From positions 9,525 through 73,524 of the forward strand of contig CANFYZ010000004.1 in NCBI GenBank assembly GCA_947451385.1: a stretch of 64,000 nucleotides of DNA. The letters run 5' to 3'. Origin of the DNA: Comamonadaceae bacterium (GTDB lineage Bacteria; Pseudomonadota; Gammaproteobacteria; Burkholderiales; Burkholderiaceae_C). Shown piece by piece: positions 1 to 64,000 of this stretch; position 1 is the first letter of the stretch, and each line of letters starts with the position of its first letter. Made by a program: the position numbers and the translations under genes. Below the pieces are notes generated by a model. The model worked only from the letters and a program-made list of their open reading frames with translations, ran no database searches and was not told where the DNA came from.

Positions 1-168
1 GCACCACATCGGGGGTCAATTCGGCGTAGGGGTGGCGGGAGGCATGGGGCATGGCAAACATGCCCCGATTGTCGGCGAGTTCACGCGGCCCAGCGGCCTG
101 GCTTCACAAGGCAGATTGAAAAGGTGGTCTGTCAGACTTTCAACAGAGCCATGCCTGCTCATTGGACT

Positions 169-978
169 TCACCGTCCGGTAAACCGCGCCGCCCTTTTCT
201 CGACGAAAGACCGCACGCCCTCGGCGGCATCTTGGCTGTTGGCCAAGCCCGTTTGCACGCTGATGAATTCATTCATGGCCACCACAGGGCCATACTCCAC
301 GGCTTTGAGCACGTTCAAGCGAGTGGCTTCAACCGCCAGCGGCGCTTGCGCGGCAATGGCCTGGGCAATGCGCAACGCCTCGGCCAGTTGCGCACCCGCA
401 GGCACCACGCGCTGCACAAAGTTCAGGCGCAGGGCTTCGGCACTGCCAAATTCATCGCCGGTCAACAGGTGCAGCAAGGCGTTGCCCGAACCGGCCCGCT
501 CGGCCATGCGCAAAGTGGCGCCGCCGGTGGCCATGATGCCGCGTTTGACTTCGAGTTGCGAGAAGCGACCATCGTCCGCCGCCACCACGATGTCGGCCGC
601 CAACATGAGTTCAATGCCCAAGGTGTAGGTGATACCTTGCACCGCCGCCACCATCGGTTTGCCACGGCGGCGATAGCCTTCCATGCCCAAGTTCAGCGGA
701 TCCACCAGGCCCAGGGGCACCGATTTTTCACCGCGCTGCATCAACGGGGCGATGGTGGGCAGGTCCAGACCCGCCGTGAAGTGCGCGCCTTCGGCACACA
801 GGACGCCGACGCGCAAATCGGCCTCGTCTTCAAGCCGGGTATAGGCCTCTCCCAGCTCACGGAACATCTTGGGCGTGAAGCCGTTGCGCTTGGCTGGGCG
901 GTTGATCGAGATCTGCAGCACCGCGCCATGCACGGTGCAGTCGATCTGGCCTTCGGGGTGGTGGGTTGGGGTGTTCAT
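169..978 (-). CDS. enoyl-CoA hydratase/isomerase (crotonase) family protein
   Basis: 269-aa ORF with ATG at 976-978. Crotonase-like sequence throughout (ISINRPAKRNGF..., MVAAVQGITYTLGIELMLAADIVVAA). Lies next to a 3-hydroxyacyl-CoA dehydrogenase gene. Confidence 0.85.
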   Translation of the reverse strand: MNTPTHHPEGQIDCTVHGAVLQISINRPAKRNGFTPKMFRELGEAYTRLEDEADLRVGVLCAEGAHFTAGLDLPTIAPLMQRGEKSVPLGLVDPLNLGMEGYRRRGKPMVAAVQGITYTLGIELMLAADIVVAADDGRFSQLEVKRGIMATGGATLRMAERAGSGNALLHLLTGDEFGSAEALRLNFVQRVVPAGAQLAEALRIAQAIAAQAPLAVEATRLNVLKAVEYGPVVAMNEFISVQTGLANSQDAAEGVRSFVEKRAARFTGR

Positions 979-1032
979 GCCTGCATGTTAGGCCGAACCC
1001 TGGGGCCGGGCCATTCACGCAGGCGACAGCGC

Positions 1033-1881
1033 TCAGTAGCTGTACACGCCTTGCTTGGTTTTTCGGCCCAAACGACCGGCGGCGACCATCTCTTTGAGCA
1101 AGGGACAGGGGCGGTATTTGCTGTCGCCAAATTCTTTCAGGTACACCTCCATCACCGCCAGGCACACGTCCAGACCGATCATGTCGGCCAGGGCCAACGG
1201 GCCAATGGGTTGGTTGCAACCGAGTTTCATGCCGGCATCAATCGCCTCGGCTTCGGCCAGGCCTTCGGCCAGCACAAAGAAGGCTTCGTTGATCATCGGC
1301 ACCAGAATGCGGTTGACCACAAAGCCGGGCGCGTTCTTCACGGTGATCGGTGTTTTGCCCAGGGCCAGCGCCATGTCGTGCACCGCGTCGTGCGTGGCGT
1401 CGCTGGTTTGCAGGCCGCGAATGATCTCCACCAAAGCCATCATCGGCACGGGGTTGAAGAAGTGCATGCCAATGAAACGGTCCGCACGCTGCGTGGCGGC
1501 GGCCAGCTGGGTGATCGAGATCGACGAGGTGTTGGACGCGATGATCACATTCGGGGGCAGCATGCCGTCCAACTGCTTCAGGATTTTGACCTTCAGCTCG
1601 TGGTTTTCGGTGGCCGCTTCGATCACCAACTGGGTGGACTTTAAGTCGTCATAGCTGGTGCTGCCTTGGATGCGGGCCAGGGCGGCGGCCTTGTCGGCCT
1701 CAGAGATTTTTTCTTTCTTGACCAAGCGCTCCAAGCTGCCCTCGACCGTGGCAATCCCTTTGGCCACAGCGGCTTCAGAAATATCGACCATGACGACGGG
1801 GATCCCCGAAACCGCACAGGCTTGGGCAATGCCATTGCCCATGGTGCCGGCGCCAATGATGCCTACAGAGTGAATGCTCAT
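1033..1881 (-). CDS. 3-hydroxybutyryl/3-hydroxyacyl-CoA dehydrogenase (NAD-binding)
   Basis: Track ORF 1033-2223 trimmed to the ATG at 1879-1881. This yields an N-terminal Rossmann motif, MSIHSVGIIGAGTMGNGIAQ. The remainder resembles Hbd/PaaH-type dehydrogenases. Confidence 0.85.
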   Translation of the reverse strand: MSIHSVGIIGAGTMGNGIAQACAVSGIPVVMVDISEAAVAKGIATVEGSLERLVKKEKISEADKAAALARIQGSTSYDDLKSTQLVIEAATENHELKVKILKQLDGMLPPNVIIASNTSSISITQLAAATQRADRFIGMHFFNPVPMMALVEIIRGLQTSDATHDAVHDMALALGKTPITVKNAPGFVVNRILVPMINEAFFVLAEGLAEAEAIDAGMKLGCNQPIGPLALADMIGLDVCLAVMEVYLKEFGDSKYRPCPLLKEMVAAGRLGRKTKQGVYSY

Positions 1882-2017
1882 CGCTGAAATTTCCTTCGAA
1901 ACAGTAAAAAAATCTGTGCTTATCTTAGCGGGGTCAGCGCCCCAAATTCCTGACGCAGCGCAGCGCGGGGCCCGCTCATGCGATGATCCCAGCCTCTGCG
2001 AGCGGTTCCGAGCTGAA

Positions 2018-3259
2018 ATGAACATCCTGTTTGTCCACCAAAACTTTCCCGGCCAGTTCAAACACTTGGCCCCCGCCTTGGCCCAAGCAGGGCACCAGGT
2101 GGTGGCACTGCACATCAATGCCTGCCCGCCCCTGCCAGGCGTTCGGTTGGTGCGGTACCAGCCGCAAGCTCGCTCAGGCCAAGGTACACACCGCTGGCTG
2201 GTGGACCTGGAAACCAAAACCATTCGCGGCGAAGCCGCCTACCTTGCCGCGCGGCAATTGCAGCAAGGCGGCTTCAACCCGGACGTGATCGTGGCGCACC
2301 CCGGCTGGGGGGAGAGCTTGTTTTTGCAACAAGTCTGGCCCAAGGCCCGCTTGGGTATTTACTGCGAATTTTTTTACCGCGCCGAAGGCGGCGATGTAGG
2401 CTTTGACCCCGAGTTCCCCAGTACCGACCCGGACGCCGCCTGCCGCCTGCAACTGAAAAACGCCAACTACGAATTGCACTTTGCCCTGGCCCATGCGGGC
2501 CTGGCTCCCACGCAATGGCAAGCCTCGCTGTTTCCTGAGAGCTTTGCCTCGCGCCTCTCTGTCATCCACGACGGCATTCGCACCGACCAAGTCCGGCCCG
2601 ATGCGCAGGCCCGGGTGCAGTTGAAAACCGCGAACGGCCCGTTGAGTCTGGGGCGAGACGACGAAGTCATCACCTTCGTCAACCGCAACCTGGAGCCGTA
2701 CCGCGGTTACCACCAGTTCATGCGCGCCCTGCCCGCTTTGCTCAAAGCCCGGCCAAAAGCCCGCGTGCTCATCATCGGCGGCAACGACGTCAGCTATGGC
2801 GCCGCACCGCCCCCTGGCCCCACGGGCAAAGCGCAAACCTGGCGCGAGATTTTCTTGAACGAGGTCAAGGACCAACTGGATTTAAGCCGCGTGCACTTTG
2901 TCGGCAAAGTCCCCTACGTCGACTTTCTGCGCGTGCTGCAGGTGTCCACCGTGCACGTGTATTTGACCTATCCCTTTGTGCTCAGCTGGAGCCTGCTCGA
3001 AGCCATGAGCGTGGGCTGCGCCATCGTGGCCAGCGACACCGCGCCGGTGCGCGAAGCGATTCGCCACGGCGAGACGGGACAGTTGGTGGACTTTTTTGAC
3101 CCGGCTGCGCTGGCCGAACAAGTCATCGCCCTGTGCAACAACCCGGCCGAACGGGAGCGGCTTGGAGCGCAGGCGCGGGCGTTTGCTGTGAAAAACTATG
3201 ATCTGAAGACGCGCTGCTTGCCCAGGCAGATCGAATGGGTGACGCAGCTCGCTGAGTAA
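2018..3259 (+). CDS. glycosyltransferase, GT-B fold (family 4-like)
   Basis: Track ORF trimmed to the ATG at 2018 (MNILFVHQNFPGQFKHL). C-terminal region has a GT4-type motif (VREAIRHGETGQLVDFFDP). Confidence 0.7.
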   Translation: MNILFVHQNFPGQFKHLAPALAQAGHQVVALHINACPPLPGVRLVRYQPQARSGQGTHRWLVDLETKTIRGEAAYLAARQLQQGGFNPDVIVAHPGWGESLFLQQVWPKARLGIYCEFFYRAEGGDVGFDPEFPSTDPDAACRLQLKNANYELHFALAHAGLAPTQWQASLFPESFASRLSVIHDGIRTDQVRPDAQARVQLKTANGPLSLGRDDEVITFVNRNLEPYRGYHQFMRALPALLKARPKARVLIIGGNDVSYGAAPPPGPTGKAQTWREIFLNEVKDQLDLSRVHFVGKVPYVDFLRVLQVSTVHVYLTYPFVLSWSLLEAMSVGCAIVASDTAPVREAIRHGETGQLVDFFDPAALAEQVIALCNNPAERERLGAQARAFAVKNYDLKTRCLPRQIEWVTQLAE

Positions 3260-3298
3260 ATCAAATGAACGCCGACCTGCGATCCTGTAGTTACCTGC

Positions 3299-4123
3299 TC
3301 AACTCCTGAACCGCTTCCTCGTCAGCGCCAAGGCGACCCAAAACGACACGCCCGCAAACACCCCCATCACCAGCACATGGCGCAGCGGCTGCTCGGGCCA
3401 GCGGTCCATGAAGAGGGGGCGCACCAGGTCCACGGCCACCGACAGCGGCAGCCAGTCGGCGATCATTCGCACGAAGGGCGGCAGTTGGTCACGAGGAAAA
3501 AAGATGCCCGACAAGAACATCATGGGCGTGAGGAACAGCGTGAAGTAGTAGGTGAAAAAGTCATACCCTTTGGCCAGGGCGTTGAAGATCAGCGCCATGC
3601 AGCTGAAGGTGATGCCTATGCCCAACAGCACCGGCCAAGCGGCCAACAACTTCCAGCTGTGGCTGATGCCCAGGGCCAACATGACGCCCAAGATCGCGGT
3701 CACGGTGAACAGGGCTTTGAACGCGGCCCACAGCATTTCGGCCAGCACAATGTCGTCTAGCCGCACCGGCGCGTTCATGATGCCGTCCCAGGTTTTTTGC
3801 ACATGCATGCGCGAAAACGCCGAATACAGCGCTTCAAAAGTGGCTGCATTCATGGCACTCATGCAAATACTGCCGCTGGCCAAAAACAAGATGTAGGGCA
3901 CTTTTTCGCCGCCCAATTCAATCTGGCCAATCAGCGAGCCCAGGCCGTAGCCAAAGGCCACCAGCCACATCAACGGCTCGGCAATATTGCCCACCAAGCT
4001 GGGGATGGCCAGCTTGCGCCACACCAACAGGTTGCGCAGAAACACGGGCCACCAGCGCATGGACAGCTGCGGCGCGCGCCACACGGAGGGGGCGTGACGC
4101 ACAGAAGGGTTCAAAGTGTTCAT
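3299..4123 (-). CDS. ABC-2 type transporter permease (NodJ-like)
   Basis: 274-aa polytopic membrane ORF. Its start overlaps the stop of the upstream ATPase gene by 4 nt (4120-4123), the typical NodI/NodJ-like pairing. Confidence 0.8.
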   Translation of the reverse strand: MNTLNPSVRHAPSVWRAPQLSMRWWPVFLRNLLVWRKLAIPSLVGNIAEPLMWLVAFGYGLGSLIGQIELGGEKVPYILFLASGSICMSAMNAATFEALYSAFSRMHVQKTWDGIMNAPVRLDDIVLAEMLWAAFKALFTVTAILGVMLALGISHSWKLLAAWPVLLGIGITFSCMALIFNALAKGYDFFTYYFTLFLTPMMFLSGIFFPRDQLPPFVRMIADWLPLSVAVDLVRPLFMDRWPEQPLRHVLVMGVFAGVSFWVALALTRKRFRS

Positions 4124-5049
4124 GCGTCCTCCCTGATTTGGCGACCGGTGAGTTTGAGGAACAAGTCTTCCAAGTTCGCGGGGCGGTGCAAGGTGCGCAA
4201 CTGCGGCCAGGCCTGCAGCGCAAACAGCAAGGGCTGGGTTTGCGCGGTGTAGAAAAACACGGTTTCGCCGCTGACTTCAATGCGCGTGGCCAAGGGCTGG
4301 AGTGCGGCATCTTGCGCCAGCGCCAAAGCGCCTGCGCCGTACACCTCCACCACGTCAGGCTCCAGGTGCTCGGCAATCAGGTCGCGGGGTTGGCCTTCGG
4401 CAATTTTGCGGCCATGGTCCAAGATCAGCAGCCGGTCGCACAAGCGCTCGGCCTCGTCCATGAAATGGGTGGTTAGCAAGATGGATTTGCCTTGCTGCAG
4501 CAGGTTTTGCAAACGCTCCCACATCAGGTGCCGGGCTTGGGGGTCCAGGCCGGTGGTGGGCTCGTCCAGCATCAGCAGGCTGGGGTGGTTGATCAAGGCG
4601 CGCGCCAAACTCAGGCGCCGCTTCATGCCGCCCGACAACTCGCCGGGCTTGGCGTTGGCTTTGCTGGTCAGGGCACCAAACTCCAACAAAGGGGCGATGC
4701 GCTCGCGGATTTGCGCGTCTTTCAGGCCAAAGTAACGGCCATACACCAGCAGGTTTTCGGCGCACGAAAAATCCGGGTCCAAGGTGTCCATTTGGCTCAC
4801 CACGCCCAGGCGGCCTTTGATGGCCAGCGCGTCTTTCGGCATGTGCAGGCCGTCAAAATAATCGATCTGTCCGCTGTCCGGCGTGGACAGGCCCAGGCAC
4901 ATGCGCAGGGTGGTGGTTTTACCCGCGCCGTTGGGGCCAATCACCCCCAGGCATTCGCCGGGGTGGATTTGAAAAGAAAGGTCGTTGACCACGGTGGCAT
5001 CGCCGTAGCGCTTGACCAGGTGGCTGACCGATAACAAGGGTGTGCTCAT
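4120..5049 (-). CDS. ABC transporter ATP-binding protein (NodI-like)
   Basis: Trimmed to the ATG at 5047-5049 (MSTPLLSVSHLVKRYGD). Walker A GPNGAGKTT, signature LSGGMKRRL, Walker [13 protein letters not shown]. Confidence 0.85.
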   Translation of the reverse strand: MSTPLLSVSHLVKRYGDATVVNDLSFQIHPGECLGVIGPNGAGKTTTLRMCLGLSTPDSGQIDYFDGLHMPKDALAIKGRLGVVSQMDTLDPDFSCAENLLVYGRYFGLKDAQIRERIAPLLEFGALTSKANAKPGELSGGMKRRLSLARALINHPSLLMLDEPTTGLDPQARHLMWERLQNLLQQGKSILLTTHFMDEAERLCDRLLILDHGRKIAEGQPRDLIAEHLEPDVVEVYGAGALALAQDAALQPLATRIEVSGETVFFYTAQTQPLLFALQAWPQLRTLHRPANLEDLFLKLTGRQIREDA

Positions 5050-5120
5050 GGGGGTATTGTGCCGCGCCCAACCCGCACAGCGGACCGATACAATGCGCTC
5101 ACTTTTCGTTGGAGCCCAAT

Positions 5121-5960
5121 TTGTCTGACCGTTTGGCCGTGTGGCCGCAATATGTGATGCCCAAACGTGCGCTGACCGTGCTCGCGGGCCGACTGGCCAG
5201 CGCCCAATGGGGCGCAATGACGCACTGGGCGATCAACCGGTTCGTGGCGCGCTACCGCGTGGACATGTCCGAAGCCGCCGTGCCAGACACGGCCACTTAC
5301 GCCAGCTTCAATGAATTTTTCACGCGGCCGCTGCGCGAAGGGGCCCGGCCACTGGCACAGGCCGCTTTCATCAGCCCGGTGGACGGCGCCATCAGCCAAT
5401 GTGGGCCGATCGAGCGCGATCAGATTTTTCAAGCCAAGGGCCATCACTATTCCACGCGCGCCTTGGTGGGCGGCGATGCGACGCTGGCCGCGCAATTCCA
5501 GGATGGCCAATTTGCCACGCTGTACCTGAGCCCACGCGACTACCACCGCATCCACATGCCTTGCGCGGGGCGACTCACACGCATGATCTATGTGGCTGGC
5601 GATTTGTTTTCGGTCAACCCGGCTACGGCGCGCGGTGTGCCAGGTTTGTTTGCGCGCAACGAGCGCGTGGTGTGCGTGTTCGAGTCCGACTGGGGTCCCT
5701 TTGTGTTGACCCTGGTGGGCGCGACGATCGTCGGCAGCATGGCCACCGTGTGGCACGGCCTGGTGAATCCGCCCCGGCCCGGCGTGGTGCAAGAGTGGCG
5801 CTACGACAGCCAGGACATTCGCTTGCAGCAAGGCCAAGAAATGGGCCGGTTTTTACTCGGGTCCACTGTGGTGATGCTGTTCCCCCAAGGGGCGATGCAC
5901 TTCAATGCCGACTGGACACCGGCCCGCCCCATTCGCATGGGCGAGGCGATGGGGACTTAA
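5121..5960 (+). CDS. psd: phosphatidylserine decarboxylase proenzyme
   Basis: Similar to Psd along its length ([21 protein letters not shown], processing-site motif LGSTV). Start proposed at the in-frame TTG at 5121, 7 nt after GGAG (5111-5114). An upstream start at 5040 cannot be excluded. Confidence 0.85.
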
Positions 5961-7825
5961 ATCTCGATCTTGGAACCCAGCTCGACCACCGCGTTGGTGG
6001 GCAGGTTCAAGAACTCGGCGGCTGCGCTGGCGTTGTGGTGCATTTGAGCAAACAGCTTTTCACGCCACGTGGCCATGCCACCGCCGATGGTGGGAATCAC
6101 GATGTCACGCGACAGGAAATAACTGGTGTTCATCGGGTCCAATTCGCAGCCGTGGCCTTTGAGTTGCTCCAAGGCTTTGGGCAAGTCGGGGTCATTTTTG
6201 AAGCCGTAATTCACAATCACTTGCCAGCAGTCATGGCCCAAGGGCTCAAACTCCAGTCGTTTGTCCAAGCCAATCCACGGGATTTCATGTGAGCGCACAG
6301 TGACAAACAAGTTTTGCCGGTGCAAGACTTTGTTGTGCTTGAGGTTGTGCAACAAGGCGTTGGGCACGTTGCCGTTTTCGGCGGTCAAAAAGACCGCTGT
6401 GCCTTCCACCCGAGCGGGTGGGGCCAGAAACACCGCCTCTAAAAATTCACTCAGCTTGAAGGCATCGGCTTGCAAGGCTTCGCGCATCAAGCGCCGGCCG
6501 TCGTTCCAAGTCAACATCAAGGTAAAAATCGCACCGCCAATCACCAACGGGAACCAGCCGCCATCAAACAGCTTCATCAGGTTCGAGGCCCAGAAAGCAA
6601 AGTCGACCAAGAAGAAAAAGCCGGTGGCCCCCACGCACAAGGCCAAAGGCAGCTTCCAGCCATAGCGGATCACATAGAAGGTGAGCACGGTGGTGATCAG
6701 CATGTCGGTGCACACCGCAATGCCATAGGCGCCGGCCAAGTTGCTGGACGAGCGGAACATGCCCACCGCCAGCACGATCATGGCAAACAAGCCCCAGTTG
6801 ACGAAAGGCATGTAGATTTGCCCCATGTCGGTGACGCTGGTGTGCAGCACCTGCAGGCGCGGCAGATAGCCGAGCTGAATCACCTGCTTGGTGACGCTGA
6901 AAGCGCCTGAAATCAAGGCCTGTGACGCGATCACCGTGGCCATGGTGGCCAGGCCCACCAGGGGCAGCAGCGCCCAGTCCGGCGCCATCATGAAGAAGGG
7001 GTTTTTCACCGCTTCAGGGTTGGCCAGCAGCAAGGCGCCTTGGCCAAAATAGTTCAAAGTCAAAGACGGCATGACCACGGCAAACCAGGCCAGTCGAATC
7101 GGCTTTTTGCCAAAGTGGCCCATGTCGGCGTACAGCGCTTCGCCGCCGGTGACACACAGCACCACGGCCCCCAAAATGATGAAGGTGATGCCCGGAAAGT
7201 CCCACATGAACACAATCGCGTAGTGCGGGCTCATGGCCCACAAGATGCTCGGGTTGGTGGCAATGTGGTACAGGCCCAGCGCGGCAATCACCGCAAACCA
7301 CACCACGGTGATGGGGCCGAAAAATTTGCCAATGCCCGCCGTGCCGCGCTTTTGCACCGCAAACAGCCCAAACAAAATCACCAAGGTCAGGGGAATCACA
7401 AAGCGCTTGAACGTGGGCGAGACCACCTCCAAACCTTCGACCGCGGACAACACCGAAATGGCGGGCGTGATGACCCCGTCGCCATAAAACAAACAGGTAC
7501 CAAAAATACCAACGATCAACAAGCGCCGGCGCAACTCGGGCCGGTCTTTGACCGATTGCGAGGCCAGCGCCAGCATGGCCACCAAACCGCCTTCGCCGTG
7601 GTTATCCGCTTTGAGCACCAGGGACACGTACTTGACCGAGACGATGGTGGTCAAGGTCCAGAAGAAGATGGACAAAATGCCAAACACGTTGTCGGGCGTG
7701 AAAGGCACATGACCTGAACCAAACACTTCTTTGACCGCGTACAAAACGCTGGTCCCGATGTCGCCGTAGACGACACCGATAGCGCCCAAGGTGAGCGCAG
7801 TAAGGGATGATTTAGTGGCTGACAC
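5957..7825 (-). CDS. kup: KUP/HAK/KT family potassium transporter
   Basis: Conserved Kup N-terminus [19 protein letters not shown], then a polytopic membrane domain and a cytoplasmic C-domain. The start is uncertain: GTG at 7825, or the TTG at 7864 used by the track. Confidence 0.85.
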
Positions 7826-7979
7826 AGATTTGCCAAGCAAGCAGCCTGGCTCCAAAACGCACAAGCACCGTATTCTGCGCTTCTTGCCTGCGTCAGGCTA
7901 TCTCAGTCGGGGGCGCGGGCCGCTGAAAATGCAAAATGTTGCATTGCAGCAACTTTGTCAGGCCTTTGAAATCAAGCTT

Positions 7980-9275
7980 TCAGTCATACACCTCGGCATG
8001 CGGGTCGCTGGCTTCGAGTTCGTAGCTGGCGGCCAACATGGCCAGGCGGCCAATCACGCCGTACATGTAAAAACGGTTGGGCACGCTGGCACCGGGTTTG
8101 ACGCCGGGTTGCGGCAAATGCGGGGTGTCTTCAAACGCCAGGGGCACAAAGCTGGCCCCGGGGGCGTTCAGGTTTTCATCGATGCCGCGCTCGGCATGCA
8201 CGCGGTAAAAACCACCGACCACATAGCGGTCCATCATGTAGACCACCGGCTCGGCCACCGCGTCGTTGATGCGCTCATGCGTCAAAACGCCTTCCTGGAT
8301 GATCACATCGCTCACCGTCTGGCCGTCTTTGATGACATTCATCTTGTTACGGGTCTTGCGGTTCAACGCGTCCAAGTCGGCCACGTCACGCACCGTCATG
8401 ATGCCCATGCCGTAAGTGCCGTTGTCGGCTTTGACAATCACAAAAGGCTTTTCGTTGATGCCGTATTCTTTGTATTTGCGTTTGATTTTGGTCAGCAGTG
8501 CATCCACATTGCTGCGCAGGCATTCCATGCCGGTGCCTTCGGCAAAGTTGACATCGCCGCACTGGTTGAACATCGGGTTGATCAACCACGGGTCGATGCC
8601 CAGCAATTTGCCAAAACGCTTGGTAACTTCTTCGTAGCACTGAAAGTGCTGGCTCTTGCGCCGCACATGCCAGCCGGCGTGCAGCGGGGGCAGCAAATGC
8701 TGCTCATGCAATTCTTCCAAAATGCCCGGCGCACCGGCCGACAAATCGTTGTTCAACAAAATCGTGCAGGGGTCAAAGTCCTTCATCCCCAGGCGGTGGC
8801 GGGTGCGCACCACCGGTTCCAGCGTCACCGATTCGCCGTTGGGCAAATCGATCACCGTGGTGTCCTTGATTTCAGGATTGATCGAGCCGATGCGCACGTT
8901 CAAACCCGCCATGTGGAAGATGCGCTGCAACTGCACCACATTGGTCAGGTAAAACGGGTTGCGGGTGTGGTTCTCCGGAATGATGAGCAGGTTTTTCGCT
9001 TCGGGGCAGATTTTTTCAATCGCCGCTTGCGCCGCCTGCACCGCCAGCGGCAGCATCTCGGGGGTCAGGTTGTTCCAGCCGCCAGGAAACAAATTGGTGT
9101 CGACCGGCGCCAGTTTGAAGCCCGCATTGCGAATGTCCACCGAGGTGTAAATGGGCGGGGTGTGCTCCATCCACTCCAGACGAAACCAGCGCTCAATCGC
9201 CGGCATCGAGTCCAGAATGCGCTGCTCCAGCTCATTGATGGGGCCTGTCAGCGCAGTTACGAGGTGAGGAACCAT
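7980..9275 (-). CDS. gshA: glutamate--cysteine ligase (proteobacterial GshA type)
   Basis: Trimmed to the ATG at 9273-9275 (MVPHLVTALTGPINELEQRIL...). About 431 aa, with sequence recalled as typical of the betaproteobacterial glutamate-cysteine ligase family (DIRNAGFKLAPVDTNLFPGGWNNL). Confidence 0.75.
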   Translation of the reverse strand: MVPHLVTALTGPINELEQRILDSMPAIERWFRLEWMEHTPPIYTSVDIRNAGFKLAPVDTNLFPGGWNNLTPEMLPLAVQAAQAAIEKICPEAKNLLIIPENHTRNPFYLTNVVQLQRIFHMAGLNVRIGSINPEIKDTTVIDLPNGESVTLEPVVRTRHRLGMKDFDPCTILLNNDLSAGAPGILEELHEQHLLPPLHAGWHVRRKSQHFQCYEEVTKRFGKLLGIDPWLINPMFNQCGDVNFAEGTGMECLRSNVDALLTKIKRKYKEYGINEKPFVIVKADNGTYGMGIMTVRDVADLDALNRKTRNKMNVIKDGQTVSDVIIQEGVLTHERINDAVAEPVVYMMDRYVVGGFYRVHAERGIDENLNAPGASFVPLAFEDTPHLPQPGVKPGASVPNRFYMYGVIGRLAMLAASYELEASDPHAEVYD

Positions 9276-9392
9276 GAAAACAACCTTTGTACCGGTGTGA
9301 AGGAAATTCAGAATCCCTTTATATGGGGCGGCCTCTGAACATTGCAAGCGCCGGGGCGACAGCGCGAAAGAATGGAGAAGGAGTGTGAAACC

Positions 9393-10697
9393 TCAGTGAC
9401 GTACTTCACCCTCGCCCAGCACCACGTACTTGAGCGAGGTCAAACCCTCGATACCGACCGGGCCACGGGCATGGAACTTGTCGGTCGAGATGCCGATTTC
9501 AGCGCCCAGGCCGTACTCAAAGCCATCGGCAAAACGGGTGCTGGTATTGACCATCACACTGGCCGAATCGATTTCGCGCAAAAACTGCTGGGCATGCATG
9601 TGGTCGCGGGTCAAGATGGCATCGGTGTGGTGGCTGGAGTAATGGTTGATGTGGGCAATCGCCGCGTCCACCCCGTCCACCACTTTGACGCTGATGATCG
9701 GGGCCAAATACTCTTCAAACCAGTCTTGCTCGGTTGCCGCCACCACGTTGGCACCGGGCACGGTGGACAAAATCGCCAGCGCCTCAGGGCAGCAACGCAT
9801 TTCCACGCCTTTGGCCGCATAGACCGCGCCGATGGCGGGCAAAAACTCGGCCGCCGAGGCGCGCGCCACCAGCAGGCCCTCGCTCGCATTGCAGGGGCTG
9901 TACTTTTGCGTCTTGGCGTTGTCGGCCACTTTGACGGCCATGGCCAAATCAAAGGGATGGTCAATGTAGGTGTGGCAGTTGCCGTCCAAGTGCTTGATCA
10001 CGGGCACTTTGGCATCGCGGCTGATGCGCTCGATCAAACCCTTGCCACCGCGCGGAATCACCACATCGACAAACTGCGGCATGGCGATCAAATGGCTCAC
10101 GGCGTCGCGGTCGGTGGTTTGCACCAGTTGCACCGCGTCTGCGGGCAGGCCGCTGTCGGTCAGCGCTTGCTGCACCAACAAAGCCAGCGCCTTGTTCGAT
10201 TCAAAGGCCTCCGAGCCGCCGCGCAAAATGCAGGCGTTGCCGCTCTTGATCGACAAACTTGCGGCCTCGATGGTGACGTTCGGGCGGCTCTCAAAAATCA
10301 TGCCGAACACGCCGATCGGCACCCGCATTTGACCCACACGAATACCGCTGGGCATCTGCTTCATGCCGATGATTTCGCCAATCACATCGGGCATGGCGGC
10401 CAGTTGTTCGCAGCCTTGGGCGCAGGTTTCCAGCACTTGGGGGCTGAGTTTCAGGCGGTCTAACATCGGGCCGGCCAAGCCTGCAGCCTGCGCACGCGCC
10501 AGGTCTTTGGCGTTGTCAGCTTGCAAGCGCGCGGTGTTCTCACGCAGCAAAGCGGCCAAGCGCTTCAGCGCTGCGCTTTTGACCGCCACCGAGGCCTTGG
10601 CCATCTGTGCCGAAGCGGTTTTGGCCTGTTGCCCCAGTGCGCGCATGTGCGCGGCGACGGGGTCGTTGTCCAGTAAGGCGTTGTGTGGCGAAGTCAT
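9393..10697 (-). CDS. proA: gamma-glutamyl phosphate reductase
   Basis: 434-aa ORF with ATG at 10695-10697. ProA/aldehyde-dehydrogenase-like sequence, including the catalytic-Cys region ([12 protein letters not shown]). Confidence 0.9.
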
Positions 10698-10722
10698 GGC
10701 CCGTATTTTCGCATTGTCGGCC

Positions 10723-11775
10723 TCAGCGCGCCGCGCAGGCCCGGCTCATGCGCATGGCCAGGCGCTGCAGGGCTTGCCAGCCGTCGGTCGGCCACTCGGG
10801 CACTTTCAGACCTTTGACAATGCCGTCCACCTGGTGCGCGGCCAGCAGCATGCGGCCCAGGTTGGCCTCTGACAGGCGCGGCAAGATGCGTTCAAACAGC
10901 TTTTCTTTGGCGCCCCAGATGCGGTTCTCGCGCAAGGCCATGGGCAGGGGTCGGCCTGCGGCCATCGCGTCTTTCACGCGCTTGAGGGCACGAATGTCTT
11001 CGGCCAGGGTGTAGTGCACCAGCACCGCGGCCTCGCCCTCGGCCTGCAAGCCTTCGAGCATGCGCTGCACCCGCGCCACTTGGCCTGAGAGCACCGCCTC
11101 AGACAGCTTGAACACGTCGTAACGCGCCACATTCACCACCGCCTCTTCCACTTGGGCCTGGCTCAACTCGCCGGCCGGGTACAGCAAGCCGAGTTTTTGG
11201 ATTTCTTGGTGCGCAGCGAGCAAATTGCCTTCCACCCGGTCCGCAAAAAACTGCAGCGTGTGCTGCCCTTCCTCGCCGGCCGCCACGCGCTGGCCTTGGG
11301 CTTGCAAGCGCTGCGCGATCCACATCGGCAAGGCTGAACGCTCGACCGGCTCCACTTGCAAGGTGACACCAAAATTGTCCAGTGCGCCAAACCAAGCGCC
11401 CTTTTTGGTCGCAGCGTCCAGGCGCGGCAGCAAGAGCAGCGTCAAGGTGTCGGTGTTGCCCTGCGCGGTCTCGGCCAGATGCTGAATCGCCGCGCTGCCT
11501 TCTTTGCCCGGCTTCCCCGAAGGAATGCGGATCTCGACGATCTGCCGATCGGCAAACAAGCTGAGGGAACTGCCGCTGGCCAGTACCTCACTCCAGTCAA
11601 AATGCGCGCCCGCCACGCTGTGCACGCTGCGCTCGGTATAGCCTTGCGCGCGGGCCGCGCTGCGAATGGCATCGGCGGCCTCTTGCACCAACAAGGGCTC
11701 GTCACCGTGCACCGTGTACAGGCTGCGCAAACCCTTTTGCAGGTGTGTGCTCAGTTGCGGCAAGCCCAGTTGCAT
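10723..11775 (-). CDS. holA: DNA polymerase III subunit delta
   Basis: 350-aa ORF with a HolA-like N-terminus ([20 protein letters not shown]). Sits in the conserved leuS-lptE-holA order. Confidence 0.8.
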
Positions 11776-11778
11776 GGC

Positions 11779-12315
11779 TTACCAGGCCCGAACCGCGCCC
11801 AGTCGGCGCATGATTTGTTGCACGATGTCGGTCTGCATGTCGCGGTAAAGCGTGGCTTCTTCGATCTCTTTGGACAAGGCCACCGTCTCGGTGTAGCTGA
11901 GATCGCGTTGCTGAAACAGCTCCACATCCGGGATCAGCGCTTTGCCGGCGGGCGTGCGCAAGCGGAACTTGATGCGCAAGCGCAGTTGCTGTTCGCGCAC
12001 CTGGCCAGAGGCGTTCATGCCGACCACCACACGCTGACGCTCTTCCGAAAAAATGTCCAACACCACGTCCGACTTGAGCATCTCGGACGGATCTTTCGGT
12101 ACATCCAATTGCCCGGTAGCGAGCAGACTGCGTCGCATTTCTGTGCCCATGGACGAGTTGGCGGGCAAGGTCAGATACACCGTTTTGAAGGCAAATTGGG
12201 TGGGTTGGCGCAAGGTAAAACCGCAGCCGCTCAAGCTGGCGCTCAGCAGAGCGGCCGCCGCCAGCGGCAGGCCCAGACTGCAAGCGCGCAACAGCTGGCG
12301 GCGTTGCATGGTCAT
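11779..12315 (-). CDS. lptE: LPS-assembly lipoprotein LptE
   Basis: 178 aa, with a signal peptide and lipobox (LSASLSGC). Lies immediately downstream of leuS with a 4-nt overlap, the canonical position for lptE. Confidence 0.75.
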
Positions 12316-15032
12316 ACCACCAGGTTCACCAAGCGACCGGGCACGACGATGACTTTTTTGGGTGCGGCACCAGCCGCTTGTTTCTGGAACTCTTCACTGG
12401 CGATGGCCGTTTGCTCAATCAAGGCCTTGTCAGCCGTGGCAGGGACCACAATGGCGCCGCGCAACTTGCCATTGATTTGCAGCATCAACTCGATCTCGTC
12501 GCGCAGCAAGGCCGTATCGTCCACCCCCGGCCACGCCACGTCCAACAAGTCACCGCAGCAGGCGGCATAACCTAATTCGGTCCACAGGGTAAAGGCAATG
12601 TGTGGGCAGACGGGGTACAGAACGCGCAGCATGATCGAGACACATTCGGCCAAGGCCGCCTCATCTTCGGTGCTGTCGCTCAAAGCGGCATCGTCCAAGG
12701 TGTTGAGCATCTTCATCAACGCCGACACCACGGTGTTGTACTGCATGCGCTCGTAGTCGTAATTGGCCTGCTTCAGCACGGTGTGAATATCGCGGCGCAA
12801 GTCTTTGGCGGCTTTGCCAAAGGTGACGGGCTGGCTGCGGTCCACCGCAATCCCCGCTTTCAAACGGGCCTCGTGCTTCACGGCGAAGTTCCAGACGCGA
12901 CGCAAAAAGCGGTAACTGCCTTCGACCCCCGCGTCGCTCCACTCCAAGGTGGCCTCGGGCGGCGAGGTGAACATGGTGTACAGCCGGGCGGTGTCGGCGC
13001 CGTATTTTTCAATCAGGTCTTGGGGGTCCACACCGTTGTTCTTGGACTTGGACATGGTGCCCACGCCCTCGTAATCAATGGCGGTGCCCACTGGCAATTT
13101 GCCGTCGCTGCTGTCGGCTTCGTTTTTGAGCTGGGCGCCCACCACTTTGCCCGCATCGTCGAGCACGTGCTCCACATCGTGCGGCCAGAAATAGTCTTTG
13201 CCCCCTTTGGCGGTGCGGCGCGAGTAAATGTGGTTCAGCACCATGCCTTGCGTGAGCAGTTTGCTGAAGGGCTCGTCCACCGTCACCAGGCCCATGTCGC
13301 GCATGACCTTGGTCCAAAAACGGGCGTACAGCAAGTGCAAAATCGCATGCTCGATACCACCAATGTATTGGTCCATGCCACTGCCGCCAGTGGCGGCTTG
13401 GAGGTCGCGCATCCAATACTGCGCGCCCTCGGCCACCATCGCCTCGGTGTTGTTGGGGTCGCAATAGCGCATGAAATACCAGGACGAGTCGACAAAAGTG
13501 TCCATGGTGTCGGTTTCGCGGCGCGCGGGTTGGCCGCACACCGGGCAGGTCACGCCCGCATGAAAGCCTTCGTGCTTGTGCAGCGGGTTGCCGGAGCCGT
13601 CAGGGATGCAATCTTGCGGCAGCACCACGGGCAGGTCTTTTTCAGGCACGGGCACCGCGCCGTGTTCTTCACAGTGGATGATCGGGATCGGCGTGCCCCA
13701 GTAACGCTGGCGGCTCACGCCCCAGTCACGCAGACGCCAGGTGGTTTTCTTTTCGCCCAAGCCTTTGGCGGCCAGCCACTCGGCCACTTTCGTGACGGCG
13801 GCTTTTTGATTCAAGCCATCAAGTTCGCCAGAGTTCACGCAAACGCCATTTTGTTTGTCGGCATACCATTCTTGCCATGCGGTGGCGTCAAAGGCCTGGC
13901 CTTTGACTGAGACCACCTGCTGGATCGGTAAGGCGTATTTCAATGCAAACGCGAAGTCCCGCTCATCGTGCGCGGGCACGCCCATGACCGCACCATCGCC
14001 GTAGGACATGAGCACATAGTTCCCCACCCACACTTCGACCTGCGCGCCGGTCAAAGGGTGCGTGACGAAGAGGCCGGTGGCCATGCCTTTTTTCTCTTGC
14101 GTGGCCAACTCGGCTTCGGTGGTGCCGCCGCTCTTGCATTCTTCCAAAAACGCCGCCAAAGCCGGGTTGCTTGCCGCCGCATGCAGCGCCAGCGGGTGCT
14201 CGGCAGCGACCGCGCAGAACGTGATGCCCATGATGGTGTCGGCGCGGGTGGTGAAGACATACATCTTGCCCTCGCCAATCAGCGCCCCATCGGCCCCAGC
14301 GATGTCGTGCGTGAAAGCAAAGCGCACGCCCTCCGACTTGCCGATCCAGTTTTCCTGCATCAAGCGCACTTTGTCGGGCCAGCCGTTCAGCGTGGCTTTG
14401 GGGTTGCCGATTTGCACGTGGTCAAGCAACTCTTGCGCGTAACGGGTGATGTCCAGGTAGTAGCCCGGAATTTCTCGCTTTTCCACCAGCGCACCGGTGC
14501 GCCAGCCCCGTCCGTCAATCACCTGCTCGTTGGCGAGTACCGTTTGGTCCACCGGGTCCCAATTGACGACTTGGGTCTTGCGGTAAGCGATGCCTTTTTC
14601 AAGCATCTTGAGGAACAGCCACTGGTTCCATTTGTAGTACGTCGGGTCGCAGGTGGCGACCTCGCGCGACCAGTCGATCGCCAAGCCCATGGCCTGCATC
14701 TGCTGCTTCATGTAAGCGATGTTTTCGTAGGTCCATTTGGCGGGCGGCACGCCGTTTTTGAGTGCCGCATTTTCGGCGGGCAAACCAAACGCATCCCAAC
14801 CCATGGGCATCAGTACATTGAAGCCCTTCATGCGCAGATAGCGCGTGAGCATGTCGTTGATGGTGTAGTTACGCACATGGCCCATGTGCAACTTGCCGCT
14901 GGGGTAAGGCAGCATGGAGCAGGCGTAATATTTCTGTTTAGATGCGTCTTCGGTCACGCGGTAAGCGTCCCGCGCGTTCCATTGGCCTTGCGCCGAGGGT
15001 TCGATGTCGAGGTGGTTGTACTTGTCTTGCAT
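12312..15032 (-). CDS. leuS: leucine--tRNA ligase
   Basis: 906-aa ORF with class I HIGH motif (HMGHVRNY) and KMSKS motif (GTMSKSKNN). Confidence 0.95.
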
Positions 15033-15101
15033 GGTGCAAATTGTAGGGGCTTGGCCTGGGGTCTCAGGCGCTGCGCGCGGAGGCCGCGAAATTGACAGAT
15101 T

Positions 15102-15533
15102 TCAGCGCGCGACGGCGGCGACAGGGGCCTCGGCGACGAAACCCATCCGGGATAAACCGGCTTTTTGCGCCACCCCCATGACTTCGACCACACGGCCATA
15201 AGGCACCGCTTGGTCGGCGCGCAATTGCACCTCGGTGTCCGGTCGTTGCGAGGCCACCGCTTGCAGCCGCGATGCCAACTCAGGCAGGCCCACCGCTTGG
15301 TCGTTGAAAAAGACCTGCCCTTGGCCGTTGACCACCAAGCTCACGGCCAACGGTGCTTGCCCTGCCTGCGCGCCCTCTGTTTTGGGCAGCTCTAAGCGGA
15401 TCGCGCTGGTCAGCAAAGGCGCGGTCAAAATAAAGATCACCAGCAGCACCAGCATCACGTCCACCAAAGGGGTGACGTTGATATCGCTCAGGGGCGCATG
15501 GGAGCGCGAACGTTCTAGGCGTCCAAAAGCCAT
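15102..15533 (-). CDS. exbD: biopolymer transporter ExbD/TolR family
   Basis: 143 aa with N-terminal INVTPLVDVMLVLLVIF, typical of ExbD/TolR. Directly downstream of an ExbB-like gene. Confidence 0.8.
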   Translation of the reverse strand: MAFGRLERSRSHAPLSDINVTPLVDVMLVLLVIFILTAPLLTSAIRLELPKTEGAQAGQAPLAVSLVVNGQGQVFFNDQAVGLPELASRLQAVASQRPDTEVQLRADQAVPYGRVVEVMGVAQKAGLSRMGFVAEAPVAAVAR

Positions 15534-15535
15534 GC

Positions 15536-16177
15536 TCAGGCCTCGCCGCTCAACAGGGCGCGCAGGTCCTGGGCAAAGCCTTCCAACTGGGCTTCAATGC
15601 GACCGACCTGCCGACCCATGATGTTGTAGGCCAGCACCGCCGGAATCGCCACCGCCAAGCCTGTGGCGGTCATGACCAAAGCTTCACCAACCGGACCCGC
15701 GACTTTGTCGATGGTGATTTGCCCGGCTTCGGCCATGCCGGTGAGCGCATTGAAAATACCCCACACGGTGCCCAGCAAACCAATGAAGGGCGAGGTGGAA
15801 CCGGCCGTCGCCAGCAACAATTGGCCCCATTGCAGCCGTTGGACCGTCAAGTCCAAGGCATCACGCAGCACACGGGTCAGCTGCGCCGAGCGATCCCCCG
15901 CCGCCGCCAGGGTGCCGCCCAGCGGCAACAAGCTGACCGAGAGCAAAGGGCTGACACAGCCGTCCCGGTCAAAATGCGCCACCTGCTGGGTGGCACGCTC
16001 AAAATCAGGGGCTTGCCAAAAGGCGGCGATGCTGCGCGTCACATCGGCTTGCACGCGCCGCAGCAAGCGCCATTTCCAGGCGATGACCACCCAGCAGGCC
16101 ATGGACAGGGCCAACAGCAACAGGGCCAGGCTTTGGGTCAGAGAGTCGCCGTGGGCTACCGAGTCAAGCCAAATCAC
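15536..16177 (-). CDS. exbB: MotA/TolQ/ExbB proton-channel family protein
   Basis: 213 aa, three predicted TM segments, conserved C-terminal region (GLLGTVWGI...AGPVGEALVMTATGLAVAIPA). Confidence 0.8.
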   Translation of the reverse strand: MIWLDSVAHGDSLTQSLALLLLALSMACWVVIAWKWRLLRRVQADVTRSIAAFWQAPDFERATQQVAHFDRDGCVSPLLSVSLLPLGGTLAAAGDRSAQLTRVLRDALDLTVQRLQWGQLLLATAGSTSPFIGLLGTVWGIFNALTGMAEAGQITIDKVAGPVGEALVMTATGLAVAIPAVLAYNIMGRQVGRIEAQLEGFAQDLRALLSGEA

Positions 16178-16201
16178 AATGCGCCGCCTGGGTGTTCAGA
16201 C

Positions 16202-17017
16202 TCAGCGCAGGCCGAGCACATCGAACATGTCGAACAGGCCACGCTCTTGCGTCGCCAAAAACCGCACCGCGCGCAAGCTGCCCTGCGCATAAGTGGCCCG
16301 GCTCGACGACTTGTGCGTCACCTCGATGCGCTCGCCGGTACCCGCAAACAGCACCGTGTGATCACCCACAATGTCGCCGCCGCGGATGGTGGCAAAACCG
16401 ATGCTCGACGGGTCGCGCTCACCGGTCACCCCTTCGCGCGCATAGACAGCGCAGTCTTTCAAATCCCGGCCCAAAGCATCGGCAATCACCTCGCCCATTT
16501 TCAGGGCCGTGCCCGACGGGGCATCCACCTTGTGGCGATGGTGCGCCTCGATGATTTCAATGTCGTAGCCGGTGGCCAGCGCTTTAGCGGCCATCTCCAG
16601 CAGTTTCAAGGTCACGTTCACGCCCACGCTCATATTGGGCGCCATGACGATGGCGATATCTTGGGCAATTTCAGCGATCTCTGCTTTTTGCGCGTCAGAG
16701 AAACCGGTCGTGCCGATCACGGCTTTCACACCCAGCGCCCGGCACACCTGCAAATGGGCCAGGGTGCCCTCAGGCCGGGTAAAGTCGATCAAAAATTGGG
16801 CGCCCTGCAGGCCTTGCGGCACATCGGCCGTCACCAACACACCGCTGGCTTGGCCTGTCCAGGCGCTGGCATCTTGCCCCAGCGCCGGGCTGCTGGCCAT
16901 GTCCAAAGCACCCGTCAAGCGGCAGTCGTCTGACTGACCGATCGCCTCGATCAGCATATGGCCCATGCGGCCAGTGGCACCGGCCACCGCAATGGCCAAA
17001 GAAGTCGTAGAAGGCAT
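16202..17017 (-). CDS. dapB: 4-hydroxy-tetrahydrodipicolinate reductase
   Basis: The track ORF starts at a TTG (17029). The ATG at 17015-17017 gives [19 protein letters not shown] (NAD-binding motif). DapB motif [15 protein letters not shown] is present. Confidence 0.9.
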
Positions 17018-17061
17018 GATGTCAGTCAATGAAAGCCGTTTGGCGAAAAAGCCCTGCCGCC

Positions 17062-17616
17062 TCAGCGCGCATCAGGCTCCAGGGGCGGGTAACTGCTGGG
17101 CAAAGGCAAAGGGGCCGTGAAAGGAACGGGGGTGGCGGCTTTGGCCGGCGGGAATTTACGTAAATCTTCTTCCCTGGCCTGCAACAGGGGCGGAGTGCTT
17201 AACTTTTTGTCGCCCACCAAGCGTTGCACAAATTCATTTTCGCTGGGCAGTTCATCGCCATCGATCTGCGACAAAGTGTCAGCCTTGAACAGCACCGTCA
17301 ATTTGAAACTTTGCGGCGCCACGCCTTGGCGTCGGATGGTGAAAACGTAATCCCAGCGGTCCCCGTGAAACAGACTGGACACCAGGGGCGTTCCTAAAAT
17401 TTCTTTCACCTGTGCCCGCGCCATGCCCAACCGGAGCGCCTGGCGCTGCTCGCGCGATACAAAATTGCCTTGAACCACTTCCGGCTTGTACAACCCAAAC
17501 TGCTCCAGATTCACATGGGGGCTTACCAACGAACAAGCGGACAAGCCCACGGCAACCGCCAGCCCCAGCATCAGACGCAGGAACCAAGAATAGGGAAAAG
17601 ACTGATAAGCTGTCAT
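17062..17616 (-). CDS. bamE: outer membrane protein assembly factor BamE (SmpA/OmlA)
   Basis: The ATG at 17614-17616 gives a signal peptide with lipobox (GLSAC). SmpA/OmlA-like core ([14 protein letters not shown]). Lies in the conserved fur-bamE-dapB neighbourhood. Confidence 0.75.
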
Positions 17617-17698
17617 GAATGCGTGCAAGCCCTGTGATCAAGTCATTGTAGCGGCACGCCTGCTCCACTTGGCCCGCTTTTGGAATTGCCTTTTCTCT

Positions 17699-18130
17699 AT
17701 GGACCATTCAGACGAACTCAAAAACACAGGCCTGAAAGTCACCCTGCCTCGCCTGAAAATTCTGGATGTCTTTCAAAAAGGGGGGCAGCGGCACATGACC
17801 GCTGAAGACGTGTTCAGGTATTTGCTGGCCGAAAATGCCGATATCGGACTGGCCACGGTCTACCGGGTACTGATGCAGTTTGAGCAGGCCGGCATTTTGA
17901 GCCGCAACCATTTTGAGAGCGGCAAGGCCGTTTATGAGCTGAATGAAGGTCAGCACCACGACCATATGGTCTGCCTTGATTGCGGCAAAGTGGAAGAGTT
18001 TTACGACCCTGAAATTGAGCAGCGCCAGCAAGCCGTGGCGCTGGCCAAAGGCTTTGTCATCGCTGACCACGCGCTGAGCTTGTACGCACACTGTACGCGC
18101 CAGCCCTGCCCGCACCGGATCAGCAATTAG
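17699..18130 (+). CDS. fur: ferric uptake regulator
   Basis: Trimmed to the ATG at 17699 ([22 protein letters not shown]). Fur metal-site motifs HHDHMVC and CxxC are present. Confidence 0.9.
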
Positions 18131-18157
18131 CCCAACGGCCTCTCGCTCCCCGCTGCG

Positions 18158-19111
18158 TTACACGTTGCCTGAAAGCATGGCGCGGCGTTGGCGCTCCATG
18201 AAATCTTGGTAGGTGTCGATGCCGCGCATCTGCAAAATCGTGTTCCGCACAGCGGCCTCAACCAACACCGCAATGTTTCGGCCCGCCACCACCTGAATCA
18301 CCACCTTGCGCACCGCAATGCCGAGGACATCTTGGGTCAAGGGCTCGGTTGGCAAACGCTCATAGTCGCGCTCAAAACTTTCCTTGCGCACCAAATGGAC
18401 GATCAGTTTCAAGCGCATTTTGCGGCGCACCGCGGTCTCACCAAAAATGCCGCGGATGTCCAGCAAACCAATGCCGCGGACCTCCAACAAGTTTTCGAGC
18501 AACTCCGGGCAACGCCCTTCAATGGTGGTCTGGTTGATGCGGAAAAGGTCCACGGCATCGTCGGCCACCAAACCATTGCCGCGTGAAATCAACTCCAAGC
18601 CCAGCTCGCTTTTACCCAGGCCTGACTCGCCTGTGATCAGCACACCCAAGCCCAAAATGTCCATGAACACGCCGTGCATGGTGGTGCGGTCGGCAAAGTG
18701 CTTGGACAAATACGCCCGCAAGACATCGATAACAAACGCCGACGACTCGCGGGTGGAGAACATCGGGATCTGGGCTCGCTCGCACATCGACAGCAGCGCG
18801 TCCGGCGCCACCTGGTCATCGGCCAGCACCACGACCGGCGGTTCCAGCGTCACGATGCGGGCAATACGGCGGGCGCAGTCTTCGGGGGTGGAGTTCACCA
18901 GGTAGGCAATTTCCCGCTCGCCCAAAATTTGCACCCGGTAGGGGTGGATGTAATTGAGGTAACCGACCAGATCAGCGCCGGAACGGGCCGCGCGCACAGC
19001 CACTTCGTCAAAGCGGCGTTCAGAAGCACCCAGCCCCGCAATCCATTGCCACTTGAGCTTGCCTCGATGGTCTTCGAACAAGACATCGGCACTGACCACG
19101 GTAGGTTTCAT
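18158..19111 (-). CDS. hprK: HPr kinase/phosphorylase
   Basis: Trimmed to the ATG at 19109-19111. Walker A-like GESGLGKSE and HprK signature regions. Follows ptsN. Confidence 0.85.
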
Positions 19112-19127
19112 GGCACCCGAAAAAAGT

Positions 19128-19595
19128 TTAGACGGTTTGGGCGGACTGCCAAGTGGCAATCAAAGCGTGCAGCGACGCTTGGTCGGGACTGGTCTTGATC
19201 TTCTCACGCAAGGCGGCGTCACTGAGCAGCTCGGCAATTTCTGACAGGATTTCTAAATGCTTTTGCGTGGCCGCCTCAGGCACCAGCAAAAAAATCAGCA
19301 AGCTCACCGGCTGTTCATCCGGGGCGTCAAAGCCAATGGCTTGGGCCAATTGGAACACTGCCGCCATCGGCGACTTCAGCCCTTTGATGCGCCCATGGGG
19401 AATGGCCACACCATGGCCTAAACCGGTCGAGCCCAGCCGTTCACGGGCAAACAGGCTGTCAGTGACCAAAGCCCGCGACAGGCCGTGCAGGTTTTCAAAC
19501 AACAGCCCCGCTTCTTCAAAAGCGCGCTTTTTGCTGGTCGCCTCAAGGCCGACGAGGACTTGAGCAACCGGAAGGATGGAGGAAAGGCGGTTCAT
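19128..19595 (-). CDS. ptsN: PTS IIA-like nitrogen regulatory protein PtsN
   Basis: Trimmed to the ATG at 19593-19595. EIIA(Ntr) phosphorylation-site region [12 protein letters not shown]. Confidence 0.85.
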
Positions 19596-19663
19596 TTCGA
19601 ATCGGATTATGCACCCACCCAAGGGTTTCCCATTAAGACCCCTGTTTACAGGCTGTCACCTAT

Positions 19664-19689
19664 GCAAAAGGCCGCTTTGCAGCGGCCTT
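19664..19689 (-). terminator. putative rho-independent terminator after hpf
   Basis: 8-bp stem AAGGCCGC/GCGGCCTT (19668-19675 and 19682-19689) with a 6-nt loop. On the minus strand it is followed by TTTTG. Confidence 0.5.
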
Positions 19690-19711
19690 GAACGGGTCAT
19701 TTCAAAAAAGC

Positions 19712-20041
19712 TCACATCATGCGCTTTGGGGCTTCATGGTGGTGATTGGTCAATTTGGTCTTGTGCCGCACCACTTGTCGATCGAGTTTGTCCACCAGCT
19801 CATCGACGGCCGCATACAGGTCTTCATGCGCACTTTCTGCAAACAAATCACTGCCTTTGACGTGGATATTGCATTCGGCCCGTTGTCGTTTTTCCTTTTC
19901 CTTTTGCTTTTCAACGGTCAGGAGCACCTTGACATCGACCACCTGGTCAAAGTGGCGGGTGATGCGGTCCAATTTGCCGGTCACATACGATCGCAATGCG
20001 GGGGTGACCTCCAGGTGGTGTCCACTGATTGTCAAATTCAT
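19712..20041 (-). CDS. hpf: ribosome hibernation promoting factor (sigma-54 modulation protein family)
   Basis: 109 aa starting [20 protein letters not shown]..., typical of HPF/YhbH. Upstream of ptsN-hprK. Confidence 0.85.
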
Positions 20042-20224
20042 ACTCGTAGCCTCCTGCTCTTTCTGGGTTGGAAAAATTGAACCTTGACTTCACTATGCGC
20101 CCCCGATGGGATTAACACAAGGGCGTTGGGGGTACCCCCTCAAAAAGGTCCGATTTCGATCTGAAACCGCCAATTCAGTGCTAAGCTGTGAGGCGAAGCT
20201 CAACACGAGCCATCCACCATTGCC

Positions 20225-21409
20225 TTGCATCTGGACGCCCTGAACCCCTCTGTTCTTTCCACTGAAAGGAGCGCCTTGGTCCTCATGGGTGGGGGTGCCC
20301 GCACCGCCTACCAAGCCGGCGCCTTGCAGGCGCTGAGCGCCCTGCTTCCGACTCCGCAACGATTCCCTTTTGACATTCTGGTGGGTACCTCGGCCGGTGC
20401 CTTGAATGCGAGCTTTCTCGCCGGTCAAGCCCAACACGGCGCGCAGGCCTTTGCGCAGTTGGCGCAGTTTTGGACCCGCATTCGATCTGAAGCGGTGTAC
20501 CGGCTGCCCCCCACCCCTTTGAGCCGATTCAGCCGATGGGCAACGGCTTTGGGTGTGACTTTGACGGCACGCAAACAAGGTGCGGCGTTGGACAACATGC
20601 CTTTGGTCGACACCCTGCACCACGCTATCGACCTGACGGGCATCGACGAAGCTTTAAACAGCGGCGCGCTGCATGCCCTGGCGGTCACCGCCTCCAGCTA
20701 TTCCAGCGGCGTGCATTGGACTTTTTGCCACACCGCGGAAAACCTGGGTGCCACACCCTGGAGCCGTCCGGGCCGCCGAGCGGAGATGCAACCGATCACC
20801 ATCGAACATCTGATGGCCTCGAGTGCGATTCCCTTCATCTTTCCGGCCACCCCGTTGTGGGTCGATCACGGGGTCGAGTATTTTGGCGATGGCTCCATGC
20901 GCCAGATCTCGCCCCTGGCGCCGGCGGTGCACATGGGCGCCACGAAAATCCTGGCCATCGGTGTAGGTCAGCCCCAACGGGGCGCCTTGATCCTGAATGC
21001 CACGCCACACCACCCGCCCACGCTGGGAACGATCGCCGGTCACGCCATGGCCAGCGTCTTTCATGACACCTTGCAAGCCGATGTGGAGCAACTGGAGCGC
21101 GTCAACGCCACCGTGGCCGAGTTGAACGCGGGCGTGCGTGACCAATTGCCCTTCAAGCAAGTGCAGGTTTTGTCCTTGCAGCCCAGTGCTTCGCTGGATG
21201 CTTTGGCGCAAGCCCATGTGCATGAATTGCCCGCCGATCTGCACCGGGTGCTGGACGGGCTGGGCGCGCTGAGGGGCGGTGGCGCAGCGCTGAGCAGTTA
21301 TTTGCTGTTCGAGCCCGGTTTTGTGCAGGCCCTGATGCGCATGGGCGCGGCCGATGTGATGGCGCGCCGTGACGAATTTGTGACATTTTTAACGCCCACG
21401 AACACATGA
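20225..21409 (+). CDS. patatin-like phospholipase family protein
   Basis: 394 aa. Oxyanion motif MGGGARTAY and nucleophile elbow GTSAGA near the N-terminus, with a later DG motif (FGDGSM). Confidence 0.8.
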   Translation: MHLDALNPSVLSTERSALVLMGGGARTAYQAGALQALSALLPTPQRFPFDILVGTSAGALNASFLAGQAQHGAQAFAQLAQFWTRIRSEAVYRLPPTPLSRFSRWATALGVTLTARKQGAALDNMPLVDTLHHAIDLTGIDEALNSGALHALAVTASSYSSGVHWTFCHTAENLGATPWSRPGRRAEMQPITIEHLMASSAIPFIFPATPLWVDHGVEYFGDGSMRQISPLAPAVHMGATKILAIGVGQPQRGALILNATPHHPPTLGTIAGHAMASVFHDTLQADVEQLERVNATVAELNAGVRDQLPFKQVQVLSLQPSASLDALAQAHVHELPADLHRVLDGLGALRGGGAALSSYLLFEPGFVQALMRMGAADVMARRDEFVTFLTPTNT

Positions 21410-21457
21410 TCCGGTGCGATAATCGCGCCACTTGATTTGATGGAGACACCCACCGTG

Positions 21458-21483
21458 GAAAGCTACCCCAGTTGGTAGCTTTC
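21458..21483 (+). terminator. hairpin downstream of the patatin gene (possible terminator)
   Basis: Perfect 10-bp stem GAAAGCTACC/GGTAGCTTTC with a 6-nt loop. There is no following T-tract, so intrinsic-terminator function is uncertain. Confidence 0.35.
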
Positions 21484-21579
21484 GGATGATTCAGGTCTGA
21501 CCCGCGTCGTTCGAAAGCTGCCGTGCCCCTTTTGCCGCCTTTTTGAATCACTCGGGTCACCGACCTTTGTTCATCTGCC

Positions 21580-22566
21580 ATGCTCAATATTTTCACTTTG
21601 GCCAATGGCCGCCTCTTCCAAGAAGAGATCGAATCCCTGGAAGAGCTCTCCAAGTTCCAACCCATTTGGGTCGACTTGGAGTCCCCCACCCTCGAAGAAA
21701 AGCGCTGGATCAAACAGTACTACGGCCTGTCCATCCCGGAAGACGCGATGGACGAGGACATCGAGGAATCGGCCCGCTTTTACGAAGAAGACAACGGCGA
21801 ATTGCACATTCGCAGTGACTTTTTGATCGCCGACGAAGACGAGCCACGCACCGTGCGCTGCGCTTTCATCTTGAACCAACACAACGCCGATCTGCGCAGC
21901 CGCGGCGTGCTGTTTTCTATCCACGACGAAGACGTGCCGGTGTTTCGCCTGCTGCGCCTGCGTGCGCGCCGTGCGCCCGGCCTGATCGAAGACGACAAAG
22001 ACGTGTTGCTGAAACTGTTTGATGCGGACGCGGAATACTCGGCCGACACGCTCGAAGGCATTTACGACGAGCTGGAAATCGCCGGCAAACAAGTGTTGTC
22101 GGGGGACGTGACCGACGCACTGGCCGGTGAGGTGCTGGGCGCGATTGCGCGGCAGGAAGACTTGAACGGCCGCATTCGCCGCAACGTGATGGACACGCGC
22201 CGTGCGGTGAGCTTCATGATGCGCTCCAAAATGCTCAACGGCGAGCAATTTGAAGAAGCCCGGCAAATTTTGCGCGACATCGAATCACTCGACTCGCACA
22301 CCGCGTTCTTGTTCGACAAGATCAACTTCTTGATGGACGCCACCGTGGGTTTCATCAACATCAACCAAAACAAGATCATCAAGATCTTCTCGGTGGCCAG
22401 CGTGGCGTTGCTGCCACCCACCTTGATCGCCAGCCTGTACGGCATGAACTTTCAGTACATGCCCGAGCTGTCGCAACCTTGGGGCTACCCCTATGCCTTG
22501 GCCCTGATGGCGGCCAGCGCTGTGGTGCCGATGTGGTACTTCCGGCGTCGGGGCTGGCTCAAATAA
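21580..22566 (+). CDS. corA: magnesium/cobalt transporter CorA
   Basis: 328 aa with the C-terminal YGMNF signature (ASLYGMNFQYMPEL) followed by the last TM helix. Confidence 0.9.
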   Translation: MLNIFTLANGRLFQEEIESLEELSKFQPIWVDLESPTLEEKRWIKQYYGLSIPEDAMDEDIEESARFYEEDNGELHIRSDFLIADEDEPRTVRCAFILNQHNADLRSRGVLFSIHDEDVPVFRLLRLRARRAPGLIEDDKDVLLKLFDADAEYSADTLEGIYDELEIAGKQVLSGDVTDALAGEVLGAIARQEDLNGRIRRNVMDTRRAVSFMMRSKMLNGEQFEEARQILRDIESLDSHTAFLFDKINFLMDATVGFININQNKIIKIFSVASVALLPPTLIASLYGMNFQYMPELSQPWGYPYALALMAASAVVPMWYFRRRGWLK

Positions 22567-22568
22567 GG

Positions 22569-23321
22569 TCAAGCCGCGCGCTGCGCGAAAAAACGCTCCA
22601 GAATTTCTGCGCTGTAACGGCTGGCGACGCGTTCAACGAATTTCAAAAAGTCGGCGTGCGCCGCGTCATCGGCTCGGTCTGAGATCGTACGCAGAGCGGC
22701 AAAGGGCACGCCGTAATCGTGGCACACCTGGGCCACGGCCGCGCCTTCCATTTCCACCGCCAAGGCCTCGGGCAATGCCTGTTGCAAACGCTGGCTCTCG
22801 GCGAGTGTGGAGACAAAACGGTCGCCGCTGACGATCAGCCCAGCCTGCACACGGGCCGTCCCCAGTCCCAGCTCGGCAGCGGCCTGCGCGTCCAACACAC
22901 CGGATGCCAGGGCCGTTTGCGCCGCGCGCGCCAAGGCGGCGGTCAACACCGCATCGGTGGCAAAGTGCGTGCGCCCATACCAAGGCACTTCGTAACGCGG
23001 AAACAGCGGCGAGGCATCCATGTCATGCTGCAAAAAGGCGTTGGCCACCACCACATCGCCCACCTGAGCCTGCGGTGCAAGTCCGCCCGCCACGCCGGTG
23101 AACAGCACTTGTTGCACATCAAAACGCTCGATCAGCACCGTGGCGGTGGTGGCCGCAGCCACCTTGCCAATGCGCGAAAGCACCGCCACCACCTCTTGCC
23201 CATGCCAGCGCGCGAGCACGAACTCGCGCCCCGCCACCACCTGTGTCTGGGCTTGCGGCAGCCAGGCCAACACGGCCGCCAATTCGGGGTGCATGGCGCT
23301 GACGATGGCGATTCGGGACAT
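22569..23321 (-). CDS. mtnN: 5'-methylthioadenosine/S-adenosylhomocysteine nucleosidase
   Basis: Trimmed to the ATG at 23319-23321 (MSRIAIVSAMHPEL). PNP/UDP phosphorylase-family motifs (VEMEGAAVAQVC, ISDRADD). Confidence 0.8.
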   Translation of the reverse strand: MSRIAIVSAMHPELAAVLAWLPQAQTQVVAGREFVLARWHGQEVVAVLSRIGKVAAATTATVLIERFDVQQVLFTGVAGGLAPQAQVGDVVVANAFLQHDMDASPLFPRYEVPWYGRTHFATDAVLTAALARAAQTALASGVLDAQAAAELGLGTARVQAGLIVSGDRFVSTLAESQRLQQALPEALAVEMEGAAVAQVCHDYGVPFAALRTISDRADDAAHADFLKFVERVASRYSAEILERFFAQRAA

Positions 23322-23389
23322 GAAGCTTCCAAGAAAAAAGGCGGCCGAAGCCGCCTGGGTCAGGGCGCGCGGCCTGCCCAAACAGGCAC

Positions 23390-25072
23390 TTATTTTTGGT
23401 CGCGCAATTCGCGCCGCAAAATTTTACCCACCGGGGTCTTGGGCAATTCCGTGCGGAACTCGATCACCCGGGGCTGCTTGTAGCCGGTCATGTTGGCGCG
23501 GCAGTACTCATGCACCTGCGCCTCGGTGAGTGCGGGGTCTTTTTTCACGATCACCAACTTCACGGCCTCGCCGGTTTTGTCGTCGGGCACGCCCACCGCC
23601 GCACACTCGAGTACGCCAGGGCAGCTGGAGACCACCTCTTCCACCTCGTTGGGGTAGACGTTGAAGCCACTGACCAAAATCATGTCTTTCTTGCGGTCGA
23701 CGATTTTGAAGAAGCCGCGCTCGTCCACTGTACCCACGTCGCCCGATTTGAAATAACCGTCCGGGGTCATCACGCGCGCGGTCTCGTCGGGGCGCTGCCA
23801 ATAGCCCGCCATGACTTGCGGACCTTTAATGGCAATCTCTCCGGCCAGGCCGGGCGTGGTCACATCCTGTCCTTCATCGTCCACCAATTTCATCCAGGTG
23901 CTGGGAATCGGCACGCCGATGGTCCCTGAAAACGCGGTGCTGGTGGTGGGATTGCAACTGGCCGAGGGACTGGTCTCCGACAAGCCATAGCCTTCGCAAA
24001 TCGGGCAACCGGTTTTCTCCAGCCACAACTGCGCCACAGCAGGCGTCACCGCCATGCCGCCGCCCACCGAGACTTTCAAATTGCGCCAATTGACGGTATG
24101 GAAGTCAGGGTGGTTGGCCAAGCCATTGAACAAGGTGTTGACCGCTGGAAAGCTGTGGAAGGTGTGCTTGGACAGTTCTTTCAGCACCGCCGGAATGTCG
24201 CGCGGATTCGGGATCAAAATCGTTTTGCCGCCAGTGCGCAGGCTGAGCATCATGTTCACCGTGAAGGCAAAGATATGGTACAGCGGCAAGGCGCACACCG
24301 AGGTGGGCTGCTCGTTCGCGGGAACCCGTTTCATCACTGGCGAGTTCCAGGCTTCGGACTGCAGCACGTTGGCCACCACATTGCGGTGCAACAACACCGC
24401 GCCTTTGGACACGCCGGTGGTGCCGCCGGTGTACTGCAACACCGCAATGTCGTCCGGTCCCATGCCCACCGGCGTGAAAGCGGCGCTGCGGCCCCGCGCC
24501 AGCGCGGTATTGAAGCGCACCGCCTGCGGCAACTGAAAGGCGGGCACCATCTTTTTGACGTTGCGCACCACGTAGTTCACCAGCGTGCCTTTGAGGGGTC
24601 CCAAGCGGTCCCCCATGGCGCACAACACCACATGCTCGACCGCGGTCTGCGCCACGCATGCATCCAAGGTGGCGGCAAAATTCTCGATGATGAAAATCGC
24701 TTTGGAGCCCGAGTCTTTGAGCTGGTGCTCCAACTCCCGCGGTGTGTAAAGCGGATTCACATTCACCACCACCAAGCCAGCGCGCAAGATGGCCGCCACC
24801 GCCATCGGGTACTGCGGCACATTGGGCATCATGATGGCAACACGGTCGCCCTTGACCAAGCCCAAGGACTGCAGATAAGCCGCCATCGCCAGGCTTTGGG
24901 TGTCCAACTCGGCGTAACTCAAGTTGTGCCCCATGAAGCTGAACGCTGTGCGCTCGCCAAACTGCTTGAAGCTGGCCTGCATCAAGTCCACCAAGGAGCT
25001 GTACAGGTCGGGGTCGATGTCCGCAGGGACGCCTTGCGGATAACTGCTCAACCAAATGCGATCTGAGGTCAT
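23390..25072 (-). CDS. fadD: long-chain-fatty-acid--CoA ligase
   Basis: 560 aa. AMP-binding motif LQYTGGTTGVSKGA and the C-terminal FadD-like region (GDVGTVDERGFFKIVDRKKDMI...PKTPVGKILRRELR). Confidence 0.85.
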   Translation of the reverse strand: MTSDRIWLSSYPQGVPADIDPDLYSSLVDLMQASFKQFGERTAFSFMGHNLSYAELDTQSLAMAAYLQSLGLVKGDRVAIMMPNVPQYPMAVAAILRAGLVVVNVNPLYTPRELEHQLKDSGSKAIFIIENFAATLDACVAQTAVEHVVLCAMGDRLGPLKGTLVNYVVRNVKKMVPAFQLPQAVRFNTALARGRSAAFTPVGMGPDDIAVLQYTGGTTGVSKGAVLLHRNVVANVLQSEAWNSPVMKRVPANEQPTSVCALPLYHIFAFTVNMMLSLRTGGKTILIPNPRDIPAVLKELSKHTFHSFPAVNTLFNGLANHPDFHTVNWRNLKVSVGGGMAVTPAVAQLWLEKTGCPICEGYGLSETSPSASCNPTTSTAFSGTIGVPIPSTWMKLVDDEGQDVTTPGLAGEIAIKGPQVMAGYWQRPDETARVMTPDGYFKSGDVGTVDERGFFKIVDRKKDMILVSGFNVYPNEVEEVVSSCPGVLECAAVGVPDDKTGEAVKLVIVKKDPALTEAQVHEYCRANMTGYKQPRVIEFRTELPKTPVGKILRRELRDQK

Positions 25073-25147
25073 TGCTGAATTCCTTAACGGTTCAGTCTAA
25101 CTGAAATCTGACGCCTGACTGACGCCAAAAACCTCGGGGTTTCCGCT

Positions 25148-25185
25148 AAAAAAAAGGAGGGAACTGGGTTCACCTCCCTTTTTTA
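25148..25185 (-). terminator. rho-independent terminator after pntB
   Basis: The minus strand reads GGGAGG-(12-nt loop)-CCTCC followed by a run of T. Located just 3' of the pntB stop (25202). Confidence 0.6.
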
Positions 25186-25201
25186 GGAATGCATTGAGGC
25201 C

Positions 25202-26620
25202 TTAAGATTTCAAAGACAACAACACCTCGTCCAGCATTTTCTTGGCATCGCCAAACAGCATGCGGTTGTTCTCTTTGTAGAACAGCGGGTTGTCCACCCC
25301 GGCGTAGCCGCTGGCCATGGAGCGCTTCATGACGATGCTGGTGCGCGCCTTCCAGACTTCGAGCACCGGCATGCCGGCGATCGGACTGGTCGGGTCGTCT
25401 TGTGCCGCCGGGTTCACGATGTCGTTGGCACCGATGACGATGGCCACATCGGTGTCCGGGAAGTCGTCATTGAGCTCGTCCATCTCAAACACGATGTCGT
25501 AAGGCACTTTGGCCTCGGCCAACAAAACGTTCATGTGGCCCGGCATGCGTCCCGCCACCGGGTGAATGCCGAAACGCACATTCACGCCTTTTTCGCGCAG
25601 CGTCTTGGTGATTTCAAACACCGTGTGCTGGGCCTGCGCGACCGCCATGCCGTAGCCTGGCACCACGATCACGTTTTTCGCGTCACGCAGCAACTCCGCC
25701 GTCTCAGCCGCCAAGATGGGGCTGACTTCGCCCACCGGCTCGGCCGCTGCGCCCGCTGGCTTGGGCGCGGCGGCGGTGGTGCCAAAGCCCCCGGCGATCA
25801 CGCTGATGAAACTGCGGTTCATGGCGTTGCACATGATGTAGGACAGGATCGCGCCGCTGGAACCGACCAAGGCACCGATCACAATCAGCAAATCATTGCT
25901 CAGCATGAAGCCCGTGGCCGCTGCGGCCCAGCCCGAATAGCTGTTGAGCATAGACACCACCACCGGCATGTCGGCACCGCCAATGGCCATCACCATGTGG
26001 ATGCCAAACAGCAAGGCAATGGCGGTCATGATGAACAAGGGCGTCATACCGTCTTGCACCGTGTGGGCGTTCATGAACTCACGGCCAAAATAAATGACCG
26101 CAATCAAACCCAACAGGTTGAGCCAATGGCGGGCGGGCAACAACAAGGGGCTGCCACCGATGCGGCCGGACAACTTGCCAAACGCCGCCACCGAGCCGGA
26201 GAAAGTCACTGCGCCAATGAAAATGCCGATGTAAATTTCACCCGCATGGATGGCGTGTGCGGCGCCGTCTAAACTCTTGGAAGCCTCAGGGTCAACGTAG
26301 GTGGCGTAACCCACCAGCGCCGCAGCCATACCGACCATGCTGTGCATCAGCGCCACCAGTTCGGGCATTTGCGTCATCTGCACTTTGCGCGCAGCGTACA
26401 AGCCAATGAGCGCGCCCACCAACACGGAGCCCACGATCATGGGAATGCCCTCGGCGGTGACTTGCGGGCCAAAGATGGTGGCCAGCACAGCCAGGCTCAT
26501 GCCGATCATGCCGTAGAGATTGCCACGGCGAGCGGTTTCCTGGTTGGACAGACCACCCAGGCTGAGGATGAAAAGAATGGTCGCGCCGATGTAGGCAACC
26601 GTGGCCAGACTTGAGTTCAT
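25202..26620 (-). CDS. pntB: NAD(P) transhydrogenase subunit beta
   Basis: 472 aa. N-terminal polytopic membrane domain and a C-terminal NADP(H)-binding domain ([14 protein letters not shown]...[10 protein letters not shown]). Confidence 0.9.
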
Positions 26621-26679
26621 AAATGTCTCTTTTCTTCAATCGGTTGGGGACAGAGCTGAAGATCTGTCCCCCAATTTAT

Positions 26680-28284
26680 TTATTTTCGGAACATGGCCAG
26701 CATGCGTTGGGTGACGGCAAAGCCGCCAAACATGTTGATGGCCGTGAGCACGAGGGCCAAAGCGGCCAGGATGCCGATCAGCGTATTGGGCCGACCGGCG
26801 GCGTTGGCCATGGGGGAAATCTGGACCAACGCGCCGATGGCGATGATGGAGCTGATCGCGTTGGTGACGCTCATGAGCGGGGTGTGCAGCGCGGGTTTGA
26901 CGTTCCAAACCACCATGTAACCCACAAAGCAGGCCAAAACAAACACCGTGAAGTGCGACAGGAAGGCCGCAGGCGCATACGCGCCAACCAGCACCAGCAG
27001 CACAGCCACAACCGCCGACACGATCAGCAACTGGCCCGCAGGCATGGGGCCCGAGGGCTCGCCATGGCCATGGCCTTTTTTGGCGCTGGGCGCCGCGGCA
27101 GGCGGCGCTGCGGGCTTGGGGGCCACCACCAAAGGCGGCGCAGGCCAAGTGATTTCGCCGTCCTTGATGACCGTGAGGCCACGAATAGCGTCGTCTTGCA
27201 TGTTGACGTTGATGACGCCGTCCTTGGTCTTGCACAGCTCTTCGGTCAGGCGGAACAAGTTGGTGCCATACAGCGTGGACGACTGGCGTGCCATGCGCGA
27301 GGCCAGATCGGTGTAACCGACGATGGTCACGCCGTGTTTGATCACCGCCTGGCCGGGTTCGGTCAACTCGCAGTTGCCGCCTTGCTCGGCCGCCATGTCA
27401 ACAATCACGCTGCCGGGCTTCATGCTTTGCACCATCGCGGCGGTGATCAGCTTGGGCGCGGGTTTGCCGGGAATCAGCGCGGTGGTGATGATGATGTCGC
27501 ACTCTTTGGCTTGCTGCGCATACATCTCGCGTTGCGCAGCCTGGAAGCCTTCGCTCATGACTTTGGCGTAACCGCCGCCGCCCGAGCCTTCTTCTTCGTA
27601 ATCGACCTTGACGAACTCGCCGCCCAGCGACACGACCTGGTCGGCCACTTCGGCGCGGGTGTCATTGGCGCGCACGATGGCGCCCAAGCTGGCGGCCGCG
27701 CCAATGGCGGCCAAACCGGCCACACCGGCACCGGCGATGAACACTTTGGCCGGGGGCACCTTGCCTGCGGCCGTGATCTGGCCGTTAAAGAAACGGCCAA
27801 AGGCGTTGGCCGCCTCCACCACGGCACGGTAGCCACTGACACCGGCCATGGAAGTCAAGGCGTCCATCTTTTGCGCGCGGCTGAGCGTGCGCGGCAGAGC
27901 GTCGATCGACAAGGCCGTGACCTGTTTGTCTGCCAACAGCTGCATCAACTCGGGATTTTGGGCGGGCCACAAAAAGCCAATCAGGGTTTGGCCGGGGTGC
28001 ATCAGCGCCACTTCGTCCGCCACAGGGGCACGCACCTTGAAGACGATGTCGCAGCCGCTCCACAGGGCAGCGGCGTTGGGGGCAATCGTGGCACCGGCTT
28101 CAACATAGGCCGCATCCGACAGGTCAGCCAGTTCGCCCGCGCCTTGTTCCACGACCACAGAAAAGCCCAGTTTGATCAGTTTGGTCACCGCATCGGGGAC
28201 GGTGGCTACCCGTTTTTCTCCGGGAAAAATCTCTTTGGGCACGCCAATGCGCTGTGGCGTGGCGGCGGTATCGCCAGATTGCAT
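26680..28284 (-). CDS. pntA: NAD(P) transhydrogenase subunit alpha (dI plus membrane dII part)
   Basis: Trimmed to the ATG at 28282-28284 ([27 protein letters not shown]). Rossmann motif [11 protein letters not shown] and C-terminal TM helices. Confidence 0.9.
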
Positions 28285-28498
28285 GTTTCTCTCCTCGCTC
28301 GGTCCACAAAAAAACAACCAATCCTCCAGCTTAACCGATGTCAAGGTTTGACACCGAGGCGCCCCTTGACTTCCTGAACGAAAAAAAGCCTTTAGCCCGC
28401 ACCGTCAATGACGCATAAATAGCGAAAACACCCCTACTTTTGACTGAAAAATCACCCACATGGTGCCCAAATCGAGGCCGTCATCGATAATCCAGGGC

Positions 28499-28984
28499 AT
28501 GGACACACGCTGGAAACCCAATGTCACCGTCGCCGCCATCTTGGAGCAAGATGGCCGCTACCTGTTGATTGAAGAGCACACCCCTGAAGGCTTGCGCTTG
28601 AACAACCCCGCGGGTCATTTGGACCCTTCGGAGTCCCTGCTCGACGGCTGTCGGCGTGAAGCCTTGGAAGAGACCACTTGCAGCTTCGAGCCCGAGGCCT
28701 TGGTGGGGATTTACATGTCCCGCTTTCAACGTGCCGCCACGGGTGAAGACATCACCTACTTGCGCTTCGCGTTTTGTGGCAAGGTGGGCCCGGCCAACCC
28801 CGCTTTGCGCTTGGACCAGGGCATTGTGCGCACGCTGTGGATGACGCTGGAAGAAGTCCGCGCCAGTGCCGAGCGCCACCGCAGCCCCTTGGTGCTGCGC
28901 TGCATCGAAGACCATTGGGCAGGCCAGCGCTTCCCGCTGGAAACGCTGTACACCGACCCCACCGTCACTGGCCTGAAGGCCTGA
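28499..28984 (+). CDS. NUDIX hydrolase
   Basis: Trimmed to the ATG at 28499. Nudix-box-like region GHLDPSESLLDGCRREALEETT. Confidence 0.75.
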   Translation: MDTRWKPNVTVAAILEQDGRYLLIEEHTPEGLRLNNPAGHLDPSESLLDGCRREALEETTCSFEPEALVGIYMSRFQRAATGEDITYLRFAFCGKVGPANPALRLDQGIVRTLWMTLEEVRASAERHRSPLVLRCIEDHWAGQRFPLETLYTDPTVTGLKA

Positions 28985-29014
28985 TTCACCCACCCTGGCC
29001 GCTCTTTAACGGAG

Positions 29015-30619
29015 TCAGGGCGGCGTCACCCACCCCAGGGCCTTGGCGTCCCAGCCCATGTCCTGTGCAAACTGCTGCGCCAAGAACTGGTAGCCCGGCA
29101 CGGTGAAGTGAATCAGATCCCGCGCCATCAGCGGAGGCGTTTGCCGCGCCCAACGGTAGGCCCCCCCTTGACCGCCCATGGCTTGCAACATGCTCCACAC
29201 CGAACAGCCGTAGTGCTGCGCCACCGCAGTTTGAATCTGTCCGATTTCTTCATGAATGCGGGTGTACTGCAAGAGATTGCGCGCCGGGGAGCTCTGGCCT
29301 GATTCGGGGGCGCTGTCTTTCTCTTTGCCTTTGCCCTTTGATTTGCTTTTGCCCTTGCCCGATGCGGCGCTGTGGGCTGCGGATTTACCCGCTTTTTTCT
29401 CGGCTGCAAAGCGCGCGTTGCTGAGGGCACGTTTGACTTTTTCAGAGCGGCGCACCAGCACGCCCCGGTCCCCCGGTGCGATCAGCACACAGGCAGCCTG
29501 CGGAAACACCTGGCGCAGACTCTGCACCGCTTCACGCAAAGTGGCTTGGTAGGCCGCAGCGTCAAAGGGTTTGGCATTGCCTTCGTTGGTGCCGAACTGC
29601 ATCATCACCAGCTGGTAAGGAGTTTGCGCAAACCACGCGCTCAGGTAATCGGTGCCCGCCGCCTTGAAGCCCGCTGCAGTGGCCCCCGGAAAGCCAAACA
29701 CATCCATCTGCAACGCGGTCTGGCTGGGCACAGGCAGCGCCAAACCTTGCATTCGAAACTCCCCCGCGACCAGCCGCAACTGAACCACCGACAACGGGTT
29801 GTCGGCCAGCAACTCCAACACACCCGGGCCAGGTGGGCCCAACAACACCACCTCCACTTCCGGTGCGCCGTCCACACTCACCGCCACTTGGACGGGCTGG
29901 GCGGTTTGTTGGTACAGCAAACGCACTTGTCGGGTCTCGGCCAGGCCGGCCGCATTGCGCAGGTCCCAACCCATGGTTGCGCCGGCTTGCGTGCTGAACA
30001 AATTCACCAAGCCAGGCCCCGGCGCGGCGGCGCTGACCGCGTGGGCATGCGCAGACTCGTAACGCCACTGCGGCGAGACGCAGCTTTTGCGCAACGGCAG
30101 GCGCACGCCTGGCCGATTCATGCTGGCCGGAAGGAATCCGGCGCGCACCTGCTCGGGCGCCAGCTTGAGGATTTTCGTCAGCTCTTGCGTGAAAAATCCG
30201 GCAGCCAAATGGCTGTCGCCCCAAATCGCAACCCGGTACGGCTCGCCGGGCCGCGCCCGGCCCAAAGCGCCCGCCAGGGGGGGCACGCCTGAGAATGGCG
30301 CGCTGGGATTGGCCGTGGCATCTTTCAAGGCGGCTTGGACCTCTTCGTCATCGGGTATTTCGCGCGGATCTTGCTCCACGGCAGCCGCAGACGTTGCCGC
30401 TCGGGGCACGCTGGCGCACTGCAAATCTGGCACCGAAGCTTGCGCCACAACACGCAAGGTGGTCACGATCGGCGCCAACACGGGGCCGGTGGGTGACGTT
30501 GCCGTTGGGGGTGCGGCCATGGCGCCGCCCAGGTTCAAGGCCACCACCCCGGCCCAGATCCAGGCACGATGGACAGCCAAGTGATAAACAGCACGTGGGT
30601 AACAGGTGTTCATGGTCAT
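29015..30619 (-). CDS. secreted SGNH/GDSL-family hydrolase or acyltransferase
   Basis: Track ORF 29015-30967 trimmed to the ATG at 30617-30619, which overlaps the upstream stop as ATGA. N-terminal signal-like segment. SGNH block I VAIWGDSHL, block III MMQFGTNEG, block V RDLIHFT. Confidence 0.6.
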   Translation of the reverse strand: MTMNTCYPRAVYHLAVHRAWIWAGVVALNLGGAMAAPPTATSPTGPVLAPIVTTLRVVAQASVPDLQCASVPRAATSAAAVEQDPREIPDDEEVQAALKDATANPSAPFSGVPPLAGALGRARPGEPYRVAIWGDSHLAAGFFTQELTKILKLAPEQVRAGFLPASMNRPGVRLPLRKSCVSPQWRYESAHAHAVSAAAPGPGLVNLFSTQAGATMGWDLRNAAGLAETRQVRLLYQQTAQPVQVAVSVDGAPEVEVVLLGPPGPGVLELLADNPLSVVQLRLVAGEFRMQGLALPVPSQTALQMDVFGFPGATAAGFKAAGTDYLSAWFAQTPYQLVMMQFGTNEGNAKPFDAAAYQATLREAVQSLRQVFPQAACVLIAPGDRGVLVRRSEKVKRALSNARFAAEKKAGKSAAHSAASGKGKSKSKGKGKEKDSAPESGQSSPARNLLQYTRIHEEIGQIQTAVAQHYGCSVWSMLQAMGGQGGAYRWARQTPPLMARDLIHFTVPGYQFLAQQFAQDMGWDAKALGWVTPP

Positions 30620-31581
30620 GGTGGAGAGGCTTTCTCCAGGTGTTGCACCAGCGCTTGGGTGATTTTGCGCAAGCCCGTGGGGGTGAAATGGGTGCCGTCT
30701 TCGGCGCGCAGGGTCACCATTTGGCCGTTCGCGTCCAGCTGGTATTTTTGATAGGGTAAAGAGGCCACACCGATAAAAGGCTCGGTCGCCAGATAGTCGG
30801 TGCCAAAGGCTTGGGCACGGTCGTGGAACACCTGGTTCAACACCGCCACGCCGCGCTGCAGACGCTCTTCGTGCATGGCGGGCAAACCGACCCACAGCAC
30901 CCGTGTTTGGTGCTGCGCCGCATGGGCCAAGATCTCGTCCACGCGGGCCACGTAATGGCTCAACCACTCGGGGCTGGGAAACGACACCCGCTTGTCGGGC
31001 AAAAACAGGTCACGCGGATCGTTGGGCCCGAGAAAAATCACCACCCAAGTGAGTTGTTGCGCGGAGGTGGCTTGGGCGATGGTGTGGGGCCAATCGAAAA
31101 ATCGGCGCGCCGTCAAACCCGTGCTTTGTTTGCTCAAGTCGGTCATTTGCCAGTCGGGGTGCGCCTGCGCCAACGCGCGCATCACCAACGGGGCAACACC
31201 CTGCATCATCGAGTCACCGGCAAACAAAATGCGTTGCGGCCCCGGCAACGCTTGCTGTTGCGCCAGGGTCGGCCAATACTCGCCGGCGGGCAAAGCCTGG
31301 AGTGGCCCGTCAAAAGGCCGAGGGGCTTGGCTGGACGGGGCCACAGTGGGGCCGCGCTGTGCCAAGGACAGCCCGAGCCAACGGCCCAGCACCTGGGACG
31401 GCGTGAAGGCGGCCTGCGGCAACGCGGTCGACAGGCTCCACTGCCAACGTGCTTCCAAATAGGTGTCCAACGAGTCGAGCCAGAGCACGCTGTTGAGCAC
31501 ACCCACGGCGAGCAACAGCCCGGCCAAGGCGCGGGCCGACAAAGACGAAGACACCACAGAAGTTGCGACAGCGGCGGTCAT
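30616..31581 (-). CDS. SGNH/GDSL-family protein (DUF459-like), membrane anchored
   Basis: Track ORF trimmed to the ATG at 31579-31581, 2 nt after the MBOAT stop. N-terminal TM anchor. Block I ILFAGDSMMQG, block III FLGPND, block V EDGTHFT. Confidence 0.65.
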   Translation of the reverse strand: MTAAVATSVVSSSLSARALAGLLLAVGVLNSVLWLDSLDTYLEARWQWSLSTALPQAAFTPSQVLGRWLGLSLAQRGPTVAPSSQAPRPFDGPLQALPAGEYWPTLAQQQALPGPQRILFAGDSMMQGVAPLVMRALAQAHPDWQMTDLSKQSTGLTARRFFDWPHTIAQATSAQQLTWVVIFLGPNDPRDLFLPDKRVSFPSPEWLSHYVARVDEILAHAAQHQTRVLWVGLPAMHEERLQRGVAVLNQVFHDRAQAFGTDYLATEPFIGVASLPYQKYQLDANGQMVTLRAEDGTHFTPTGLRKITQALVQHLEKASPP

Positions 31582-31583
31582 GC

Positions 31584-32984
31584 TCAAAAACGGTAGTAAA
31601 TAAAGCCCGGTACCCCACTGGGGCCCAAGGCAATGACCACAAAAACGCAGACCACCAGCGCCGCGCCCACCGCCGACAGCGGCGCGGCTTGCACCCAGTT
31701 CACCACCTGGGTTTGCAGCGCCTGGGCATGGCGACTCAACAATCCGAAGGCACAGGCCAAGGCCACCAGCGCGCTGAAAGGGCCGGCCGGCACACTGTCC
31801 CAGCCCATGGGCTGCGTCACCACCCCCTGCAGCATGGCCATGGCACCCGCCAATGACTCCGCCCGAAAAAACACCCAGGCCAGCGTCACAAACAGCAAGG
31901 TCAGGCCATGGGCCATCCAGGCCGGCAAAACCGGGCCACGGGCTTGTTTGTAGAGGTTGAACGCGACCACGCCCAAGCCATGCAGCAGACCCCACACCAC
32001 AAACGTCCAGCTCGCGCCGTGCCATGCGCCGCTGATGAGCATGCCCACCAACACATTCACCTGGGTGCGCGAAAACCCCCGGCGGTTGCCGCCCATAGGG
32101 ATGTAGATGTAATCGCGGATAAAGCTCGACAGCGACACGTGCCAGCGCGTCCAAAACACTTGCAAATTGCGCGCCAGATAGGGCTGCCTGAAATTCTCGG
32201 GCAAGGCATAACCCAAGAGCAGGGCCAAGCCGGTGACGATCCAGGTGTAGCCAGCAAAGTCCAGCATGATCTGCAAGGTGTAAGCCCCCATGGCCGCCAG
32301 CAAGCTCACAGCGCCATAGGCCTCAGGCGACTTGAACACCGGGTCGACCCAGGTGTCGGCCAACCAGGTGGCAAAGATCAGTTTCTGCGCGGCGCCCAAC
32401 ACCAGCAGGTACAGCGCCAGCGCACTGTCACGGGGTCGCCCGGGCGTGCCCGCGTCCCATTGCGCAAAAAAAAGCTCAGCGCGCAGAATCGGCCCGGCAA
32501 ACAGCGTGGGCCAAAAACACAAAAAAAGCAGCACGTGTTGGACCGGCCGCACGCGGGTTGGTTGGCGCGCCACCATCACCAAATAGGTGATGGCCTGGAA
32601 GGTCAAAAACGAAATGCCCACCGGGGCCACCACATCCCACACCGGCAGCGGCAGGGACAAGCCCAGGCTGTCACTCAGCGCCACGAGGCTGGTGCGCAAA
32701 AATTCGGCGTATTTGAAAAACACCAAGCAACCCACGGTCAGCACCATGGCCACGCACCACGGCAAGCGCTGGGTGGGCTGGCGCGCCAGCCACTGGCCCA
32801 GGGCCGCAATACCTAAGCTGTAGGCCAGCAACTGCAGCGCAAACCCCACATCCCAGCTGGCATAGAGCGCATAACCCGACAACAGCAGCAAGGCCTTTTG
32901 CGCGCGCGGCTGCGCGGCCAACCCCCAGTACAGCGGAAAAAACAGCAGGCACAGCAAAGCGAATTCTGGAGAGACAAAACTCAT
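31584..32984 (-). CDS. MBOAT family O-acyltransferase (AlgI/PatA-like)
   Basis: 466-aa polytopic protein with the MBOAT histidine motif region (SGAWHGASWTFVVWGLLHG). Confidence 0.85.
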   Translation of the reverse strand: MSFVSPEFALLCLLFFPLYWGLAAQPRAQKALLLLSGYALYASWDVGFALQLLAYSLGIAALGQWLARQPTQRLPWCVAMVLTVGCLVFFKYAEFLRTSLVALSDSLGLSLPLPVWDVVAPVGISFLTFQAITYLVMVARQPTRVRPVQHVLLFLCFWPTLFAGPILRAELFFAQWDAGTPGRPRDSALALYLLVLGAAQKLIFATWLADTWVDPVFKSPEAYGAVSLLAAMGAYTLQIMLDFAGYTWIVTGLALLLGYALPENFRQPYLARNLQVFWTRWHVSLSSFIRDYIYIPMGGNRRGFSRTQVNVLVGMLISGAWHGASWTFVVWGLLHGLGVVAFNLYKQARGPVLPAWMAHGLTLLFVTLAWVFFRAESLAGAMAMLQGVVTQPMGWDSVPAGPFSALVALACAFGLLSRHAQALQTQVVNWVQAAPLSAVGAALVVCVFVVIALGPSGVPGFIYYRF

Positions 32985-32993
32985 GCTGGCCTT

Positions 32994-33725
32994 TTACTGA
33001 ACGGGTACTTGTTGTCCCGCAGCCACCGCGTCCATGTGCGCCTGCTCCGCGCGGACCTTGGCGATGTAGCTGTCACCGCCGTTCGCCGTCAGGTCGCCGC
33101 CCAGATAAAAGCGCAAGCCATCGTCCACATTGCCGCCTTTGAGTTTGATCGAGTCGACGAGCACGCTCACGCCCACGCGCAAATTGGTGATCGGATCGAA
33201 TGCGGCCAACTTGCCTCCAAACTCTTCATAGCGCTGGGCGTGCACTTTGGGCATCACTTGCATCAAGCCCTGCGCACCCACCTTGCTTTGGATATAGGGA
33301 TGAAAGTTGGATTCGATGGCCATCACCGCCAAGATCAAATGCGCTGGCAATTTGGAGGAGCGCGACAGCACATGGGCCTCGGCCACCAAAGCCGCTAAGG
33401 GCTCGGGGGCGACATGGTATTTTTGCGCCAGCCAATTGGCCACCAAGGCTTGTGAACGGGGCAAAGACTTGAGATCGGTGGCGGTGACGCGCTGCACCGC
33501 GTTTTCGGGCAACCACCACAGGCTAACTTGGCGTTCGCGCAACCAGTTGTACACATAGGCCTCGCCCTCGGCCAAATAGTCAGGCCGCAGCGCCAGCACC
33601 AGCACCGCCACGGTCACCACCAAGCCCACCATGGCCAAGCCACTGTGGGTCACAGTCAGCACCCCGTTGCCCATATCGGTCAACATGGTTTGGAGGCGGT
33701 GACGAAATGGGGTGAAGTGAGGCAT
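32994..33725 (-). CDS. lytic transglycosylase (SLT domain), membrane anchored
   Basis: 243 aa. N-terminal TM segment and SLT catalytic region AVMAIESNFHPYIQSKVGAQGLMQVMP. Confidence 0.8.
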   Translation of the reverse strand: MPHFTPFRHRLQTMLTDMGNGVLTVTHSGLAMVGLVVTVAVLVLALRPDYLAEGEAYVYNWLRERQVSLWWLPENAVQRVTATDLKSLPRSQALVANWLAQKYHVAPEPLAALVAEAHVLSRSSKLPAHLILAVMAIESNFHPYIQSKVGAQGLMQVMPKVHAQRYEEFGGKLAAFDPITNLRVGVSVLVDSIKLKGGNVDDGLRFYLGGDLTANGGDSYIAKVRAEQAHMDAVAAGQQVPVQ

Positions 33726-33796
33726 AGCGTGTCACGGATTTTATGCGCTGGCCTCTGCATCAAGGTATTCAACCGGCGGTTGAGGATAATAGGCAC

Positions 33797-34915
33797 ATGA
33801 CCCTTCATCGTGTCGTCGTCGGACTTTCTGGCGGCGTAGACTCTGCCGTGACCGCCCACCTGCTGAAACAGCAGGGCCATGAGGTGGTGGGCATCTTCAT
33901 GAAAAACTGGGAAGACGATGACGACAGTGAATACTGTTCGTCTAACATCGACTTTGTAGACGCCGCCGCCGTGGCCGACGTGCTGGGCATTGAGATCGAG
34001 CACGTCAACTTCGCCACCGACTACAAAGACCGGGTGTTTGCCGAGTTTGTGCGCGAGTACCAGGCCGGGCGCACGCCCAACCCCGACATCTTGTGCAACG
34101 CCGAGATCAAGTTCAAATCTTTCCTCGACCACGCCATGCGCCTGGGTGCCGAGAAGATTGCCACCGGGCATTACGCCCGCGTCCGCCTCAATCCGAGCAC
34201 CGGCCGGCACCAACTGCTCAAGGGCCTGGACGCGAGCAAAGACCAAAGTTATTTCTTGCACCGCCTGAACCAGGCGCAGTTGGCCAAAACGCTGTTCCCG
34301 GTGGGTGAGTTGCACAAAACCGAGGTGCGCCGCATCGCGCAAGAGATCGGCCTGCCCAATGCCAAAAAGAAAGACTCCACCGGCATTTGCTTCATCGGCG
34401 AGCGCCCTTTCAGAGAATTTTTGAACCGCTACATCGTCAAAGAGCCGGGGCCAATCAAGGACCCGACGGGCCGGACCATCGGCCAGCACGTGGGTCTGAG
34501 TTTTTACACCCTGGGGCAACGCCAAGGTTTGGGCATTGGTGGCGTCAAAGCCAAAGGCGCGCAGCGTGGCGGGGGCGAACACACACCCTGGTTTGTGGCG
34601 CGCAAAGACATGACGAACAACATCTTGTGGGTGGTGCAAGGGCACGACCACCCTTGGCTGCTGTCACCCCAACTGCAGGCCGGCGATGCCAGCTGGTGTG
34701 CGGGCGAGCCACCGCCGCCGGGGCACTATGCCGCTAAAACACGTTACCGCCAAAGCGATGCGGCCTGCACTTTGTGTGCAGACGACAATGCCGCTTTCGC
34801 TTTGGATTTCAGCGAAGACCAATGGGCCGTCACACCCGGGCAAAGCGCTGTGTTGTATGACGGCGAGGTGTGCCTGGGCGGCGGCGTCATTTCACACGCC
34901 AGCGCATTACCCTGA
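33797..34915 (+). CDS. mnmA: tRNA 2-thiouridine(34) synthase
   Basis: Trimmed to the ATG at 33797. PP-loop [13 protein letters not shown] and MnmA-like sequence throughout. Confidence 0.9.
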
Positions 34916-34945
34916 GGCCGCGCACAACATGAACAAAGAGATGAC

Positions 34946-36346
34946 ATGACCACCGACGTGCTGATCATTGGCGGCGGCAACGCTGCTTTGTGTGCGGCCC
35001 TGATGGCCGCCGAAGCGGGCGCCAGCGTGACGCTGCTCGAAGCCGCGCCGCGCGAATGGCGCGGCGGCAATTCGGGCCACACGCGCAATCTGCGCTGCAT
35101 GCACGACGCTCCGCAAGACGTGCTGGTCGATGCCTACCCCGAAGAAGAATTCTGGCAAGATCTGCTCAAAGTCACCGGCGGCCTGACCAACGAAAAACTG
35201 GCTCGCCTCGCCATCCGGGCGTCGAGCACCTGCCGCGACTGGATGCGCAGCCACGGCGTGCACTTTCAACCGCCGCTGTCGGGCGCGTTGCACGTGGCGC
35301 GCACCAACGCCTTCTTCATGGGCGGCGGCAAAGCCCTGGTCAACGCCTATTACCGCAGCGCCGAAAAACTGGGCGTGCAGATCCGCTACAACGCACCGGT
35401 CGAGCGGCTCGAGATCGAGAACGGCCGTTTTGTCGCGGCCTGGGTCGGCAGCGAACGCCTCAGCGCCACCACCTGCGTTTTGGCGGCAGGCGGTTTTGAA
35501 TCCAATATCGAATGGCTGCGCGAGGCCTGGGGCCAAAACGAACACGGTGAATGGCCGGCCGAAAATTTTTTGATCCGCGGCACCCGCTACAACCAAGGCG
35601 TGCTGCTGAAACACATGCTGGACGACCACCACGCCGACCGCATAGGCGACCCGACGCAGGCGCACATGGTGGCCATTGACGCACGCGCACCGCTGTACGA
35701 TGGCGGCATCTGCACGCGCATCGATTGCGTGTCGCTCGGCGTGGTGGTGAACACCCAAGCCCGGCGCTTTTACGACGAGGGCGAGGACTTCTGGCCCAAA
35801 CGCTACGCGATTTGGGGCCGGCTGGTGGCGCAACAACCGGGGCAGACCGCCTACTCCATCATCGACAGCAAAGCTGTGGGCCGCTTCATGCCGCCGGTGT
35901 TTGAAGGGGTGCAAGCCGCCACCCTGCCGGAGTTGGCGCAAAAAATCGGCCTGCCGGTCGAGACCTTCATGCAAACCTTGAACGACTACAACCAAGCCTG
36001 CCGCCCTGGCACCTTTGACCACACCGTGCTCGACGACTGCCACACCGAAGGCGTGAGCCCCGCCAAAACCCACTGGGCCCGCACCATCGACATCGCGCCG
36101 TTTTACGCCTATGCGGTGCGCCCCGGGGTGACCTTTACTTACCTGGGTTTGGAAACCGATGAAACCACCGCCGTGCGTTTTGGCGGCGTGCCCAGCGAAA
36201 ACCTGTTTGTGGCCGGCGAGATGATGGCCGGCAACGTGCTCGGCAAGGGCTACACCGCGGGCGTGGGCATGTCGATCGGCACCGCCTTTGGCCGCATTGC
36301 GGGTACACAAGCGGCACGCGTCGCGCTCGCCGAGGCCACACCATGA
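34946..36346 (+). CDS. tcuA: FAD-dependent tricarballylate dehydrogenase
   Basis: 466 aa. FAD motif [15 protein letters not shown] and N-terminal sequence recalled as TcuA-like ([19 protein letters not shown]). Coupled to a TcuB-like gene by an ATGA overlap. Confidence 0.8.
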
Positions 36347-37497
36347 CCCCGTTGGCGCAACTGACCGACCAAGCCAAAGCCCTGGCCAATGGCGAATGGG
36401 TGCCCACCTCGGCCGAAAGCGAAACCGCGCGCCAGCTGCAAATTTGCAATGCCTGCCGCTACTGCGAAGGCTTTTGCGCGGTGTTTCCGGCCATGACACG
36501 GCGCCTGTCGTTTGCGCAGGCTGACATCCACTTCATGGCGAATTTGTGCCACAACTGCGGCGCCTGTCTGCACGCCTGCCAGTACGCGCCACCGCACGAC
36601 TTTGCCGTCAACATCCCACAGGCCATGGCGCAGGTGCGGGGTGAAACCTATGTGCACTACGCCTGGCCCACGCCGCTGGGCGCGCTGTACCAACGCAACG
36701 GACTCACGCTGTCGCTGGCGCTGGCGGCCGCCTTGGCGCTGTTCATTGGACTGGCGGCCAAAGCACCTGCGGGTGCGGCCGACTTTTACGCCATCTTTCC
36801 GCACAACTTCTTGGTGAGCCTGTTCGCACCGGTGTTCTTGTTCGCGGTGCTTGCCCTGGCCATGGGCGTGCGCCGCTTTTGGGGGGACATCACGCCCGCC
36901 ACCACCGGCGCGCCCGTGAGTTCACCGGCCGCGCTGGAAACGACACACGATGTGCTGCAACTCACCTACCTGGATGGCGGACATGGCGAAGGCTGCAACA
37001 ACGAAGACGACGCGTTTTCGCAGGCACGACGGCGTGCACACCATCTGACGTTTTACGGCTTCCTGCTGTGCTTCGCCGCCACCAGCGTGGCCACGCTGTA
37101 CCACTACGCCTTCGGTTGGGTCGCGCCGTACGACCTGCCCAGCCTGCCCAAGCTGCTGGGCGTGGGCGGCGGCGTGATGCTGTGCCTGGGCACACTGGGC
37201 CTGTTCAAACTCAAGCTGCAACGCCACCCGGCCCAAGGCGATGCTGCACAAAAGCCGATGGACTATGGCTTTATTGCGTTGCTGTTTTTGGTCAGCGCCA
37301 GCGGCCTGTTGCTATGGCTGATGCGCACGCATGTGTTCATGCCACAGGTCTTGGCGCTGCACCTGGGCAGCGTGATGGCCCTGTTCGCCACCCTGCCTTA
37401 CAACAAATTTGCCCACGGCATGTACCGCAGCGCCGCCTTGCTGCGCCACGCCGTTGAAAAACGCCAACCCAACCGCCTTGGATTGGGTGGAGATTAA
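36343..37497 (+). CDS. tcuB: tricarballylate utilization 4Fe-4S protein
   Basis: 384 aa. Cys clusters [11 protein letters not shown] and CHNCGAC, followed by multiple TM helices. Confidence 0.8.
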
Positions 37498-37507
37498 GGA
37501 GACCCTG

Positions 37508-38482
37508 ATGAAAAAAAGACACTTTCTGCACACCCTGCTGGCACTCACTATCGCCGGCTTGACACACACCGCGCAGGCCCAAGAGTTCCCACCCAAGAAA
37601 ACCATCACCATGGTGGTGGGCTTTGCCGCAGGCGGCGCGGCCGACACGGGCGCCCGCATCATTGCCAAGAAACTGGGCGAAAACATCGGCGCTTCGGTGG
37701 TGATTGACAACCGTGCAGGCGCAGGCGGCAACATCGCGCACCAGTTCACCGCACAAGGCCCGACCGACGGCAGCCTGATCCTCCTCGGTTCAGTCGGCCC
37801 GCTCACGATTGCGCAGCATATGATGAAGCTGCCCTACGACCCGGTGAAAGACCTGGCGCCGCTGACCATGGGCGTGAACTTCCCGAACGTGTTGGTGGTC
37901 GGGGCGCAGACCGGCATCAAAACCTTTGCCGACTTTGTGGCCTACGCCAAAAAGAACCCGGGCAAACTCGACTTTGCCTCCACCGGCCCCGGCTCGGCCT
38001 CGCACCTGGCGGGCGAATTGCTGAACGACATGGCCAAGATCGACACCGTGCACATCCCCTACAAAGGCGGCGCACCGGCGCTGCAAGACCTGCTGGGCGG
38101 CCGTGTGGCGGCCTATTACTCCACGCTCTCGACCTCGCTGCCGCACATTGAAACCGGCAAGCTGATCCCCTTGGCCAGCACCGGCAGCCAGCGACTCACC
38201 GCCTTGCCCAAGATCCCCACCATTGCCGAGTCGGGCTACCCCGGCTTCTCAGCCACCAACTGGTACGCGTTTGTGGCCTCGTCCAAAGTGTCCAAGCCGG
38301 TGCTGGACCGCTGGAACCAAGAACTGGTGAAAGTGCTGAAATCACCCGATGTAGTCGAAGCCCTGAACAGCCACGGCCTCACGCCGCTGCCAGGCACACG
38401 CGACGAATTGGCGAAATACATGGAAAAAGAAACCGCCACCTGGGGCCACATCATCCGTGAACGCAAAATCACGATGGAATAA
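37508..38482 (+). CDS. Bug-family (TctC-like) tripartite tricarboxylate transporter substrate-binding protein
   Basis: Trimmed to the ATG at 37508. Signal peptide, then the Bug hallmark (FPPKKTITMVVGFAAGGAADTGAR). Confidence 0.85.
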   Translation: MKKRHFLHTLLALTIAGLTHTAQAQEFPPKKTITMVVGFAAGGAADTGARIIAKKLGENIGASVVIDNRAGAGGNIAHQFTAQGPTDGSLILLGSVGPLTIAQHMMKLPYDPVKDLAPLTMGVNFPNVLVVGAQTGIKTFADFVAYAKKNPGKLDFASTGPGSASHLAGELLNDMAKIDTVHIPYKGGAPALQDLLGGRVAAYYSTLSTSLPHIETGKLIPLASTGSQRLTALPKIPTIAESGYPGFSATNWYAFVASSKVSKPVLDRWNQELVKVLKSPDVVEALNSHGLTPLPGTRDELAKYMEKETATWGHIIRERKITME

Positions 38483-38512
38483 CACCCAACCACCGCACAA
38501 CGGACACACACC

Positions 38513-39310
38513 ATGACAACCTTCCACATCTTCACCCGCCGCGGCCTGCTGGCCAGCGCCTTGCTGGCACTGGCCTCACTGACGGCACAAACCGCCGCGT
38601 CAGCCGCCGAGATCCGCGTCATCACCTCCGGGGCCTTCACTGAGGCCTACAAAAAACTCGTGCCTATTTACGAAGCCGCCAGCGGCCACAAGGTCATCAG
38701 CGCGTTCGGCGCTTCGGTCGGCAATGCGCCCGACTCCATTCCCAGCCGCTTTGCCCGCGGCGAAAAGTTCGACCTGGTGATCCTCTCTGAAGGCGGGCTC
38801 GAAGCCCTGATGAAAGAGGGCAAGCTGGTGCCCGGCAGCCGCGTGGACCTGGCGCGCTCGCAGATCGGCGTGGCGGTGCGCAAAGGCACACCGATACCAG
38901 ACATCAGCACCGTCGCCGCCTTGAAGCAAACTCTGTTGAACGCCAAGTCGGTGGCCTACTCGGCCAGCGCCAGCGGCACCTACCTGTCCACCGAAATGTT
39001 CCCCAAGCTGGGCATTGCCGAGCAGATGCAAAAAACCGCCAAAAAAATCATGAGTGAACGGGTCGGTGCGGTGGTCGCCCGGGGTGAAGCCGAGCTCGGC
39101 TTTCAGCAAGTGAGCGAGCTGATTTACTTCAAGGAGCTGGACTTTGTGGGCACCTTGCCCGATGCGGTGCAACAAACCATCTTCTTCTCATCGGCGCTGG
39201 TCAAAGGCGCAGAGCAACAAGAAGCTGCGCAACATCTGGTGCGATTCTTCAACTCCCCCGCCGTGGCAGACATCGTGCGCAGCACGGGGTTGGACCCGGC
39301 CAACAAATAA
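38513..39310 (+). CDS. periplasmic substrate-binding protein (ModA-like type 2 PBP fold)
   Basis: 265 aa with a signal peptide (RRGLL...ASAAE). General resemblance to molybdate/anion-type binding proteins; the ligand is unknown. Confidence 0.55.
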   Translation: MTTFHIFTRRGLLASALLALASLTAQTAASAAEIRVITSGAFTEAYKKLVPIYEAASGHKVISAFGASVGNAPDSIPSRFARGEKFDLVILSEGGLEALMKEGKLVPGSRVDLARSQIGVAVRKGTPIPDISTVAALKQTLLNAKSVAYSASASGTYLSTEMFPKLGIAEQMQKTAKKIMSERVGAVVARGEAELGFQQVSELIYFKELDFVGTLPDAVQQTIFFSSALVKGAEQQEAAQHLVRFFNSPAVADIVRSTGLDPANK

Positions 39311-39333
39311 GACGCCTTCGCGCTGACCCATGC

Positions 39334-39368
39334 AAAAAGCCCGCACTTGGCGACAAGGCGGGCTTTTT
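39334..39368. terminator. bidirectional rho-independent terminator between the PBP gene and ssb
   Basis: AAAAAGCCCGC-(13-nt loop)-GCGGGCTTTTT, with A and T runs on either side. Lies between convergent genes. Confidence 0.7.
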
Positions 39369-39407
39369 GCTGGGGACCCCAGGGTCAAACAAAGAGCAAA
39401 CTAAGGG

Positions 39408-39905
39408 TCAGAACGGGATGTCGTCGTCCATGTCGTCAAACCCGCTGGGGGCGGCCGGTTTGCCGGCTGGCGCGCGCGGGGCTGACGCAGCCGGACGCGG
39501 CGCGGCGGCCGGGCGGCGTGGGGCGCTGTCGTAACCGTCGTCGCCACCACCCGATGGCGCGCCGCCGCCTTCACGGCCGCCGAGCAATTGCATTTCGGTG
39601 GCAATGATGTCCACCGTGTTCTTTTCCACGCCCGACTGGTCGGTGTACTTGCCGTACTTCAAGCGGCCTTCGACATAAATCGGACGGCCTTTTTTCACGT
39701 ACTCGCCGGCAATTTCGGCCAAGCGGTCGTAAAAAGTGACGCGGTGCCACTGGGTGTCTTCGACCGTCTCGCCCGAGGTGCGGTCTTTGCGGCGGCTGGT
39801 GGTGGCAATGCTCACATTGGCCACGGCCTGGCCCGAGGGCAGGTAACGGATTTCGGGGTCACGGCCACAGTTGCCGATCAGGATGACTTTGTTGACGGAT
39901 GCCAT
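39408..39905 (-). CDS. ssb: single-stranded DNA-binding protein
   Basis: 165 aa. OB-fold N-terminus MASVNKVILIGNCGRDPEIRY, a Gly/Pro-rich linker and the acidic tail DDDIPF. Confidence 0.95.
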   Translation of the reverse strand: MASVNKVILIGNCGRDPEIRYLPSGQAVANVSIATTSRRKDRTSGETVEDTQWHRVTFYDRLAEIAGEYVKKGRPIYVEGRLKYGKYTDQSGVEKNTVDIIATEMQLLGGREGGGAPSGGGDDGYDSAPRRPAAAPRPAASAPRAPAGKPAAPSGFDDMDDDIPF

Positions 39906-39933
39906 GAAACAATTCCTCAGAAATAAGCCGCAA

Positions 39934-41172
39934 TTATGGGGCCTGACGGTTCAAATGGGCCGGACTCAAGGGGGCTTTCATGGGCCAGGCGGCCAACAGC
40001 CAGACGAGCATGGCCCCAGCGCAGGCCAAAAACAGCGCCTGGGTGCCGTAATTCTGGACCAACAGCCCGCCCAGGGCGCCGCCGACAAAAAAACCCAGCG
40101 ACTGCAAGGTGTTGTACACCCCCAGCGCCGCGCCGCGCACCTGGGGCGGGGCCAGGCGCGAGGCCAGGCTGGGCTGAGAGGCCTCCAAAATATTGAAGCC
40201 GCAAAAAAACAGGAACAGCAAAACCGCCAGATTCAGCAACTGCGGGCTGGCCGACGCCTGCAACAAAAAGCCCAGCTGCACCACCGCGATCAGGCCCACC
40301 GCCACCAAAAACACCGCGCGCAAATAGCCCCGCCGCTCCAGCGGAAACAGCGTCCCGCCCATGACCCCAAAGGAGGCCAGGACGGCGGGCAAATACACCC
40401 ACCAGTGCTGCTCTTTGGGCAGACCGGCTTGCACCAACAAGGCCGGCACGGCCACCCACATGGCCAGTTGCACAGCATGCAGCACAAACACGCCCAGGTT
40501 CAGGCGCATCAAGCCCGGATGGCGCAAAACCTCGCTCAGGCGGCCACGGGGCTGGTTTTTTTGCGCCGCGGGCTCGGCGGGCACACGCCACAGCACCACG
40601 GCCACGCCGATCAGGGCCAGCACACCGGTCAAGCCGAACAAGCCGGGCAAACCCGCCACCAACACCAGCACCGGGGCCAGCACCAACGACAGGGCGAACA
40701 TCAGGCCGATACTGGCCCCGACCAAGGCCATGGCCTTGGTGCGTACTTCGTCCCGCGTGAGGTCGGCCAGCAAGGCCGTGACCGCGGCCGACACCGCGCC
40801 GGCCCCCTGCAAGCTGCGCCCCACCAGCAGCCAGCCCAACGTGGGCGCGGCCGCGGCGAGAAAGCTGCCTGCCGAAAAAATCAACAAACCGAGCACAATC
40901 ACCCGCTTGCGGCCAAAACGGTCAGAAGCCATGCCGAACGGCAGCTGCAGCAGGCCTTGCGTCAGACCGTAAATGCCCATGGCCAGGCCCAGCAAGGCGG
41001 CATCGTCCCCACCCGGGTATTTGCGCGCCTCCAAAGCAAACACGGGCAACACCAAAAACAGACCCAGCATGCGCAAAGCAAAGATCGAGGCCAACGAGGC
41101 ACTGGCGCGCCGCTCGGTGGCGGTCATGGGGGTGGCGGGCAAGGGGGGCGCGTGGCGCGCAGAAGAAGTCAC
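39934..41172 (-). CDS. MFS transporter
   Basis: 412-aa 12-TM-like protein with the MFS loop motif (GMASDRFGRKRV). The start may be an internal Met. Confidence 0.8.
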   Translation of the reverse strand: MTSSARHAPPLPATPMTATERRASASLASIFALRMLGLFLVLPVFALEARKYPGGDDAALLGLAMGIYGLTQGLLQLPFGMASDRFGRKRVIVLGLLIFSAGSFLAAAAPTLGWLLVGRSLQGAGAVSAAVTALLADLTRDEVRTKAMALVGASIGLMFALSLVLAPVLVLVAGLPGLFGLTGVLALIGVAVVLWRVPAEPAAQKNQPRGRLSEVLRHPGLMRLNLGVFVLHAVQLAMWVAVPALLVQAGLPKEQHWWVYLPAVLASFGVMGGTLFPLERRGYLRAVFLVAVGLIAVVQLGFLLQASASPQLLNLAVLLFLFFCGFNILEASQPSLASRLAPPQVRGAALGVYNTLQSLGFFVGGALGGLLVQNYGTQALFLACAGAMLVWLLAAWPMKAPLSPAHLNRQAP

Positions 41173-41294
41173 AAGAGAGCGTCAATTCATCAGTTCAAGC
41201 CACTGATTGTCCCCGATGGAACTGACGAGGCCGTCTGGCAGACAAGCCCGGCCACAAAGCCGATAATTGAGGGTTTTGTCCATCGGCACCAATT

Positions 41295-44258
41295 TTGAAC
41301 ACCTCTGATGCATTCTTGGCAACAGCCTCTGACGACCGCGCCGAATTGCGCGCGGCGCTGGCAGACGATGACGCCCCCTACCTGGCCACCGCGTTGCGGC
41401 AAACGCGCATCAGCGTGCGCGGCGCACGCACGCACAATCTGAAAAACATCGACCTGGACATTCCGCGCAACCAACTGGTGGTGATCACCGGCTTGTCAGG
41501 CTCGGGCAAATCCAGCCTGGCGTTTGACACGCTGTACGCCGAAGGCCAGCGCCGTTATGTGGAAAGCCTGTCCACCTATGCGCGGCAGTTTTTACAGCTG
41601 ATGGACAAACCCGATGTGGATTTGATCGAGGGCTTGTCGCCCGCCATCAGCATCGAGCAAAAAGCCACCAGCCACAACCCGCGCTCCACCGTGGGCACGG
41701 TGACCGAGATCCACGACTACCTGCGCCTGCTCTATGCCCGCGCCGGCACGCCGTATTGCCCCGACCATGAGCTGCCCTTGCAAGCGCAAACCGTGAGCCA
41801 GATGGTGGACGCGGTGCTGGCCCTGCCCGAAGACACCCGCCTGATGATCCTGGCCCCGATTGCGCGCGAGCGCAAAGGCGAGTTCGCCCAGGTGTTTGAG
41901 CAAATGCAGGCGCTGGGCTATGTGCGCTTTCGCATCAACGGCCAAACCGTCGAAGTCGAAGACCTGCCCACATTGAAGAAAACCGAGAAGCACGACATCG
42001 ACGTGGTGGTCGACCGCCTGAAAGTGCGCAACGAAGCCGATGCGCCAGCGCGCGACGCCCTGCGCCAACGCTTGGCCGAGAGCTTTGAAGCCGCGCTGGG
42101 CCTGGCCGAAGGCCGTGCCCTGGCGCTGGAAATGGACCACGGCAAAGAGCATTTGTTCAACGCCAAGTTCTCGTGCCCGATCTGCCACTACGCCATCAGC
42201 GAGTTGGAGCCGCGCCTGTTCTCGTTCAACTCGCCCATGGGCGCTTGCACCACCTGCGACGGCATTGGCACGATGGAATTTTTTGACCCGGCGCGCGTCG
42301 TCGCGTTCCCGACGTTGAGCCTGGCCAGCGGCGCGATCAAGGGCTGGGACCGGCGCAACGGCTTTTACTTCAGCATGCTGGAGAGCCTGGCCAAGCACTA
42401 CAAGTTCGACGTGGAAGCCCCGTTTGAAAGCCTGCCCGAAGCCGTGCGCCAGGTGATCTTGTTCGGCTCTGGCGATGAAGACATCAAGTTCAGCTACATC
42501 ATGGAGTCGGGCGCCTCGCAAGGCAAAAAGATCAGCAAAAAGCACCCCTTTGAAGGCATCGTCCCGAACATGACGCGGCGCTACCGCGAGACCGACTCGT
42601 CGGTGGTGCGCGAGGACCTGGCGCGACTGCGCAACCACCAACCCTGCACCGATTGCAACGGCTCACGCCTGCGCCGCGAAGCGCGCCATGTGCGCGTGGG
42701 CGAAGGCGCGCAAGCGCGGGCGATTTTCCAGATCAGTCATGTGACGCTGGGCGAGGCGCAGGCGTATTTCCAACAGCTGCACATCCCCGGTGCCAAGGGC
42801 GAGATCGCCAGCAAAGTGGTGCGCGAAATTGGCCTGCGCCTGAAGTTCTTGAACGATGTGGGCCTGAACTATTTGAGCCTGGACCGCAGCGCCGAAACCC
42901 TGTCGGGCGGCGAGTCGCAGCGCATCCGCCTGGCCAGCCAGATCGGCTCCGGCCTGACGGGCGTGATGTATGTGCTGGACGAGCCCAGCATCGGTCTGCA
43001 CCAGCGCGACAACGACCGTTTGATCAGCACGCTGCAACACCTGCGCGACATTGGCAACAGCGTGTTGGTGGTGGAGCACGACGAAGACATGATCCGCGTG
43101 GCCGACCACGTGATCGACATGGGGCCCGGCGCGGGCGTGCACGGCGGGCGCGTGATGGCGCAAGGCACTTGCGCCGACATCATGGCGACGCCCGACTCGC
43201 TCACCGGGCAGTACATGTCGGGGCGCAAAAAAATTGCGGTGCCCGCCCAACGCCACCCCAAAGGCAAAGACTGCATTGAGATCGTCAAGGCCACGGGCAA
43301 CAACCTGAAAGAAGTCACGGCGCAGTTCCCGGTCGGTCTGTTGACCTGCGTGACCGGCGTGTCGGGCTCCGGCAAATCGACCTTGGTGAATGACACCTTG
43401 TACCTGGCGGCGGCGCACCAGATTCATCGGGCCCACGACGAGCCCGCGGCGCACGAAGACATCTTGGGCATGTACCACTTTGACAAAGTGATCAACGTTG
43501 ACCAGTCACCCATTGGCCGCACGCCGCGCAGCAACCCGGCCACCTACACCGGTTTGTTCACCCACATCCGCGATCTGATGGCCGAAGTGCCGGCCGCACG
43601 CGAACGCGGCTATGGCCCGGGGCGCTTTTCGTTCAACGTGACCGGTGGGCGCTGCGAAGCCTGCCAGGGCGACGGCATGGTCAAAGTGGAAATGCATTTT
43701 TTGCCCGACGTGTACGTGCCTTGCGATGTCTGCAAAGGCCAGCGCTACAACCGCGAAACCTTGGAGATCCAATACAAAGGCAAAAACATTGCCCAGGTGC
43801 TGGACATGACGGTGGAAGTGGCCTTTGCCTTCTTCAGCGCCGTGCCCAATATCGCGCGCAAACTGCAAACCCTGCTCGATGTGGGCCTGTCCTACATTCG
43901 CTTGGGCCAAGCGGCCACCACCTTGTCGGGCGGTGAGGCGCAGCGCGTCAAGCTGGCGCTGGAGCTGTCCAAGCGCGACACCGGCCGCACGCTGTACATC
44001 CTGGACGAACCGACCACCGGCCTGCACTTTGCCGACATTGCCTTGCTGCTGAAAGTGCTGCACCAGCTGCGCGACGCGGGCAACACCATCGTCATCATCG
44101 AGCACAACCTGGACGTGATCAAAACCGCCGACTGGCTCATCGACATGGGCCCCGAAGGCGGCGCAGGCGGTGGCCAGGTGGTGGGCGTGGGCACGCCCGA
44201 AGATTTGGCCAAAAATCCGGACAGCTTCACCGGCAAGTACCTGGCCAAACTGCTGTGA
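41295..44258 (+). CDS. uvrA: excinuclease ABC subunit A
   Basis: 987 aa. Two ABC modules ([18 protein letters not shown]; [16 protein letters not shown]) and zinc-finger Cys pairs. Confidence 0.95.
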
Positions 44259-44306
44259 AAACAGGCCCGCTGGACACACCTACCCCATTGAAAGTTTGAA
44301 TTCCTG

Positions 44307-44699
44307 ATGAAAACCGTGATCCGTACTTTTTTCAGAACCCTGCGCGTGGTGCTGGGCCCGTTCATGCTGTTGAAAGAGCGTCTGACCCGACCCGTCGGCG
44401 TACAGCGTGCGCCAGCCGAGCAGGCCACTGTCAATTTGCAGTGTCAAAGCCTGACGCTGTACCAGTTCAGCACCTGCCCTTTTTGTATCAAGGTGCGGCA
44501 AGAAATGCACCGTCTTTCTTTGCCCATTGAAAAACGTGACGCACAACACCACATCGCCCACCGCGATGAACTGCTGCAAGGCAGCGGCGGCACGAAAGTC
44601 CCCTGCCTGAAAATCACCGACAGCCAGGGCCAAACCCAATGGCTGCAAGACTCGAACGCCATCGTGGCCTATCTTCAGGCGCGCTTTGCAGCCCCCTGA
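44307..44699 (+). CDS. glutaredoxin-family protein
   Basis: 130 aa. N-terminal hydrophobic segment, then the thioredoxin-fold CPFC active site (LYQFSTCPFCIKVR). Confidence 0.7.
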   Translation: MKTVIRTFFRTLRVVLGPFMLLKERLTRPVGVQRAPAEQATVNLQCQSLTLYQFSTCPFCIKVRQEMHRLSLPIEKRDAQHHIAHRDELLQGSGGTKVPCLKITDSQGQTQWLQDSNAIVAYLQARFAAP

Positions 44700-44711
44700 A
44701 ACGTCCAAGGT

Positions 44712-45359
44712 TTGATGGACATCAAACAATGCGGTTGTCCGCGGCCTCAAGCCCCGATGTTCGGCTCACACAATGGCGTTCTTTGGGGGACACATCACTT
44801 GAGCACGGCACGCAAACACTACGACACCTTGAGCCGAAGCCTGCACTGGCTCACCGCCATCGCGGTGGTCGCGGCTTTCATCCTCGGGCCAGAGCATTTT
44901 GGACGCGAACTGCGCCAAGGCTTGGATCCGGCCACGCGTTGGGACATCGTGACGCACGAGTCGCTGGGCCTGCTGGTGGCAGGGCTGACTTTGCTGCGCC
45001 TGCTTTGGCGGGTGGTGCGCCCCGCCGCGCCCCGTTTTGACATGCCGCGCTGGATGCACCTGGCCGCCCAAGCGACGCACGGTGTGCTCTGGCTGCTGCT
45101 GTTGGCTGTGCCTGTGACCGCAATGCTGGCCCTGGGGACAGAGAACCACCCGCTGACCTTGCTGGGCGGCATCCGCGTCAACACGTTGCCCGTCACCCCC
45201 CAATCCCCGATCGCCGATCTGGCCAACTGGGGCGAAGTGCACGGTGTGCTCGGCGACATGATTCTCTGGCTGGCTGGCCTGCACGCGGTGGCGGCCATCT
45301 ACCACCACGTCTTGCTCAAAGACGGCGTGCTGCGGTCCATGCTGTCGCCACGCCGCTGA
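44712..45359 (+). CDS. cytochrome b561 family protein
   Basis: Four TM helices with conserved His residues (LSRSLHWLT...). The start is uncertain; the internal Met at 44757 is a plausible alternative. Confidence 0.7.
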   Translation: MMDIKQCGCPRPQAPMFGSHNGVLWGTHHLSTARKHYDTLSRSLHWLTAIAVVAAFILGPEHFGRELRQGLDPATRWDIVTHESLGLLVAGLTLLRLLWRVVRPAAPRFDMPRWMHLAAQATHGVLWLLLLAVPVTAMLALGTENHPLTLLGGIRVNTLPVTPQSPIADLANWGEVHGVLGDMILWLAGLHAVAAIYHHVLLKDGVLRSMLSPRR

Positions 45360-45404
45360 GCGATCTGCAGGCGATACCGTCAGGCCTTGACCAAACGAAT
45401 TGAC

Positions 45405-45818
45405 TCACTGCGCAGCCTGAACCACCGTCAACAAGGTTTGGCCATTGGCCACCAATTTTTCTTCGCCTGCGTCCACGGCAAACAAATCACAGCTTGTGAA
45501 AATTTGCGTCTTGCCGGGTTTGACCACGCGTGCCCGGGCGATGAATTTTTGCCCTTGCGCAGGCCGCAGGCAATTCACTGAGAAATTCGCCGCCAACAGA
45601 TTGGGACCGGCCACCGTGCCCGCGGCAAAACCGCAGGCGGTGTCGATCAAGGTGCCAATCAGCCCCGCGTGCAAAAAGCCCGCGTACTGCCCCACCTCCG
45701 GGCGCCACGGCATCTGAATTTCAACGCTGCCAGGATCGGCCACAGTGACTTCGATGCCGCACCACCGGTTGAATTCGGCCATGGCATTGATTTTTTGGAG
45801 CATTTGCAGTGCGTTCAT
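45405..45818 (-). CDS. PaaI-family (hotdog fold) thioesterase
   Basis: 137 aa with PaaI-like motifs (FNRWCGIE...GFLHAGLIGTLIDTACG). 4-nt overlap with the upstream MerR gene. Confidence 0.75.
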   Translation of the reverse strand: MNALQMLQKINAMAEFNRWCGIEVTVADPGSVEIQMPWRPEVGQYAGFLHAGLIGTLIDTACGFAAGTVAGPNLLAANFSVNCLRPAQGQKFIARARVVKPGKTQIFTSCDLFAVDAGEEKLVANGQTLLTVVQAAQ

Positions 45819-46174
45819 CGGGTCTTCCTTGGTTTGGACTGAAACCAGTCAATGTGGTTGAGCAACATGTTTCGAAGGGCTTTTTGCGCAGCGATGACTT
45901 GATCCACTTCCGCCACGCGTTGACGGATGGCCAGGATCATTTCCTCTGACGTGAGCTGGCCGGTTTTGAAGCGCGGCAAGTACTCGGCCACATGCGTCAG
46001 TGAGAAACCCATTTCTCTGGACATGGCGATGAAGATCACCTGACGCACCACGCTGTCGTCATAGACACGGTAGCCGTTGGCCTCCCGCTGGCTGGCAATC
46101 AGGCCCAAGGCTTCGTAGCGCCGCAAGCGATCAACCGACACCTGGGTCTTGGCAGAGAGTTCTGAAATGCGCAT
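45815..46174 (-). CDS. MerR family transcriptional regulator
   Basis: 119 aa with an N-terminal MerR HTH (MRISELSAKTQVSVDRLRRYEALGLI). Confidence 0.8.
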   Translation of the reverse strand: MRISELSAKTQVSVDRLRRYEALGLIASQREANGYRVYDDSVVRQVIFIAMSREMGFSLTHVAEYLPRFKTGQLTSEEMILAIRQRVAEVDQVIAAQKALRNMLLNHIDWFQSKPRKTR

Positions 46175-46315
46175 GGATTCAGTCTAGCAACCCTGGCGCA
46201 GCGCCAAGGTTGTACGCCTTGACGCGCGGGTGACAAACCCATGCCGCTGCTGCGCCCTAGGTGATACCGCCGCGCGCCGGGCTGGTGTACAAAACCCCAT
46301 CTTCAGGAGCGCCCG

Positions 46316-47497
46316 ATGTCACACACCCCCCACCCCGCATTGCCCCACGCCCAACCCGCTGATGTGGGTTTGTGCCCGCAGCGCACACAACGCCTGATGG
46401 ACGTGCTGCGCCGCGAGGTCGCCAGTGGGCGTTTGCCCGGCGCAGTGGCGCTGGTGGCGCGACACGGTCAAGTGGCCTTGTTCGACAGCGTGGGGGTGCA
46501 AGACCCGGCCAGTGGCACACCCATGCGGTCCGACAGCATTTTCCGGATTTACTCCATGACCAAACCGGTGGTTTCGGTCGCGGTGATGATGCTCATGGAG
46601 CGGGGACAGTTGCTGCTGAGCGACCCGGTGAGCCAGTACCTGCCGGAATACAACAACCAAGCTGTGCAGTCGGCCCAAGGTTTGGTGCCTGCGCAACAAC
46701 CCGCCACGGTGCAAGACCTGTTGCGCCACACGGCGGGGCTGACCTATGAGTTTTTAGGCGACTCCCCGGTGCAGCGCCAATATGGTGAGGTGAAAATCGC
46801 CTCGCGCGACCGCACCAATGCCGAGTTTTCGCAGGCTCTGGGGGCCATTCCGTTGCAATTCCAACCCGGTAGCACCTGGGCCTACAGCCGCGCCACCGAT
46901 GTGCTCGGGCGCTTGGTTGAAGTCATCAGCGGGCAGCGCTTGGGGCAGTTTTTGCAGCAAGAAATCTTTGCCCCGCTGGGCATGGTGGACACAGGCTTTG
47001 TCGTCCCGCCCGAGCAGCACCACCGTCTTGCCGAGCCCTTTGCAAAAGACCCGGATGGCGGCGTGCTCATGAAAGTGCTGGACCCGAAACAAACGCCTGC
47101 CATGGAGGCCGGCGGCGGCGGACTGATGTCGACCACGCTGGACTACGCCCGGTTTTTGCAGTTCTTGCGCAACAAGGGCGAGCTCCATGGTGTGCGGCTT
47201 TTGGGCCCGCACACGGTGGACTTCATGACCGCCGACCACCTGGGTGACATTCCGGTCAACGGCACCCTGCTGCCGCCCGGACACGGCTTTGGTCTGGGCT
47301 TTGCCGTGCGCACCGCACCCGGCATCGCTACCGTGCCGGGTTCGATGGGGCTGTATTACTGGGGCGGCATTGCCGGCACCACCTTCTTTGTGGACCCGGC
47401 GCTGGACCTGTATGCCATTTTGATGATCCAAGCACCGAACCAACGCGACTACTACCGCCCGCTGTTTCGCGACTTGGTGTACGCAGCGCTGCTCTGA
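46316..47497 (+). CDS. serine hydrolase (beta-lactamase/class C-like family)
   Basis: 393 aa with the S-x-x-K motif (IYSMTKPV) and general AmpC/esterase-like sequence. Confidence 0.8.
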   Translation: MSHTPHPALPHAQPADVGLCPQRTQRLMDVLRREVASGRLPGAVALVARHGQVALFDSVGVQDPASGTPMRSDSIFRIYSMTKPVVSVAVMMLMERGQLLLSDPVSQYLPEYNNQAVQSAQGLVPAQQPATVQDLLRHTAGLTYEFLGDSPVQRQYGEVKIASRDRTNAEFSQALGAIPLQFQPGSTWAYSRATDVLGRLVEVISGQRLGQFLQQEIFAPLGMVDTGFVVPPEQHHRLAEPFAKDPDGGVLMKVLDPKQTPAMEAGGGGLMSTTLDYARFLQFLRNKGELHGVRLLGPHTVDFMTADHLGDIPVNGTLLPPGHGFGLGFAVRTAPGIATVPGSMGLYYWGGIAGTTFFVDPALDLYAILMIQAPNQRDYYRPLFRDLVYAALL

Positions 47498-47504
47498 AGA
47501 AGCC

Positions 47505-48269
47505 TCAGCGCAAAGCCTTGGCCCGCGCAGCGCGTGACTCGGGGCTGGAGGCGGCCAAGGCGATTTGGTCGTGCGCCATGTACGAGGTGGCGTGGTTCAA
47601 GGCGGTGGCGGCGGCATTGGCCGACTCTTTGCTCATGCGCACGGTAGCCGCAGGCATGGCCAGGGTTTGCGCCGCCAGCGCTTGCGCTTGTTCCAGCGCC
47701 TGACCTTTGCCACTGACGTAGTCCACCAGGCCCATGGCCAAGGCCTCGGACGCGGCAATCCGCTCGCACAAAATCGTCAGTCGCTTGGCTTTGGCGGGGC
47801 CGAGCAGGTTCACCAAACGGGCAATCGTGCCCCAGGTCAGTGGAATGCCCAAAGCAATTTCGGGCAGCGAGACAAAGGCGTCTTCAGCCAACACGCGCCA
47901 GTCGCAGGCCAGCGACAGGGCCAGCCCCCCGCCGACCGCATAGCCTTCGATGGCGGCGATGGTGATCTGCGGCATTTCTTCCCAGGCCTTGCACATCCGA
48001 AAGCCGGTGCCCGCAATGTCGCGCCGCTGCACGGTGGACAGGCTGTCGTCGGCCCAGGCGTTGGCATCCTTCAAATCCGCGCCCGCAGAAAAACAGCGCG
48101 CATCGCCGGTGAGGATGACGACATCGATGTCGGTGCGGTCGCTGAAAGCCCGGGCGCAGGCGGTGATCTCGCGCATCAAGGCGCGTGACAAAGCATGCCG
48201 CGCATGGGGCCGGTTCAAATGGATTTCGGCCAAGCGGCCGCTCTCTTTGACGATCACATGTTCGTACAT
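47505..48269 (-). CDS. enoyl-CoA hydratase/isomerase family protein
   Basis: Trimmed to the ATG at 48267-48269 (MYEHVIVKESGRLAEIHLNRP). Crotonase-like core (AAIEGYAVGGGLALSLACD). Confidence 0.8.
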   Translation of the reverse strand: MYEHVIVKESGRLAEIHLNRPHARHALSRALMREITACARAFSDRTDIDVVILTGDARCFSAGADLKDANAWADDSLSTVQRRDIAGTGFRMCKAWEEMPQITIAAIEGYAVGGGLALSLACDWRVLAEDAFVSLPEIALGIPLTWGTIARLVNLLGPAKAKRLTILCERIAASEALAMGLVDYVSGKGQALEQAQALAAQTLAMPAATVRMSKESANAAATALNHATSYMAHDQIALAASSPESRAARAKALR

Positions 48270-48280
48270 GCCCAGTCCTT

Positions 48281-49126
48281 TCAAACTGCGGGTTTGGCCG
48301 CCTGCAATTGATCGCGCGTATGTAACGCCACCTGGCGTGCGGCGGCTTCAAAGTCATCACCGCTCGACGCGTACAGCACCGCGCGAGAGGAGTTGACGAT
48401 CACGGTGCCGGTGCTCTCGCCGTCCTGGCCGCGCCAACCGGCTTTGACCGTGGCCGCGGCGTCGCCGCCTTGTGCGCCCACGCCAGGAATCAAGAGCGGC
48501 AGCGTGGGCGCCAACGCACGCACCCGCTCGATCTCGGCCGGGTAAGTCGCACCCACCACCAAGCCAAGTTGGCCGTTCAGATTCCACGGGCCCTGGGCCA
48601 GGCGCGCCACATGCTCATACAGCAAGGGCTGGCCCTCGACCGAGGCCAGGCGTTGGTTTTGCAAATCATCGCCACCAGGGTTGGAGGTGCGGCACAGCAA
48701 GAAAGCGCCCTTGCCGTGGTATTTCAAATAAGGCGCCACCGAGTCCCAGCCCATGAAGGGCGAGAGGGTCACGGCATCGGCCCCATAGCGCTCGAACGCT
48801 TCTTTGGCGTACTGCTCGGCGGTGGAGCCGATGTCGCCGCGCTTGGCATCCAGAATGATCGGCACGTGCGGCGCGACCCGGCGCATGTGCTCCATCAGGC
48901 GCTCCAGCTGGCCTTCGGCACGGTGCGCGGCAAAGTAGGCGATTTGCGGCTTGTAGCTGCTGACCAGATCGGCCGTGGCGTCGACGATGCGGGCACAAAA
49001 ATCGTAGATCTTGTTGGCGTCGCCCTTCAACCCCGCCGGGAACTTGGTGGGCTCGGGGTCCAGGCCCACGCACAACAGGGAGCCGTTTTGGCGCTCGGCG
49101 GCGCTCAGCATGTCAAGAAAGGTCAT
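48281..49126 (-). CDS. pyrF: orotidine 5'-phosphate decarboxylase (type 2)
   Basis: 281 aa with ATG at 49124-49126. Type 2 PyrF motifs ([21 protein letters not shown]). Confidence 0.85.
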
Positions 49127-49160
49127 GAGGGGATTTTAGTGATCCTGGCAAGCCAACCCT

Positions 49161-49192
49161 GAAAGACGAAAGGCCGCATGTAGCGGCCTTTC
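49161..49192 (-). terminator. rho-independent terminator of the predicted tracrRNA
   Basis: Perfect 10-bp stem (49168-49177 and 49183-49192) with a 5-nt loop, followed on the minus strand by GTCTTTC. Lies 35-40 nt upstream of the pyrF start. Confidence 0.6.
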
Positions 49193-49266
49193 CATTTGGT
49201 GCATCCAGACTTTTGCAAGTCATCTGCTTGTTAGCGTCCAGAGCGCATTTCCCAATCGAATATGCG
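49161..49266 (-). ncRNA. tracrRNA: predicted tracrRNA of the type II-C system
   Basis: Plus strand 49239-49259 (CAGAGCGCATTTCCCAATCGA) is the exact reverse complement of 21 nt of the CRISPR repeat. Flanking GTT and GT matches (49230-49238) extend the pairing, with a 3-nt internal loop and a 1-nt bulge. Read on the minus strand, the anti-repeat is followed by a GACUU-GCAA-AAGUC hairpin (49208-49221). Next comes a 10-bp GC-rich hairpin GAAAGGCCGC-UACAU-GCGGCCUUUC (49168-49192) plus GUCUUUC. An extended -10 lies just upstream. The 5' and 3' ends are estimates. Confidence 0.7.
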
Positions 49267-49271
49267 TCTTA

Positions 49272-49280
49272 AATGTAGCA
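49272..49280 (-). promoter_or_regulatory. extended -10 element (TGCTACATT) for the tracrRNA, in an AT-rich divergent promoter region
   Basis: The minus strand reads TGcTACATT at 49280-49272. The surrounding 49261-49320 has only 15 G/C in 60 nt, in an otherwise G+C-rich window, and separates the tracrRNA from cas9. Confidence 0.45.
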
Positions 49281-49321
49281 CAATAAATGTTAATTTATTT
49301 AATATTAAATACGGGTGATCT

Positions 49322-52300
49322 ATGCAAAAGATGCGCTACCGCCTGGCGCTGGACCTGGGCTCCACCTCTCTGGGCTGGGCCCTGCTGCGGCTGAATGCAC
49401 AAGACGAGCCCTGCGCCGTCATCAAGGCCGGGGTGAGGATATTCAGCGATGGGCGCAATCCTAAAGACGGCTCATCTCTGGCCGTCAGCCGCCGCGAAGC
49501 ACGCGCCATGCGCCGTCGCCGTGACCGCCTGCTGAAGAGAAAGGGCCGCATGATGAAGACGCTTTTGGGGCACGGCTTTTTCCCACAAGACCTGGCAGCC
49601 CGCAAAGCCCTTGAGCGACTGGAGCCTCTTGCATTGCGTGCCAAAGGACTGGACCAGGCCCTGCAGCCCGCTGAATTTGCCCGCGCCTTATTTCACATCA
49701 ACCAACGTCGTGGCTTCAAAAGCAATCGCAAAACCGACAAGAAAGAAAACGACAGCAGCGCGCTTAAAAATGCCATCGGCCAGCTGCGCGAGGCCATGCA
49801 GGCCACAGGCTGCCGCACGGTGGGCGAATGGCTTTATGCCCGCCATCAAAACGGCTTGCCCATCCGGGCCCGCTACCGCGAAAATCGCACCACGCGAGAC
49901 GATGGCAAAACCAAAATCGAAAAGAGCTACGACCTCTACATCGACCGGGCCATGATTGAAGCCGAGTTCGATGCCCTGTGGAACAAACAGGCCGAACTCA
50001 ACCCTGTGCAATTTCACGAAATTGCCCGTGCCGAGCTCAAAGACTGTTTGCTGCACCAGCGCCCGCTCAAACCCGTGAAGCCGGGCCGTTGCACCCTCCT
50101 GCCTGAAGAAGAGCGCGCCCCACTGGCGCTGCCCAGCCAGCAGCGGTTTCGCATCTATCAAGAGGTCAATAACCTGCGTCTGATTCGTGAAGGTCTGACT
50201 GAGGAACCCCTCACACCAAGCCAACGTGACCAGGTGGTGCAGGCCCTTGAAACCAAGAACAAAGTCACTTTCACCCAGATCAAAAAGCTGTTGGGGTTTT
50301 CAGGTCAATTCAACCTCGAAGACGACAAACGCACCGAACTCAAAGGCAACGCCACCAGCGGCATCTTGAGCAAGAAAGAGCACTATGGGACCGCTTGGGC
50401 GGGCATGGACAAGCCTCTTCAAGACCGCATCGTCATGCAACTGCTCATTGAAGAAAACGAGGCCACACTCATTCAATGGTTGAAGGCCCACACGGACGTG
50501 GACGAGATCACCGCCGAGCGCATCGCCAACGCCGCACTGCCTGAGGGATACGGCAGCCTGTCGGCCAGGGCGCTCGAAAGAATCCTGCCTGAGTTACAAC
50601 GTGAAGTCATCACCTACGACAAAGCCGTGATCGCCGCAGGCTTTGACCACCACAGCCACATCAGCCACGCGGTCACTGGCGAAATACTGCCCGCCCTGCC
50701 CTATTACGGCGAATACCTGCAGCGCCATGTGGGCTTTGGCAGCGGCAAGCCTGAAGACCCATCCGAAAAGCGCTTCGGCAAGATCGCCAACCCCACCGTG
50801 CACATCGGCCTCAACCAGGTTCGCACCGTGGTCAATGCGCTCATCAAACGCTACGGCCACCCCAGTGAAGTGATTGTGGAAGTCGCTCGCGATCTCAAGC
50901 AAAGCCAGGAACAACGCAAAGAAGATCAAAAGCGCCAAGCCGACAACCAGCGCCGCAACGAACGCATGCGCGAGCAAATCGCTGGACTGTTGAACATCAG
51001 CCCAGAGCGGGTCAGAACTACCGACCTGCAAAAAATGATCCTCTGGGAAGAACTGCACCGCGACAACGCCGCCGACCGCCGCTGCCCCTACAGCGGCGTG
51101 CAAATCAGTGCGTCCATGCTGTTTTCAGACCAGGTGGAAATCGAGCACATCCTGCCGTTTTCAAAGACCCTGGACGACAGCCTGAACAACAAGACCGTCG
51201 CCATGCGCCAGGCCAACCGCATCAAAGGCGACCGCACCCCTTGGCAGGCCAAAGACGACTTTGCGGCCCAAGGCTGGACCCTAGCCGACATGCTGACCCG
51301 TGCCGAACTGATGCCCAAAAACAAACGCTACCGCTTTGGCGAAAACGGTTATGCCCAATGGCTGCGCGAAGACAAAGGGTTTTTGGCACGGGCACTCAAC
51401 GACACCCGCCATCTGAGCCGTGTGGCCAAGGAATACCTCAGCCTGATCTGCCCGCAAAACACCCGCGCCATTCCCGGGCAGATGACGGCCATGCTGCGTG
51501 CCAAATTTGGCCTCAACGACATCCTGGGCCTCGACGGCGAGAAAAACCGCAACGACCACCGCCACCACGCGGTGGATGCGTGTGTGATCGCCGTGACCGA
51601 CCAAGGCATGCTGCAGCGCTTTGCCAGCGCCAGTGCCAGCGCCCGCGAGCGCCAACTCAACAAACTGGTTGAGACCATGCCTCTGCCATGGGACAGCTAC
51701 CGCGAGCATGTGCAACGGGCCATCCACAACATCTGCGTCAGCCACAAACCCGACCACGGGCACGAAGGGGCCATGCACAACGACACGGCTTACGGCCTGC
51801 TGGGTAACGACCGGGTGCATGTGCGCAAAGTGGTTGACGGTCAGCGCGTGCGCGAAGAAAGCACGCTCAAGGTGATCCCCTTCAGCGACACCAAAGCCAC
51901 TGCCCGCCATGGCCTGCTGCCCGATGGGCAGCCTCGCCCCTACAAAGGCTACAAGGGCGACAGCAACTACTGCATCGAGATCGTGCGTAACGACAAAGGC
52001 AAATGGGAGGGCGAGGTCATTTCCACCTTCGAGGCCTATCAGTTGGTGCGCCAGGGCGGGGTCAAGCGCCTGCGCCACCCCACGCTCAGCTGCAGTGGCA
52101 AGGCGTTGGTAATGCGGTTGATGATTGATGACCTGGTCAAACTCCAATTAAACGATGACCGCCTCATGGTGGGACGCATTGCCACGATCAGCGGTAACGG
52201 TCAAATCTTCATGGCTGCGCACAACGAAGCCAATGTGGATTCACGCAACAGGGACAAAAATGATCCATTTGGATATGTCTCGAAGATGGCAGGTTCGCTA

Positions 52301-52372
52301 CAGAAGGCCCATGGTCGCAAAGTCAGCATCTCCCCCATCGGCGAGTTGCGCGACCCTGGATTCCGGGATTGA
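49322..52372 (+). CDS. cas9: type II-C CRISPR-associated endonuclease Cas9 (compact, 1016 aa)
   Basis: RuvC-I YRLALDLGSTSLGWA (Asp11 codon 49352-49354). Arg-rich bridge helix RREARAMRRRRDRLLKRKGR. RuvC-II VIVEVARD. HNH VEIEHILPFS..DDSLNNKTV..ANRIKGDRTP (His609 codon 51146-51148). RuvC-III NDHRHHAVDACV (Asp752 codon 51575-51577). cas1, cas2 and a 36-nt-repeat array follow, with no csn2 or cas4, so subtype II-C. Confidence 0.95.
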   Translation: MQKMRYRLALDLGSTSLGWALLRLNAQDEPCAVIKAGVRIFSDGRNPKDGSSLAVSRREARAMRRRRDRLLKRKGRMMKTLLGHGFFPQDLAARKALERLEPLALRAKGLDQALQPAEFARALFHINQRRGFKSNRKTDKKENDSSALKNAIGQLREAMQATGCRTVGEWLYARHQNGLPIRARYRENRTTRDDGKTKIEKSYDLYIDRAMIEAEFDALWNKQAELNPVQFHEIARAELKDCLLHQRPLKPVKPGRCTLLPEEERAPLALPSQQRFRIYQEVNNLRLIREGLTEEPLTPSQRDQVVQALETKNKVTFTQIKKLLGFSGQFNLEDDKRTELKGNATSGILSKKEHYGTAWAGMDKPLQDRIVMQLLIEENEATLIQWLKAHTDVDEITAERIANAALPEGYGSLSARALERILPELQREVITYDKAVIAAGFDHHSHISHAVTGEILPALPYYGEYLQRHVGFGSGKPEDPSEKRFGKIANPTVHIGLNQVRTVVNALIKRYGHPSEVIVEVARDLKQSQEQRKEDQKRQADNQRRNERMREQIAGLLNISPERVRTTDLQKMILWEELHRDNAADRRCPYSGVQISASMLFSDQVEIEHILPFSKTLDDSLNNKTVAMRQANRIKGDRTPWQAKDDFAAQGWTLADMLTRAELMPKNKRYRFGENGYAQWLREDKGFLARALNDTRHLSRVAKEYLSLICPQNTRAIPGQMTAMLRAKFGLNDILGLDGEKNRNDHRHHAVDACVIAVTDQGMLQRFASASASARERQLNKLVETMPLPWDSYREHVQRAIHNICVSHKPDHGHEGAMHNDTAYGLLGNDRVHVRKVVDGQRVREESTLKVIPFSDTKATARHGLLPDGQPRPYKGYKGDSNYCIEIVRNDKGKWEGEVISTFEAYQLVRQGGVKRLRHPTLSCSGKALVMRLMIDDLVKLQLNDDRLMVGRIATISGNGQIFMAAHNEANVDSRNRDKNDPFGYVSKMAGSLQKAHGRKVSISPIGELRDPGFRD

Positions 52373-52388
52373 ACCCGGCAGTATCTAA

Positions 52389-52718
52389 ATGGATACAATC
52401 AAGCCATTCCAGCTTGAGCAAACCTCGGTCTTCGTCCGTTGGCTCAAGAGCCTCAAAGACTTGCAGGCCAGAGCGGCGATCGTGCTGCGGCTCAAGCAGG
52501 TGCAGGCAGGTCACCTGGGCGATGCCAAAAGCGTGGGCGCTGGCGTGTCAGAACTGCGCTGGCATCTGGGGCCTGGCTACCGGGTGTACTTTTGCAGGCG
52601 CGGCCAGCACATCATCGTGTTGTTGGCCGGGGGTGACAAATCAACACAGGTGCGTGACATTGCACGCGCTAAACAACTGGCCAAGGAGCATGGGCATGGG
52701 CAAGACGACCGCATTTGA
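52389..52718 (+). CDS. RelE/ParE-superfamily toxin, HI1419 / phage Gp49-like 'addiction module killer protein'
   Basis: 109 aa. Sequence recalled as matching the TIGR02683/PF05973 family (GHLGDAKSVGAGVSELRWHLGPGYRVYFCRRGQHIIVLLAGGDKSTQVRDIARAKQLA). Toxin-first gene order as in HigBA. Starts 16 nt after the cas9 stop. Confidence 0.85.
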   Translation: MDTIKPFQLEQTSVFVRWLKSLKDLQARAAIVLRLKQVQAGHLGDAKSVGAGVSELRWHLGPGYRVYFCRRGQHIIVLLAGGDKSTQVRDIARAKQLAKEHGHGQDDRI

Positions 52719-52983
52719 TGCAGCAGACTACCTCGACAGCGAGGAAATGATTGCCGAATACCTGAACCAGGCGTTGGCCAGTGGCGACACCGACTTGCTG
52801 CTCGCCGCCATTGGCGATGTGGCCAGGGCCCGGGGCATGGCCCAAGTGGCACGCGACTCGGGGCTGGGACGCGAGAGCCTCTACAAAGCACTGACCGCCG
52901 GGGCCAAGCCCCGATTCGACACGGTGTACAAAGTGCTCCACGCTTTGGGGGTGCGCATACAGACCCAGCCCCTGGCCCACTGA
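52696..52983 (+). CDS. HI1420-type 'addiction module antidote protein' (HTH antitoxin)
   Basis: C-terminal part of track ORF 52369-52983. The ATG at 52696 lies 7 nt after AAGGAG (52683-52688); an alternative ATG is at 52690. The sequence FDAADYLDSEEMIAEYLNQAL...ARARGMAQVARDSGLGRESLYKAL...FDTVYKVLHALGVRI fits the TIGR02684-type family. Overlaps the toxin 3' end by 23 nt and ends 11 nt before cas1. Confidence 0.8.
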   Translation: MGKTTAFDAADYLDSEEMIAEYLNQALASGDTDLLLAAIGDVARARGMAQVARDSGLGRESLYKALTAGAKPRFDTVYKVLHALGVRIQTQPLAH

Positions 52984-52994
52984 CGGATCTGCAC

Positions 52995-53921
52995 ATGCTT
53001 GGCCGCATTGTCGAAGTCGCCAACGACAAGCGCCACCTGTCCATGTACAGGGGATTCATGCTGGTGCACAGCACCGGAGATGACCGGCAGGAAGTCGGTC
53101 GCGTCGCACTGGACGACATGAGCGCCCTCATCGCCAATGCCCATGGCCTGAGCTACACCAACAACTTGCTGGTCACGCTGGCCGAACGCGGCATACCCAT
53201 GGTGCTGTGCGCGGCCAACCACAATGTGGTGGGCATGCTTTGGCCTGTTGAGGGCCACCACCAGCAAGCTCACCGCATGGAAGCGCAGCTGGCCTGCAGC
53301 CTGCCCACCCGCAAACGACTGTGGGCCACCATCGTCAAATCCAAGCTACTCAACCAGGCCGCGGTACTGGCTGCCACCGGTGCCCCAGACGCACCACTTC
53401 GACAGCTGGCACGCCAGGTCAAGAGCGGCGACCCGGAAAACGCCGAAGCCCAAGGTGCCCGCAAATACTGGGGTCTGCTCATGGGGCCGCTGTTCAGACG
53501 TGACCAGCAAGCCGACGGTGTGAACGCCATGCTCAACTTCGGCTACACCGTGTTGCGGGCCGCTACGGCACGGGCGGTGGTGGCCGCGGGTCTGCACCCC
53601 AGTCTGGGCCTGCACCACAGCCACGACAACAATGCCATGCGGTTGGTAGACGACCTGATGGAGCCCTTTCGCCCTGTCATCGACTGGACCGTCTGGCAGC
53701 TGCAAAGCCAGGGCCCCTGCGTGGTCAACGCCGACACCAAACGGGCACTGGTGCAAAGTCTCTACCAGGACTTGAAGGGCAATGCGGGCACCACCCCTGT
53801 GCTGGTGGCAGTGCAAAAACTGGCCACCTCGCTGGCGCTGGTCATGGTGGGCGAGCGCGACAAACTGGACCTGCCGCACGCTGGCGTGCCCCAGCGCCAC
53901 ACCGAACCCGATGACGAATGA
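52995..53921 (+). CDS. cas1: type II CRISPR-associated endonuclease Cas1
   Basis: 308 aa, type II Cas1-like throughout (MLGRIVEVANDKRHLSMYRGFMLV..., NAMLNFGYTVLRA, GLHPSLGLHHSHDNNAMRLVDDLMEPFRP). Confidence 0.95.
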   Translation: MLGRIVEVANDKRHLSMYRGFMLVHSTGDDRQEVGRVALDDMSALIANAHGLSYTNNLLVTLAERGIPMVLCAANHNVVGMLWPVEGHHQQAHRMEAQLACSLPTRKRLWATIVKSKLLNQAAVLAATGAPDAPLRQLARQVKSGDPENAEAQGARKYWGLLMGPLFRRDQQADGVNAMLNFGYTVLRAATARAVVAAGLHPSLGLHHSHDNNAMRLVDDLMEPFRPVIDWTVWQLQSQGPCVVNADTKRALVQSLYQDLKGNAGTTPVLVAVQKLATSLALVMVGERDKLDLPHAGVPQRHTEPDDE

Positions 53922-54268
53922 GTCGCCGGGTCAAAACCTCACTCAGTGGCTACCGAATCATGTGGATGCTGGTGATGTTTGATTCGCCTGTGGTCACCGC
54001 CCCTGAGCGACTGGCAGCCAACCAGTTCAGACTCAGCCTATTGGACATAGGGTTTTTGCGATGCCAACTGAGCGTGTACATGCGCTTTTGCACCAGCGCA
54101 GCGCAAGTGCAAACGTATTGCCAGCGGGTGGAAGCGGTTCTGCCCAATGGCGGACAGGTCAACATCATGCAACTGACCGACAAGCAATACGAACGGGTGA
54201 TCAGTTTTCAGGGCCGCAAAGCGCAGCCTCCGAAAAAAACACCCGATCAATTCGATCTTTTTGGCTGA
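53918..54268 (+). CDS. cas2: type II CRISPR-associated endoribonuclease Cas2
   Basis: 116 aa with an ATGA overlap on the cas1 stop. LSGYRIMWMLVMFDSPV...QLSVYMRFC is typical of type II Cas2. Confidence 0.9.
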   Translation: MSRRVKTSLSGYRIMWMLVMFDSPVVTAPERLAANQFRLSLLDIGFLRCQLSVYMRFCTSAAQVQTYCQRVEAVLPNGGQVNIMQLTDKQYERVISFQGRKAQPPKKTPDQFDLFG

Positions 54269-54334
54269 AGGCGCGGATTTGAACAGCCTCGAAAAGCAAA
54301 AACCCGTTGCAAAACAAAGAGTTAACGAGATTCG

Positions 54335-54700
54335 AGTCTAGTCGATTGGGAAATGCGCTCTGACCGGAACAAAAGGCACAGCAGCCCCGCATTCAAGAAT
54401 AGTCTAGTCGATTGGGAAATGCGCTCTGACCGGAACATCACCAACACTCAGGTTTCTGGCCTTGGCAGTCTAGTCGATTGGGAAATGCGCTCTGACCGGA
54501 ACAGTTGTCGGGCCACTTGCGTTCAGTCATTTAGTCTAGTCGATTGGGAAATGCGCTCTGACCGGAACCACTGCCTGGATCGCTCCAAACGGCAACCAAG
54601 TCTAGTCGATTGGGAAATGCGCTCTGACCGGAACTATTCAAGTTGCTGGTAGATGAACAAGGCGAGTCTAGTCGATTGGGAAATGCGCTCTGACCGGATC
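54335..54700 (-). CRISPR. CRISPR array: six 36-nt repeats and five 30-nt spacers (transcribed strand inferred from the tracrRNA)
   Basis: Repeat AGTCTAGTCGATTGGGAAATGCGCTCTGACCGGAAC (plus-strand reading) starts at 54335, 54401, 54467, 54533, 54599 and 54665. Spacers are 54371-54400, 54437-54466, 54503-54532, 54569-54598 and 54635-54664. The last copy has one substitution (54699, A to T). The minus-strand reading starts GTTCCGG..., the usual GTT start of type II repeats. Confidence 0.95.
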
Positions 54701-54734
54701 GCCAAGCAGGCGCGCAGGCTCGAAAGCCCCTAAG

Positions 54735-55697
54735 ATGCCCGGCATGCACAAACTCTCACCCCGCCAATGGCTGATTTTGATTTTGCTCACCGTGATCTGG
54801 GGCATCAACTGGCCGGTCATGAAAATCGGCGTCACCGGCTTTCCGCCGCTGACCTTTCGCATGGTCTGTCTGATGATGGGCACGCCGGTGCTGGGCGTGG
54901 CGCTGCTGTTTTTGAAAGTGCCGCTGCGCATTGAGCGCCAGCACTGGCCCGAGTTGCTGATTTTGGCGCTGTTCAATATGTTCATTTGGCACGGCATGAT
55001 CATCATTGCGGTGCAGTCCCTGTCCAGCGGACGGGCGGCGATTTTGGGCTACACCATGCCCATGTTCTCGGCGGTGATCGGTGCGCTGTTCTTTGGCAAC
55101 CGCTTGCCCACCCGCGCCTGGGGCGGCGTGGCGGCGGCGACGCTGGGTGTGGTGCTGTTGCTGTGGCATGAGCTGACGAACTTGACTGGCAAGCCCGTTG
55201 GCGTATTGCTGGCCTTGATTGCGGCCAGCACCTGGGCCCTGGGGACGCAGCTGCTGCGGCGCACGCGCATGCCGGTGCCGACCTTGGCGATTTCGTTTTG
55301 GATGACGCTGATGACCACCGTGGTCATGAGCGTGCTGGCCTTCTTGTTGGAGCGCGACCAGTGGCACGCCCCTTCCGAAGCCAACTTCATGGCCATGGTG
55401 TTCAACGCGGTGCTGGTGTTTGGCTTTGCGCATGCGGCCTGGTTTTATTTGGCGCGCAGCTTGCCGCCGGTGGCGTCCACCTTGAGCGTGATGCTGATTC
55501 CGGTGCTGGGCGTGTTCAGCGGCGCGCTGTGGCTGGGCGAGGTGCTGCACTGGCAAGACTGGGCCGCCGTGGTGCTGATGGTGGTGTCTATTTGCTCGGT
55601 ACTGTGGCCCACGGCCACACCTTCGCCAGCGGCTGAATCAGAGGCCGACGGTGCAAGTGATTCTGGGCGAGGCGAAAAACCGCGCAGCGTGGACTAA
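54735..55697 (+). CDS. EamA/DMT family transporter
   Basis: 320 aa, 10-TM-like, two EamA-type halves. The C-terminal tail is non-conserved. Confidence 0.8.
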   Translation: MPGMHKLSPRQWLILILLTVIWGINWPVMKIGVTGFPPLTFRMVCLMMGTPVLGVALLFLKVPLRIERQHWPELLILALFNMFIWHGMIIIAVQSLSSGRAAILGYTMPMFSAVIGALFFGNRLPTRAWGGVAAATLGVVLLLWHELTNLTGKPVGVLLALIAASTWALGTQLLRRTRMPVPTLAISFWMTLMTTVVMSVLAFLLERDQWHAPSEANFMAMVFNAVLVFGFAHAAWFYLARSLPPVASTLSVMLIPVLGVFSGALWLGEVLHWQDWAAVVLMVVSICSVLWPTATPSPAAESEADGASDSGRGEKPRSVD

Positions 55698-56554
55698 CTG
55701 CCGCCCTGCACCACTTGCAAGGCCAGGCACAAATCGGCCCAGGCTTTGCCTTTGTCGCTGGTGTTGCGCAGCAAGTAGGCAGGCGGGTAGGTCACGACCA
55801 CGGGCACGCCTTGGTAGTGGTGCACCTGGCCGCGCAGCTTGCCCAGCGGCTCGGTGCTTTGCAGCAGCGATTGCATGGCAAAACGCCCCATCACCAAAAT
55901 CACGCGCGGTTGTACCAGCGCCACTTTGCGCGACACATAGGCGGCGCAGCGGCGCAACTCTTCGGGTGCAGGGTTACGCGCATCGGGCGTGGCGCATTGC
56001 GTGGCATGCGTGAGGTAAGCGCCTTGTGCGCCCTCACCTGCGCGGCTCACGCCCACGGCTTTGAGCATGTTGTCCAGCAAGCGCCCCGCGTCGCCCGCAA
56101 AGGGTTGGCCTGTCGCGTTTTCCGCGTCGCCTGGGGCATCGCCCAGCACCAGCCAGTCAGCGTTCAGGCTGCCCGCGCCAAACACGCTGTGCTGGCGCTG
56201 TGCGCACAGGCCGCAGGCCTGGCAACTGGCCGCAGTGGTTTGCAGCGCGGTCCAATCCATCTCGGCCAAATCGGCCGACAGAGGGGGGTGCGCGGCATCA
56301 GGTTCGGGTTGGGTGGGTGGCGCTGGAGGGGGAGCTGTTCTGGCGGGTGTCGATGTGGGCGCGGGCGCGGGTGCAGGTGCAGGTGCAGGTGCAGGTGCAG
56401 GTGCAGGTGCTGGTGCAGGTGCTGGTGCGGGTGCTGGTGCGGGTGCGGCATCCACGGCTGCAGGGGCCCACACGCGCACACCCATTTCGGCCAGCATGGC
56501 GCGTTGACGTTCGTCCAAATCAAAGCGGGTGGGGTCGTTCATGGCCTCAGGCAT
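55694..56554 (-). CDS. uracil-DNA glycosylase, family 4 (Fe-S type) with an N-terminal Pro/Ala-rich extension
   Basis: C-terminal UDG4 core (CQACGLC...WLVLGDAPGDAE...GQPFAGDAG...). Lies downstream of tsaB-rimI, a commonly seen arrangement. Confidence 0.8.
   Translation of the reverse strand: MPEAMNDPTRFDLDERQRAMLAEMGVRVWAPAAVDAAPAPAPAPAPAPAPAPAPAPAPAPAPAPAPTSTPARTAPPPAPPTQPEPDAAHPPLSADLAEMDWTALQTTAASCQACGLCAQRQHSVFGAGSLNADWLVLGDAPGDAENATGQPFAGDAGRLLDNMLKAVGVSRAGEGAQGAYLTHATQCATPDARNPAPEELRRCAAYVSRKVALVQPRVILVMGRFAMQSLLQSTEPLGKLRGQVHHYQGVPVVVTYPPAYLLRNTSDKGKAWADLCLALQVVQGGS
56359..56448. repeat. imperfect hexanucleotide tandem repeat (GGTGCN)n encoding (Pro-Ala)n
   Basis: About 15 consecutive GGTGCA/GGTGCT/GGTGCG units on the plus strand. 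On the minus strand they translate to APAPAP... inside the UDG gene. Confidence 0.85.
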
Positions 56555-57052
56555 TCACAGTTTTTGGCTCATGACCAGCGCGGCTTCGCGCTGGCCTCTG
56601 CCCACAGGATAGTAATCTTTGCGCACGCCCACCTGCTTGAAGCCGTGGCTGCGGTACACATGGATGGCGCGGTGATTCGACTCGCGCACCTCCAGCCACA
56701 GCCACGCGCAGCCCTGGCCGCGCGCCCACAGTGCCAGCGCGTCCAGCATCAGCTTGGCCCAGCCCTGGCTGCGGTGCGCCAGCGACACGGTGATGTTGAG
56801 CAAATGCACTTCGTCCAGCACCTTCATGGCCACAAAGTAGCCGATCAATGTGGTGCCCGCCAGCAGGCGCTGCGCGGCGTAGCCGCTGGCCAGGGCGTCT
56901 TTGAAGTTGCCCACCGTCCAGGGATGGCCGTACACGCTTTGCTCGACCGCGATCACCGCGTCGAGGTCGTCGGTCGTCAGCGCCTCGAATCGGGCTGGCA
57001 CCGCAGAGGCATCGGCCGTCTCACCGGCCAAAGAGGGTCGGTGCAGGCTCAT
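56555..57052 (-). CDS. rimI: ribosomal-protein-alanine N-acetyltransferase
   Basis: 165-aa GNAT (RSQGWAKLMLD acetyl-CoA motif). 4-nt overlap with tsaB. Confidence 0.85.
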   Translation of the reverse strand: MSLHRPSLAGETADASAVPARFEALTTDDLDAVIAVEQSVYGHPWTVGNFKDALASGYAAQRLLAGTTLIGYFVAMKVLDEVHLLNITVSLAHRSQGWAKLMLDALALWARGQGCAWLWLEVRESNHRAIHVYRSHGFKQVGVRKDYYPVGRGQREAALVMSQKL

Positions 57053-57843
57053 GGCACCGAAGGGGGATCAGCGCGGCCTGCGGCGGTCACTTGCAGGGCT
57101 TGCGCAGCTTTCATGGCTTCGCGCTCGGCGCTGGTGTAAGCCACTTTGTCGCGCACATACAGCGGCATGGCCTGCTCGGGCGGCACCGCCAGACCGGCCT
57201 GAAACAGCGCAGGCGCCAAGCGCAGCAAGGCCTGCGCTGTGGGCAAGGCCTGCACATGCGGCGCGCCGGCAGGCAACAGGGCCGACAAACGCTCGCCATA
57301 CACCGCCAAGGCATTGCCGGCGCACAGGGCCACGCGGGAATGCAGGGCAGGTTCTAAGGCCACCGTCTCGGGTGGCCCTACTTGCAAACCTTGCAGCATG
57401 CGCCAACCTGAAGCCGGGCCTTGCCATTCGTAGGCCGCCGAGTACACCTCGCCCATGCGCGCGTCCAGCAGCGCCAGCACGCAGAGCGTCGCTTCGGTGT
57501 CAACGAGAGGCGGCTGCAAACCCCGCGCCTGCTCGGCCACGGCCAGCAAGGTGTCTACCGGCAAGACCGGCACACCGGCCCCAAACGCCAAGCCCTGCGC
57601 CACCGCACAGGCGGTGCGCAAACCGGTGAACGAACCGGGCCCGCGCCCGAACACAATCGCGTCGAGTTGCGGCAAAGTCCAGCCCGCCTGGGCCAGCAAG
57701 TCCAGCACCGCCGGAATCAAATGGGCCGAGGCCTGTGCACCGCCTGCGCCTTCGTAGGACCAAGTGCGCTCACCGTCCGACAGCGCGATCGACAGCGCGT
57801 CGGTGCTGGTGTCAAAGGCCAAAAATTTCAGGGTTGCACTCAT
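57049..57843 (-). CDS. tsaB: tRNA threonylcarbamoyladenosine biosynthesis protein TsaB
   Basis: 264 aa with a TsaB N-terminus (LAFDTSTDALSIAL...GRGPGSFTGLRTACAVAQGLA). Confidence 0.85.
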   Translation of the reverse strand: MSATLKFLAFDTSTDALSIALSDGERTWSYEGAGGAQASAHLIPAVLDLLAQAGWTLPQLDAIVFGRGPGSFTGLRTACAVAQGLAFGAGVPVLPVDTLLAVAEQARGLQPPLVDTEATLCVLALLDARMGEVYSAAYEWQGPASGWRMLQGLQVGPPETVALEPALHSRVALCAGNALAVYGERLSALLPAGAPHVQALPTAQALLRLAPALFQAGLAVPPEQAMPLYVRDKVAYTSAEREAMKAAQALQVTAAGRADPPSVP

Positions 57844-58796
57844 GGGGCTTTAGCAGGGCTGGCCGCTTGGCGCACGCCAAACAAAATACCGCCGGTCACC
57901 AAGGTGAGCCCGACCAGCAGGTTCCAATGCATGGGCTCTTGCAAAAACACCACCGCGCCCAGCGCCGACAGGCCCGGCACCAGGGCGGTGATCATGGTCG
58001 AGCGCACCGGACCGAAAGCGCGAATCATCTGGGTGAAACCGATGCCCGAAATCACCACCGAACCGACGCCTTGAAACAGCGCCTGAAAGGCGATTTCTTG
58101 CCACGACGCGCTCATCAAGTGGGTCGGCAAGTAGCCCAGCGCCACGGCCAAAACAAAGGCCGGCACAAAGGTCAGCAAAGCAAACACGGTGATGGCCATG
58201 GTGGCCCGCACCGCATCCAAACTGTGGCGGCGCACCGTGACGCTGTAGGCCGACCAACAGAAGGCGGCGGACATGAACAGCACATCGCCCTTCCACACAT
58301 CACCGCCTTCAAACGCTTTGAGCAAACTGGCGCCGCCGACCAACAGATCGCCCAAGACGATCAACACCAGGCCGGTGGCGCGGCTGGACGAGATCGGCTC
58401 GCGCAGCACCCACCAGGCCAGCAAGGTGGTCCACAAAGGCAGGCTGCCGGGCATCAGCACCGACGCATGGGCGGCCGGTGCGAAGAAAAATCCGTTGTAG
58501 GCCAGCAAGGCATACAGCAAGCCGCCGAGCAGGCCGGCCTGCAGCGTCACCCGCCAAGGCAAGGGCGAGAAGCCAAAGAATGAACCGACCGCCTGCCCGC
58601 TCCGGCGCGCCGGGCGCATCAGCCACCAGGCCCAGGGCACCAACACACTGCTGGCCCCCAGAATGCGGGCCAGCACAATGTCCAAAGGCAACAAATGGTG
58701 CGAGGCCGAGGCCCGGGCAATGACGATGAAAGAGGTCCAGATCAGCACCGTGATGGCCGCCGCAATCAGGCCCACGGTTCGGGGTTGAAAATGCAT
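57840..58796 (-). CDS. EamA/DMT family transporter
   Basis: Track ORF 57840-59591 trimmed to the ATG at 58794-58796 (MHFQPRTVGLIAAAITVLIWTSF). The upstream part of the track ORF is antisense to dacB. Confidence 0.8.
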   Translation of the reverse strand: MHFQPRTVGLIAAAITVLIWTSFIVIARASASHHLLPLDIVLARILGASSVLVPWAWWLMRPARRSGQAVGSFFGFSPLPWRVTLQAGLLGGLLYALLAYNGFFFAPAAHASVLMPGSLPLWTTLLAWWVLREPISSSRATGLVLIVLGDLLVGGASLLKAFEGGDVWKGDVLFMSAAFCWSAYSVTVRRHSLDAVRATMAITVFALLTFVPAFVLAVALGYLPTHLMSASWQEIAFQALFQGVGSVVISGIGFTQMIRAFGPVRSTMITALVPGLSALGAVVFLQEPMHWNLLVGLTLVTGGILFGVRQAASPAKAP

Positions 58797-58850
58797 GCCT
58801 CCGATGATACGTCCCCGCCCTGCCGCGCATCTGCCGTTAGACTGCCTGTC

Positions 58851-60401
58851 ATGCGTTTGTTTGCTGTTTCTCCTCCGCTCAGCCCTTGGGCTGTGGCACT
58901 GAGCGGGCTGCTGGCGGTGTGCCCGCTGCACGCGGCACCCTCCCATGCCAACCCCACGCGCGCGAAATTGCAGCGGGCTCCTGCCACCATGCCCTTGCCC
59001 GCCGAGGTGCGCCAGGCCTTGGCCCAGGCCCATGTGCCGCCAGAGGCATTGAGCGTGATGATCGCGCCGCTGCCGGCCAGTACCCCAGCGCCCGCCCACC
59101 CAGCGCCCACCCACCCGCTGCCCGCCAGGCTGCGCCACCGTGCCCAAGAAAGCATGAACCCGGCCTCGGTGATGAAGCTGATCACCACCTACGCCGGTCT
59201 GTCGCTGTTGGGGCCCGACTTCACCTGGCGCAACCGCGTGTATGTGGACGGCAGCGTCAGCAATGGTGTGCTGCAAGGCCATTTGATTGTGCGCGGCAGC
59301 GGCGACCCCAAGCTGGTGCTGGAGCGGGTGCAAGCCCTGATTGAACAAATTCAGGCCGCAGGCGTGCGCGAGGTGCACGGCGACATCGTGCTCGACCGCA
59401 GCGTGTTCGACATCCCGCCGCGCGAGCCCGGCAGTTTCGATGACGATGCCCTGCGCCCCTACAACGCCACCCCTGACGGCTTGCTGGTCAACTTCAAATC
59501 GCTGATCTACAGCTTCACCCCCGACCCCGCAGCAGGCGTGGCCCGGGTGCAGGCCGAGCCGCCCCTGGCGGGCCTGAGCGTGCCCGCGCAAGTGCCGCTG
59601 AGCTCAGGGCCTTGCAACGACTGGCGCAGTAGCTTGCGCGGTCAATTTGGCTCGGCCACACAAGTGCAGTTTGGCGGCAGCTTCAGCGCCCAATGCGGCC
59701 CCAAAACATGGCCAGTGGCCTATGCCGCGCCTGAGCAGTTTGCCGCGCGCATGATTCAAGCCCTGTGGCAAGCCGCTGGCGGCCGCTTGACCGGCCAAGT
59801 GCGCGAGGGCCGCACCCCGACCAGCGCCCGCTTGCTGACCGAAGCGCCGTCTTTGCCGCTGTCAGACATCGTGGCCGACATCAACAAGTTTTCCAACAAC
59901 GTCATGGCCCAGCAACTGTTCCTCAGCCTGTCCAGCCAAAACAACCAAGCGGCGCGTTTCGACGCCTCTCGGCAGCGCTTGTTGCAATGGTGGCAAGCCA
60001 ATTTGCCCGAGCAACCGGCGCCGGTGCTGGAAAACGGCTCCGGCTTGTCGCGTCATGAGCGCAGCAGCGCTGCCGCCATCACCCGCCTCTTGCAACTGGC
60101 AGCCCAGGGGCCGCATGCGCAGGCGTTTCAAAACTCTTTGGGCTTGGCGGGGGTGGATGGCACGGTCGCGCGCTTGAAAGACCGCCACCCGAACGCCGCC
60201 GCCATTGGCCAAGCCTGGCTGAAAACCGGCACCCTGCGTGACGTGATCTCGCTCGCCGGCTACGTCCAAGGTCAGAGCGGCCAGCGCTATACCCTGGTGG
60301 CCATCGTCAACCACGCCAACGCCAATGATGCGCGGCCCGCGCTCGATCATTTGCTGGAGTGGACGGTGCGCGACGCCCAACCGGCGACAATCAAGCCATG
60401 A
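58851..60401 (+). CDS. dacB: D-alanyl-D-alanine carboxypeptidase/endopeptidase (PBP4)
   Basis: Trimmed to the ATG at 58851, which gives a signal peptide. PBP4 motifs (PASVMKL with S-x-x-K, ENGSGLSR, KTGTL). Confidence 0.85.
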   Translation: MRLFAVSPPLSPWAVALSGLLAVCPLHAAPSHANPTRAKLQRAPATMPLPAEVRQALAQAHVPPEALSVMIAPLPASTPAPAHPAPTHPLPARLRHRAQESMNPASVMKLITTYAGLSLLGPDFTWRNRVYVDGSVSNGVLQGHLIVRGSGDPKLVLERVQALIEQIQAAGVREVHGDIVLDRSVFDIPPREPGSFDDDALRPYNATPDGLLVNFKSLIYSFTPDPAAGVARVQAEPPLAGLSVPAQVPLSSGPCNDWRSSLRGQFGSATQVQFGGSFSAQCGPKTWPVAYAAPEQFAARMIQALWQAAGGRLTGQVREGRTPTSARLLTEAPSLPLSDIVADINKFSNNVMAQQLFLSLSSQNNQAARFDASRQRLLQWWQANLPEQPAPVLENGSGLSRHERSSAAAITRLLQLAAQGPHAQAFQNSLGLAGVDGTVARLKDRHPNAAAIGQAWLKTGTLRDVISLAGYVQGQSGQRYTLVAIVNHANANDARPALDHLLEWTVRDAQPATIKP

Positions 60402-60652
60402 ATTTGATCGACGTGATCGGCTCGTTGGCCGCCTTTCTCACCACCGCCAGCTTTGTGCCGCAAGCCTGGCACACCTTCCGCACCCGTGACGTGAGCGGCA
60501 TCTCGCTGGGCATGTACAGCTTCTTCACCCTGGGCGTGGCCCTGTGGCTGGTCTACGGCTTGCTGCTGATGGCCTGGCCCATCATCATCGCCAATGTCAT
60601 CACCACCAGCCTGGCGCTGATGATTTTGCTGATGAAGCTGCGCTATCGCTGA
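60398..60652 (+). CDS. SemiSWEET / PQ-loop family small membrane transporter
   Basis: 84 aa, three TM helices, PQ motif (SFVPQAW). Its ATG overlaps the dacB stop (ATGA at 60398-60401). Confidence 0.65.
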   Translation: MNLIDVIGSLAAFLTTASFVPQAWHTFRTRDVSGISLGMYSFFTLGVALWLVYGLLLMAWPIIIANVITTSLALMILLMKLRYR

Positions 60653-60671
60653 GTGGGTTGGGCTCCCTGTT

Positions 60672-61457
60672 TTAAGCCACCAGCAAGGCTTTTTTGTGCA
60701 TCGCCGCCAGCCACAAATTGTCAACGTCACTCAGCTCCTGCTTATCAAAGCCACTGGCCACCTCCCAGTAGCGGCCTGAGGGCACCATGTAAGCCAAGCG
60801 GGCTTCCGTCCGCAACGCCGCGTCAATGGCTTGTGCGTCCAAATCCAAGGTCTCAAGGCCATTCCATTCTGCGGCAGCAGCACAGGCTTTCAGTTGAGAA
60901 AAACTGACTCTTGGAAAAAGCAAGCGCGAGGTCGCCTGTTCAGACAAATTCACCACCGCACAACCTTGCCGCTGGGCCAGGGCCATGAGACGCACCGACT
61001 TGGCCTCCAGGCTCTGCAATGTGACGTCTTGACGCAAAGGGTCGGCCACGCCTTGGCCATAAAAATGCGTCGCCTGCCCGGGATCTGAGGCATACACCAT
61101 GTCGCAACCGACATAGGCAATGACATCGGGCTGCAACGCCCCCAAGGCCCAGTAGCCCGCGGTGAAAGCCATCGTCCCGCCGGCATAGACGAAGCCGCCA
61201 AAACGGTTTTGTACTGGCACAAATTCATTGGCGGTGATGAGTCGTTTTCCGCCGGTTTGGCCCCAATGGGGGTGCCGGTCTGAAGGAAAGTCTTCGGGAT
61301 AAATCAAACAATCCCAAGTTTCACAGACTTGCCAAGCGTTGTTGATCACCACGCGCTGTGCAAAAAAGGACGTATCGCAACCCGAAACCCTCAGGGCGTC
61401 CGGCGCACTGCCCACGATCAATACCATTTTTATATCGGATTTCACATCGGCCTTCAT
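60672..61457 (-). CDS. hypothetical protein (possibly DUF115/MptE-like Rossmann-type fold)
   Basis: 261-aa ORF with ATG at 61455-61457. The pattern VLIVGSAPDA...INNAW...GGTMAFTAGYWALGALQPDVIAYVGCDMVY resembles DUF115-type proteins from memory only. The region has lower G+C. Confidence 0.55.
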   Translation of the reverse strand: MKADVKSDIKMVLIVGSAPDALRVSGCDTSFFAQRVVINNAWQVCETWDCLIYPEDFPSDRHPHWGQTGGKRLITANEFVPVQNRFGGFVYAGGTMAFTAGYWALGALQPDVIAYVGCDMVYASDPGQATHFYGQGVADPLRQDVTLQSLEAKSVRLMALAQRQGCAVVNLSEQATSRLLFPRVSFSQLKACAAAAEWNGLETLDLDAQAIDAALRTEARLAYMVPSGRYWEVASGFDKQELSDVDNLWLAAMHKKALLVA

Positions 61458-61683
61458 GCAATGAGATGGTTGGGATACTTTACCAACTCGATGACAGGCC
61501 CGTGAAAATCAAAGGGGATTGCAAATATGTCAGCGTTTACCCCATTTCACAGAAATGTCATTTTACTTAGCATGAAAACAGAACGATCGTTCTTTTTATA
61601 TCCAACAGGAGACTTCCCATGATTTCGATGCGATTGAGACTTTCGGCTGTCAGCGCTGCGGTGCTGTTGGCGGCTTGCGGTGG
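61395..61683. repeat. duplicated promoter/signal-peptide cassette, copy A
   Basis: Aligns by eye to 63132-63428 with about 23 substitutions and two indels over ~290 bp. Covers the 5' end of the 60672-61457 gene, the divergent intergenic region, and the first 65 nt of the lipoprotein gene. Confidence 0.85.
61543..61563. promoter_or_regulatory. nested palindromes CATTTC-ACA-GAAATG-T-CATTT (candidate operator), copy A
   Basis: Lies within a 49-nt block that is identical in both cassette copies, 55-75 nt upstream of the lipoprotein ATG. The identical element is at 63287-63307. Confidence 0.3.
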
Positions 61684-62929
61684 ATCGGACACCGACCGCA
61701 GCGGCCAGTTGCTTGAGACACCCGCCTCCATTTACACCATGACCAAGGCCCAATTGGATGCGGCTGGTACGTCTTCTGGCCTCATTGGCTTGAGCGGCGC
61801 CGCCAAATGCGATGTCAATGTGGTGCCTTTGAACTATGTGACACCGGGCGTCAAAGGCGAAGCCTCAAATGCCTCTGGCGTATTGTTATTGCCCACAGGC
61901 ACGGGTTGTACTGCCGCCGCACCTTTGGTGGCTTATGCCAAAGGTACCGATGTGCAAAGAAATCGTACTTTAGCCAGCCCAACCGACAGTGAAACCGGCT
62001 TGCTTGCGGCCATGTACGCAGCCCAAGGCTATGCCGTGGTAGCGACCGATTACCTGGGCTTTGCAAAGTCGGCCTACACCTACCACCCCTATTTGCACGC
62101 CGCCTCTGAGGCCACCAGCGTGATCGACTCGATCCGCGCCGCACGCAATGCCGCCAAAGTCTTGGGGGCCAGCCTGAATGGCAAAGTCATGTTGACCGGC
62201 TACTCGCAAGGCGGTCACGCTTCCATGGCCGCCCACCGCGAAATTGAAAAAAATCTGTCCAGTGAAATCAATGTGGTCGCTGGCGCGCATTTGGCTGGAC
62301 CCTACAACCTGTCTGGCTCCATGAAACTGACAGACGCGATTGCCGGCTATCAGTTCTTTGTGCCTTATTTCATTACCGCGTGGCAGAAAATTTATGGCAC
62401 GTTGTACAGCAATGTCTCCACCGCCTTCAAAGCACCCTACTCGGGCTGGATCGAAACGCTGCTGCCCAACGCAACCCTGAACTACACCACTTTGGTCACC
62501 AACGGGCCAACAGCAGGCCAGTACTGGCTGCCAGGCTTTTTGGGTCAAAACCCCAATCAAGCCCGCGATGAAGTGTTCCAAGCCGCCTACATCACGGACA
62601 TTACCGCCAACCCCAACACCAACCCTGTGGTGGCGGCAGCTAAGCTCAATGACTTGCTGGATTGGAGCCCCAAGTCCAAAGTCTTGTTGTGCGGCGGCAG
62701 TGGGGACCCCACCGTTAACCCCGCAGTTCATCAAAACGTCATGAAAGCTGCGTTTGATGCCAAGGGCTTGACGAATGTGACTTCGGTCGATGTGAACCCT
62801 ACTATTGAACTTCTTTATGGCTCCGTCAAAACGTCTGCGCCAGTAACGTTTTACAGCAACTACCACGGCGGCTACGAGCCACCACTCTGTCATGCTCAAG
62901 GCCGTGGATTGTTTGACCTGTTGAAGTAA
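61619..62929 (+). CDS. lipoprotein, alpha/beta hydrolase (secretory-lipase-like)
   Basis: 436 aa. Signal peptide and lipobox MISMRLRLSAVSAAVLLAAC. Nucleophile elbow GYSQGG. Confidence 0.7.
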   Translation: MISMRLRLSAVSAAVLLAACGGSDTDRSGQLLETPASIYTMTKAQLDAAGTSSGLIGLSGAAKCDVNVVPLNYVTPGVKGEASNASGVLLLPTGTGCTAAAPLVAYAKGTDVQRNRTLASPTDSETGLLAAMYAAQGYAVVATDYLGFAKSAYTYHPYLHAASEATSVIDSIRAARNAAKVLGASLNGKVMLTGYSQGGHASMAAHREIEKNLSSEINVVAGAHLAGPYNLSGSMKLTDAIAGYQFFVPYFITAWQKIYGTLYSNVSTAFKAPYSGWIETLLPNATLNYTTLVTNGPTAGQYWLPGFLGQNPNQARDEVFQAAYITDITANPNTNPVVAAAKLNDLLDWSPKSKVLLCGGSGDPTVNPAVHQNVMKAAFDAKGLTNVTSVDVNPTIELLYGSVKTSAPVTFYSNYHGGYEPPLCHAQGRGLFDLLK

Positions 62930-63090
62930 TCAAGCCGCCGCGCGCTGCAACCGGTCCCGCACACCTTCCCACTCGGGGGTGTCGGGCGGTTGTTGCATCC
63001 AGATTATTCGCATGCGGCCCCAAGGCCTTTAGTTTCGTGGCCATGTCGTTAGCCGACATCAGCCAGACTTTCGTGTGAGGCTCCTAATGC
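62930..63090 (-). pseudogene. possible frameshifted gene remnant
   Basis: Two short minus-strand frames read like protein (...KVWLMSANDMATKLKALGP and ...IIWMQQPPDTPEWEGVRDRLQRAAA-stop at 62930-62932). They are in different frames with no plausible full-length ORF. Family not recognised. Confidence 0.3.
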
Positions 63091-63194
63091 GACACCAGCT
63101 TGCCTGAGGCCCGCGGTGCGCGCGCTTGCACGGCGTCGCGCGCACTGCCCACGATCCAGTCCATTTTTATATCGGATTTCATATCAGCCTTCAT
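63084..63194 (-). pseudogene. truncated 5' fragment of a paralogue of the 60672-61457 gene
   Basis: Encodes MKADMKSDIKMDWIVGSARDAV..., against MKADVKSDIKMVLIVGSAPDAL... in the intact gene. Similarity is lost after ~22 codons, and a stop follows at codon 37. Confidence 0.6.
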
Positions 63195-63428
63195 TCAATC
63201 AAATGGTGGGGTTACCTCGCCAACGCGATGTCAGGCCCGTGAAAATCAAAGGGGATTGCAAATAACAAATAGGTCAGCGTTTACCCCATTTCACAGAAAT
63301 GTCATTTTACTTAGCATGAAAAACAGAACAACCGTTCTTTTTAATTCCAATAGGAGACTTCCCATGATTTCGATGCGATTGAGACTTTCGGCTGTCAGCG
63401 CTGCGGTGCTGCTGGCGGCTTGCGGTGG
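63132..63428. repeat. duplicated promoter/signal-peptide cassette, copy B
   Basis: See copy A. The signal-peptide-coding 65 nt differ by a single synonymous change (CTG TTG versus CTG CTG). Confidence 0.85.
63287..63307. promoter_or_regulatory. nested palindromes CATTTC-ACA-GAAATG-T-CATTT (candidate operator), copy B
   Basis: Identical to 61543-61563 and in the same position relative to the downstream lipoprotein ATG. Confidence 0.3.
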
Positions 63429-64000
63429 CTCGACCATACCTCCGGAAGAAGCACGTATTCAGGACACAATTACTTTCAAGCCAGCCGCCGCCATTGCAAC
63501 CGCAACCACATTTGCCGCCATGGCCAGCGACGCCAGCGACACCGTAGCAATGAGCACGACAAGCCGATGGGCAGGTGTACTCAACGGCGCAGCCTATCAA
63601 GTCGAGGTTCCGGCAACCTGGAATGGCAAACTGGTCATGTACGCCCACGGTTACGCTGGTGCAGGCCTTGATCTGGGCGTGAACGCTCCCTCTATTCGAC
63701 GTTATTTGATTCAAAATGGCTACGCTTGGGCCGCCTCCAGCTACAGCAAAAACAATTACGACGTCCGCGCTGGTGTAGAAGACACCAACGCGTTGGCACT
63801 GGCATTCACGAAAATTGCCAGCAATAACTCTCGCACCCTCGCTGCACCGAGCAAAATCTACATCACAGGCCACTCAATGGGTGGGCATATCACCGCCGCA
63901 GCGATCGAGGACGAGGCCTACGCCACGGCCAATAACAAGGTGAAGTACAACGGCGCCGTTCCTATGTGTGGCGTGGTTGGCGATGCCGAACTGTTTAACC
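63364..64000 (+). CDS. lipoprotein, alpha/beta hydrolase (partial; runs off the window end)
   Basis: Absent from the ORF track because no stop is reached. Manual translation from the ATG at 63364 stays open to 64000. It has the same signal peptide/lipobox (MISMRLRLSAVSAAVLLAAC), then an unrelated mature domain with nucleophile elbow GHSMGG. Confidence 0.7.
   Translation, partial: MISMRLRLSAVSAAVLLAACGGSTIPPEEARIQDTITFKPAAAIATATTFAAMASDASDTVAMSTTSRWAGVLNGAAYQVEVPATWNGKLVMYAHGYAGAGLDLGVNAPSIRRYLIQNGYAWAASSYSKNNYDVRAGVEDTNALALAFTKIASNNSRTLAAPSKIYITGHSMGGHITAAAIEDEAYATANNKVKYNGAVPMCGVVGDAELFN

Follow-up and report, generated by a model that had tools for sequence, protein, structure and literature searches.

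A predicted HigBA-like toxin-antitoxin pair recurs between cas9 and cas1 in a clade of type II-C CRISPR-Cas loci

Introduction

CRISPR-Cas systems are costly and often lost, and how they are retained is an open question. In Sulfolobales, vapBC toxin-antitoxin (TA) pairs are interspersed among the CRISPR-Cas modules. For some type I systems an RNA-based answer is CreTA, which combines an RNA toxin with a crRNA-like antitoxin that needs Cascade; it safeguards these systems, as the cells become addicted to the effector (PMC9458426, PMC12737573). Further associations of TA pairs with CRISPR or with other defence systems are already known besides CreTA (PMC9458426). In CCTA, a HicAB pair is integrated with Cas13a, and a direct interaction between Cas13a and HicB has been demonstrated (PMC13448076). 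PezAT is joined to a Hachiman defence operon and represses Hachiman (PMC13064477), and a link between immunity and dormancy has been put forward as a hypothesis (PMC3506569). The literature that we covered, which took in few subscription papers, did not describe a TA pair located between cas9 and cas1.

The pair analyzed here lies inside a type II-C operon in a window of 64 kb, by which we mean the whole stretch of DNA that was analyzed. It shares with HigBA (HI1419/HI1420; e.g. HigB1 of M. tuberculosis) the toxin-first order, a toxin of predicted RelE/ParE fold, a helix-turn-helix (HTH) antitoxin, overlapping genes, an operator over the -10 element and plasmid-borne relatives. It differs from HigBA in that the cassette is without a -35 element of its own, has its start codon inside the operator and is wedged 16 nt from cas9 and 11 nt from cas1. 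With CreTA it has in common that a TA is nested in a cas operon and is expected to penalize loss of the CRISPR-Cas locus; in contrast to CreTA, both components would be proteins and neutralization would be independent of Cas9. In CCTA, too, a type II TA is integrated physically in a CRISPR locus of class 2 and is conserved within one sub-lineage, but TA family, CRISPR type and gene order are different, and no comparable interaction with a Cas protein is indicated for our locus. PezAT-Hachiman and the vapBC pairs of Sulfolobales resemble it as type II TAs linked to a defence operon in one sub-lineage, with regulation or locus maintenance as the proposed roles. They involve other defence systems and other TA families, and the Sulfolobales pairs sit between modules, not within an operon.

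Results

The ORF list and the sequence gave the order cas9, toxin, antitoxin, cas1, cas2 and array on the plus strand. The cas9 gene (49322..52372, +) encodes a type II-C protein of 1016 aa (TIGR01865, 631 bits) with HNH_4, RuvC_III and Cas9_a domains. Downstream of the pair, cas1 (52995..53921, +; 308 aa) is of the type II form (cas1_NMENI; TIGR03639, 231.7 bits) and overlaps by 4 nt with cas2 (53918..54268, +; 116 aa), the identity of which was confirmed by family search. The CRISPR array (54335..54700) consists of six 36-nt repeats and five 30-nt spacers. Divergently from cas9, a tracrRNA is predicted on the minus strand at approximately 49165..49262, with an anti-repeat at about 49237-49257 that is followed by the terminator hairpin GGCCGCTACATGCGGCC and a T-tract. 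With 2 mismatches, this anti-repeat is the sole repeat-like match outside the array in the window, and the orientation of the tracrRNA implies that the array is read into crRNAs from its minus strand. As the full set of cas genes is present (cas9, cas1 and cas2, with neither csn2 nor cas4) together with the array and the divergent tracrRNA, the system appears to be a complete one of type II-C, in which the TA pair provides the sole extra genes. Two extra genes between cas9 and cas1 had already been claimed in a preliminary description of this locus, and both the ORFs and the family models confirm them. The coordinates also bear out that the pair is co-oriented with the operon and tightly packed into it, with the gaps of 16 and 11 nt given there.

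The toxin gene (52389..52718, +) encodes 109 aa and the antitoxin gene (52696..52983, +) 95 aa. Searches with profile models assigned the toxin to the HI1419/Gp49 family, with 127.1 bits for TIGR02683 (upstrm_HI1419; cut-off 62.85) and 30.7 bits for PF05973 Gp49 (cut-off 23.9). The antitoxin reached 120.8 bits for TIGR02684 (cut-off 53.7) and 142.6 bits for PF21716 (cut-off 27), and its HTH_3 match stayed below the threshold. The scores for TIGR02683 (toxin) and TIGR02684 (antitoxin) are about double the curated cut-offs, and the family assignments made earlier, a HI1419/Gp49-like toxin with an HI1420-type HTH antidote in the toxin-first order of HigBA, were correct. The nearest solved relative of the toxin is HigB1 of M. 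tuberculosis (7nbu, E 7e-6), and the antitoxin shows a weak match to the HigA structure 6af3. The two genes are adjacent and co-oriented, the toxin is upstream, the reading frames overlap and a palindromic, operator-like element stands at the 5' end, which is the architecture of a HigBA-type operon. By homology, the two genes form a genuine type II TA of the HigBA-like kind, with a predicted RNase of RelE fold as toxin (HigB-like) and an HTH protein as antitoxin (HigA-like). Neither protein matched a PADLOC defence model. Members of this TA family are frequent on chromosomes and plasmids that lack cas genes, conjugative Burkholderia plasmids among them; no related DNA was found in the phage genomes that were searched.

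The antitoxin frame contains two in-frame ATGs, at 52690 and 52696. The latter is favoured, because it follows the consensus Shine-Dalgarno sequence AAGGAG (52683..52688, +; located within the toxin gene at its 3' end) by 7 nt and aligns with the start of the homologues. With this start the overlap with the toxin gene amounts to the 23 nt reported before, and with ATG 52690 it would be 29 nt. The Shine-Dalgarno sequence is conserved as (A/G)AGGA(G/A) in all loci with the same TA lineage, hereafter TA(A), and the toxin gene itself is without one. The preliminary description had seen neither a promoter nor a terminator in the gaps flanking the pair, and our scans agree: no terminator-like site was present in either gap and no promoter-like site on the plus strand was detected by consensus in 49000-55000. 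One terminator-like site lies within the toxin ORF (52571-52585), which is at chance level, as 11 such sites were found and 7.8 +/- 2.9 were expected.

Relatives of the Cas9 number more than 6,000. A scan of genomes, one for each species, with Cas9 as the seed yielded 80 II-C loci and another of metagenomes, started from a second Cas9, a further 80, and the content of the cas9-cas1 junction was read for each locus by tblastn and ORF inspection. On the Cas9 tree, the locus of the window falls in a Limnohabitans-type clade of 60 loci from freshwater bacteria, which were dereplicated to 46 lineages; three of these end at a contig edge, leaving 43 informative ones. TA(A) is present at the same cas9-cas1 junction in 24 of the 43. 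Four more retain remnants, with the antitoxin only in L128, a truncated antitoxin in L006 and L133 and an unrecognizable 237-nt insert in L131. The junction is without a TA in the remaining 15 lineages, in which cas9, cas1, cas2 and the arrays are intact. It follows that the TA is dispensable and that its loss is common over evolutionary time. Both main branches of the clade include TA-bearing lineages, and together with the visible decay intermediates this makes one old capture followed by repeated loss the simplest history. The same arrangement stands in dozens of independent contigs, far beyond chance, and is clearly not an isolated insertion absent from related loci, an outcome that the preliminary description had named among those that would count against its reading. 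A global alignment of the short cas9-cas1 spacers of L003, L014 and L018 with the TA region, a rather permissive test for scars of a deletion, left the 3' junction of L003 alone as plausibly homologous.

Six close homologues of the antitoxin on long contigs (74-89% identity) were looked up, and five of them adjoin cas genes. In four the order is cas9-TA-cas1-cas2, and in the fifth (L187) an IS element separates cas9 from the toxin gene. The sixth is a lone antitoxin distant from any cas gene. The cas-linked homologues occur in several different chromosomal neighbourhoods, which suggests that the module moves as a unit.

Signatures of selection were compared among 18 TA(A) loci. The dN/dS ratios of toxin (0.124) and antitoxin (0.084) are comparable to those of cas9 (0.115), cas1 (0.083) and cas2 (0.062) in the same loci, and dS is similar and saturated in all five genes (1.1-1.5). 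Both TA genes are under purifying selection. Pairwise protein distances for the TA track the Cas9 and Cas1 distances (Mantel r = 0.55-0.74, p <= 0.001; 0.66 for Cas9 against Cas1), so that the pair not only recurs but also co-diverges with the cas genes, in line with the co-evolution considered in the preliminary description. Arrays are present in loci with and without the TA, with similar sizes and no visible difference. Near-identical TA-bearing loci are one repeat apart, so adaptation is still at work.

Outside the clade the junction is usually closed, the cas9 stop and the cas1 start being -4 to 8 nt apart in 94 of 99 informative dereplicated lineages. Each of the other five carries a TA pair as its insert. 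Three of them (L031, L054 and L075) harbour a second HI1419/HI1420 lineage, TA(B), with toxins 44-52% identical to those of TA(A), and L180 has a TA(B)-like pair beside a distant Cas9 of 1076 aa. The fifth, L040, falls inside the TA(B) group and encodes an unrelated pair with a BrnT toxin (PF04365, 83.7 bits); here the cas9 stop overlaps the brnT start. Over the approximately 145 informative lineages taken together, all inserts of more than 30 nt at the junction are TA pairs or their remnants. In an antitoxin tree that included representatives of 50% clusters, TA(A) and TA(B) do not form sister groups. Since in addition their toxins are far more diverged than the Cas9 proteins, we infer at least three captures, one of TA(A), one of TA(B)/L180 and one of BrnT.

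At the 5' end of the toxin gene lies the operator-like palindrome GTATC-N6-GATAC (52381..52396, +), which occurs once in the 64-kb window (0.08 expected by chance) and has the toxin ATG (52389-52391) within its spacer. All loci of TA(A), of TA(B) and of L180-186 have the palindrome, followed by AAT, where the toxin begins, as does a homologue on a Burkholderia plasmid, and its bases are conserved regardless of whether they are coding or non-coding. We considered the shared palindrome as evidence for a single origin of TA(A) and TA(B) and rejected this; since the free-standing L184 and the TA of the Burkholderia plasmid have this operator as well, it is a trait of the family. No second operator was found at the cas9 promoter or elsewhere, either in the window or in the homologous loci.

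Free-standing relatives carry a canonical promoter, of which the palindrome is the operator. In L184, L181 and the Burkholderia cenocepacia plasmid NC_008545, a -35 element is present, the operator overlaps the -10 element and the ATG follows the latter by about 4-7 nt. The promoter reads TTGACA-16-TACAAT in L184 and TTGAAC-17-TACTAT on the plasmid, with the ATG 7 nt past the -10 in the latter. In L180 and L181 the ATG comes about 4 nt past TACAAT, a distance compatible with a leaderless mRNA. In the TA(A) loci, the cas9 3' end and a spacer that varies from 8 to 23 nt take the place of the -35; the best -35 match amounts to 3/6 in the window and to 1-3/6 in most of these loci, and the window has no autonomous -35/-10 promoter upstream of the toxin. 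A -10-like hexamer, TACAAT, is left at 52394..52399 (+), now inside toxin codons 2-4. The TA(A) toxin ORF runs upstream through this hexamer to an A/GTG start within the palindrome spacer, and none of the TA(A) copies offers an alternative in-frame start downstream of the -10. TA(B) loci of the L031 type show the same shift, with an ATG that overlaps the -10, yet keep a 4/6 match to the -35 (TTTGCA).

With the -35 lost and the sole toxin start upstream of the residual -10, the toxin is probably translated from transcripts that begin further upstream, most simply from the cas9 mRNA. This comparative anatomy backs the proposed co-transcription with cas9 and favours transcription of the toxin from the cas9 promoter. 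Initiation at the residual TACAAT would yield an RNA for the antitoxin and cas1-cas2 only. The hexamer could still drive transcription independently of a -35, and its retention, together with the 4/6 match in TA(B), means that some autonomous expression is conceivable. On the RNA, the cas1 start lies 4-15 nt past the antitoxin stop, and translation of cas1 is probably coupled to that of the antitoxin.

Loci in decay show a consistent direction. In all four independent series (L128; L006; the L133/L131 lineage; L176-179) the toxin is lost first, which is what an active toxin predicts, and contig ends apart there is no locus with the toxin only. In L128 the toxin has gone except for its last 16 codons, and in L006 and L133/L131 only a shrinking antitoxin is left.

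The close TA(B) relatives outside cas operons turned out to be ghosts of CRISPR loci. In L181-183, the final ~65 nt of cas9 stand ahead of an intact TA, and the peptide encoded by this remnant, SKARRVTISAVSELRDTGVAE, can be aligned with the C-terminus of Cas9, AKARRVTISPIGDLRDPGFAE; the nucleotide identity to L180 over the cas9 3' end and the TA is 83%, and genes for AMP-binding and CBS-domain proteins flank both L180 and L181-183. The second group, L176-179, comprises a 3' remnant of cas9, an internally deleted toxin gene, an intact antitoxin gene and the first ~40 nt of cas1, as well as a 32-nt match to the sequence downstream of cas2 in L031. Two further loci types combine an intact TA with damaged cas genes: L081-83 carry a deletion of ~315 nt in cas1 next to the TA, and in L187 the IS element is an IS630-like transposase between a frameshifted cas9 and the TA. 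An apparently truncated cas9 beside an intact TA in L083-86 was discarded, because the truncation is a scaffold gap of N's. The ghosts, which retain the TA or its antitoxin beside remnants of cas genes, suggest that the cassette is a self-preserving addiction module that does not guard the cas genes absolutely.

Discussion

Our preferred reading, to which we assign a probability of roughly one half, is that a HigBA-like cassette was captured once at the cas9-cas1 junction in the ancestor of the Limnohabitans-type II-C lineage, was rewired there and acts as an addiction module. Since the capture it would have been inherited as an internal part of a cas9-TA-cas1-cas2-array module. The -35 of the family would have disappeared and the only toxin start would have come to lie inside the operator, upstream of the residual -10, so that the toxin would be translated solely from transcripts starting upstream, most simply cas9 mRNA, and the antitoxin from the same RNA by means of its strong Shine-Dalgarno sequence. 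The antitoxin or the TA complex presumably binds GTATC-N6-GATAC at the cas9/toxin junction. If the TA-bearing segment were deleted or silenced, the labile antitoxin would decay and the RNase toxin would arrest growth. The centre of the operon would then be hard to lose in one step, which would favour retention and spread of the module. The flanking cas genes would not be protected absolutely, as the penalty would fall on single deletions that span the middle of the operon; should expression depend on the cas9 promoter, silencing of the operon would be penalized as well.

Two ideas of the preliminary description have to be narrowed accordingly by the comparative record. It had proposed that the TA could addict the cell to the CRISPR locus. 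As a reliable protection of the cas genes this does not hold, since 15 lineages have lost the TA and kept the cas genes, and the ghosts have lost cas9 and cas1-cas2 yet kept the TA or the antitoxin. The analogy to CreTA drawn there survives at the level of the outcome only. The antitoxin is a predicted protein and not a crRNA-like RNA with Cas-dependent repression, no ectopic repeat lies near the pair (the array and the tracrRNA anti-repeat are the only repeat-like sequences in the window) and nothing points to a dependence on Cas9.

Retention over such a time could also reflect selfish persistence alone, since defence islands are rich in TA pairs, which are mobile there. The TA would then be a mobile hitchhiker, inserted at one of a small number of permissive intergenic sites in the operon, that persists because it is hard to lose and has no effect on CRISPR-Cas, a possibility which we take seriously without favouring it. 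It would account for the 15 losses that left the cas genes visibly unharmed, for TAs that outlive deleted cas genes and for the want of a match among the PADLOC defence models, and it fits with the TA pairs of the same family just outside II-C loci, upstream of the tracrRNA in L004/L139 and L060, and with a PhdYeFM antitoxin after the array in L093. A mere passenger does not sit easily, however, with the loss of the -35 and the relocated start codon, which tie toxin expression to upstream transcription, with a co-divergence with the cas genes that reaches past saturation of dS, or with unrelated TA families at exactly the same junction. Moreover, any TA inside an operon mechanically penalizes deletions that span it, and a retention effect of zero is unlikely. 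The presence of different TA families at this site bears also on the idea that the pair is a direct partner of Cas9 or of Cas1-Cas2, physically or in function, comparable to the Cas13a-HicB complex. Tight genomic linkage and co-divergence are all that speaks for such a partnership, but the same site also accommodates another HigBA-like lineage and a BrnT pair of unrelated descent, which argues against a specific protein-protein interface, and the TA functions or persists without cas genes; we regard this explanation as very improbable.

Two other explanations would give the pair a task in immunity or in its control. One is a back-up abortive infection, in which shut-off of host or cas transcription by a phage, or failure of Cas9, would deplete the antitoxin and let the toxin arrest the infected cell, thereby coupling immunity to dormancy. 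An apparent dependence of toxin expression on operon transcription would suit this role, for which HicAB with Cas13a (PMC13448076) and the immunity-dormancy hypothesis (PMC3506569) are precedents. We nevertheless consider it unlikely, given that the proteins match none of the PADLOC models, that the same family is common on replicons lacking cas genes and that nothing ties activation of the toxin specifically to Cas9. The other is a regulatory insert, with the antitoxin or the TA complex at the operator serving as a roadblock or attenuator that sets the level of cas1-cas2 relative to cas9. The operator does lie in the path of read-through transcription, the cas1 start follows closely on the antitoxin stop, and the repression of Hachiman by PezAT is a precedent (PMC13064477). 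Array sizes, however, are similar with and without the TA and differ by one repeat between near-identical TA-bearing loci, the operator is the autoregulatory site of the whole family and not specific to cas genes, and a second one at the cas9 promoter is missing from the loci searched, so that this reading is more doubtful still. The last point also leaves the former suggestion that the HTH antitoxin regulates cas expression without support as far as direct control of cas9 is concerned: each locus has a single copy of the operator, at the start of the toxin gene. A coupling of the toxin to interference or adaptation would be pure speculation.

A broader scenario can also be sketched, which we offer tentatively. 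II-C operons may have convergently recruited unrelated RNase TA pairs at the cas9-cas1 junction, HigBA-like ones at least twice and BrnT once, and in long-lived lineages the toxin may have been rewired to the cas9 promoter. This would amount to a protein counterpart of CreTA, with an addiction to transcription of the operon and not merely to the presence of its DNA, and the cassettes could spread by homologous recombination via the conserved ends of cas9 and cas1. Even if the TA were a selfish passenger, TA pairs would still be the one kind of insert that the cas9-cas1 junction admits in this sample.

We see the main interest of this system in its conservation within the clade, in the convergent captures, in the rewired promoter and in the ghost loci. 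The record comes close to a natural experiment, comprising loci that carry the TA, loci that have lost it, toxin-first intermediates and ghosts in which only the TA is left, and it may be of relevance for building self-stabilizing Cas9 cassettes. Cultured strains exist in three states, with the TA in Limnohabitans planktonicus II-D5, a TA remnant in strain 2KL-17 and, in strain Jir61, a junction without a TA and a TA upstream of cas9. The idea that TA pairs stabilize or monitor CRISPR operons thereby becomes directly testable for class 2 systems.

Toxin-antitoxin genes beside damaged or lost cas genes

The HigBA-like HI1419/HI1420 toxin-antitoxin pair of the window, TA(A), belongs to a family that was found intact next to disrupted cas genes. 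In three independent samples (L081:5288-5904, L082 and L083), the cas1 gene directly downstream of an intact pair carries an internal deletion of about 315 nt together with a frameshift, and 11 repeats are still present in the array. In L187, an IS630-like transposase gene (HTH_28/HTH_29; L187:2398-3549) separates a frameshifted cas9 on one side from an intact block of operator, toxin-antitoxin pair, cas1 and cas2 on the other.

At ghost loci, the cas genes themselves are absent. A toxin-antitoxin pair (L181-183; L181:3473-4307) or a lone antitoxin (L176-179; L176:3813-4422) is kept there, bordered in both groups by the final ~60 nt of cas9. In L176, the initial ~40 nt of cas1 also remain, and a stretch of 32 nt matches sequence downstream of cas2 in L031. 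An orphan antitoxin with 79% identity to that of the window was detected in an AT-rich genome (L191:3940-4291), where the toxin is wholly deleted and the GTATC-N6-GATAC/TACAAT operator lies immediately upstream of the antitoxin; a second, divergent pair of the HI1419/HI1420 family is located 1.5 kb away. A lone antitoxin gene of the PhdYeFM family follows right after the CRISPR array in two TA(A)-bearing loci (L093:6988-7242 and L094).

Possible exchange at the cas9/cas1 junction, and other toxin-antitoxin pairs

In the Cas9 tree, L008 and L080 fall within the TA-bearing clade, yet their junction is empty, and their Cas1 shares just 68-71% identity with that of the window, compared with a clade norm of 73-94%. 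Taken together, these sequence features suggest that recombination at the cas9/cas1 boundary exchanged the cas1-cas2 module and eliminated the pair.

The same junction harbours an unrelated pair in a Rhodoferax MAG (JANYJD010000329.1, L040:9060-9582), which is nested among loci carrying TA(B), the second, diverged HigBA-like lineage. Its toxin is BrnT (PF04365, 83.7 bits), the brnT ATG is overlapped by the cas9 stop, and the 85-aa partner is without any Pfam match. At three further loci (L004:4997-5634, L139:2236-2801 and L060:3812-4442), the junction is empty and an HI1419/HI1420-family pair is positioned immediately upstream of tracrRNA/cas9; the L060 pair is equipped with a palindrome of its own (GTAGCC-CATG-GGCTAC), which overlaps a TACAAT.

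Direction of crRNA transcription

Since the anti-repeat of the window tracrRNA (49165-49262, minus strand) is identical in sense to the plus-strand repeat of the array (54335-54700), the crRNAs must, judging from this match, be minus-strand transcripts that run in the direction of cas2. Repeat-internal -10 promoters are known from other II-C systems, and the TAGACT at the end of the repeat, read in crRNA orientation, may be an element of this kind. Elsewhere in the window, a minus-strand ORF of 286 aa (55694-56554) contains a long low-complexity (AP)n run, with a local GC content of up to 0.70.
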